Below are positions 1 to 52,332 of a stretch of DNA of 52,332 nt, piece after piece (the first letter of the stretch is position 1; every line of letters starts with the position of its first letter). The notes under the pieces were generated by a model. It did not search any database. It was not told the DNA's origin and worked only from the letters and a program-made list of their open reading frames with translations. This DNA is from Holosporaceae bacterium UBA3830. Its GTDB lineage: Bacteria; Pseudomonadota; Alphaproteobacteria; UBA3830. The stretch is from contig DGIE01000061.1 of the NCBI GenBank assembly GCA_002393025.1, positions 1-52,332 of the forward strand. Reading direction: 5' to 3'. The translations under genes were made by a program, and so were the position numbers.

Positions 1-8655: not shown

Positions 8656-10584
8656 ATGGTGTTAAGGTTCTTGTTGATGTTTTTTATCTTGTCGGTTGCT
8701 AACGTTTTTGGAAAATCTGACGAGTTGAGAGACTTTTTCTATACAGTTGAGTTGTCTATGAAGAAAGATAGTTCAGTTTTTGATGAAGTTGCTGATTTGA
8801 TTTCTGAGTCAGAGATAAAGTCCGAGGTGAAAAAATTAACGATATTTTCTCAACAAGATAAACCTGTCAACAGTATGACAGCACTAAACGATAGATTGAA
8901 CAAGGATATGGTCACTATTAATAGGAATCTTCATCTGTTAGGATATTATAATGCAAAGGTGAAATATGACATAAAGATCGACAAAGATAATTCAGTAAGA
9001 GTTTTTATAAAAGTAGATACTCGGAACAAATTCGGTCTAAATTTTTCAATAAAATTTATCGATCAAGATAACGACTTTAACAAGTATTATTCCGAATTAT
9101 TAAAAGAAAAATTCCGATCTTTAAAAGCATCCATACCTGAAATTCGTTCAATAATTGACGGAACTTTGCATCTATTGAAAAATGTCGGTTTTTACAATCC
9201 TAAAGCAGAGAAGAAAAAAGTTTTTATAGATTATGATAACGGAATTGCTTTTTTGAATTTGGAGATTGTCTGTGGAAAGAAAGTTAAGTTTGGGGAAACT
9301 GAGATTGTCGCATTTAAAGGAATAAATGAGCAGTTTATTCGAGATCGTCTAAAATGGAATCAGGAAGATGTTTTTTGCATAGATAAGGTAAATTCCAGTA
9401 TTGAGAATTTAAAAAATACTCAGATTTTTTCCGTAGTGGGAATAGAGCCCTTGGACTTAAGCTTAAATAGCGAGTTGCTTCCTATGAAAGTAAAAGTCGA
9501 AGAAGATAAAAAGCATATGCTAGATATAAGTCTTATGTATAAAGGGGTTCGCAATATGAATTTTGAAAAAAAATCTCAAACAACAAAGGGGATAAAATCA
9601 ATGATTACAAAAGTTTCATGGACCAGACTAAATGCTTTTGGTAATGGCGAGAAACTGATTTTTAATGCTGAAGGAACTCCTATGAAAAGTTCAGATAAAC
9701 GAGTTGATTATGCATTCGAAGCAATTTTAACCCAGCCGGATGTTTTTATGAGAGATTCTTCGATGGAGTATGGAGTATCACATCGTCAAGAACTTACAAA
9801 TATTTTCTTCAAAAAAAGTGAGAGTATCAATTTCAAATATTCATTTCCTTTATCAGAGGTTTTACTGGCGAGTATCGGAATAATGCTGGAAGACAATTAT
9901 ATAGACTCTAATCCAATATTTTTTTCGAGTAAAAACTTGGCTCAAAATTTATCACATTACTACAAAGCTCAGTCGGTGCCAGTCTCATTTGTATGGGATC
10001 AGACTGATAGTTTGTTAAATCCAACTTCTGGGTTTAAATTTGAAGGAAAATGTACATTAATGAGATTATCAGGGGCGAGAGAAATTAGTGGTCTCAAATC
10101 TTATAGCCTGGCATTTTCATATAATCATCCATTGGACAGTTTGAAAAAGAATGTGTTAGCTTTTCGGTTGTGTAAAAAAGGTATTTTTTCTTCGGAGATA
10201 GATCGAATTCCCGTGGACAAGAGATTGTATGGTGGAGGTATAAATTCAGTTCGAGGATATGCAAATCAAATGGCTACAGAGATTGTAAAAGGAGCCGAAG
10301 TTACGATGGGAGGAAAATCTTTGTCGGAATTTAATATAGAATATCGACGAAAGGTTAATTCGGATTGGGGTGCGATTGTATTCTTCGATGGGGCTAAAGT
10401 TGGCAGTAATAAATCAAGATATTTTGAAATAGAAAAGCAGAGATGGTTCCTTTCATTGGGAGCTGGAATGAGGTACTATACCAGCATAGGGCCGATTCGG
10501 ATAGATTTTGCTTTTCCGCTACATAGGAGGAGGGGAATTGATTCCAAGATGCAGTTTATAATGGGATTGGGGCAGTCGTTTTGA
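8656..10584 (+). CDS. tamA: Omp85-family outer-membrane protein TamA (translocation and assembly module)
   Basis: Signal peptide MVLRFLLMFFILSVANVFG, a POTRA-like N-terminal region, the Omp85 loop-6 motif GGGINSVRGY, and a C-terminal beta-signal ending GLGQSF. At 642 aa it is shorter than BamA. A TamB/DUF490-type gene follows directly with a TTGA start/stop overlap. Confidence 0.85.
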   Translation: MVLRFLLMFFILSVANVFGKSDELRDFFYTVELSMKKDSSVFDEVADLISESEIKSEVKKLTIFSQQDKPVNSMTALNDRLNKDMVTINRNLHLLGYYNAKVKYDIKIDKDNSVRVFIKVDTRNKFGLNFSIKFIDQDNDFNKYYSELLKEKFRSLKASIPEIRSIIDGTLHLLKNVGFYNPKAEKKKVFIDYDNGIAFLNLEIVCGKKVKFGETEIVAFKGINEQFIRDRLKWNQEDVFCIDKVNSSIENLKNTQIFSVVGIEPLDLSLNSELLPMKVKVEEDKKHMLDISLMYKGVRNMNFEKKSQTTKGIKSMITKVSWTRLNAFGNGEKLIFNAEGTPMKSSDKRVDYAFEAILTQPDVFMRDSSMEYGVSHRQELTNIFFKKSESINFKYSFPLSEVLLASIGIMLEDNYIDSNPIFFSSKNLAQNLSHYYKAQSVPVSFVWDQTDSLLNPTSGFKFEGKCTLMRLSGAREISGLKSYSLAFSYNHPLDSLKKNVLAFRLCKKGIFSSEIDRIPVDKRLYGGGINSVRGYANQMATEIVKGAEVTMGGKSLSEFNIEYRRKVNSDWGAIVFFDGAKVGSNKSRYFEIEKQRWFLSLGAGMRYYTSIGPIRIDFAFPLHRRRGIDSKMQFIMGLGQSF

Positions 10585-12203
10585 GATTAAGTCGAAGGTT
10601 GGTTGAGAAGTTAAATAAGAGAAATTTGTTTAGACTACTTGCCGTTTTTTTTACTGTATTGATTTTTATACCAGTTTTAGGTTTTTTCGCTTTCTATAAT
10701 GATGTAAGTAGAAAATACATTATTGATCATGTTGTTAGTTATTTGCAAAATGAAAATTTTTTCCTGAAAATTGAGGGAGCAAATAAAAAGTTAACATATG
10801 TTGATAAGGTAACGGTAAGATTTTCAGGTAATTTGCTTGAGGCTTACAATATAAATTTTGAGAGAGATGGGTTGTTTTCAAGACCTCGTGTTCATGTAAA
10901 AAAGGTCATCTTTCGGACTGCTGAAAAAGAAAGCGGCGAAAAAGGAAAATTAAGGGAGAAATCAGGGGCAGTAAAGAAGATAGTTTCCGATAAAGGATTC
11001 GATCAGAAAAAAAGTATTGAATCCGAAAGATTAGGGAATGATTCAGGGTTTGATTTTGGTACGACGCTGTCCTACGTGAGGAAAGTTAAGCTTTTTGTCG
11101 AAAGTTTAAAAATTACTGAAGCGTTAATTTCTTTGAAGGATCGTGATCTCAAATATGAACACTTGTCGTATCATTCAGAAAGTGACAAAGATTTCTTTTC
11201 CATGAAAATGGATAGATCCCAAGTTGATTTTGTATTGGACGGGAGTGATTCGGGAACCGTAAAAGGAACCTTTCGAAATATTGAGGGGTTTTCAGGAAAT
11301 TTGTTTATGAATTTGTTGGAGAGTAGTACACCGAAATATGAGGTCAACGTAGAGAAATCAGAATACAAAGTCAGTGCTAAAGGAGCTTTTGCGGATCAAA
11401 TGAATACCTTAGTTATTTCGCAAGGACAGCTTCAGTTTTATGATAAGAATTTGAATTTTCAAGGAAAGGTTTTCCTAAACAAAGGCAAGGCTAGTTTGTC
11501 TACATTACTGTCTTTAAGTAATTTTGTTGATATAAGTAAAATTCCTACGGAAATTACTAAGAATTTCCAAGAAATACTGACAAATATTAATATTGAAGCC
11601 AAAGAAGGTGGGGTCAGAGCACGAATTGAATTTAAAAAAGAGAATCGTAGACTGGGAAATAGTGAAATAGTCATGCAAGGAAAAAATTTGGCTATAAAAT
11701 CAGATGTTTCTTGGATCAATTTTTGGGGATATAGGTTAAAAACTTTCGATGTTCACAGTGGTAATTTAAAAAATTTTAGCTTAGATCTCATGGGAACGGA
11801 CATTTTGGGCGAAAATATAAAAATTGGTTCCGAGTTGGTTTACGATAAAAATATTAGTATTCGAAAGTTAACTTGTGATTTAAAGAAGGGAAAAATTACT
11901 TTGGTCAAACCCTTGGTTTTGAGTAAGCAGAATTTAGATACTTCGTTTAAGTTTGACTTTCGAAGTTTGGGATTTCTGAGAAAGTATTTTAAGGTTAAGG
12001 GAAGTGTAGCAGGAGATTTGTTCTTAAAAGATGGATTACCGGGTATAGATGCAAAAATTAATCGTATCATTAATGAAAATTATGAGATATACAATGGTAA
12101 GGTCTCTGGTGATTTAAATAATTTGGAAATTGGTATTGGAAGCGCAAAGGTCGTAGGCAATATTCTGAAAAATGTAATACTAAAAAAAAAAGTAACGCGC
12201 TGA
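10581..12203 (+). CDS. tamB: TamB, N-terminal part, interrupted at an A10 tract
   Basis: N-terminal membrane anchor LFRLLAVFFTVLIFIPVLGFFAF followed by long beta-rich sequence. The ORF stops 10 nt after A10 (12182-12191). Frame +2 stays open across the stop into ORF 12242. Confidence 0.8.
   Translation: MRLSRRLVEKLNKRNLFRLLAVFFTVLIFIPVLGFFAFYNDVSRKYIIDHVVSYLQNENFFLKIEGANKKLTYVDKVTVRFSGNLLEAYNINFERDGLFSRPRVHVKKVIFRTAEKESGEKGKLREKSGAVKKIVSDKGFDQKKSIESERLGNDSGFDFGTTLSYVRKVKLFVESLKITEALISLKDRDLKYEHLSYHSESDKDFFSMKMDRSQVDFVLDGSDSGTVKGTFRNIEGFSGNLFMNLLESSTPKYEVNVEKSEYKVSAKGAFADQMNTLVISQGQLQFYDKNLNFQGKVFLNKGKASLSTLLSLSNFVDISKIPTEITKNFQEILTNINIEAKEGGVRARIEFKKENRRLGNSEIVMQGKNLAIKSDVSWINFWGYRLKTFDVHSGNLKNFSLDLMGTDILGENIKIGSELVYDKNISIRKLTCDLKKGKITLVKPLVLSKQNLDTSFKFDFRSLGFLRKYFKVKGSVAGDLFLKDGLPGIDAKINRIINENYEIYNGKVSGDLNNLEIGIGSAKVVGNILKNVILKKKVTR
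12182..12191 (+). repeat. A10 homopolymer at the tamB interruption point
   Basis: The sequence is CTA AAA AAA AAA GTA ACG CGC TGA. One extra A, or a -1 slip, gives ..LKKKSNALTLTSKLNNRSKIVLEGTFVD.., which is continuous with ORF 12242..14017. Confidence 0.9.
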
Positions 12204-12241
12204 CTTTAACATCCAAGCTGAACAATCGTTCAAAAATAGTT

Positions 12242-14017
12242 TTGGAGGGGACTTTTGTCGACAATGTCTTGCGTTTTTCGGGAAATGTAAAAAATAAAAG
12301 TGCCCGATTAGATTTAAGAAATTGCATTCTCGATTTTAAAAATCGCATATATCAAGTTGCTTTGGAGATCAATGAAAACAGTAAGTTAGGGTCGTTAAAA
12401 ATCCTCATTTCTCAGGATAAAATAGATGTAGTGGCGAAAAATTTGTCCATACAAGGTTTGGGGAAGGCCTTTGACAAAATTCTTCCGCAATGTTTTGTGA
12501 ATGGTAGTTTTAAATTAATTTCCTCTCAAGATTATTTTTCGGGAAGTGGATATTTCAAAATGGAAGAGCTTATATCTCGGAAAAGTACGATCAATATCAG
12601 TTTAAAACAAGATCAAAAAGGTTTATTTGTGCAGGGGAATCTGTTCAATACTACTGACAATTTGCGATTAGAGACTCTAATTCCGGTTCATATCAAACGC
12701 GATTTGGGTGTTATAGTAAAAAATGATGCCTTGATAAAGGTGTCGATTAACGGAAATGCTCATATAGAAAATATTTTTGAATTGCCCGATGGGGTAACAG
12801 TGAAAGGAAAGATAACTTCCAACTTGAATATCAGTGGAAGCGCCGATCACCCTTATATTAATGGTAGTGCTGAGTGTTCCGACACATCAGTGATTGTATC
12901 TGATGTAGTACTGAAGAATGGAACACTAAAACTTCTGGGGCAAGATCGCAAATTTATAGTTCACGATTCATATTTTACAGATTCTTATGGAAGGAAGGTA
13001 AAAATTAATGGTAGTGCTGTTTTGTTCTTTTCTAATATCATTCCAAATATAGATACGAATTTAAGATTGAGCTTTAATAATTTCAGATTATTTGATACGG
13101 ATTCCATGAAGGTAAATGTTTCGGGTGACGGAAATATGAGCGGTCCTTTGGATAATTTAAAATTGACCGGCAATATAAAAGTTCCATTATGTGAATTAAA
13201 GTTTTCGGAAGGTGGGGATGAGGATAAATATAAAGATATCACTGTCATGAATGATCTTTTTCTAAGTAAAACAAGAAAACAAGAAGAAGATTTCTTTCTG
13301 TATGACATAAATTTGGAAGATGCTCAAATAAAAATTATCGGCAATATTTATAATTTGGAATGTTTGGGAAATCTTCATTTGGGAACCTATAATAGAAAGG
13401 CAACTCTATCCGGAAGTGTGGATTTAAAAAAAGGCAGACTCAATCTTTTCGGTAAACGCATGATTTTTAAAAAAAGCAAAATCGAATTTTTAGAAAATTT
13501 TCCGTTTGATCCGAAAATGAAACTATCCTGTTCCAGAGATATAGATTCGATGAAAGTTGTTTTGGACGTGCACAACAATCCGGGAGAAGGAATGTCCTTG
13601 AATTTGCACTCTCATCCAAACTATACACAAGACGTGATTTTGTCTTATATGATGTTCGGGAAATCCAGTAAAGATCTGTCTGTTGGAGAAGCTGCACAGT
13701 TGGCACATGCCATTAACAGTATGAACCAAAAAGGATATATTTTTTCCATACTAAATACATTTCAGAATATTGGGTTGGTAGATAGCTTGTCATTTTCCAC
13801 AGATAATAATTCTTCTTCGTTGTACACAAATTCGCAATCGTCTTCTGATAAACTCAGCATAAGAGCAGGGAAATATTTGAGCGATAACGTATACATAAGT
13901 GTTAACCAAAAAGAAGAAGAAACAAGCTTTGATGTTGACCTATCAGTAGGTTCTCACACTTCTCTTAAAGTGAATACTTTGGGCGAGGTAGGAGTTAGCT
14001 GGAAATTCAGATATTAG
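12242..14017 (+). CDS. tamB: TamB, C-terminal part (DUF490-like end)
   Basis: The C-terminus SIRAGKYLSDNVYISVNQ...LKVNTLGEVGVSWKFRY is typical of the TamB/DUF490 terminal beta-strand region. There is no independent SD or ATG; the track start is an internal TTG. Confidence 0.8.
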   Translation: MEGTFVDNVLRFSGNVKNKSARLDLRNCILDFKNRIYQVALEINENSKLGSLKILISQDKIDVVAKNLSIQGLGKAFDKILPQCFVNGSFKLISSQDYFSGSGYFKMEELISRKSTINISLKQDQKGLFVQGNLFNTTDNLRLETLIPVHIKRDLGVIVKNDALIKVSINGNAHIENIFELPDGVTVKGKITSNLNISGSADHPYINGSAECSDTSVIVSDVVLKNGTLKLLGQDRKFIVHDSYFTDSYGRKVKINGSAVLFFSNIIPNIDTNLRLSFNNFRLFDTDSMKVNVSGDGNMSGPLDNLKLTGNIKVPLCELKFSEGGDEDKYKDITVMNDLFLSKTRKQEEDFFLYDINLEDAQIKIIGNIYNLECLGNLHLGTYNRKATLSGSVDLKKGRLNLFGKRMIFKKSKIEFLENFPFDPKMKLSCSRDIDSMKVVLDVHNNPGEGMSLNLHSHPNYTQDVILSYMMFGKSSKDLSVGEAAQLAHAINSMNQKGYIFSILNTFQNIGLVDSLSFSTDNNSSSLYTNSQSSSDKLSIRAGKYLSDNVYISVNQKEEETSFDVDLSVGSHTSLKVNTLGEVGVSWKFRY

Positions 14018-14035
14018 TCGCAAGAAGGAGTAGTC

Positions 14036-14704
14036 ATGAGAGAATTATATCATTATTCATTGGATGCGTTTGGAAGAGTCGCAAGGATTTATTTACAAGA
14101 GAAAAAACTTGAGTACCAGGAAATAGAAGAGTTTCCTTGGAACAGAAAAAAAGTGTTTTCTGAAAATCATGTTTTTTCAGATTTGCCAACCCTGATTGAG
14201 AATGACGGTACGATTTTGGAGGGATGTTATTCTATAGTGGAGTATATTGAACAAACTTACAGGTCAAATTCCTTGTTGGGCAATTCTCTGAAGGAAAAAG
14301 CTGAGGCACGCAGAATATCATCCATATTCAATGTGAATTTTTTTGCTGATGTTACGAATAATATCATTTTTGAAAAAATAATAAAAAAATATATAGACCG
14401 GTCTTCCCCGGATTCCGCGAGTATTCGCAGAGGGAACGGCAATATAAAAAAATATTTCGATTATATCAGTTGGCTCACCAATAGGAGAAATTGGTTGGCG
14501 GGGGAAGAATTTTCTTTGGCTGATATCTCTGCAGCAGCTCACATATCTTGTTTAGATTATATTGGGGCCATTCAATGGGAAGCTTATCCAGAGGTAAAAG
14601 ATTGGTACGTACGAATAAAATCCAGACCGTCTTTCCGTGATATCTTAAAGGATCGGATAGTGAATGTCGTTCCTCCTGCTTTTTATTCTGAGTTGGATTT
14701 TTAG
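14036..14704 (+). CDS. Glutathione S-transferase family protein
   Basis: GST-like N-terminal thioredoxin-fold text (LPTLIENDGTILEGCYSIVEYIEQ) and C-terminal helical domain text (FSLADISAAAHISCLDY). AAGGAG SD lies upstream. Confidence 0.75.
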   Translation: MRELYHYSLDAFGRVARIYLQEKKLEYQEIEEFPWNRKKVFSENHVFSDLPTLIENDGTILEGCYSIVEYIEQTYRSNSLLGNSLKEKAEARRISSIFNVNFFADVTNNIIFEKIIKKYIDRSSPDSASIRRGNGNIKKYFDYISWLTNRRNWLAGEEFSLADISAAAHISCLDYIGAIQWEAYPEVKDWYVRIKSRPSFRDILKDRIVNVVPPAFYSELDF

Positions 14705-14758
14705 TAACATTTTCGGATTTGAAATAATGGTTCTCGTCGTGTTCATAATTGGAATATC

Positions 14759-14787
14759 TTGAGAGTTAAGCTTTTTCCCTATATAAT
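14759..14787 (+). promoter_or_regulatory. Candidate sigma-70 promoter for yebC
   Basis: TTGAGA (14759-14764), a 17-nt spacer, then TATAAT (14782-14787), about 25 nt upstream of the ATG at 14812. Confidence 0.45.
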
Positions 14788-14811
14788 AGGCACGTTTTAG
14801 TAGAGGATTTT

Positions 14812-15552
14812 ATGTCAGGACATTCGCAGTTTAAGAATATTATGTATCGAAAAGGGGCTCAAGATGCTAAAAGAGCTAAGATTTTTTCAAAGATTTCCAG
14901 GGAGATTACCGTTGCGGTGAAAGAAGGAGGTCCTGATCCGGAAAGTAACACAAGGCTAAGATCTGCTTTGCTGAGTGCGAGATCCGAAAATATGCCGAAG
15001 GATAATATCGAAAGAGCAATAAAAAAGGCTTCCGGAGGAGATGCTGATGCTGACTATCAGAGTGTCAGGTATGAAGGATATGGTCCGGGCGGAGTTGCTA
15101 TTATTGTTGAAGGATTGACTGATAACAAGAATCGTACGGCTCCGGCAGTGCGTTCGGCTTTTTCCAAATTCGGCGGCAGTTTGGGCGAAACTAACAGTGT
15201 CAGTTTTCAATTTGATCATATCGGGTATATTTCCTATCCGCTGGCGTCAGGTTCTGAAGACGAGATGTTTGAGGTTGCGATAGAGGCTGGTGCCGAAGAT
15301 ATCGTTACAACTGATGATGGACATGAAATCATTTGCGCGATCGAGCAGCTGACAAAGGTTAGAGATGCATTAACTCAGAAATTAGGTGATCCGCTCGAAG
15401 CAAAGGTTACATGGAAACCAAAAAATACGATTTCTGTCGATGAAAGTACGGCAAAGACTTTGTTTAAGTTGATTGATATCCTGGAAGATGACGATGATGT
15501 TCAAACTGTTATCGCTAATTATGAGCTTCCTGAGGGATTTGAACTAGATTAG
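14812..15552 (+). CDS. yebC: YebC/PmpR-family transcriptional regulator
   Basis: The N-terminus [50 protein letters not shown] is the hallmark YebC signature. Length is 246 aa. Confidence 0.95.
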
Positions 15553-15586
15553 CAGATCATATCATCTAATAAGTAGTAATAAAAAT

Positions 15587-15624
15587 GATCCGTAAGACTC
15601 TAAAGCGAGAACGGATCTTTTTTT
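15587..15624 (+). terminator. Rho-independent terminator after yebC
   Basis: GATCCGT (15587-15593) / ACGGATC (15611-15617) followed by T7 (15618-15624). Confidence 0.6.
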
Positions 15625-15637
15625 CTATTCCGCTGAC

Positions 15638-16303
15638 TTAAAAGTAAGAAGCAACTTTTTGAATTTCTTCCCTAACTATGAGAAAATCTCGCCAAAATTC
15701 CCTTTTTTGTGACGGAGATCTAAGCAAATAAGCAGGATGAAAAGTCGGCATGATTTTTGCGGAAACACCTTCTGCTGAAGTCCATCTTCCGTGGAGTCTC
15801 ATAATTCCGTCAGAAGTTTGCAGCAACGCTTTTGTGGAAGTTCCCCCCAAACACACCACAACCCTAGGATTAATCAGAGAAATATGCTTCAACACATAAG
15901 GCCTGAACAAAGCAACTTCTTGGGTATTAGGTGTTCTGTTTCCGGGAGGTCTCCACGGCAGGATATTCGTGATATAAACCTTGGTCCTATCCAACCCAAT
16001 TGCTGCTAAGACCTTATCAAGCAACTGACCACTTTGTCCTACAAACGGAAGACCTTGCTTATCTTCTTCCGCTCCTGGCGCTTCTCCCAGCAAAAGAATG
16101 TCGGCTTTTTCATTCCCCATTCCGAACACCATATTAGTCGCGCAATGTTTTATGGATATATCAACCGCAGCCATTGCCTGCTTTAGCTTCGAAAGAGAAG
16201 TAATTTGCCCGCTCGAAGGTTTCACAGAATCAGTGTTCAGAACATCCGAAACTCCCATGTCGGAAAACCATTCTAAAACCTGTGCTACTTCTCTTTTCTC
16301 CAT
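15638..16303 (-). CDS. Uracil-DNA glycosylase, family 4
   Basis: Family-4 UDG motifs [23 protein letters not shown] and HPAYLLR. Confidence 0.9.
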
Positions 16304-16316
16304 GCTTTTCCCGTAA

Positions 16317-17888
16317 TTATCTGCTTAAAGCCTCATCTATCAATTTAATTGTATTTTGTATCCCATATAATACAACAAAAGATCCCATACGCGGTCCTTC
16401 CTCTTGTCCCAGCAAATTTCTGTATAGACACATAAACCAGGCTCTTAAATTTTCAAATTCATAATGCTTTCCGACTTCGAAAACAACACTTTGCGCTTCC
16501 TCAGAAGTTACGTCATCAGATAGGTTTTTCAATGAATTTCTCAGCTCTTCCAGAGCATTTCTTTCCATGTCGTCGGGAACAGCATACTTTTTTGTAGGCT
16601 TCACAAAATCGCGACAGTAATTTATTGCATGCGTAACCAATCTGTCCAAGAATGGTTTGTTCTCAGGCGTAGCATCCTTGATATATTTTTGAATAAATCC
16701 CCACAGTGTCGATTTATCATCAGTATTGCACGCACTGACTAAATTCAATAACAAAGAATAAGATATAGTCTTTTCCGCTTTTGGAGGATTTCCATTATGT
16801 ATGTGCCATACAGGATTATCGACCTTTTTATTCGGAGCTTGTTTTTCAAAATTATCCAAATGTGTTACATAATCATCGATCTGTCTTGGAATCACATCGA
16901 AGTACAACCTTTTGGCACTCTTCGGAGAAGCAAACATAAAATTTGATAAACTTTCCTGCGGAGCGTAAAGCAACCATTCGTCTATACTCAACCCATTACC
17001 TTTGGATTTAGAAATTTTCTTACCTTCTCCATCCAAAAATAATTCATAGTTAAATCCAACCGGAGGATTTCCACCTAAAACTCTGCAAATTTTCGAAGAT
17101 AATTTCACAGAATCAATCAAGTCTTTTCCCGACATTTCATAGTCAACATCCAAAACAGTCCATCGAGCAGCCCAATCGACTTTCCACTGCAATTTGCAAT
17201 TTCCGTCTGTCACGGGAAGTTCAGTCAATGTTCCATCTTCATCTTTGAATACGATAGTTCCGTCATTGACTCGATATTCTTCGATGTTTACCTGTAACAC
17301 TTTGCCCGTTTTCGGAGATATCGGCAAGAAGGGACTGTAGGTTGCGGCTCTTTCTTCCCTCAAACTTGCCAACATGATGGATAGAATTTCCTCGTGATTT
17401 TGGAGCACGCGGAGAAGAATATCATTAAATTTTCCGCTTTTGTACCAATCGGTAGAGCTTTGAAATTCATAATCGAACTTGAACGAATCCAAAAATTCCA
17501 TGAGCTTATGATTGTTATGTTCTCCGAAACTGTTGTGGCATCCGAAAGGATCTGCGACATCAGTCAGAGGAAATTCCAAATACTCCTTAACCATATCCTT
17601 ATTCGGAATGTTATCCGGAACCTTTCTCAGTCCGTCGCGATCGTCGGAAAATGCAAATAATTTTGTTTTTATTCCCGTAAGACATTCAAAAGCATGTCGA
17701 ACGAATGTTGTTCTGGCAACTTCGCCGAAAGTTCCGATGTGCGGAAGACCGGAAGGACCGTAACCTGTTTCAAATAATGCGTATCCTTTTTTCTTTATGC
17801 TTTCACGTTTCAGTAACTTTCGAGCTTCTTCAAAAGGCCACGACTTAGCGTTTTCATAAACATCATCCTCGAAAGTTTTTTCAATCAT
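16317..17888 (-). CDS. lysK: Lysine--tRNA ligase, class I
   Basis: Class I LysRS signature: GYGPSGLPHIGTFGEVARTT (HIGH-type) and KISKSKGNG (KMSKS-type). Length is 523 aa. Confidence 0.93.
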   Translation of the reverse strand: MIEKTFEDDVYENAKSWPFEEARKLLKRESIKKKGYALFETGYGPSGLPHIGTFGEVARTTFVRHAFECLTGIKTKLFAFSDDRDGLRKVPDNIPNKDMVKEYLEFPLTDVADPFGCHNSFGEHNNHKLMEFLDSFKFDYEFQSSTDWYKSGKFNDILLRVLQNHEEILSIMLASLREERAATYSPFLPISPKTGKVLQVNIEEYRVNDGTIVFKDEDGTLTELPVTDGNCKLQWKVDWAARWTVLDVDYEMSGKDLIDSVKLSSKICRVLGGNPPVGFNYELFLDGEGKKISKSKGNGLSIDEWLLYAPQESLSNFMFASPKSAKRLYFDVIPRQIDDYVTHLDNFEKQAPNKKVDNPVWHIHNGNPPKAEKTISYSLLLNLVSACNTDDKSTLWGFIQKYIKDATPENKPFLDRLVTHAINYCRDFVKPTKKYAVPDDMERNALEELRNSLKNLSDDVTSEEAQSVVFEVGKHYEFENLRAWFMCLYRNLLGQEEGPRMGSFVVLYGIQNTIKLIDEALSR

Positions 17889-17927
17889 TTTTTATCCTTT
17901 AAAACAAACGAGGTCATTATAAAACGA

Positions 17928-19445
17928 TTATTTTACAAGGTCTATAGTTTTTACGATCTCAGATATCGACGGAATTTCTGATAGAAGTATTCCGGATTTA
18001 GCTTTCGGACCGTATATGATAGTAAAAGGAATTCCTGATCTAGAATGTTGACGAATAAAATTCATTACTACGTCGTTTTTCTTAGTAATGTCGATTTCGA
18101 TGAATTTTATGTGATGTTGTTTTATTTTGGATCGCACCTGATTTGATTCGAATTTTAGTTTGTTATATTTGCAGGATAAACACCAGTCTGCGGTAATATT
18201 CAAGATGACGATATTGTTTTGTTCAACGAATCTCGAAACTTTTGAAAATTTATCAATTTGTTTTATTTCTGTTTCTTTGGGTGGAATGTTTATGAAAATT
18301 GCGAAAATTAATAAGAGAACAGCGGTTTTGTTATAACTTTTTCTGAATAAAGCGGATGATATTAAAAGTATGATGCAGATAAATGTCATTTCCAGCGGAG
18401 AAATATTGTTCATTAGTATCCATATTAACCAGACGAAGATAATCAGAACTCCGCAGTTTATAATCTTGTTAAATAGTGTTTTCCTAAATAACTTTTCGAA
18501 AGAAAATTTGGAAAATAATATGAGGAAATAGGGAAAAGAAAATCCTGTAGCTATAGCTATAAAAATAAAGAACATTTCCGGAACGGATTCCTGAACAGCA
18601 AATGTTGCGGCTGTTCCCAATAACGGAGCAGTGCACGGAATGGCTAGCAAGGTTGTGATTATACTGTAAACAATGTCGCGAATAAATTTGGCTCCGTGTT
18701 TGTTTAAAAAAGGCCAATCTTTTTCCAAAAATTTAAGGTTTTCTGTGTTCAGATTCCAATAAAAGTGAATCTTATCAGATGAAATTAGACCAAGAACAAA
18801 GAAAAAAAACACCGTAAATTTCAGAAAATATACATTCTGAAAATGCATTCCCCAGCCGATGGTTTCTCCGGATAACTTTAACACAGACAAAATGCCTGCC
18901 AACAACAAAAAACTCAAATAATTTCCGACAATCGAATTAATTATGGTTTCGCGTGAATTCATATGTTTTATTTTTAAAAGGATTACCGGCAATACACAGG
19001 GCATAACATTAAGAAGTAACCCGCCGATAAATCCGAATACGAGCATGATGATAAAAAATTGCACAGAGGTTGTTTTTGAGGAAACATCAGGAGTGAATAT
19101 AAAATCTTTGCTTACAACGGAACAAATATCTTTACAGACGAACAAATCGAATTTCAATACATCTCTTTGATCCTTATCTAATTTACATTTTGTTTCGTAT
19201 TTATTTTCCGAAATTTTCTTAAAATTTTCTTGATAATTAAAAGAGAGTGAATTATATTTTGACTCAATTTCGGGAGCTTTGGCTAATTTCCATGTATTCG
19301 GCAAACTAATTTCAAAAGTAGCAACACCCTTGGTAGACAAATTCCTCAACTTAAGGGATATATCTTCCGATTCTAAGGCACATGTTAAAAAGTTTACAAA
19401 AAAAGTTAAGGCAAAAACAAAAAAAGCACGTAAAAAATATTTCAT
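17928..19445 (-). CDS. dsbD: Thiol:disulfide interchange protein DsbD-like
   Basis: Signal peptide, an N-terminal domain with CKDIC, a CcdA/DsbD-type membrane core with MPCVLP and IPCTAP, and a C-terminal thioredoxin domain with ADWCLSCK. Confidence 0.85.
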   Translation of the reverse strand: MKYFLRAFFVFALTFFVNFLTCALESEDISLKLRNLSTKGVATFEISLPNTWKLAKAPEIESKYNSLSFNYQENFKKISENKYETKCKLDKDQRDVLKFDLFVCKDICSVVSKDFIFTPDVSSKTTSVQFFIIMLVFGFIGGLLLNVMPCVLPVILLKIKHMNSRETIINSIVGNYLSFLLLAGILSVLKLSGETIGWGMHFQNVYFLKFTVFFFFVLGLISSDKIHFYWNLNTENLKFLEKDWPFLNKHGAKFIRDIVYSIITTLLAIPCTAPLLGTAATFAVQESVPEMFFIFIAIATGFSFPYFLILFSKFSFEKLFRKTLFNKIINCGVLIIFVWLIWILMNNISPLEMTFICIILLISSALFRKSYNKTAVLLLIFAIFINIPPKETEIKQIDKFSKVSRFVEQNNIVILNITADWCLSCKYNKLKFESNQVRSKIKQHHIKFIEIDITKKNDVVMNFIRQHSRSGIPFTIIYGPKAKSGILLSEIPSISEIVKTIDLVK

Positions 19446-19469
19446 TTTAGTAAAAAATTAACTCTCGCA

Positions 19470-20072
19470 ATGTACAATACTAGTATAGACCTGGATGAGA
19501 TGATGAGCAACAGAGAGAGTGATATACGAGATTTAACTGGAAGAATACTTCTTGCAACACCTAATATCCCCGATATTTATATGCGCAAATCGATGGTTTA
19601 TATTTGCAGACATTCTAATGGAGAAGCACTGGGGTTGGTCGTGAATAAAATTTTACCTGAGATAAATCTATTGCAAATTCTTACCAAGGGAAGTTTAGGT
19701 GATGCTGGAAATATAAAAATTCATATCGGAGGAGATCAGGATATAGATAAATGTTATATTCTCCATACTAACCAAAATTTATCTGAAAATACCATTTTTG
19801 TTCGCGATAATATATTCATGACAACATGTGATGACTTAATGAAGTCTTTTTCTTTTGTGATGAGCAAATCCGAACGAAAAATTTTGTGTTTGGGATGTTA
19901 TCGTTGGGGAGCTCAGGAATTGGAAAATGAAGTTTCCTCAAATTATTGGATTCCGATTCCTTCTGATGAAGCCTTAATTTTTGGGGATTCTCGTACAGAC
20001 AAATGGAGCAAGGCTTTTCTCAAGATAGGACTGCGATCTCCTTTGTTTTTAGATAAATTCGGAAAAGCTTAG
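19470..20072 (+). CDS. YqgE/AlgH family protein (UPF0301)
   Basis: LLATPNIPDIYMRKSMVYICRHSNGEALGLVVNK matches the YqgE/AlgH N-terminal core. Confidence 0.85.
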   Translation: MYNTSIDLDEMMSNRESDIRDLTGRILLATPNIPDIYMRKSMVYICRHSNGEALGLVVNKILPEINLLQILTKGSLGDAGNIKIHIGGDQDIDKCYILHTNQNLSENTIFVRDNIFMTTCDDLMKSFSFVMSKSERKILCLGCYRWGAQELENEVSSNYWIPIPSDEALIFGDSRTDKWSKAFLKIGLRSPLFLDKFGKA

Positions 20073-20261
20073 TTTGCGTAAAAACACATAGAGCACAAAT
20101 GAAAATATTCACAAAATCAAGCGGAATATAGTTAATTTTATAAAAATAGTACATTGTTTTGTTTGAGAAAAGGAGGGAGGATTTGTGTTTAAGACGAAAT
20201 ATCAACTAGACATCGCATTGAACAAGTTGTAGATTGGGAGGGAGTTTTTTAGGAGATTAAT

Positions 20262-21656
20262 ATGAAAAGATGTCGTAATACTAAAATAGTTGCAACGATT
20301 GGTCCTTCGAGCAACAGTCCTGAAGTTATCGAGAAACTGTATCTTAGTGGAGTTGATGTTTTCAGATTAAATTTTTCTCATGGAGATCATGCAGGACATG
20401 AAAAAGTTTACGATATCATTAGATCGACTGGTCGCAAATATCATTCTTTTCCGACGATTTTAGTTGATCTTCAAGGTCCTAAGTTAAGAGTTGGCACTTT
20501 TGAAAACAGCAAAATTTTTCTTGAGGAAGGTGATGTTTTCAGATTTGATTTAGACAAGACACCAGGTGATACAAAGAGAGTTAATTTGCCTCATCCTGAG
20601 ATTCTGGAAGCTCTGAAAGTCGGAACGACGTTGTTGTTAGACGATGGTAAGTTGCGTTTTGAGGTTTTGTCTTGTTCTCCTGAATATGCGGAAGTGAAAG
20701 TGATTGTAGGGGGACAATTATCCAATAGAAAAGGAGTTAATGTTCCGCACGTAATGCTTCCGATTCCAGCGTTGACGAAAAAAGATAGAGATGATTTGGA
20801 TTTTGCTTTAAAGTTAGGAGTTGATTGGGTAGCTCTTTCTTTTGTTCAGAATGTCGAAGATGTGGAGGAAGCCCATAACATAATAAAGGGAAGAGCGAAG
20901 GTTTTGGCAAAGATAGAAAAACCTTTAGCTGTTCAGTCAATTGAGCCTATTACCAAGATTTCGGATGGTATTATGGTTGCTCGAGGTGATTTGGGTGTTG
21001 AGATGAATCCCGAAGAGGTACCTATGGCACAGCGCTTAATTATAAATACGTGTCACAGAATGGGGAAACCTGTTATTGTTGCTACTCAAATGTTGGAATC
21101 AATGATAACTTCTCCAAGTCCGACACGAGCTGAAGTTTCGGATGTTGCAAATGCTGTGTATTGCGGAGCCGATGCGACGATGCTGTCAGCAGAATCTGCT
21201 TCAGGGCAATATCCTTTGGAGGCTGTAAGCATGATGAGCAGAATTATCGAGGTTACAGAAAGAGATCCGAGTTGCGTGAGAAGAATTGAAGATGATACGC
21301 AATGTCCACATCAGACAGCCTTAGATGCAAAATGCAAGGCAGCAAAGTCCGCAGCAATGTATAGTAATGCGTCCTGCATTGTGATGTTTACGGATTCTTT
21401 TGAACATGTGGCCTGTTGTGCGAGGTTCAGGCCTACGTGTCCTATTCTGTTAGGAACAAGTTCGGATCATCTTTCTCGACAAGCCGGGTTGTTATGCGGG
21501 GTATATTCATTCGTAATGAAAAAAGAATTTAATCTGGATAAGCTTTGTAAAATAGCGACAACTGCTGTTGTGGATCGAAAATTCGCAAAAATCGGAGATA
21601 ATATTGTGATGTTAAACGATTTTGATAATGATTCGGTAAATATTTTAAAGATTTAG
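20262..21656 (+). CDS. pyk: Pyruvate kinase
   Basis: RNTKIVATIGPSS, FRLNFSHG, MVARGDLGVE and ATQMLESM are canonical PK motifs. Confidence 0.95.
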   Translation: MKRCRNTKIVATIGPSSNSPEVIEKLYLSGVDVFRLNFSHGDHAGHEKVYDIIRSTGRKYHSFPTILVDLQGPKLRVGTFENSKIFLEEGDVFRFDLDKTPGDTKRVNLPHPEILEALKVGTTLLLDDGKLRFEVLSCSPEYAEVKVIVGGQLSNRKGVNVPHVMLPIPALTKKDRDDLDFALKLGVDWVALSFVQNVEDVEEAHNIIKGRAKVLAKIEKPLAVQSIEPITKISDGIMVARGDLGVEMNPEEVPMAQRLIINTCHRMGKPVIVATQMLESMITSPSPTRAEVSDVANAVYCGADATMLSAESASGQYPLEAVSMMSRIIEVTERDPSCVRRIEDDTQCPHQTALDAKCKAAKSAAMYSNASCIVMFTDSFEHVACCARFRPTCPILLGTSSDHLSRQAGLLCGVYSFVMKKEFNLDKLCKIATTAVVDRKFAKIGDNIVMLNDFDNDSVNILKI

Positions 21657-21660
21657 TTAT

Positions 21661-22464
21661 ATGAAATATCTTGTTTATAGCTTGTTTTGTATTTCACTTG
21701 TTTCTCATGTTTGGGGGGACACAAAACAAGATTTGAATGTGCAGTCAGCAGTTGGTACAGGGATCGAGAGGAGTTCGCAAGATCCCAGTGCTCCTTTTCC
21801 CGATACCAAAAAATCGGACTTAGAAAAACAGGAGGAGAGTTCCCAATTTATAGATGAAAGCAAATCGTTTTCCGAGAATCTGAAAAATCTGGAAATTCCT
21901 GATTCGTTTAAACTGGATGATATAGTTATAGGGGATGAACAAGCTCCTCATACGCTGATTGTATATTCGTCTTTTAGTTGTAATCATTGTTGCAAATTTC
22001 ACAAGGAAGAGTTTCCTAAACTAAAAAAGCAGTATGTCGATGCAGGAAAGTTAAGGATTGTTTTGCGCAACTATATAGATGATCTCGGAGCTTTGGAAGC
22101 GGCAATTTTGATGAGAATTTTTTATAAAAAATCCAAGGATGCTATTGCTTTATACAGAATGATTTTTGGTGTCCAAAAAGACTGGATGAAGTCTTCAAAT
22201 CCTCGTGAATTTTTGAAACAAATTTTCATAAAAGCGGGATATGACAAGGAAGAAGTTGCAAATTATCTGGACACGAACAATCAAGAATATAAAAAAATTT
22301 CTGCAGGACTTATGAAAGAACAACAATGGGCAATGCATGTTTTGCAAATATCGTCTGTACCGGCGTTTGTTCTAGATAACCGAGTTCATCAGGGAGTTTT
22401 AACTAGCGAAGAAATCATAGAAAAAATGGGGATGGAATCAGAGAAAAAATTATCCGACCGTTAA
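21661..22464 (+). CDS. DsbA-family (Com1-like) periplasmic thiol:disulfide oxidoreductase
   Basis: Signal peptide MKYLVYSLFCISLVSHVWG and a thioredoxin-fold CxxC active site SSFSCNHCCKFH. Confidence 0.8.
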   Translation: MKYLVYSLFCISLVSHVWGDTKQDLNVQSAVGTGIERSSQDPSAPFPDTKKSDLEKQEESSQFIDESKSFSENLKNLEIPDSFKLDDIVIGDEQAPHTLIVYSSFSCNHCCKFHKEEFPKLKKQYVDAGKLRIVLRNYIDDLGALEAAILMRIFYKKSKDAIALYRMIFGVQKDWMKSSNPREFLKQIFIKAGYDKEEVANYLDTNNQEYKKISAGLMKEQQWAMHVLQISSVPAFVLDNRVHQGVLTSEEIIEKMGMESEKKLSDR

Positions 22465-22583
22465 AATTCTAGATTATTTTCAAAAGAGTTACAAAATCAG
22501 GTAGTTATCTGTGTTTTGGTCTGATTGCCTGTGTGGTCGGTCTATGATAGACTCAGCATCGCAAGTTGATTCGGTGTTAAGTT

Positions 22584-23912
22584 ATGAAAATTGCCTTAAT
22601 AGGGCGTCCTAATGTAGGGAAGTCGACGCTTTTTAATCGTTTGGTTGGTCAAAGGAATGCTATCGTTGGGGATATGCCTGGGATTACCCGTGACAGAAAA
22701 ATTGTAGATGCAGATTTTTTCGGAATTCATATTAAAGTTATCGATACTCCAGGAATAGATCCTTTTTCAAAAGATGATCTGGCAAAATCCATGAATTTAC
22801 AATCTCTCGCAGCGTTGTCGGAATCTGATATTGTGTTTTTTGTCGTGGATGCTATTGATGGCGTTACAGAATATGATAAATCCATTGCCGTATGGCTAAG
22901 AAAATCGTTTAAACAATATGGAAACCGTCCTGTAATAGTAATAAAGAATAAAAGTGAAAATCCGTCAGTACAGGTTAGCACTGCTTCGTTGGGCTTTGGG
23001 GAAGGCGTTGCGATTTCGGCGGAGCACAATTTGGGGTTTGATGAGCTTTTAAATTTAATGAGTGATTTTGATTTCCCAGGAGAGGAACCTTTTGAAGACA
23101 AGGAGATTCCATTAAAAGTTGCAATTATTGGACGCCCAAATGTAGGCAAATCCACTTTGATTAATGCAATTATTGGAGAAAATCGTTTGTTAACGGGGGA
23201 TAGAGCTGGGATTACCCGTGATTCCATTTCTTTGAATTGGAAATATAAAGGTAAAAAAATTTCCCTGATTGATACTGCTGGACAGAGGAAAAGATCGAAA
23301 ATTCAAAAAAAGGCAGAAAGCATGTCTGTATCTGACGCATGGAGATATGTAAAGCAGTCCCATGTTGTGGTATTGGTTATGGATATTCGACAACCTTTGG
23401 AAAAGCAAGATGTAACCATTGCTCGTAAAGCTTTTGATGAGGGGAAAATTATAATTTTTGCGTTAAATAAAAGTGATATGGTTCCAAATGCAGAAGAAAT
23501 TCAAGAAGACGTTGAACGTCGAGCGAAATACGAATTTTCTCAGGTGTTAGGAGTTCCCTGTTTGCTGGTTTCTGCTAAGGAGAGATTAGGGCTTGTGAGA
23601 ATTTTCAACAAAGCTTTTGAACTTTATGATAAATGGAATACAAGAATTTCGACAGGTGCTCTCAATAAGTGGTTTCATTGGGCTATCGAAAGAAATCATC
23701 CTCCGTTGGTTAATGGCATGCCTATAAAGTTGAAATATATTTCGCAAACCAATACTCGTCCTCCGACTTTTGCAATTTTTGCTAACCGAGTTGAGTATTT
23801 GCCTGAAAGTTACAAGAAATATCTTGTGAATAATTTACGAAAGTCTTTTAATTTTGATGGGATTCCATTACGGATTTTTGTAAGACAGAGAAAGAATCCT
23901 TATGCGGAATAA
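22584..23912 (+). CDS. der: Ribosome-associated GTPase Der (EngA)
   Basis: Two tandem GTPase domains, GRPNVGKSTLFNRL and GRPNVGKSTLINAI, plus a KH-like C-terminus. Confidence 0.95.
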   Translation: MKIALIGRPNVGKSTLFNRLVGQRNAIVGDMPGITRDRKIVDADFFGIHIKVIDTPGIDPFSKDDLAKSMNLQSLAALSESDIVFFVVDAIDGVTEYDKSIAVWLRKSFKQYGNRPVIVIKNKSENPSVQVSTASLGFGEGVAISAEHNLGFDELLNLMSDFDFPGEEPFEDKEIPLKVAIIGRPNVGKSTLINAIIGENRLLTGDRAGITRDSISLNWKYKGKKISLIDTAGQRKRSKIQKKAESMSVSDAWRYVKQSHVVVLVMDIRQPLEKQDVTIARKAFDEGKIIIFALNKSDMVPNAEEIQEDVERRAKYEFSQVLGVPCLLVSAKERLGLVRIFNKAFELYDKWNTRISTGALNKWFHWAIERNHPPLVNGMPIKLKYISQTNTRPPTFAIFANRVEYLPESYKKYLVNNLRKSFNFDGIPLRIFVRQRKNPYAE

Positions 23913-23999
23913 ATTTTAAAAGATTTACACTTAAAAAAAAGAAAGGCTGTGAGAAAAATTTTGCTAAAAGTCACAGACGGTAGTATACTCTAACGGTTT

Positions 24000-25451
24000 T
24001 TGAGTAATAAGAGTGATATGGATCCGCTGGAATCTAGATTTCAATCACAATCGATGAGAGAGTTGCCACATAATTTAGAGGCAGAGCAGTCTTTACTGGG
24101 GTCTCTCATGCTAAATAACGAATGTTTCGAGGATATCTCTGATATAGTGTCACCTGCGCATTTCTTTGTTCCGGTAAATGGAGAAATTTTTTCAGTGATG
24201 AGCTCCCTAATTTCTCAAGGTTTGGTGGCTGATCCCATTACGCTGCGTTCATACTTTGAAAAGAACGATAGTTTGCAGAAAGTTGAGGGTGGGAATTACC
24301 TAATTCAGTTGGTAAATTCTGTGGTATCGATTGCCGGCGCTGAAGATTATGCCAAACTTATATATGATTTATACAACCGGCGACAATTGATTCTTATTGG
24401 GGAGGATATTATTCGTGAGGCTTCAATTTTTGATCTGAATGCAAATAGTGAATCTCTTATAGAAAAAGCCGAATCCCAACTATATGATTTGGCTATGGAC
24501 AATACTCGCGGAATGTGTATGAGCTTTTCCGATGTTGTCAAAACAGCAGTTCAAACCATAGAAGAAGCTTACAAAAGTGAAAATAAGCTTATAGGCGTTA
24601 CCAGTGGGTTTATCGATCTGAATCGAAAACTTGGTGGGCTTAATAGATCAGATTTGATTATTCTTGCAGGGCGTCCTTCTATGGGAAAAACTGCTTTGGC
24701 CACAAATATTGCGTTCAAAGTTGCAATGGATAAGTTGCTTGAAAGGGAAGGGGCAGGAAAAGTTGCATTTTTTTCTTTAGAGATGTCTGCTGAACAATTG
24801 GTTTCTCGTATTTTATCTCAGGAGAGTATGATTCCTTCTGAAAAAATTCGTCGAGGAGAAATAAAAGAGGAAGAAATCGGAAAAATTCGAAGTTTACAAA
24901 AAAAATTGGCTAATATTCCTCTTTTCATAGAAGATACTCCTGCAATGACTGTTTCTTCTATTCGAACTCGTGCAAGAAAATTACAGAGAAAAGAAGGATT
25001 GGATCTGATCGTTATTGATTATCTGCAGTTACTTCAGGGAAGTACTGATCGACGCAATGATAATCGTGTTCAGGAAATTTCGGAAATTACACGTTCGTTA
25101 AAAGGATTGGCCAAAGAGTTAAATATTCCGATTATTGCGCTGTCTCAGTTGTCACGAGCGGTTGAAATTCGTGATGATAAACGTCCGCAGCTGGCAGATC
25201 TTCGAGAATCAGGTTCCATCGAGCAAGATGCCGATGTCGTTATGTTTGTGTATAGAGAAGAATATTATCTCGAAAGAACAAAACCGCAAGAAGGAACACC
25301 GGAATTTGATAAGTGGTATACAAAAATGCAGAATGCTCATAATAAAGCAGAAGTTATCATTGCCAAACAGCGACACGGACCTATTGGCACCGTAGAGTTG
25401 TTTTTTGATGGTCAATTCACAAAGTTTGATAATTTAGCTGATAATAGGTAG
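24000..25451 (+). CDS. dnaB: Replicative DNA helicase DnaB
   Basis: PHNLEAEQSLLGSLML, Walker A GRPSMGKTALATNIA, and SQLSRAVE. The start is ambiguous (TTG 24000 or ATG 24018). A candidate promoter is TTGCTA (23961-66), 17 nt, TATACT (23984-89). Confidence 0.93.
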   Translation: MSNKSDMDPLESRFQSQSMRELPHNLEAEQSLLGSLMLNNECFEDISDIVSPAHFFVPVNGEIFSVMSSLISQGLVADPITLRSYFEKNDSLQKVEGGNYLIQLVNSVVSIAGAEDYAKLIYDLYNRRQLILIGEDIIREASIFDLNANSESLIEKAESQLYDLAMDNTRGMCMSFSDVVKTAVQTIEEAYKSENKLIGVTSGFIDLNRKLGGLNRSDLIILAGRPSMGKTALATNIAFKVAMDKLLEREGAGKVAFFSLEMSAEQLVSRILSQESMIPSEKIRRGEIKEEEIGKIRSLQKKLANIPLFIEDTPAMTVSSIRTRARKLQRKEGLDLIVIDYLQLLQGSTDRRNDNRVQEISEITRSLKGLAKELNIPIIALSQLSRAVEIRDDKRPQLADLRESGSIEQDADVVMFVYREEYYLERTKPQEGTPEFDKWYTKMQNAHNKAEVIIAKQRHGPIGTVELFFDGQFTKFDNLADNR

Positions 25452-25466
25452 AAACAGGTATAAGGA

Positions 25467-26597
25467 ATGGATTTTCAAAGAGTTTTGGATAAGGTTGCAC
25501 CTCAGGTATTGTCGGTCGCGGTGATAAATTTGGATAATATTGCGTATAACTATCATAAAGTTGAAGACGAGCTCTCTAAAGGTTCGATCGTCTCTGCCGT
25601 GGTAAAAGGAAATTCTTATGGTTTCGGAGCAGTTCCCGTCAGTAGAAGATTGTATAAAGAGGGCTGCAGGAATTTTTTTGTCGCTACCATAGACGAAGGA
25701 ATCGAAATAAGAAATGTGCTTACCGATGAAAGTGTCCGAATATTCGTTTTAAGTGGAGTTTTTGAAAATACCGAAGATGTTTTGCTTAAATATAAACTTG
25801 TTCCTGTCGTAAATAACTGGGTTCAAGCGAATATTTGGGTGAAAAAAGCAAAAGATCTAAACACAAAATTAGATGTCGTGGTACATGTAGATACAGGAAT
25901 GTCTCGCAACGGATTTTTGGAAGATGACGAGCAACGTAGTCGTAAGGATATCTTAGACAACCTGAATTTGCTTTTTGTTATGAGTCACTTGGCTTGTGCT
26001 GATGATGCCTCCAGTGAAATGAACAAAAAGCAACTGGAAAGATTCAAATCCGCTTTGAAAAAGTTCGATAATCCGATGTCTTGTTTATCTGCAACTAACG
26101 GAATTTTTTTGGGAAAAGACTATCAATTCGATATGGTAAGACCGGGAAAGGCTATTTACGGTTTTTCGATTCGTGAAGATATGATAGGAATTGTAAAACC
26201 CGTCATGGATATTTTTTCGAGAATTGTTCAGGTTAATCATTTAAAAAAGGGAGATACTGTGGGGTACGGATCGACTTTTATCGCTCCTCACGATATGACT
26301 TCCATAACTTTGGGAATAGGTTATTCCGACGGATTTATGAGAAAATTTTCGGGATTCGGACACGGATTTTTAGGAGGTAAAAAGCTCCCTATGATAGGTC
26401 GGATTTCGATGGATTACATAACCCTTGATGCATTGGAAGTTGATGAAAAGTATTTAAAACTAGGAAATTGGGTTGCGCTGACTCATTCTCCTGACTACAC
26501 CGTTGAAAAATGGGCTCTTGAATTGGGAACCATTCCTCACGAAATTACTTGCCGCTTGGGAAGTCGTGTCGAAAAGATTTATATAGGTGATATTTGA
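25467..26597 (+). CDS. alr: Alanine racemase
   Basis: PLP-lysine region AVVKGNSYGFG, C-terminal motifs GYGSTF and GRISMD. Length is 376 aa. Confidence 0.9.
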   Translation: MDFQRVLDKVAPQVLSVAVINLDNIAYNYHKVEDELSKGSIVSAVVKGNSYGFGAVPVSRRLYKEGCRNFFVATIDEGIEIRNVLTDESVRIFVLSGVFENTEDVLLKYKLVPVVNNWVQANIWVKKAKDLNTKLDVVVHVDTGMSRNGFLEDDEQRSRKDILDNLNLLFVMSHLACADDASSEMNKKQLERFKSALKKFDNPMSCLSATNGIFLGKDYQFDMVRPGKAIYGFSIREDMIGIVKPVMDIFSRIVQVNHLKKGDTVGYGSTFIAPHDMTSITLGIGYSDGFMRKFSGFGHGFLGGKKLPMIGRISMDYITLDALEVDEKYLKLGNWVALTHSPDYTVEKWALELGTIPHEITCRLGSRVEKIYIGDI

Positions 26598-26609
26598 TGA
26601 CCAATGGGG

Positions 26610-28220
26610 TTAGCTGACATATTCGGCAAGCCAATCAGAAATATTTTTTGGAAGATCCAGCGAGTTTAAAATTTTTTCATTGTAATTTTTCAACCACTGT
26701 TTTTCTTCGGTTGAGAGTAGTGAATAGTTGATCAGTTTATTGTCAAATGGGACCAGTGAGATTGTATCAAAACAAATAAACCCATCCTTTTCTTCTGTTA
26801 CGATCATGTTCTCCAAGCGAACCCCTATGTGATTTTCAATATAAACACCCGGTTCATTTGATAATAGAATATTAGCTTGCAAAGGAATTTTATTATTTCG
26901 GGAAATGGCAACAGGACCTTCGTGTACATTCGACATATACCCGATGCCATGTCCGGTGGAGTGATTATAATCTAACGAATATTGTTGTAAAAATTTTCTG
27001 GCAGAGGTATCCAATATAGCGGCAGTTGATCCTTTTTTTAGTTTTGCACTCGCTACAGCAATATGTCCTTTTAAAACCAATGTGTAATATAACTTTTCCT
27101 TAGCAGATGGCTGCACTTTAGTTAGTGTTCGCGTAATATCTGTTGTTCCGAATTTATATTGCCCTCCGGAATCTAAAAGCAAAAATTTTTCAACTTTTTT
27201 GTTCGAATTTGATGAAGGAGTATAATGAACGATCGCAGAGTTTGCATCGGCAGCTGCGATGGTGTCAAAACTGTTCCCAATAAAATTTGGAGATCTTTTT
27301 CGAATAGAAAAAATCTTCTCTGCGCAATCCATTTCTGAAATATTTTCCGTATGGTAGAACCAAAACAAAAAATCTACCAAAGCTTCAGAATCTTCAATCG
27401 TGATTTTTTTTATATTCTCAATTTTATCTGCGGTTTTTATATACTTTATACTTGGAATCGGATTTTTAATATCAACTAAATTTTGCGAATTTAGAAAAGC
27501 AGGAGATTCATAAAAATCCAATCCGACCTTCGTAAACGAAGAGATATCATTAATCAAATTGCTGATATGTTTTTCTGAATAACAAGAATAGCTATCATCG
27601 AAATAAAAAATTTTTTCTCTATTTTTTGTGATAAAAAGATAGCCCAGCGTTACCGGAACGTTTTTTATTTTTATATCTCGCGTATTTAACAGCCAAGCAG
27701 AAGAGCAGGGGTCACAGATCAAATATCCGTCCAGATTATTTTCCTCTATAATTTTATAAATCCGTTCGAATTTTGATTCTTCTGATTTCCAAGAGATGAT
27801 TTCCGATTTTCTTTCAAATTTTTTCGTTTTCAAAAGTTCGTCTAAATTTATTTCTGTAAAATTATAATCTCTCAATTCAGATTTTATTTTGTTAATTAGG
27901 GAATGAGTAACAAATCGCGGATCAAAAGCGATATTTGACTGAAAATTTATATTCTCTTTTATCCAAGCGATAATTTTTTTCAAAGATAATGGTTGTATCG
28001 AAAATTTTTTTGAATCCACTGATATTTTGGCGGCCAGATCGTATCTTCCATCGACAAAAACGGCAGAATTGCTCTCTGAAATTACTGTCGCTCCAGCAGA
28101 CGCTTTTAAACCGCACAGTATTTTAAGAAAATCCGTGTTTTCGTCATCATTAAAGTTCGGATACAAACTGCCTTTTATGTATAGCAAAGCATCAAATCGT
28201 TGCAGTAATTCTTGTGTCAT
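26610..28220 (-). CDS. M24-family Xaa-Pro aminopeptidase (aminopeptidase P-like)
   Basis: Metal-ligand motifs of the M24B pita-bread fold: LLDSGGQY, TDITRT, HSTGHGIG, NEPGVY and RLENM. Confidence 0.85.
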   Translation of the reverse strand: MTQELLQRFDALLYIKGSLYPNFNDDENTDFLKILCGLKASAGATVISESNSAVFVDGRYDLAAKISVDSKKFSIQPLSLKKIIAWIKENINFQSNIAFDPRFVTHSLINKIKSELRDYNFTEINLDELLKTKKFERKSEIISWKSEESKFERIYKIIEENNLDGYLICDPCSSAWLLNTRDIKIKNVPVTLGYLFITKNREKIFYFDDSYSCYSEKHISNLINDISSFTKVGLDFYESPAFLNSQNLVDIKNPIPSIKYIKTADKIENIKKITIEDSEALVDFLFWFYHTENISEMDCAEKIFSIRKRSPNFIGNSFDTIAAADANSAIVHYTPSSNSNKKVEKFLLLDSGGQYKFGTTDITRTLTKVQPSAKEKLYYTLVLKGHIAVASAKLKKGSTAAILDTSARKFLQQYSLDYNHSTGHGIGYMSNVHEGPVAISRNNKIPLQANILLSNEPGVYIENHIGVRLENMIVTEEKDGFICFDTISLVPFDNKLINYSLLSTEEKQWLKNYNEKILNSLDLPKNISDWLAEYVS

Positions 28221-28810
28221 TTCACCAAAAACTTAATTAAAACAAATCCAATTATAACTATAAAAATTATGGCGAGCAGGGCGATTTTTTTATGTTTTTC
28301 TATGAAATTCAAAACATGATCCCCGTATTTTTTGCAAATCCATGATAAAACAATAAACCTTGTTGTACGAGTAATGATTGATGCTATAAAGAATACTAAA
28401 AGATTAACTTTTGCGAATCCACTTGCGATGGTGACGATTTTAAATGGAATAGGGGTTAATCCTTTCGCACAAATCAACCAAAAAGCCCAGGTGTCTCTTC
28501 CCATTTTTAAGACTAAATCATCAAACTGCGCTGGTGTTATATTGAACCAATCTAATATGTAAACACCCAGTGTTTTAAAGCATGCGTATCCGATGAAATA
28601 TCCTAAAAATCCACCCAAAACCGAAGCGATAGTGCACATTACGGCGTAATACATTGCTTTATGCTGATTTTTAGCCACAACTACAGCTAGTACGGGATCG
28701 GGAGGCAGCGGAAAAAATGAACTTTCAATGAAAGATACAAACATTAAAACACGAAGAGCATGCTTACTCTCAGCCTGTTTCATCATCCAATCATAAAGTT
28801 TTTCTACCAT
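28217..28810 (-). CDS. YqaA/DedA-superfamily (VTT domain) membrane protein
   Basis: ESSFFPLPPDPVLAVVV near the N-terminus and multiple TM segments. Length is 197 aa. Confidence 0.75.
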   Translation of the reverse strand: MVEKLYDWMMKQAESKHALRVLMFVSFIESSFFPLPPDPVLAVVVAKNQHKAMYYAVMCTIASVLGGFLGYFIGYACFKTLGVYILDWFNITPAQFDDLVLKMGRDTWAFWLICAKGLTPIPFKIVTIASGFAKVNLLVFFIASIITRTTRFIVLSWICKKYGDHVLNFIEKHKKIALLAIIFIVIIGFVLIKFLVK

Positions 28811-28853
28811 CAGTGTATCCTTTTGTTATCTTGAAATTTTCATGCTTTTATTT

Positions 28854-31800
28854 TTACTCTGTTTGCATTTCGGTAACATTACTTACTCCTACAACCTCTC
28901 TGATATCCAAAATATCGTAGGACGATAGATTGTATTTATCCGACAACATCATTGTGCCATCAGAAAATTTTAGTTCAATAGAATAATTTCCGTTCTTTTT
29001 AAATTTTTCTACCAGACTTTTAACTCCAAGCAATTCTCTTCGGTTAGATATGTTAATACGCAAAGTCATTTCCAATAATTTAGGTCGAGAATGGCCACGA
29101 TGAGAATAAATTTTTTGCGCGAAATTATCTTCTCCATTGTATTTTTCATTAAACTTTTGCACTGCATCTGCACTGAATCTTGTTTGCCCTTCATTTTTTA
29201 AGCAGTTTAACTGGATAAGAACAATGTTTCCGATCTCTAAAATTTCGCGACTTCTGTTGTATACCTCTCCGAACAAAGTTACTTCTGCTGTTCCTGATGT
29301 ATCGGATATATTAAGAACAGCAAATTTATTTTGATTTTTTGTTGTTTTGACAGTCACGTTATTTATAACCGCAACAACTTTCGTTCTCGAAAACTTTTCA
29401 GCCTCCGTGAGTAGGGGAAACTGAAACTTTTGTATAATGGATTCATATTGCTGTAACGGATGTGCTGAAACATAAAAACCTATTACAGTGAATTCGTGTT
29501 GTAATTTTTCAGATTCATTCCATTCAGGGACTTTTTTCAATTCAGGATAATTATGCTGAAACAAAGAAAATTGATCATCATCAGCTTTTACAGACATGAT
29601 ATCGTCCAAAGAATCAAACAATTGCCGACGATTAGGATGCAGATTATCAAAAACTCCGGCTTTTATAAAATTTTCAAAAATTTTTCGCTTAATAAGCTTT
29701 TTTTGAGAGGTCCTTTCCATGAAATCGAACACTGATTTGAAATCTCCATTGGTTTTTCTCTCTTTTACGATTTCATTTACAACAGCTATTCCTGCGCCTT
29801 TAATGGCAGCCAAACTATAGCGCAACGAGTTGGTTTCATAATCTATAGTAAAATCTCCCTCGGACAAATTGATATCAGGTGGTGTTATTTTTATTCCATT
29901 GGCTTTTGCATCTTGATAATAAGCAAATAGTTTGTCGACATTGGCCATATCAAGAGTCATGATTGCAGCATAGAATTCCATCATATAATTAGCTTTTAGG
30001 AAAGCTGTTTGATAGGTTAGCAATCCATATGGAGTTGAGTGAGATTTGTTAAATCCATAACTTGCGAATTTGCTCATCTGTTCGAAAAGTTTTTCGGCAA
30101 TGGATTTATCAATACCTCGTTCAATGGCGCCGTCGATGAAACGTTTTTTCTGCGCTTGCATCTCTTCTTTATTTTTCTTTCCCATTGCGCGTCGCAGAAT
30201 GTCTGCCTGTCCTAACGAATACCCTCCCATAGATTGCGCAATTTGCATAACCTGTTCTTGATAAACCATTACTCCATAAGTTTCTTCCAAAATCGGAACA
30301 AGTTTTTCATGTAGATATGAAATTTTTTCCAAACCATGCTTACACGCAATGTATTTAGGAATATCGTCCATTGGTCCCGGTCGATAAAGTGCAACAAGAG
30401 CGATAATATCTTCTATTCTGTCCGGCTGTAATTTTTTTACGACATCTTTCATCCCTCCACTTTCGATTTGGAACACACCGACACAATTTACAGCTTTAAT
30501 CAAATCAAAAGTTTTTTTATCGTCTATTGGAATGGAGTGACTTGTTAATTTTATGCCTCTCTTATTTATTAGATCTATTGCTTTTTGGATGACCGTTAAG
30601 GTTTTCAGTCCAAGAAAATCGAATTTTATCAGACTGGCGGACTCAACGTATTTTGTCGAAAACTGCGTTGAGGGCATGTCAGATTTAGCATCTTTATAAA
30701 GGGGAACGATATCCTGTAAATTTTTATCGGATATAACGACACCTGCTGCATGAACTCCTGGATTTCGGTAAAGACCTTCTAAACGTAAGGCGATTTCCAT
30801 AAGCTTTTGCACCTGCGGATCCGTTTTTATAAGCTCCTGCAGAATAGGCTCTCTGTCAATACCTTCCTGCAAAGTTAAGGGATTTGTCGGACTAAACGGA
30901 ATTAGTTTTGAAATTTTATCAACAAACCCGTAAGGCATTGCCAACACCCTTCCGACATCTTTTATAACGGCTTTAGCTTGAAGTTTTCCGAAAGTCGTAA
31001 TCTGCGCGACCGATTGATATCCGTATTTTTCTTGTACATATCCAATGACTTCTTCTCGGCGCGCTTGGCAGAAATCGATATCAAAGTCCGGCATCGAAAC
31101 ACGATCAGGATTTAAAAATCTTTCGAAAAACAACTTAAATCTTATCGGATCTACATCAGTAATATGAATGGACCAAGCAACAATAGAACCGGCACCGGAG
31201 CCACGCCCAGGACCAACCGGAATACTCTGAGACTTCGCCCAGCGAACGTAATCTGCAACTATGAGAAAGTATCCGCTGAATCCCATAGTTTTGATGACAC
31301 CTAATTCGTACTTCAATCTATCAAAATATATTTTCTTTTTTTGATCGTAATCTTTATCATTTTCAAAAACCGATAATTTTTCTTCCAGACCGCGACGAGC
31401 CATATCCTCGAGTTCATCATCTTGAGATTTCCCGCTTTCCGTTTTGAAAATAGGCAGTAGCGGTTTTTGCTTAGTCAGCATAAAGGAACATCTTTCAGCG
31501 ATATGTATGGAATTTTCCAAAGCCTCAGGAAGATCGCTAAACAATTCATTCATTTCTTCTTGAGTTTTGAAATAATAATCCGGAAAAGAAGTCTGCCTTT
31601 CGGAATCGTAAATTGTTTTAATCTGAGAAATACAAATCAAAACATCATGAGCTTCAAAATCTTCGGGAGTCGCATAGCAAACATTATTTGTTGCTAATAA
31701 AGGTAAATTGAAATCATAAGCGAGAGAAATCATTTTCTCTTCAATCAAAGACTCAACTTCCTTGTTATGACGGGATACCTCAACATAGATTCGATTTTCA

Positions 31801-32279
31801 AAATACTTGTTCAAATATTTTAGATATTCCTTCGCGTCGTCGATATTGTTTTCCAGAATAAATGTTCCGAGGGATCCTTCTGCTCCTCCTGTCGCCAAGA
31901 TTATATCCTGAGAATATTTTTCAAACAAATTCAACGGAATTTCGGGATGTGAATCCGAAGAAGGATGCAAATACGCATTAGATATCAACTGAATTAAATT
32001 TTGGTATCCATTTTTGTTCTGAGCGTATAACAAAACGCTGGTTGGATGTTTTGTAGGAGTAGGGTGCTGGACATTTAACTGGCATGCAACAATGGGCTGA
32101 ATTCCATGGTCAGCGCATTTGATACAGAATTCCATTCCTCCAAAAAGATTATTGGTATCTGTTACGGCAACTGCCGGCATTTGATTTTCCTCGCAGAGAT
32201 GAATCAATTTTTCGATCTTTATTGCTCCTTCAGCGAGGGAATATGCAGAATGCAGACGAAGATGTATAAATGGAATCAT
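28854..32279 (-). CDS. dnaE: DNA polymerase III alpha subunit
   Basis: PHP N-terminus [19 protein letters not shown] and the polymerase core (GPGRGSGAGS, PDFDIDF). The track ORF extends to a GTG at 32312. The ATG at 32279 gives the canonical N-terminus and an ATGA overlap with the lolD stop. Confidence 0.93.
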   Translation of the reverse strand: MIPFIHLRLHSAYSLAEGAIKIEKLIHLCEENQMPAVAVTDTNNLFGGMEFCIKCADHGIQPIVACQLNVQHPTPTKHPTSVLLYAQNKNGYQNLIQLISNAYLHPSSDSHPEIPLNLFEKYSQDIILATGGAEGSLGTFILENNIDDAKEYLKYLNKYFENRIYVEVSRHNKEVESLIEEKMISLAYDFNLPLLATNNVCYATPEDFEAHDVLICISQIKTIYDSERQTSFPDYYFKTQEEMNELFSDLPEALENSIHIAERCSFMLTKQKPLLPIFKTESGKSQDDELEDMARRGLEEKLSVFENDKDYDQKKKIYFDRLKYELGVIKTMGFSGYFLIVADYVRWAKSQSIPVGPGRGSGAGSIVAWSIHITDVDPIRFKLFFERFLNPDRVSMPDFDIDFCQARREEVIGYVQEKYGYQSVAQITTFGKLQAKAVIKDVGRVLAMPYGFVDKISKLIPFSPTNPLTLQEGIDREPILQELIKTDPQVQKLMEIALRLEGLYRNPGVHAAGVVISDKNLQDIVPLYKDAKSDMPSTQFSTKYVESASLIKFDFLGLKTLTVIQKAIDLINKRGIKLTSHSIPIDDKKTFDLIKAVNCVGVFQIESGGMKDVVKKLQPDRIEDIIALVALYRPGPMDDIPKYIACKHGLEKISYLHEKLVPILEETYGVMVYQEQVMQIAQSMGGYSLGQADILRRAMGKKNKEEMQAQKKRFIDGAIERGIDKSIAEKLFEQMSKFASYGFNKSHSTPYGLLTYQTAFLKANYMMEFYAAIMTLDMANVDKLFAYYQDAKANGIKITPPDINLSEGDFTIDYETNSLRYSLAAIKGAGIAVVNEIVKERKTNGDFKSVFDFMERTSQKKLIKRKIFENFIKAGVFDNLHPNRRQLFDSLDDIMSVKADDDQFSLFQHNYPELKKVPEWNESEKLQHEFTVIGFYVSAHPLQQYESIIQKFQFPLLTEAEKFSRTKVVAVINNVTVKTTKNQNKFAVLNISDTSGTAEVTLFGEVYNRSREILEIGNIVLIQLNCLKNEGQTRFSADAVQKFNEKYNGEDNFAQKIYSHRGHSRPKLLEMTLRINISNRRELLGVKSLVEKFKKNGNYSIELKFSDGTMMLSDKYNLSSYDILDIREVVGVSNVTEMQTE

Positions 32280-32947
32280 TTTTCGATTAACTTTCCATCT
32301 TTTATGAAACACTGTCGATGCATTTTCTTTGCAAGATCGTAGTTATGAGTCGCCACAATTGCCGACATATTGTTCGATTCCATGGTTTGTAGCATATCAT
32401 CGAATACCGACTGAGCTGTTTCCGGATCAAGATTACCCGTAGGCTCATCTGCCAAAAGTAAAATAGGATCATTGATCATTGCACGAGCGATTGCCACTCT
32501 TTGCTTTTGCCCTCCAGAAAGTTCAGACGGAAACATCGAAATTTTATCTTGCAACCCCAACATTTCAAGAAGATATTTAGCTTTCCTTTCAGCATCTTTG
32601 CGCTTTATCCCCGCAATCAACATTGGTAACATGACGTTTTCAAGAGCGGAAAATTCCTGTAACAAATGATGATATTGATAAACAAAACCAATTTTATTTA
32701 AACGCAAGGAAGTTTTTTCATTATCAACCAAGTTCTCAATCTGTTTGTTCTCAAAAATAATGCATCCTTCTGTAGGGGAATCTAACAATCCTGCGATATG
32801 AAGCAATGTAGATTTCCCTGATCCTGATGGCCCTAACAGAGCAACAGCTTCTGATTTTTTTACGCACAAGGATACATCATCCAGCACCAGCGAATCTTTT
32901 AACGAATATCTTTTAAAAATATTTTTTAACTCAATTATGTTAGGCAT
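32276..32947 (-). CDS. lolD: Lipoprotein-releasing system ATP-binding protein LolD
   Basis: ABC ATPase motifs [25 protein letters not shown] and [12 protein letters not shown]. It lies directly downstream of the lolC/E permease. Confidence 0.9.
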
Positions 32948-34175
32948 ATCTCAATATTTCCATAGGATTAAGTTTACTTGCTTTTCTTGCCGGATACAAT
33001 GTCGCGATACAAGACAAAAAGAGAGACACGCTGATGGTCAGCGCAACATCCATCGGTCTTATCAACGAAGGAAGATGCGTTAAAAAATAAACTTCCGGAG
33101 AAAACACTTGTGTATGCAATATCGATTCCAGCCATTGCTGAATATTTTTGATATTCACGGAAAAAAGCAATCCCAAAACTGATCCGACAAAAGTTCCGGT
33201 AATTCCTATGGATGCTCCCACGGTAAAAAATATCCGAGTAATTGAAGCCCTCGAAAACCCGACCGTCCTGAGAATAGCGATATCCTTTTCCTTATCCTTT
33301 ACTAACATAATCATGCAAGAAACTATGTTAAAACTCGCGACCAAAGTTATCAAAGTCAGAATCAAAAACATTACGTTGCGCTCGATTTCAACCGCACGCA
33401 TAAACGAACTATTGCTAGACTGCCAATCTGTAATTACAAATAAATTTTGAAACTCTTTGCGAATCGATGATTTTATTTCTTTTATATTCAAAGGATTGTC
33501 GGTAAAAATCGAAATCACTCCTATGTGATTTTTCATTTTAAACAGTTTTTGAGATATATTCAGCGGAATATACGCAACTGATTTATCATACTCATGCATT
33601 CCCGATTTAAACGTAGCGACTAACCTGAAAGTTTTTTTTCGGGGAATGAAACCGAATCCGGTTTCTTCCATTTCCGGAACTATTAAAACAACCTCATCTC
33701 CTAAAATCAGACCTGAACGAGTCGCTAATGAATGTCCCAAAACTATCTCATTATCATTGCCGAACGATTCTAACGAACCCGATACAATGTTTTCAGAAAT
33801 GAGAGATTTATTTTGCAAATCCGTCTGTCTGATTCCGTATGTCAGTGAACCTCTTACATTTCTTCGATTTGAAATTAAAGCCTGCTTCTCTATTCCCGGA
33901 ACAACTTTTTTTATTCCGTTTATTTTCTGCAACTTATCGACAGTTTCATCAAGATTGATCTCTTTTGTGGGATATATGGAAATGTGTCCATTGAAACCAA
34001 CCACTCTTTCCGTAAATTCCTTCCGAAATCCATTCATGACGGAAGTTACTACTATCAATGTTGCAACTCCCAGAGCAATACCAATCAAAGAGAAGGAAGC
34101 AATGGCCGAAATCGCCCTTTCTCTTCCCTTTGATTTTATATAACGCCATGCCAGTAAAAATTCGGTTGCAATCAC
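32940..34175 (-). CDS. lolC: Lipoprotein-releasing system permease LolC/LolE
   Basis: MacB/FtsX-type topology, N-terminus FLLAWRYIKSKGRERAISAIASFSLIGIALGVA. Length is 411 aa, with an 8-nt overlap with lolD. Confidence 0.88.
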   Translation of the reverse strand: MIATEFLLAWRYIKSKGRERAISAIASFSLIGIALGVATLIVVTSVMNGFRKEFTERVVGFNGHISIYPTKEINLDETVDKLQKINGIKKVVPGIEKQALISNRRNVRGSLTYGIRQTDLQNKSLISENIVSGSLESFGNDNEIVLGHSLATRSGLILGDEVVLIVPEMEETGFGFIPRKKTFRLVATFKSGMHEYDKSVAYIPLNISQKLFKMKNHIGVISIFTDNPLNIKEIKSSIRKEFQNLFVITDWQSSNSSFMRAVEIERNVMFLILTLITLVASFNIVSCMIMLVKDKEKDIAILRTVGFSRASITRIFFTVGASIGITGTFVGSVLGLLFSVNIKNIQQWLESILHTQVFSPEVYFLTHLPSLIRPMDVALTISVSLFLSCIATLYPARKASKLNPMEILRYA

Positions 34176-35440
34176 TTCTTTAGAAATCTCCCAATAACTT
34201 CATCGACAGATAACTTAGCGATTTCCCCGGTTTTTCTATTTTTTAGCTCAACAACCCCCTGGGATAAATTTTTTTCTCCCACAATTATCTGCCAAGGTAT
34301 TCCTATCAAATCCGCATCGCCTAATTTTTCACCAATCGACATGTCACGATCGTCGTACAAAACCTCTTTTGATTCTGACAAAGCTCGATAAATTTTATTA
34401 CACGCTCCAACGCAATCCTTATTTGAAGTATGAAGATTCAACAAAGTAACATCGAATGGGGCTACAGGTTCTGGCCATATAATTCCTCGCTCATCATGGA
34501 AAGCTTCAATAATTGCGGCGATCAATCGGGAAACTCCGATGCCGTATGATCCCATTTCTGGATATAATTTCTGTCCGTTTTTATCAAGCACGAACGCATT
34601 CATCGGCTCGGAATATTTTTTTCCAAAATAGAATATGTGTCCCACCTCAATACCCTTGGAAACCATCAATTCGCTTTGCGGAATAGGAGAGGTATTAGGA
34701 TCATATTTTTCATCCGTGACCGCAAACACCTTCATGAGTTCTTCGTCAGAAGCTGTAAGTAATTTTTTGTCGTAATAAAGCGTACTTTCACCGGTTTGAG
34801 CAAGAATCTGAAACTCGTGACTCATATTTCCGCCGATCGCTCCTGAGTCTGCCTGTACAGGAATCGGAGTCAGTCCCATTCTCCTGAAGGTCCGAATATA
34901 GGACTTGAAAACCTTATGATAAATTTTCTCTGCCTCCTCAAAAGTTGATGCGAAAGAATATCCGTCCTTCATCAAAAACTCTCGACCTCTCATGACACCG
35001 AATCTCGGACGAATCTCATCACGGAATTTCCAATGAATCTGGTACAAGATCGTAGGCAAGCCTTTGTAACTTTTTATATATTTTCTGAAAACATCCGTTG
35101 CTTGCTCTTCGTTGGTCGGACTGTAAAGAAATTTTCCGCCCTTGCGGTCAGTGATACGCAGCATTTCCTTTCCGTAGTCATCATACCGCCCGCTTTCTAT
35201 CCATAATTCCGCAGGCTGGACAGTCGTAAAGTATACTTTGTTCGCACCGATTTTATCTTGTTCCTCACAAATAATTTTCATTATTTTCTCAAGAACTCTC
35301 ACCGCTAAAGGTAGCCAATAATAAATCCCTGATGCTGCTTGAGAAATCATACCCGCTCTCAGCATTAACTGATGAGATGCTATTTTCACATCTGAAGGAA
35401 TATCTTTGGAGGTTGGTGCAAAAAATTTAGAAAATAACAT
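34172..35440 (-). CDS. proS: Proline--tRNA ligase (short alphaproteobacterial type, no INS editing domain)
   Basis: SHQLMLRAGMI, RPRFGVMRGREFLMKD and GSYGIGVSRL. The ATG at 35440 is preceded by GGGGAG and gives the canonical N-terminus MLFSKFFAPTSKD. The track ORF extends to 35500. Confidence 0.92.
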   Translation of the reverse strand: MLFSKFFAPTSKDIPSDVKIASHQLMLRAGMISQAASGIYYWLPLAVRVLEKIMKIICEEQDKIGANKVYFTTVQPAELWIESGRYDDYGKEMLRITDRKGGKFLYSPTNEEQATDVFRKYIKSYKGLPTILYQIHWKFRDEIRPRFGVMRGREFLMKDGYSFASTFEEAEKIYHKVFKSYIRTFRRMGLTPIPVQADSGAIGGNMSHEFQILAQTGESTLYYDKKLLTASDEELMKVFAVTDEKYDPNTSPIPQSELMVSKGIEVGHIFYFGKKYSEPMNAFVLDKNGQKLYPEMGSYGIGVSRLIAAIIEAFHDERGIIWPEPVAPFDVTLLNLHTSNKDCVGACNKIYRALSESKEVLYDDRDMSIGEKLGDADLIGIPWQIIVGEKNLSQGVVELKNRKTGEIAKLSVDEVIGRFLKK

Positions 35441-35545
35441 AATCTCCCCGCCTAGTATTTCTCGTAAATATAACAATCTTTTCAAATCATTGATAGACAC
35501 TCAACAAAATTTAACAGCTAAAGTTTGAAAAAGGAAAACACAAAA

Positions 35546-35619
35546 TGGAGCGGGTGATGGGAATCGGACCCACGTACTCGGCTTGGAAGGCCGATGCTCT
35601 ACCATTGAGCTACACCCGC
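35546..35619 (-). tRNA. tRNA-Gly (anticodon UCC)
   Basis: The reverse complement is GCGGGTGTAGCTCAATGGTAGAGCATCGGCCTTCCAAGCCGAGTACGTGGGTCCGATTCCCATCACCCGCTCCA. The anticodon loop is CTTCCAA and it folds as a cloverleaf. Confidence 0.93.
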
Positions 35620-35694
35620 AATGCGAAGGTTAATCTATTAGATCTTTTGAAAATTTGCAAGCACTATTTGTAAATTTACCGAAAATAATTTAGA

Positions 35695-36042
35695 TTGATT
35701 AACATGTCAGCTGATGTGAATAATGATTTTTTTGAGGTAAAGAACGGTCGTACTTATCTTAGAGTTAAGGTTACGACAAAGGCTTCTAAAAATGCAATAA
35801 CAGGAGTAAAAAATAATGAGTTGCTGGTTAGCGTTACTTCAGTGCCCGAGCATGGAAAAGCCAATGAGGCAGTTATAAAGTTACTCAGTAAGCTGCTTAA
35901 ATGTGCAAAAACGAAACTGGATTTAGTTTCCGGAGATAAAAGCAGGAATAAGTTATTTCGAATAGATGAAATTTTGGACTTTTCGAAATTTATGCAAAGT
36001 GTAGACGTGAAAAAAGTAAAAAGGAGAGGAGAATTAAGATGA
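35695..36042 (+). CDS. DUF167 (YggU) family protein
   Basis: [45 protein letters not shown] matches the YggU core. The start could be the ATG at 35704. Confidence 0.8.
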
Positions 36043-36749
36043 GAAACAACGGGAGATCAAACGATGAAATCAGAAAAGTTGAAATTATTCCGGATTATTT
36101 GGAGCATGCAGAAGGGAGTTGTTTAATATCATTTGGGAAAACTAAAGTCTTATGTGCAGCCACAATAGAAGAAAAAGTTCCTGGTTTTCTCAAAGGAACA
36201 GGGCAGGGATGGATCACCGCTGAATATTCATTACTTCCCAGATCTACTGGAACTCGAACCGACAGGGAAGCTGTGAAAGGTAAGCAATCAGGACGGACTC
36301 ACGAAATACAGAGGCTTATCGGACGTTCTCTCAGAGCGGCGGTGGATTTGGTTGCACTGGGCGAAAGACAGATAAAAATCGATTGCGACGTAATTCAAGC
36401 TGACGGGGGAACTCGCACTGCTTCCATATGCGGAGCTTGCGTCGCCTTAGGAATCGCCATCAACAGTTTAAAACTGGAAACCAATCCGTTAAAACATTTG
36501 ATCGCGGCAATTTCCTGCGGAATAGTAAATGGTGAAGTTCTTTTGGATCTTGACTATTCTGAAGACTCCAGTGCAGAAGTAGATGCGAATTTTGTGATGG
36601 TTGAAAACGGAGACCTCGCAGAAATTCAAGCCACCGGAGAAAAAGGATTATTGAAAGACCGACAGTTTCTTCAAATGCTGACCTATTCTCGTAATGGCTT
36701 GAACCAACTTTTTGAAATGCAAAGGAAAATATTACAGGTTAATTTGTAA
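36039..36749 (+). CDS. rph: Ribonuclease PH
   Basis: [29 protein letters not shown] and [16 protein letters not shown]. Confidence 0.95.
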
Positions 36750-36775
36750 TTACGGTATCTTTAAGCTGAAATACA

Positions 36776-37924
36776 ATGGAAGATTTATCAATTTATATTC
36801 ATTGGCCTTTCTGTAAGTCGAAATGTCCATATTGCGACTTTATGAGCATTCCGAAAAATGATTCAAAGGAATACGAAGAGGTTGAGAATTGGCTTTTAAA
36901 AGATCTGAAAATTAGTTTAAGAGAATTAGAAGATCCTTTCATAAAAACGATATTTTTCGGAGGAGGAACTCCTTCTTTGATGGGGCCGAAAACTATAGAA
37001 AAAATAGTTAATTTCATCACAAAAAATTATAAAACAGATCATGATATTGAAATTTCTTTAGAAGCTAATCCTGCAACTTTTTCAAACAAGAAATTACAAG
37101 AAATAAAGGATGCTGGCGTAAATAGACTATCACTTGGAGTACAAAGTTTTCAGAATAAGAATTTAAAATTTTTAGGACGCATCTACGATTCCGAACAAGC
37201 TTTAAAAGCCGCCGAAATGGTTGCAAGTATTTTTTCAAATTACAGCTTTGATTTTATTTATGGATATCAAACACAGTCAATGGATGATTTAAAAGATGAT
37301 CTAACTAAAGCAGTAAATTTCGATTGTCCACATGTTTCTTGTTATCAATTGACATTTGAAGAAGGGACTCCTTTTTTTCAATTGCTAAGGGAAGGGAAAA
37401 TTCGTCCAATCAATGAAGAGCAGGAAGTGGAAATCTTTGAATATATACAAAATTTTTTACGGGAGTTTTTCTTTAATCGTTATGAAATTTCGAATTATGC
37501 ACTAAAAAATTTTGAATCAAAGCATAATCTGGCGTATTGGAAATATCAAAATTACCTCGGTATAGGTCCGTCGGCTCACAGCAGATTGGTTTTCGATAAT
37601 CAAAAATATGAATTAAAAAAATATTCAAATCTTGATAAATGGAAATCGAATTTGTCGAATAATCCGCCTGCCTATGAAGAAAAGCGAATATTGACAGATT
37701 ACGAGCAGTTGGAAGAGATTTTCGTAATGGGATTGAGATTGTCTGATGGAATATTAGTAGAAAGCTTGAAATCGAAGTTTTCTGATTCAATGTTGAACTC
37801 AATTTTTGAAAGAATAGTTTTTCTCCGCGATAAAAATCTATTAAAAAAATCTGATACTCACATAAGGCTATCTGAAAGCGGAGTACTGAAGCAAAATTCC
37901 ATAGTGGAATTTTTATTTAATTAA
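36776..37924 (+). CDS. hemW: Radical SAM heme chaperone HemW (HemN-like)
   Basis: The CxxxCxxC radical-SAM cluster motif in IHWPFCKSKCPYCDF. Length (382 aa) and the position after rph are typical. Confidence 0.88.
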   Translation: MEDLSIYIHWPFCKSKCPYCDFMSIPKNDSKEYEEVENWLLKDLKISLRELEDPFIKTIFFGGGTPSLMGPKTIEKIVNFITKNYKTDHDIEISLEANPATFSNKKLQEIKDAGVNRLSLGVQSFQNKNLKFLGRIYDSEQALKAAEMVASIFSNYSFDFIYGYQTQSMDDLKDDLTKAVNFDCPHVSCYQLTFEEGTPFFQLLREGKIRPINEEQEVEIFEYIQNFLREFFFNRYEISNYALKNFESKHNLAYWKYQNYLGIGPSAHSRLVFDNQKYELKKYSNLDKWKSNLSNNPPAYEEKRILTDYEQLEEIFVMGLRLSDGILVESLKSKFSDSMLNSIFERIVFLRDKNLLKKSDTHIRLSESGVLKQNSIVEFLFN

Positions 37925-37958
37925 CAAATTATCAATATCTTGCATTTAACCTTGAAGT

Positions 37959-38669
37959 ATGATGAACGAGATGTTTAAGCTTAACGGCAACAGTTCAGAT
38001 GCTAATCTGTATTTAGGACACAGACAACGTCTTAAAAAGAAATTCTTGTTATCTCCAAAAAGTTTTTTGGATTACGAAATTTTGGAAATGCTCTTATTCA
38101 ACATTTTTTCGAGGAAAGATACAAAAGCTATTGCCAAAAATTTAATACAAAAATTCGGAACGCTTAAAGCCGTAATATTCGCGTCAGAACAAGAAATAAA
38201 AAAAACTCAAGGATTAGGTGAATCCGCAGTAATATTTTTTAAATTATTAAGAGAAACTTTTTCGAGGCTTTCGTTACAACCACTGAAGGAAGAAACAATA
38301 ATATCGTCCAATCTTCATGTTATTGAGTATTACAGGAATTTGTTATCTCTGGAGAAAAAAGAACAATTTCGCGTCATGTTTATAAATAATAAAAACAAAC
38401 TCATTGCTGAGGAACAACTGCAACAGGGAACAGTGGATCAAACTCCGATTTATCCTCGAGAAGTAATTCAGAAGGCACTTGAGCATGGCGCGAGTGCTAT
38501 TATATTAGTACACAATCATCCGAGTGGATCACCATATCCGTCAAAAGAAGATATTGATGTTACAAGAAATTTGAATATCGTTGTTCAACGAATTAATCTA
38601 AAGTTACTTGATCACATAATTATTGCAGAGAATTCCAGTTATTCTTTTGCGGAACATAACTTATTATGA
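37959..38669 (+). CDS. radC: RadC-family (JAMM/MPN) protein
   Basis: The C-terminal JAMM motif ILVHNHPSGSPYPSKEDI and an N-terminal HhH-like region. Confidence 0.88.
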   Translation: MMNEMFKLNGNSSDANLYLGHRQRLKKKFLLSPKSFLDYEILEMLLFNIFSRKDTKAIAKNLIQKFGTLKAVIFASEQEIKKTQGLGESAVIFFKLLRETFSRLSLQPLKEETIISSNLHVIEYYRNLLSLEKKEQFRVMFINNKNKLIAEEQLQQGTVDQTPIYPREVIQKALEHGASAIILVHNHPSGSPYPSKEDIDVTRNLNIVVQRINLKLLDHIIIAENSSYSFAEHNLL

Positions 38670-38740
38670 AAAGATTTGAGTTTTTTACTATTGCAATATA
38701 AAATGTCTCTCTAAGCGATTTAATCAGTGTGATAGGGTAG

Positions 38741-40660
<1,920 letters not shown>

Positions 40661-40686
<26 letters not shown>

Positions 40687-41572
40687 CAATCAATTTCAAT
40701 GCAACGCCGGCAGATTTTTTGCTGACCGATTTTACGTAATTTTGCACCTTCAAAAAAGCTCGCTTTTCCAGTTGTCTAATGCGTTCAGTAGAGAGATTCA
40801 TAATTTGTCCGATCTCTCTTAAAGATTTCGTTGGATTGGAAAGTCTGTACAAGCAAAGAATATCATGTTCTTTTTTGGTAAGTGTATTCAAAGCATCGTG
40901 TAGTACTGTTTTTCGATAGTTATATTCTTGCTCATCAAAGAGTCTACTATCAGGACGAGATTCTGCATCAGAGATAAAATCTATCCAACTTGAACTGGAA
41001 TCACTATCTATGGGGGAATTTATCGAAAAATCTCTGCGGCTAAATCTCATTTCTGCAATCTTTACAGATTCTTCTGAAACTCCGGATTTTTTTGAGATAT
41101 CTTTTATTTCTTCAGAGGAGAAAGACTCAATTCCAAGTAATTGCTTTAATTTTCTGAGCCCAAAAAACATTTTTTTATTGCTTTTCGATGAACTTAATTT
41201 AACTATAGACCATGAATTGTAAATAAATTCCTGGATTTTTGCTTTTATCCACCAAGCAGCATAAGTGGAAAATCTATAGCCGATAGTAGGATCAAAATGT
41301 TGTATAGCATGCATGATTCCTAAATTTCCCTCTGCGACTAGGTCAGAAATTGGTAAACCGTAACCAGAATATCCTTTTGCAATTTTGAATACCAACCTTA
41401 AATGACTGCTTATTATTTTGTTTAAAGCATCTCGATCGCCCGTTTCTTTCCATTTGCTTGCCAATAAAAATTCTTCGTCTTTTTCTAATACCGGAATACT
41501 TTTTATGCTGGAAATATAGGAAGACAAATTATCTTCATCAAATATCGAATATGAGCCCATGGAAATTTTCAA
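40661..41572 (-). CDS. rpoH: RNA polymerase sigma-32 factor RpoH
   Basis: Region 2 is LVAEGNLGIMHAIQHFDPTIGYRFSTYAAWWIKA. The RpoH-box-like segment is NKKMFFGLRKLK. Region 4 is LREIGQIMNLSTERIRQLEKRA. The start is TTG 41572 or ATG 41560. Confidence 0.9.
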
Positions 41573-41766
41573 TCTTCACAAACAAAAGTAGTGTATCAAA
41601 AATTTAAAACAAAATAAAAACAAATTCATACAACATTGTTGAGAATAACACAATAAGATTTGTCTGTCTGGAATTTATATATTGATTTAACATAATCACA
41701 ATTATTTTTTTTGATCTTAATGGAATCTCAAACAGCAAATCCATAAGATCCGTCGATTTCAACCTT

Positions 41767-43053
41767 TTACCTTTGATTTCGTTTTATAAGTTCCTTTAAG
41801 TATTTTGCTTTTTCTATATATGAATTCTCCTTTTCTTTATCCAATTGCGAAATACATATGTCTAACAAACGTTCTGCAACAGAAAAATTTCCAATAATCA
41901 GATTTTCTTGCGCCAGCATGAAATTTGAAATTCCTATCTTATTTTTCTTTCCGTACGCTTTAGCTAATAATCGAAAAATATCGCTATCAAAATACAATTT
42001 ATACTTTGCATCTTCTAGAATTCGAATGGCTGTTTCCAAGTCACGGTTTGCTTCAACTAGTACTTCTGCATAATCTTTTTTTATTAAATTGTTTAAATCT
42101 TGATTGTAAATCTGTTTGTAAATTTTAATTGACTCACTTAAATTTCCGGATTCATAAAGCAAATGAGCCAATGTCTCTTTATAAAATATGTCACTTGGAT
42201 TCTGTTCGGATAATCTTTTCATTAGAGTTATCGCTTTAGATATTTTTCCGCAGCGATGAAAATATATTGCTTGAGAATACGGATCTTCGGGTAAATTTTG
42301 ATCCTTCAAAAAAGCTTTGAGTTTTCTCAAAATTCTTGAGTACTTTTTTGTTAAGTTTCTGATCGCATTTTCATTGATCTTTTTTTCGAATTTGCAAGAA
42401 CGATTTTTAAGAGCAATAATGCGAGAGTTCGCATCAGGATGAGACTTAACATATTCCGGAATGTATTCACCTCCATTCAGTATATTGTCGTCTTGAAAAG
42501 CCTGAAACACTGAAATCATATGTTTCGGGTCGTATCCTAGCTTTTCCACATATGATGCCCCAAGAGCGTCCGCAGCAGCTTCTTCTCCTCGACTATATCT
42601 GAGGAAAAACCTTTCATCTGCCATGAGATATCCGAGACTTGCTGCCATGGCCTTTTCTGAACCTGTGAGAATTGTGGCTAACAACCCCGCTAACATCGCT
42701 CCTGTTGTATTTTGTTGCCGGTTAAGAATTCCCGCCATTAATCGATTTATATGTCCTGCCGCTATGTGAGCAGTTTCGTGAGAAAGCACCGCAATGATCT
42801 GTATTGGATCCTTAAATTTCAGCAACAACCCCGAATTTACGAATATGTACCCATTGCCTATAGTAAAAGCATTAACTTCGTCAGAATTTACCACGAAAAT
42901 CTTTGCTGATTTTTCTTGCAGTCCCGCTACTTTAAAAATTGGCTTGACCATGTCCGTCAGCACAGACTCGATTTCGGCATCACGAATCAGACTTATGCCA
43001 ATACAGTCCTCAAACGTTAAAAGACAGAACAGAAGAATTTTAAAAAATTTCAT
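41767..43053 (-). CDS. M48-family metalloprotease with C-terminal TPR repeats (BepA-like)
   Basis: Signal peptide, HExxH in LSHETAHIAAGH, and TPR-like repeats in the C-terminal half. Confidence 0.8.
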   Translation of the reverse strand: MKFFKILLFCLLTFEDCIGISLIRDAEIESVLTDMVKPIFKVAGLQEKSAKIFVVNSDEVNAFTIGNGYIFVNSGLLLKFKDPIQIIAVLSHETAHIAAGHINRLMAGILNRQQNTTGAMLAGLLATILTGSEKAMAASLGYLMADERFFLRYSRGEEAAADALGASYVEKLGYDPKHMISVFQAFQDDNILNGGEYIPEYVKSHPDANSRIIALKNRSCKFEKKINENAIRNLTKKYSRILRKLKAFLKDQNLPEDPYSQAIYFHRCGKISKAITLMKRLSEQNPSDIFYKETLAHLLYESGNLSESIKIYKQIYNQDLNNLIKKDYAEVLVEANRDLETAIRILEDAKYKLYFDSDIFRLLAKAYGKKNKIGISNFMLAQENLIIGNFSVAERLLDICISQLDKEKENSYIEKAKYLKELIKRNQR

Positions 43054-43209
43054 TATCCGATTGCTTTTTTTAGTGACATATTAACTTGCAGAATTGTTGC
43101 TATCAAGCTATAAAAATTAGCCTCCTTTTAAATATTTAAAACAAATCTATTGCAAAGTTCAAAAAACACCTATACCATTTTCGCTGAGATGGAGTTGGGA
43201 GGTTTTAAT

Positions 43210-43962
43210 ATGATAAAAAGAGTAATTGGTGCGGCGATTATTGCAGTTGGTTTGGTGGGATTCGGTTCTGGGTTTGGGTATCTTCGTACTTATTATAGAG
43301 AAAATACTTCAAATTTAATAACGGTCAAGGGATTAGCTGAAAAAATTGTACGTTCTGATATCGCGGAGATAAGCGTTAAGTTTTCCAACGACAAGTTTAA
43401 AAATCTGGAAGATCTCTATAAAAAGCGTGCGGCAGATAGAGAGAAAGTCCTTGCTTTTTTAAAAGAGCATGGCATAACGGATGAGGAAATTATAAATTTT
43501 TCGGTGGATACTTATGATTACACTGAAGAAACAAGAGAAAACACTGATTCGAACACTGTTATCAGTACTCGAAAGGACAGGTATTTCAGATCAAGCGATG
43601 AATTCAACATACAAACAAAGCAATTTGAAAAAGTTGACGCCTTAAAGTTTGATATAATGAATCTTTTATCAGAGAATGTTTTCATAACGTTTGATTATAA
43701 ATATAAGCTGGCAAATTTCATTGATATAAAACTGGACCTGATGAAAGAAGCTTCGGCAAATGCCCGAAAGAACGCTGAAGTTTTTGTTGAACCTCAAGGT
43801 CTTACAATAGATGACGTTATGTATCTTAGGCAGGGAGAGGTTACGATTCGTGCTGAAGATGAGAATGAAGATGTTTCTTCTTGGAATTCTAGAAGAGATA
43901 AAAGTGTAAATAAGAAGCTGCGACTTGTTGTGCATGCAGGTTTTTCGAAAAAGAAAATTTAA
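43210..43962 (+). CDS. SIMPL/DUF541-domain protein
   Basis: The ATG at 43210 lies 7 nt after GGGAGG (43197-43202) and gives the signal anchor MIKRVIGAAIIAVGLVGFG. SIMPL-like text KEASANARKNAEVF is present. The track ORF starts at TTG 43150. Confidence 0.7.
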   Translation: MIKRVIGAAIIAVGLVGFGSGFGYLRTYYRENTSNLITVKGLAEKIVRSDIAEISVKFSNDKFKNLEDLYKKRAADREKVLAFLKEHGITDEEIINFSVDTYDYTEETRENTDSNTVISTRKDRYFRSSDEFNIQTKQFEKVDALKFDIMNLLSENVFITFDYKYKLANFIDIKLDLMKEASANARKNAEVFVEPQGLTIDDVMYLRQGEVTIRAEDENEDVSSWNSRRDKSVNKKLRLVVHAGFSKKKI

Positions 43963-43988
43963 TATCTTTGCGAATGGCATCTGATTTG

Positions 43989-46900
43989 TTATTTACTTTT
44001 GTGGAGGTTCTCTCTGTTTAAAAGGATATATCCAATTGGAACAACCAATAAGGTCAGCAAAATGCCGCTGATTCCGCCGAAAACTTCAACGATACCCAAA
44101 TTTTGACGGCTGACGCAACTGGCTCCTGTCGCGAGCATAAGCGGAACAGCTCCAGCGACAGTGGAAATTCCTGTCATCATGATCGGACGCAATCTTAGAC
44201 GGGCTGCCTCGAGCAAAGCTTCCTTCATTCCCATGCCTGATTCTCTCAACTGATTTGCAAATTCAACGATAAGAATTCCATGCTTTGAATTTAATCCTAT
44301 CAGCATAATTAAACCGATTTGAGAATATATATTCATTGTGTATCCGAGGAAATACAATGCGGTGAGAGCACCCAATCCTCCCAGTGGAACACTCAACATA
44401 ACAATTAGCGGATGTTTAAAACTTTCAAACTGCGAAGCCAAAGCCAAGTACGAAATTAAAACAGCCAATGAGAAAATAAATAACATACTTCCGTCTGATT
44501 CTTTGTAATCTTTGGATTGACCACGGTAGAACATTTGGGCATATTCAGGTAACTTACTTTTTACTTTAGTTTCAACGTAGTTCAAAATGTCGCTCATAGC
44601 ATATCCTGAACTGATATTTCCGGAAAAAGTAATACATCTGGTTCGATCGTGACGCGCTAAGGACCGAGGTGTTCCTGATTCTTTTATATCTGTGAGATTG
44701 TCTAAAGGTATCAATTGATTACTGCCTGATCGAACGTAAATATTCGAGACATCTCTCATATCCGAACGGCTTTCTCGATCCGCTTGCAAAATAACATCGT
44801 ATTCTCGCCCACCATCAATATAAGTGGTAACAGTCTTTGACCCAAGCATGGTTTCCAAAGTGGAGCCTATAGTTTTTGCAGAAATGTTAAGGTCCCCTGC
44901 CCTGTCTTTATCTACATTTACAAAAAACTTCGGCGTAGTTTCTTTATAATCACAATCGATATCAGAAATTCCCGGATATTTTTTCAATTCTTCCAGTATG
45001 ACATTTTTCCATTGGGCCAGCTCCTCATAGTCAGGACCTCCAACGACGAACTGCAGCGCGTGAGAACCGCTCGCCCCTATTCCCATCGGCAGAATCGGAG
45101 AAACACTAACTCCGGCAATTTCTCCTAAAATTTTCTTGAATTGTGCCGCAATTTCGAAGGTAGATTTTTTTCTGTCTTCCGAATTAATGAATTCGATATT
45201 CATATGTCCTGAATTTACCGCACCATCCGCATCTCCAAACCCCGGAACTGTCGTCGTAATATTCTTCGCAATGCCTTCATCTAATACTACTTTTATTTTC
45301 TTTAAAATTTGTTGAGCATAATCTCTCATAACATAGAATCCGGCTCCTTCTCGTGCCGTGATTTTCAAAAATATCGAATTTCTGTCTTCCTTGGGTTCAT
45401 ATTCTCCCGGAAGAATCACAAAAAATACACCGACAATTGTTACAATCGCGACAAAAATCATCACAATATACTTTTTGTAATTCAATAAGCTAACCAAAAT
45501 ATTTTTATAAAATTTTCCGCTTTTTTGAACAACTCTTTCTACCCACATATTAAATTTATCGGATCGATCTATCGCTCGTAAAAATCTTGAACACAACATA
45601 GGGGTAAGAGTCAGTGCGACAAAAGATGATAGACAGACAGAAGTGGACATGGCTACAGAAAATTCCGTAAACATTTTTCCTGTCTTCCCCGGAAGCATTG
45701 AAATCGGAAGAAATACTGATAGCAGAACAACCGTTGTGGATATGACAGCAAACAAAACCTGATTTGATCCTTTTTTAGCCGCATCCATTGCTGACTCGCC
45801 ATTCTCAATATGTCTTTGGATATTTTCCAATACCAAAATCGCGTCATCGACAACTATACCGATTGCCAATACCATCGCCAACAAAGTGAGCATATTTATT
45901 GTGTAACCTAAACTATTCAGAACGATGAAGGAACCTATTATCGATACGGGTACCGTGATTGCAGTTATGATCGCAGCCCGAATCGATCCTATAAATACAA
46001 AAATTATCAAAAACACTAATATTGCAGCAATTATCAAAGAATAAAATACCTCTCTTATCGAATCGTTTATGAATTGAGACTCATCCCTCAGTATTGTCAT
46101 AGACATTCCCTTAGGCAGATTTTTCTCCAAAGTTTTTATCAAAGCACGAACATCTTTAGATATTTGTATAACATCTGCTGTTTGAGATTTTGAAACTCGA
46201 ATGGCTACCGATGGCTCTCCGTTCGCCTCGAAAAAACTTCTACTGGATTTGGTATCTATCACAACTTTTGCTATATCTGAAATTCTGATTGGATGTCCCT
46301 GTTCATCGCGCGAAATAATAATTTTTTCAAAATCTTTCGGCGATGAAAATTGTCTGTTAATTGTTATCGGAAATTCCATGAACTTCGATTCGATTCGTCC
46401 TGCCGGATATTCGACATTTTCAGTTCTGATAGCATTTTCAACATCTTCAACCGTGATATTGTGGGCCGCCAGTTGCTCTTTGTTTACCCAAATCCTCATG
46501 GATTTTTCTTGATTTCCAGCAATATCAACCGACGCAACTCCCTCAATGACCGAAAATTTATCCAAAATATATCGATTCAGGTAATCCGTGATTTCCATTC
46601 CAGACATCGGAGCAGAGACCGAGATCATCACGCAAGGAAATCCTCCTGTGTCGTATTTCCGAATGACAGGAAGATCTGCTCCGTCAGGTAATCTATTGTA
46701 TATTCTGCTGACTCGATCTCGTACGTCATTAGTTGCATTATCAAGATCTCTATCTATTGAAAATTCCAGTTTGACATTTGAACGACCATCTTTACTTGTC
46801 GACTGAATGTTATCCAACCCCTCGATTCCGGCAACTGCGTTTTCTATTTGCTGAGTGATTTTGGTTTCAACAATGCTTGAAGAAGCCCCTGTGTAGGTAG

Positions 46901-47045
46901 TTGAAACAGAAATAGTCGGAATTTCGATATTCGGATATTCTCTTATTCCGATTTTGCGCAAATTTAAATATCCGAATAATAGAATTAAAATCATAAAAAC
47001 CAGAGTAGTAATAGGACGTTTTATGGAAAAGTTGCAGATATTCAT
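43989..47045 (-). CDS. RND efflux transporter permease (AcrB/HAE1-like)
   Basis: 1018 aa, N-terminus FSIKRPITTLVFMILILLFGY..REYPNIEIPTISVSTTYTGAS, with 12-TM RND architecture. Confidence 0.92.
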   Translation of the reverse strand: MNICNFSIKRPITTLVFMILILLFGYLNLRKIGIREYPNIEIPTISVSTTYTGASSSIVETKITQQIENAVAGIEGLDNIQSTSKDGRSNVKLEFSIDRDLDNATNDVRDRVSRIYNRLPDGADLPVIRKYDTGGFPCVMISVSAPMSGMEITDYLNRYILDKFSVIEGVASVDIAGNQEKSMRIWVNKEQLAAHNITVEDVENAIRTENVEYPAGRIESKFMEFPITINRQFSSPKDFEKIIISRDEQGHPIRISDIAKVVIDTKSSRSFFEANGEPSVAIRVSKSQTADVIQISKDVRALIKTLEKNLPKGMSMTILRDESQFINDSIREVFYSLIIAAILVFLIIFVFIGSIRAAIITAITVPVSIIGSFIVLNSLGYTINMLTLLAMVLAIGIVVDDAILVLENIQRHIENGESAMDAAKKGSNQVLFAVISTTVVLLSVFLPISMLPGKTGKMFTEFSVAMSTSVCLSSFVALTLTPMLCSRFLRAIDRSDKFNMWVERVVQKSGKFYKNILVSLLNYKKYIVMIFVAIVTIVGVFFVILPGEYEPKEDRNSIFLKITAREGAGFYVMRDYAQQILKKIKVVLDEGIAKNITTTVPGFGDADGAVNSGHMNIEFINSEDRKKSTFEIAAQFKKILGEIAGVSVSPILPMGIGASGSHALQFVVGGPDYEELAQWKNVILEELKKYPGISDIDCDYKETTPKFFVNVDKDRAGDLNISAKTIGSTLETMLGSKTVTTYIDGGREYDVILQADRESRSDMRDVSNIYVRSGSNQLIPLDNLTDIKESGTPRSLARHDRTRCITFSGNISSGYAMSDILNYVETKVKSKLPEYAQMFYRGQSKDYKESDGSMLFIFSLAVLISYLALASQFESFKHPLIVMLSVPLGGLGALTALYFLGYTMNIYSQIGLIMLIGLNSKHGILIVEFANQLRESGMGMKEALLEAARLRLRPIMMTGISTVAGAVPLMLATGASCVSRQNLGIVEVFGGISGILLTLLVVPIGYILLNRENLHKSK

Positions 47046-48136
47046 TTGATTCCATCCGTATTTTCGGAGAACGTGGAATATTCGACAGAACGTTCGGAAT
47101 TTTCGGAAATTTTCACCATATCTCCGTCGGAAATTTTCACAACTCCGTCAACAATTACCCTATCCGATGAAGTTAGTCCTTTCGTAACCTCGACAAGATG
47201 ATCTCTTCTTTCTCCTATTTCAATTTCTTTTTGCTTTGCTCTATTTTCAGAATCTACTATATATACGTAATGCTTTTCGCCGACATTTAAAACCGCGCTC
47301 TCCTGAATCTGAATAGCATTTCTGTCTTGCATTTCTATAGTAACATTTAACATCATACCTGATCGCAAAAGATAATCTTTATTTTCGATAATGCCACGCA
47401 CGGATATACTTCGAGAAACAGCTGATATACGAGGAGATACAGCTTGTACTGAACCGAAAAACTTCTTGCCCGGTAACGCGATGCCTGTAGCTTCAATTTT
47501 ACAACCTTTTGTAATCAACGATAAATATTTCTCTGGCACAGAAAAATCCACTTTTATGTTTTTGATATCATCTATGGTGGTAATCACGGTTCCGGGAGAA
47601 AGGAGAGCTCCGACACTTATTTTTCTGAGCCCCAGCATTCCGTCAAACGGAGCGACAATGGTTCTTTCTTTTATCTCTTCTTCGACCTCTGCTAATTTTG
47701 CTTGAGCATCCTGAACCTTTGTATTTTGCGAATCATATTCTTTCGCGGCGATAACATTTCTCTTTTTCAGCGTTGAAATTCGAGTTAATTCTCTCTGTTG
47801 CTCCTGAAGATTAATTTCCGCCTGCTTCTTCTGCGCCAACAGTTTATCAATATTTTGTTGAACGAGAACATCCCCCTTCTTCACGAAATCGCAATCGGAA
47901 AAATTTATCTTAGTGACTTTTTGAGCCACGCTGGATGTTATATCTACGGATTCATTCGAAACCGCAGTTCCGATAAATTCCAAAACCGTATGAATCCTTG
48001 ATTCCGTAACTTGGCTGACTTTTACTGAAACCTGAGGTCTTTCTTTAACTCTTGTTGTCTTGGTATTATCAAATAACTTATATACCGAAAACACCAATAA
48101 CAAAACAAATAGCAATCCGATTTTTTTTCTATTCAT
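47042..48136 (-). CDS. RND efflux periplasmic adaptor (MFP) subunit
   Basis: Signal anchor, a coiled-coil hairpin (QAEINLQEQQRELTR..AQAKLAEVEEEIK), and barrel-sandwich text. It overlaps the RND gene by 4 nt. Confidence 0.88.
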   Translation of the reverse strand: MNRKKIGLLFVLLLVFSVYKLFDNTKTTRVKERPQVSVKVSQVTESRIHTVLEFIGTAVSNESVDITSSVAQKVTKINFSDCDFVKKGDVLVQQNIDKLLAQKKQAEINLQEQQRELTRISTLKKRNVIAAKEYDSQNTKVQDAQAKLAEVEEEIKERTIVAPFDGMLGLRKISVGALLSPGTVITTIDDIKNIKVDFSVPEKYLSLITKGCKIEATGIALPGKKFFGSVQAVSPRISAVSRSISVRGIIENKDYLLRSGMMLNVTIEMQDRNAIQIQESAVLNVGEKHYVYIVDSENRAKQKEIEIGERRDHLVEVTKGLTSSDRVIVDGVVKISDGDMVKISENSERSVEYSTFSENTDGIK

Positions 48137-48194
48137 ATCTTTAAATTAAAGTAACAATACCAAGTATTTTTACCAAAAAGATATTAAAAAAACG

Positions 48195-49211
48195 TTAACC
48201 TTTCTTAAGATTTTGAGTAAAGTAATTAATCCCTATCGCGTCTCTGACTTCTTGCAGAGTTTGATTGGCAACGATCGCAGCTTTTTTGCTGCCTTCGGAA
48301 ATTATTTCCAAGAGATCTTTTTTCTTCAAAATCGCTCTTTTTTCGCGAATCGGAAGCAGCATTTTTTGCAGAACATCGTTCAGTAAGGACTTCAAAACAG
48401 TGTCGCCCAGTCCTCCCTTACGATACTTTGCTTTCAGATCTTCGATCTCTGCTTTTTCTTCATAAAAAGCATCGAGATACGTAAACACGACATTACCTTC
48501 GACCTGTCCCGGATCTGAAATCTTGATGTGGTTAGGATCAGTATACATAGACCAAACCTTTTTCTTAACGACCTCCGCTGAATCGCTCAGAAATATAGCA
48601 TTATTCAGTGACTTGCTCGCCTTCGCTTTGCCGTCGATTCCCACCAGGCGTGACGTTTTACTTAAACATGCTTTCGCCTCTTTCAAACAGTTGGTATTGT
48701 AAGTCCGATTGAATCGGCGAACAACCTCGTTGCAAAGTTCGATGAGTGGCAGCTGGTCCTCTCCGACCGGAATAATTTCCGCTTTGAACGCCGTAATATC
48801 CGCCGCCTGGCTTATCGGATAACAGAAAAATCCAACTGGAATGGTATCGCCGTAACCTTTTTGCTGAATTTCGTTTTTCACTGTCGGATTTCGCTCCAAT
48901 CGCGAGGTGGTTACTAAATTCATGTAGTACATCATAAGTTCCGGCAGTGCAGAAATTTGAGATTGTACAAAGATCGTTGAAATATTCGGATCAATTCCCA
49001 CTGAAATATAATCAGCAACGACCTCCAATAGGCTCTCCTGGATTTTAGACGGATTTGCAAAATAATCAGTCAACGCCTGAACATCCGCCACCATCACGTA
49101 CTGGTCGTACTGATGCTGCAGTGCAACTCGATTTTTCAAAGTGCCGATATAATGTCCGAGATGAAGGCAACCTGTCGGTCTGTCCCCTGTCAGCGCAATC
49201 TTCTTATCCAT
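48195..49211 (-). CDS. trpS: Tryptophan--tRNA ligase
   Basis: GDRPTGCLHLGHYIG (HIGH) and KASKS (KMSKS). Length is 338 aa. Confidence 0.95.
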   Translation of the reverse strand: MDKKIALTGDRPTGCLHLGHYIGTLKNRVALQHQYDQYVMVADVQALTDYFANPSKIQESLLEVVADYISVGIDPNISTIFVQSQISALPELMMYYMNLVTTSRLERNPTVKNEIQQKGYGDTIPVGFFCYPISQAADITAFKAEIIPVGEDQLPLIELCNEVVRRFNRTYNTNCLKEAKACLSKTSRLVGIDGKAKASKSLNNAIFLSDSAEVVKKKVWSMYTDPNHIKISDPGQVEGNVVFTYLDAFYEEKAEIEDLKAKYRKGGLGDTVLKSLLNDVLQKMLLPIREKRAILKKKDLLEIISEGSKKAAIVANQTLQEVRDAIGINYFTQNLKKG

Positions 49212-49227
49212 GCTAAATCCTTAAAAG

Positions 49228-49314
49228 TGGTGCCCTTGGCCGGAATCGAACCAGCACATCCTAATGGACAACAGATTTTGAGTCTGTCGCGTCTACCAGT
49301 TCCGCCACAAGGGC
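49228..49314 (-). tRNA. tRNA-Leu (anticodon CAA)
   Basis: The reverse complement is GCCCTTGTGGCGGAACTGGTAGACGCGACAGACTCAAAATCTGTTGTCCATTAGGATGTGCTGGTTCGATTCCGGCCAAGGGCACCA. The anticodon loop is CTCAAAA and there is a long variable arm. Confidence 0.92.
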
Positions 49315-49596
49315 AACTACGCATTATGAATACCTTAAATTTCGCTTCGATGCAATAGCCTGTTGGAAATAATTAATAAAAATAGCAGGAAGTTCCTGCA
49401 GCCTGTGTTTTTTACTCCGATACGACAGTATGCCCTCTGCATCTGAATCGATTTTTGTGATTTCGCGGCATACTGTGGTATAGATATACAGCAAAAATAC
49501 CGCGTCAAGGCGCTGCCTGGTAACTTTTTGTTAACCGTTTCCTGCGAGAATGACGAAGTATGAGTTTTTGTAACAAGGAGCACGTAATGAATTGGT

Positions 49597-50451
49597 TTGC
49601 CAAAAAGGTATTTGACGGGGGGGGATCAAAAAAATCGTTGTAAATCATATAATTATACTTTAAAATTTGCAAAAAACTTCAAAAGTTTATCCGAAAATCT
49701 GAAAAATTTGTATGAGAAAGCAGAGCGATTTTTAACACCGCGCTGTGAGAAAGAATTATCTAGAGGAGCGGTTTTGATCGAGTTCGCAATTTGCATACCG
49801 ATTTTGATTATTTTGTTGTTCTACATCCACGACTTGGTGAAAATTAAAAGATATTATTCTCAAACCGAGTTTGTCGCACAACAGGCTGTTAATATGATCC
49901 AAAATATTTCACAGAATAGAACGAATAAGGAAATAACTATTAAAGATTTAAAGTATGTATGTTCACTTGCTTGGCTGACTCTGTATCCCGCACAAACTAT
50001 GTATGTCAACAGTCAAGGAGGAAGAATACATGATCTTTCCCATGAGCCATGGCTTCATGTGTTCTATGTAAAAGGACTTCCTGATGGCAAAGCTTCAATC
50101 ATATGGGGTTGCCTCATTTTTGGAAACAAGAATGCTCCTAATTGGGGATATTGGTATCATGATAATAGTTGCATATATACTAATCTTCAGTGGAAAACTA
50201 ATGCGGCGCCTGAAAGTATTTATCCCTCTCTAAAAATACAAGATGGAGAAGTAAAAATCATAATAGATACTCATTTATATTGCAATTCTTCCATATATAA
50301 CAAAAATGCAAACATAACTAGTAAACGCCAGGCATTTGGATGCCATTTGGTATTTCCCAAGCATTCATCTTCTCATTCCGAGATGTTCTTTAATTCCGTT
50401 GTCGTCTTCACCCCAAAACCAGGATTATTCAGTGAAACTGCGCCGTCATAA
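49597..50451 (+). CDS. TadE-like pseudopilin (Flp/Tad pilus minor pilin family); start uncertain
   Basis: SRG/AVLIEFAICIPILIILLFY (49762-49785 onward) matches the Flp-family prepilin peptidase motif G/XXXXEF plus a hydrophobic helix. In-frame starts are only weak TTG/CTG codons (49597, 49612, 49699, 49708). The SD+ATG at 49575-49589 is one nucleotide out of frame across the G8 tract. Confidence 0.7.
   Translation: MPKRYLTGGDQKNRCKSYNYTLKFAKNFKSLSENLKNLYEKAERFLTPRCEKELSRGAVLIEFAICIPILIILLFYIHDLVKIKRYYSQTEFVAQQAVNMIQNISQNRTNKEITIKDLKYVCSLAWLTLYPAQTMYVNSQGGRIHDLSHEPWLHVFYVKGLPDGKASIIWGCLIFGNKNAPNWGYWYHDNSCIYTNLQWKTNAAPESIYPSLKIQDGEVKIIIDTHLYCNSSIYNKNANITSKRQAFGCHLVFPKHSSSHSEMFFNSVVVFTPKPGLFSETAPS
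49617..49624 (+). repeat. G8 homopolymer at the 5' end of the TadE-like gene (candidate slipped-strand switch)
   Basis: Counted directly: 4 G at the end of the line (49617-49620) and 4 G at the next line start (49621-49624). It is the longest G/C run I found in the window. Confidence 0.9.
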
Positions 50452-50487
50452 CAAATAAGAGAATTGTCGCCTCCAGAGGCACTCTGG

Positions 50488-50525
50488 CTCCAACCTCCGG
50501 CTTATTCAGTGAAACCGCGCCATAA
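50488..50525 (+). repeat. Degenerate second copy of the TadE-like gene 3' end (first copy 50411..50451)
   Basis: Copy 2 is CTCCAACCTCCGGCTTATTCAGTGAAACCGCGCCATAA and copy 1 is CCCCAAAACCAGGATTATTCAGTGAAACTGCGCCGTCATAA. Both encode GLFSETAP followed by a stop (directly in copy 2, after one extra Ser codon in copy 1). Confidence 0.8.
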
Positions 50526-50591
50526 TATAGGTAATCGCTTATCAAAAGGGCATCAAAAATAATCTCAAAAGGATCAATTTGTTGTGCTATT

Positions 50592-52332
50592 TTGACAAGA
50601 CTGCTTGCGTTTTTGTTTAATTTTTACCGAAAAATCTTCGCGGTACTTTTTTCTCACAATCGTGTATTCAAATTTAAAGAATCGGGATATGTGTTAGTTC
50701 TTTTCCTGACGATACTTCCTATATTTTTGTTTGGGGCAAAAATGGTTTTAGATAAAATGACGGAAACCCATGTAAAAATTGAACAATCAAAAGGCACGGT
50801 AACTTATTTTAAGCGCTGTGCAAAGGAAGCAGCTCTCGCTGTGGCTAAGAACTGGAATCCAGGATTAAATTTGTCATACCAAAAGAATGCATTGATGAAA
50901 GTAGCGGATGCAGTATATAACGATAGTCCCTGCTATGTGATGAACAACTCAGGAACGACAGGAGTCATTGGTACAGCGATTGCTGGATTAGACGAAAAAA
51001 AGTCGGTTAACGTATCTCAGACAGGAAGTAAGTTCAATCCGATAAAAGCGACTTATAACGAAATAAAAACCTATTCTTCGATTATGGCAGAAAAAGAAAT
51101 CAAATACAGCAATGCGACAAAATATTTACTGAGATACTACAGAGGTTATTATACGAGCAATTACAATGGAGGTGGAGGAGTCTATGGAAATACCTACTTT
51201 AGGATGTGGAGAGAGATAGATTTAAATACAGCTCCGTCTTACAGGTATAGTTATTTTGATGAAATAGATGAGACAGAAAAGGCAAACCGCAATTACGTTT
51301 TAAAGCATCATGATATTTATGGGTTACCATGTATGGGACGCGTAGGTCACTTTACGAGCTATCCTTATTATCCTACTAATGGATATTTTTGGCCTGGATG
51401 TGACACTTATCATTCCACATGGATAATGACCATACCGAGTACGTCATCATCGGTCTCTCAATATTATCCGTGGAAATATCACAGTTCATCCAGTGCTGCA
51501 GGAAACATAAAAACAGCGACAACGACTTACAAATCGAGGACAACTCCGTCGGGAACGGACCCTGTGAATATAACGGTGGATGGCGACCGAATTAAAGTGA
51601 CAACAGACTCTGGCACAGGATACCAAGGCACCACTGGTTATGCGCAGCCTGCACAATTGAATGTTGATATAGTGTTGGCGATTCCAGTAAATGGAGCTGC
51701 ATGTAACACAAGCAACAACGATGCGGCGTCTGCGACAGCGGGAACACCGATGACCTCATCGGAATATGGTTCCCACACATATCCGACACAAACTACTCCG
51801 GCTTTTTCCTCTAACACAACAGGCACCCCTCTCTATCAAATGGGTCAAGCTTGCAAAAATTTTGTGAAAGACAATTTCTACCATATCAAAGGAGTAACGA
51901 TGGGCCTGATTCCATATTCCGCAAAGGTATCGATCAGTCCTGACAAGGCGAGCAGTTACACAATCGCGATACCGCCGTTTGTTGAATATACACCGTGGAC
52001 GAATCCGTATTATCCAACAGCAGTGATGTACGGAACGAGCGGAGAGAAAGACGCACCTCTGGTGCAGGGGTATAAAACTACGGCGATAGGTTCGGGACAA
52101 ACTCTTCCAACAACGAATACGCCATACTACTGGGGAGGAATGCTGACGGGATGCCCAATCATGTGCCGCCGAGGAAGTACGACAAGCTGGAAACCGGCAC
52201 GCAGTTGGCCTACGGAAATTTGCTTTCAAATGTCCAGCCGAGCAGCGGAGATCAATACCGCTACATGAGAATGAATCTCAATCCATGTTTGGCGGGATAC
52301 GCAAACCAATTATCGATGAAATGCGAGAGGAA
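50592..52332 (+). pseudogene. TadG-like MIDAS-less vWA protein, paralog of the giant ORF; frameshifted near 52176-52200 and running off the window
   Basis: TadG-type N-terminus SGYVLVLFLTILPIFLFGAKMVLD..AKEAALAVAKNWNPG. Shared blocks with ORF 1360 are VDIVLAIPVNGAACN (51666-51704), GVTMGLIPYSAKVSISP and GCPIMCRRG. After the stop at 52266-52268, homology continues in another frame: SSGDQYRYMRMNLNPCLAGYANQLSMKCER against giant SGDNYKFMQMNTNPCYLGFCNTLAMTCEKKC. Confidence 0.75.

What the first reader, a model, noticed from the sequence alone, without database searches (positions are those of the whole stretch)
49575..49643. G8 tract puts the only SD+ATG start one nucleotide out of frame with the TadE-like ORF (candidate phase-variable switch)
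AAGGAG (49575-49580) followed 6 nt later by ATG 49587 is the only canonical initiation signal upstream of the TadE-like gene. With G8 (49617-49624), that frame reads MNWFAKKVFDGGGSKKSL and stops at 49641-49643. Removing one G (G7) gives MNWFAKKVFDGGDQKNRCKSYNYTLKF.., continuous with the 284-codon ORF that carries the G/XXXXEF pseudopilin motif. In the present state the long ORF has only SD-less TTG/CTG starts. G8 is the longest G/C homopolymer I could find in this AT-rich window. Slipped-strand mispairing at poly-G tracts in the 5' coding region or promoter is the established mechanism of contingency-locus phase variation for surface structures in Neisseria, Haemophilus and Campylobacter. One caveat is that the resulting leader before the cleavage Gly would be ~60 aa, long for a Flp-family prepilin. 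The true start may instead be TTG 49708, with the tract acting from the 5' UTR or promoter.
Basis: partly seen in the sequence, partly recalled or inferred. Interest (0 to 1): 0.7.

Follow-up and report, generated by a model that had tools for sequence, protein, structure and literature searches.

The report
Poly-G on/off switch in pilin-like genes
A run of eight G's just after the start codon puts this pilin-like gene out of frame, and the same start-plus-G-run module heads dozens of related genes in uncultured rumen Alphaproteobacteria, where the same gene occurs with different G counts (in frame or out), which is the signature of a reversible on/off switch for a variable surface-protein repertoire.

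Summary
AAGGAG, ATG 49587 and G8 49617-49624 are there, and the ATG frame stops at 49641. One G fewer would fuse it to the 284-codon TadE-like ORF. G8 is the only G/C run of 7 or more in the window.

Comparative data support the phase-variation reading. The gene belongs to a large family (about 15 copies per MAG) in rumen Alphaproteobacteria. About 80 copies share a near-identical 5' cassette: SD, ATG, 30 conserved nt, Gn, usually TAA. Tracts run from G4 to G12, with G9 the mode. Ninety of 98 G runs of 7 or more in 693 kb lie in this cassette.

Only 6 of 71 distinct copies are in frame with the ATG, yet about 90% of out-of-frame copies keep intact full-length bodies. At three loci, near-identical alleles (98-100% flanks) carry different tracts that switch the frame: G8 ON against G9 or G12 OFF, and G9 OFF against T+G10 or G9AG4 ON. 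Tract-less copies read straight from the same ATG, so the long leader is real and TTG 49708 is not the start.

No polymorphism was seen at the window's own locus, and no read-level data were available. The mechanism is a known kind (pilC/opa-like) in a new family.

The parts
49520..49535 (+). Conserved upstream module with two TTAAC-type repeats (window: GTAACTTTTTGTTAAC; family consensus TTAAC.AATTATTAAC). Possible regulator site or promoter part.
   Evidence: Gapped alignment of 64 distinct copies. Function is inferred only.
49543..49551 (+). TGCGAGAAT, an extended -10-like element conserved in the family (consensus TGcgAgAAT). Candidate promoter.
   Evidence: Consensus. The sigma-70 scan listed no promoter upstream of the ATG, so this is an inference.
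49558..49574 (+). Conserved block GTATGAGTTTTTGTAAC (family consensus cGTATAAGTTTTTGT.aTA) directly upstream of the SD. Probable 5' UTR.
   Evidence: pairwise identity rises from about 0.27 beyond -60 to 0.60 in -30..-1.
49575..49580 (+). Shine-Dalgarno AAGGAG, 6 nt before the ATG.
   Evidence: [AT]GGAG is conserved at this position in nearly all cassette copies.
49587..49643 (+). Cassette start codon ATG 49587 and the 18-codon ORF it opens in the present G8 state (MNWFAKKVFDGGGSKKSL*).
   Evidence: The ATG-to-tract 30 nt are 90% identical pairwise among 43 copies, equally at all three codon positions.
49617..49624 (+). G8 homopolymer, the frame-setting tract. G7 or G10 would put ATG 49587 in frame with the body ORF.
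   Evidence: Homologous tracts are G4-G12 in paralogues, and G8/G9/G12 among alleles of one locus.
49628..49634 (+). A7 run just after the tract (family consensus CTAAAAAATC). The window copy lacks the usual TAAGG between the tract and this run.
   Evidence: Its role is unknown.
49597..50451 (+). Body ORF of the TadE-like family protein (284 codons from the first TTG). It is intact and full length, with the conserved C-terminus SVVVFTPKPGLFSETAPS.
   Evidence: 47-50% identity to family members over the full length.
49625..49764 (+). Long leader-coding region between the tract and the cleavage-type Gly. It is conserved as protein in the body frame (K12, S17 and K29 nearly invariant).
   Evidence: Alignment A1; leader translations.
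49765..49785 (+). G/AVLIEF, a prepilin-peptidase-type G/XXXXEF motif (Gly codon 49765-49767, Glu at +5).
   Evidence: G57, E62 and A64 invariant; Pfam TadE positions 1-20 match here.
49762..49917 (+). Long N-terminal hydrophobic/amphipathic helix (residues 56-107 of the 284-aa ORF), followed by a beta-sheet head. Pilin-like architecture.
   Evidence: AlphaFold2 model, mean pLDDT 79, pTM 0.71.

Best explanation
The G8 tract is the hypermutable element of a translational phase-variation (contingency) switch built into a conserved 5' cassette. That cassette heads a large multigene family of TadE-like, pilin-shaped proteins in uncultured rumen Alphaproteobacteria. Translation starts at the SD-preceded ATG 49587. 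Thirty conserved nucleotides later, the G run decides whether the ribosome continues into the roughly 60-aa leader and pilin-like body (ON) or stops within 0-6 codons (OFF). Slipped-strand mispairing during replication gains or loses G's and so moves each copy among the three frames. The window copy is in the +1 OFF state, and G7 or G10 would switch it ON. With about 15 independently switching copies per genome, most OFF at the population level, the family would give cells a stochastically varied repertoire of one surface or pilus component. Shown: the cassette, its conservation, frame states, the intactness of OFF copies, and allelic tract-length differences that change the frame at three paralogous loci. 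Inferred: the slippage mechanism, reversibility and rate, the expression consequences, and the pilus-tip/adhesin role.
For: (a) Coordinates and frames are verified. (b) 178 homologues were found. Their N-termini are either MNWFAKKVFDGGG... continuous with the body, or (LPKRY)LTGGG..., which is the same nucleotides in the +1 frame. (c) About 80 copies carry the cassette AGGAG-N-ATGAAnTGGTTTGCCAAAA.G.TATTTGAC-Gn-TAAGGACCTAAAAAATC, with tracts G4-G12 and G9 the mode. (d) 90 of 98 G runs of 7 or more in 693 kb are in this cassette. (e) Among 71 distinct copies, 6 are ON, 38 are in the +1 frame and 27 in the +2 frame (chi-square p=1.4e-5). Long tracts are ON in 3 of 62 and short or interrupted ones in 3 of 9. 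(f) In 70 of 71 out-of-frame copies the body frame stays open from the tract to the motif. About 53 of 58 evaluable ones have full-length bodies. (g) The same locus carries different tracts: locus A has G8 (290-aa ORF) against G9, with 99.0-99.8% identical flanks; locus B has G8, G9 and G12; locus C has G9, T+G10 and G9AG4. (h) Tract-less copies read from the same ATG into the body. (i) The leader is conserved as protein in the body frame. (j) Both OFF frames hit TAA within 0-3 codons in the consensus cassette.
Against: No tract polymorphism was seen for the window's own locus. Three contigs all have G8, and they are probably the same data set. Several loci show identical tract length across assemblies, including G9 in six assemblies from at least 3 projects. 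The consensus state is therefore stable, and G9 is strongly preferred. That pattern could also fit a fixed recoding site. ON copies are far rarer than one third. No read-level heterogeneity, transcript or protein data were available. No tad/cpa machinery lies in the 52-kb window. The Pfam TadE match of this copy is below the gathering score. The copies counted are not phylogenetically independent.
Confidence: 0.78

Rival explanations
1. Recoding rather than DNA switching. The dominant state (G9 followed by TAA, equivalent to the window's G8 +1 state) is a fixed template. Product is made by ribosomal +1/-2 slippage on the G run at GGG-TAA, by RNA-polymerase slippage on the run, or by weak initiation or reinitiation at the in-frame TTG codons inside the cassette (49597, 49612). 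On this reading the +1 state means 'low', not 'off'.
For: G9 is the mode (31 of 38 +1-state copies have a stop directly after the tract). G9 is identical in six assemblies of one locus. The +1 frame is always open from a TTG 10 nt after the ATG, whereas the +2 frame is closed by TGA just before the tract. The ATG-to-tract segment is conserved equally at all three codon positions, as dual-frame use would predict. Gene callers do pick the TTG start (P0001).
Against: Tract length does vary at the DNA level between near-identical alleles and produces clean ATG-frame ORFs. 27 of 71 copies sit in the TGA-closed frame, where no upstream start or simple rescue exists. The window copy lacks the stop directly after the tract. 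The TTG starts have no SD at proper spacing: AAGGAG is 16 nt from TTG 49597. Equal conservation at all codon positions is also explained by gene conversion. No direct test of slippage was possible.
Confidence: 0.12
2. The out-of-frame copies, including the window's, are frameshifted pseudogenes of an expanding and decaying gene family. The G tract is merely a mutational hotspot with no regulatory role.
For: 65 of 71 distinct copies are out of frame with the only SD+ATG start. Five OFF copies have truncated bodies. The lineage shows signs of a host-associated lifestyle, where pseudogenes are common (TLC translocase neighbour; TamB split at an A10 tract).
Against: About 90% of OFF copies keep bodies of about 230 codons open through to the conserved C-terminus, whereas a non-coding frame of the window's body has 13 stops in 225 codons. 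The only lesion is always at the tract. The tract and cassette are themselves conserved at 90% identity. The same gene is found both ON and OFF.
Confidence: 0.05
3. Sequencing or assembly error. The true tract in the window is G7 or G10, the gene is simply in frame, and the apparent length differences among contigs are homopolymer artefacts.
For: Homopolymers are error-prone. All the data are short-read metagenome assemblies. The three contigs of the window locus probably share the same reads.
Against: Identical lengths recur in independent assemblies: G9 six times, G12 twice, and several G9/G9 pairs. The length distribution is sharply peaked at an out-of-frame value rather than scattered around an in-frame one. 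Only the tracts of this cassette are affected, because there are essentially no other long G runs.
Confidence: 0.03
4. The true start is TTG 49708, giving a conventional 19-aa leader, and the tract acts from the 5' UTR or promoter.
For: A 19-aa leader would be typical for TadE/Flp-type prepilins. Distant homologues in Holosporaceae-labelled MAGs have 19-28-aa leaders and no tract.
Against: The 37 codons upstream of 49708 are conserved as protein in the body frame across the family. TTG 49708 is not conserved as a start and has no SD. Homologues align over 97-100% of the 284-aa ORF. Conserved promoter-like elements lie upstream of the ATG, not around the tract. ON alleles and tract-less copies run from the ATG.
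Confidence: 0.02

Closest known systems
Neisseria pilC1/pilC2 poly-G switch (own knowledge: Jonsson et al. 1991)
   Same: A homopolymeric G tract lies in the region encoding the N-terminal leader or signal peptide of a type IV pilus-associated protein. Gain or loss of one G shifts the frame and turns translation on or off.
   Different: In Neisseria there are two copies, not about 15 per genome. PilC is a tip adhesin/assembly factor, not a pilin-fold protein with a G/XXXXEF motif. It belongs to a type IVa system, not Tad. Switching was shown experimentally there, whereas here it is inferred from allelic comparison.
Neisseria opa multigene family (own knowledge: CTCTT repeats in the leader-peptide coding region)
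   Same: A multicopy family of surface proteins scattered around the chromosome. Each copy has its own promoter, start codon and a frame-setting repeat inside the leader-coding region. The ends are conserved and the middle is variable, and most copies are OFF at any time.
   Different: The repeat unit is a pentamer, not a homopolymer. Opa proteins are beta-barrel outer-membrane proteins. There are 3-12 copies, against 14-15 or more here.
Poly-G contingency loci of Campylobacter jejuni and N. meningitidis hmbR/hpuAB (PMC8355987, PMC3786947, PMC5084427)
   Same: Intragenic G8-G12 tracts in AT-rich or moderate-GC genomes. ON/OFF is set by tract length modulo 3, and tract-length differences occur among closely related isolates.
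   Different: Those tracts sit in functionally diverse, mostly single-copy genes at different positions. Here a single conserved 5' cassette is reused by a whole paralogous family, and nearly all long G runs in the available DNA belong to it.
TadE/TadF pseudopilins of the Tad/Flp (type IVc) pilus (Pfam PF07811, PF16964)
   Same: A G/XXXXEF processing-type motif is followed by a hydrophobic helix. 23 of 24 family members hit PF07811 at E of 0.01 or better. The predicted architecture is pilin-like.
   Different: The window copy scores below Pfam's gathering cut-off. The leader is about 60 aa, and up to more than 200 aa in paralogues, instead of about 10-25 aa. The genes are scattered among housekeeping genes rather than inside a tad operon. 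The head domain has no PDB match.
Myxococcus xanthus Kil Tad pilus with interchangeable minor-pilin 'Tip' complexes (PMC12075869)
   Same: The idea that alternative minor pilins with variable domains customise the tip of a Tad pilus for different targets. This is a functional analogue for why a cell would keep many variable TadE-like genes.
   Different: There, four genetically fixed tip complexes are used in combination. No hypermutable repeat or stochastic switching is described. Tip function for the present family is untested.
prfB (RF2) programmed +1 frameshift (own knowledge)
   Same: In the G9 state a shift-prone codon (GGG) is followed directly by a stop (TAA), and the product frame is +1. 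The G-rich run upstream could mimic an SD-like stimulator.
   Different: The site length is not fixed: G8, G9 and G12 occur at one locus. Many copies are in the other OFF frame, and the window copy has no stop next to the tract.

Membership tests
Simple-sequence-repeat contingency locus (phase variation by slipped-strand mispairing) | A hypermutable repeat (homopolymer of about 7-8 or more) inside the ORF or promoter | tested here: met
   G8 at 49617-49624, 30 nt after the ATG. Homologous tracts are mostly G8-G12.
Simple-sequence-repeat contingency locus (phase variation by slipped-strand mispairing) | A change in repeat number moves the start codon in and out of frame with an otherwise intact ORF | tested here: met
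   G8 stops after 18 codons. G7 or G10 would give a continuous ORF. About 90% of OFF copies have intact bodies.
Simple-sequence-repeat contingency locus (phase variation by slipped-strand mispairing) | Repeat-length polymorphism among closely related strains at the same locus | tested here: met
   Met for three paralogous loci: G8/G9; G8/G9/G12; and G9/T+G10/G9AG4, with 98-100% identical flanks. Not met for the window's own locus, which is G8 in 3 contigs, probably one data set.
Simple-sequence-repeat contingency locus (phase variation by slipped-strand mispairing) | High-frequency reversible switching within a clonal population, with a change in expression | not testable with these tools
   This needs reads, amplicons, reporters or cultures. 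The organism is uncultured.
TadE/TadF pseudopilin (Pfam PF07811 / PF16964) | Profile match above the curated threshold | tested here: not met
   Window copy: TadE 19.8 bits against a cut-off of 22.9; TadF 19.1 against 27.3. Family-wide, 23 of 24 members hit TadE at E of 0.01 or better (best 2e-5), and one homologue carries a precomputed PF07811 hit. NCBIfam gives no hit.
TadE/TadF pseudopilin (Pfam PF07811 / PF16964) | G/XXXXE[FY] prepilin-peptidase motif followed by a hydrophobic helix | tested here: met
   SRG/AVLIEFAICIPILIILLFY. G57, E62 and A64 are invariant in the family. Helix 56-107 in the model.
TadE/TadF pseudopilin (Pfam PF07811 / PF16964) | Short leader peptide (about 10-25 aa) | tested here: not met
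   The leader is about 60 aa from ATG 49587 in the ON frame, and 39 to more than 200 aa in paralogues. Distant tract-less homologues have 19-28 aa.
TadE/TadF pseudopilin (Pfam PF07811 / PF16964) | Encoded with tad/cpa machinery (TadV/CpaA peptidase, TadA/CpaF ATPase, secretin) | tested here: not met
   No such gene lies in the 52-kb window. Neighbours of other copies are housekeeping genes. Whether the genomes encode a Tad system elsewhere was not testable.
TadE/TadF pseudopilin (Pfam PF07811 / PF16964) | Pilin-type fold | tested here: inconclusive
   The AF2 model (pLDDT 79) shows a long N-terminal helix plus a beta head. Foldseek finds no PDB match with E below 0.18.
Programmed +1 ribosomal frameshift site (prfB-like) | A fixed shift site: shifty codon plus adjacent 0-frame stop, conserved in length | tested here: not met
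   The stop is adjacent in 31 of 38 +1-state copies, but not in the window copy. Tract length varies between alleles and paralogues.

The most novel reading that the evidence does not exclude
The cassette is a three-state translational rheostat rather than a binary switch. In the ATG frame expression is full. In the +1 frame (the G9 mode and the window's G8) expression is low, through TTG initiation or reinitiation or ribosome/RNA-polymerase slippage on the G run at GGG-TAA. The +2 frame, closed by TGA, is truly off. The roughly 15-copy family it controls supplies interchangeable, stochastically chosen tips or adhesins for a Tad-type filament. An uncultured, possibly intracellular (TLC-carrying) rumen alphaproteobacterium would use these to engage its host, and recombination in the conserved helix-coding block would shuffle leaders and heads.
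Probability: 0.15. Interest if true: 0.8.

Novelty: new member of a known kind. Interest (0 to 1): 0.62.

Why it matters
Contingency loci are known almost entirely from cultured pathogens such as Neisseria, Haemophilus, Campylobacter, Helicobacter and Mycoplasma. Here an Opa/PilC-style switch shows up from sequence alone in uncultured rumen Alphaproteobacteria. It controls a previously unannotated family of about 15 pilin-like genes per genome, and it accounts for essentially every long G run in the available DNA. This matters in three ways. It implies strong, fluctuating selection on a surface structure in a commensal or symbiotic lineage. It gives a concrete marker (tract length per copy) that can be read directly from existing metagenomic reads to measure switching in nature. 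And it warns that gene callers systematically mis-start or truncate these genes, as in the MTGGG... and MPILIILLF... calls.

Tried and rejected
(1) TTG 49708 as the start. Rejected because the upstream 37 codons are conserved as protein and homologues align over the full 284 aa.
(2) Promoter-spacer type of phase variation. Rejected because the tract is 30 nt inside the ORF and conserved promoter-like elements lie upstream of the ATG.
(3) The downstream 558-aa ORF (50592-52268) as a recurrent partner such as TadG. There is no Pfam hit, and tblastn found it next to no other family copy.
(4) A Tad machinery in the window. None was found.
(5) A fold match to solved pilins. Foldseek against the PDB gave nothing significant.
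(6) Rfam and tRNA scans. Only three tRNAs turned up, with no riboswitch or leader RNA at the site.
(7) A 'locked-ON' reading of the P0015 cluster. The DNA shows it still has a G10 tract in a variant cassette, so it is simply an ON copy.
(8) Literature searches for a phase-variable TadE/Flp family, or for a description of this lineage, found nothing specific.
(9) An ON variant of the window's own gene. Its 90% cluster has a single member.
Full report
**1. Observation.**
- AAGGAG is at 49575-49580, ATG at 49587 and G8 at 49617-49624.
- The ATG frame reads MNWFAKKVFDGGGSKKSL and stops at 49641-49643.
- The long ORF (49597-50451, 284 codons) is in the +1 frame (LPKRYLTGGDQKNRCKS...). Its only in-frame start candidates are TTG 49597, TTG 49612, CTG 49699 and TTG 49708, none with a well-placed SD.
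- G8 is the only G or C run of 7 or more in the 37%-GC window, where about 0.1-0.2 runs of 8 or more are expected.
- The site lies after a tRNA-Leu(CAA) gene (49228-49314, minus strand) and TrpRS, in a stretch of ordinary housekeeping genes.

**2. The gene belongs to a large family with a shared 5' cassette.**
- A protein search returned 178 homologues at about 40-50% identity, nearly all unannotated, from rumen and gut metagenomes and Alphaproteobacteria MAGs.
- Many align over 97-100% of the 284-aa ORF, that is, right through the region around the tract.
- Their N-termini fall into classes. Some read MNWFAKKVFDGGG[KN]DLKN... continuously. Others begin (LPKRY)LTGGGKDLKN..., the same nucleotides read one base later, exactly as in the window. 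A third group was called from an internal Met inside the hydrophobic helix.
- Scans of genome and metagenome collections gave 106 loci. Single MAGs hold many copies: RUG13554 at least 14 and RGIG8297 at least 15.
- About 80 copies carry the same module: a weakly conserved upstream part (TTAAC repeats, TGcGAGAAT), then GTATAAGTTTTTGT..AAGGAG, about 6 nt, ATGAAnTGGTTTGCCAAAA[AT]G[GA]TATTTGAC, a G tract, and usually TAAGGACCTAAAAAATC.
- The 30 nt from the ATG to the tract are 90% identical pairwise, against about 27% identity 60 nt or more upstream and 54% just after the tract.
- That conservation is equal at all three codon positions and involves rare codons. It therefore reflects nucleotide-level constraint or gene conversion, not only protein selection.
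- Copies my first pattern missed mostly have longer leaders, with a G9-G11 tract 340-390 nt upstream of the motif.

**3. The tract is specific, variable and frame-setting.**
- In 693 kb of fetched DNA there are 98 G runs of 7 or more. Ninety lie in the cassette, and most of the other eight are cassette variants or copies cut by contig ends.
- Tract lengths range from G4 to G12, with G9 the mode.
- In the consensus cassette, G8 and G11 put the ATG in frame (…DGGGKDLKN…).
- G9 and G12 end the ATG frame at the TAA directly after the tract. The body is then in the +1 frame, which is open from a TTG 10 nt after the ATG.
- G7 and G10 end it three codons later. The body is then in the +2 frame, which is closed by TGA just before the tract.
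- Among 71 distinct copies, 6 are ON, 38 are in the +1 frame and 27 in the +2 frame (chi-square p=1.4e-5 against equal thirds). Long tracts are ON in 3 of 62, and short or interrupted ones in 3 of 9 (Fisher p=0.024). These copies are not phylogenetically independent.
- The window copy lacks 'GTAAGG' relative to the G9 consensus, so its G8 equals the common +1 state. G7 or G10 would be ON.

**4. OFF copies are not decayed.** In 70 of 71 out-of-frame copies the body frame is open from the tract to the G/XXXXEF motif. About 53 of 58 evaluable ones run full length to the conserved C-terminus; only five are truncated. For comparison, a non-coding frame of the window's body has 13 stops in 225 codons.

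**5. The same gene occurs in different states.** Within 90%-identity protein clusters, members differ essentially only at the N-terminus. Examples are P0030 MTGGGRGLKNQ... against P0155 MKWFAKKVFDGGGRGLKNQ..., and P0032 against P0137/P0138. The DNA confirms this:

| Locus | Neighbouring genes | Alleles seen | Flank identity |
|---|---|---|---|
| A | CitMHS transporter | G8 (290-aa ORF from the ATG) in one bovine assembly; G9 in three others | 99.0-99.8% over 800 nt |
| B | Hexapep / GT25 | G8 (ON), G9 ×2 (OFF), G12 ×2 (OFF) | 98-99.4% |
| C | second gene of a tandem pair | G9 (OFF), T+G10 (ON), G9-A-G4 ×2 (ON) | 99.9-100% |
| D | BipA | G9 in all six assemblies from at least three projects | 99.4-100% |

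Several other 100%-identical pairs also share their tract length. The majority state is therefore stable and G9 is preferred. The window's own locus is G8 in all three contigs that carry it, and their names suggest one sheep-rumen data set.

**6. The start codon and the leader.**
- Tract-less copies read straight from the cassette ATG into the body, for example MRWFVKKVFDGGGKPKN... and MKQLAKKIFDIGKRK....
- The region between the tract and the motif is conserved as protein in the body frame (GGGKDLKNQxKSxxYxSxIFKNLKYFxKxLxxFLxPRxEEELSRG).
- ATG 49587 is therefore the authentic start and the roughly 60-aa leader is real. TTG 49708 is not supported.
- More distant homologues in Holosporaceae-labelled MAGs have 19-28-aa leaders and no tract, so the long leader plus switch is a derived feature of one clade.

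**7. What the protein is.**
- Pfam TadE and TadF match only the N-terminal hydrophobic segment and fall below the curated cut-offs for this copy. However, 23 of 24 aligned members hit TadE at E of 0.01 or better. NCBIfam gives nothing.
- The motif SRG/AVLIEF fits the G/XXXXEF prepilin-peptidase site.
- An AlphaFold2 model (pLDDT 79, pTM 0.71) has a disordered or helical leader, a helix of about 50 residues (56-107) and a beta-sheet head, which is a pilin-like shape.
- Foldseek finds no significant PDB match.
- The N-terminal helix and the C-terminus are conserved and the head is variable.
- No tad machinery lies in the window or next to other copies.
- I therefore call it 'TadE-like, pilin-shaped' and do not file it as a proven Tad pseudopilin.

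**8. Mechanism.**
- Best-supported reading (0.78): a translational contingency switch. The SD-ATG start is constitutive, the G run is lengthened or shortened by slipped-strand mispairing, and frame 0 gives the full prepilin-like protein. The other two frames terminate within 0-6 codons.
- With many independently switching copies, most are OFF in the population consensus. That fits the low ON fraction and the enrichment of ON among short or interrupted tracts.
- Main rival (0.12): the dominant +1 state is a recoding or low-expression state, through ribosome or RNA-polymerase slippage on G9 at GGG-TAA, or weak TTG initiation. This is suggested by the strong G9 preference and the always-open +1 frame. 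It cannot explain the DNA-level ON alleles or the 27 copies in the TGA-closed frame.
- The pseudogene, assembly-error and TTG 49708 readings are each unlikely, for the reasons above.

**9. Comparison and novelty.**
- The logic is that of Neisseria pilC (poly-G in the leader-coding region of a pilus protein) and of the opa family (many scattered copies, each with a frame-setting repeat in the leader). Both comparisons rest on my own knowledge. It also matches Campylobacter and meningococcal poly-G loci (PMC8355987, PMC3786947, PMC5084427).
- A functional analogue for a repertoire of Tad minor pilins is the set of interchangeable 'Tip' complexes of the Myxococcus Kil pilus (PMC12075869).
- Literature searches found no description of a phase-variable TadE-like family or of this cassette.
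- It is a new member of a known kind of system. It is notable for the family's size, the reuse of a single cassette, and its occurrence in uncultured rumen Alphaproteobacteria.

Noticed in passing
window 10581-14017 (A10 at 12182-12191): The TamB-like gene after TamA (Omp85, 8656-10584) is split into two ORFs (10581-12203 and 12242-14017, the latter carrying the Pfam TamB domain). The second frame is already open before an A10 run, and the first frame stops 10 nt after it. A 1-nt change in the A10 tract would fuse them into a protein of about 1,140 aa. This could be a frameshift pseudogene, an error, or a transcriptional-slippage-rescued gene of the kind known from endosymbionts.
   Followed up: partly
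window 8450-8464: An A15 run, the longest homopolymer in the window, sits in the intergenic region between tRNA-Glu (8353-8428, minus strand) and the TamA gene.
   Followed up: no
L118 2254-3258 (contig ERZ27257203 k141_2348125): A family copy lies next to a TLC-family ATP/ADP translocase gene (PF03219), a marker typical of energy-parasitic intracellular bacteria. Some related MAGs are labelled Holosporaceae. The window also has a class I LysRS (16317-17888). Together these hint at a host-associated, possibly ciliate-associated lifestyle.
   Followed up: no
proteins P0013 / P0128 / P0126 and P0020 / P0141: Within 90% clusters, the same body (at least 95% identical over about 220 aa) is joined to quite different leaders (49 aa, 58 aa or about 150 aa). 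This suggests recombination or gene conversion, with crossover in the conserved helix-coding block. If so, the family would be mosaic as well as phase-variable.
   Followed up: partly
L063(-) near 708, L090, L098, L071/L072, L012: Leader length is very variable (39 to more than 200 aa). Long leaders contain internal repeats such as KLTFAAYDRIGG... and (Y/F)SLTTVC(R/P)(E/K)I/FKK... modules. Their function is unknown.
   Followed up: no
L125 1001-1060: A variant cassette (GCCAAAAGATATTTGACAGAT-G10-AATC) is in frame from the ATG with G10. All five members of its 90% protein cluster are 295 aa, so this copy appears to be ON in every sample in which it was seen.
   Followed up: partly
window 1360-8247: A 2,295-aa ORF has no Pfam match at E of 0.001 or better.
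   Followed up: no
window 50592-52268: A 558-aa ORF directly downstream of the TadE-like gene has no Pfam match and an N-terminal hydrophobic segment (ESGYVLVLFLTILPIFLFG). It is Ser/Thr/Tyr-rich and is not found next to any other family copy.
   Followed up: partly
window 49520-49551 and the equivalent positions in 64 copies: A conserved upstream module with two TTAAC repeats 11 nt apart, followed by TGcGAGAAT. It could be a shared regulator-binding site plus an extended -10 promoter, which would add transcriptional control on top of the tract.
   Followed up: partly
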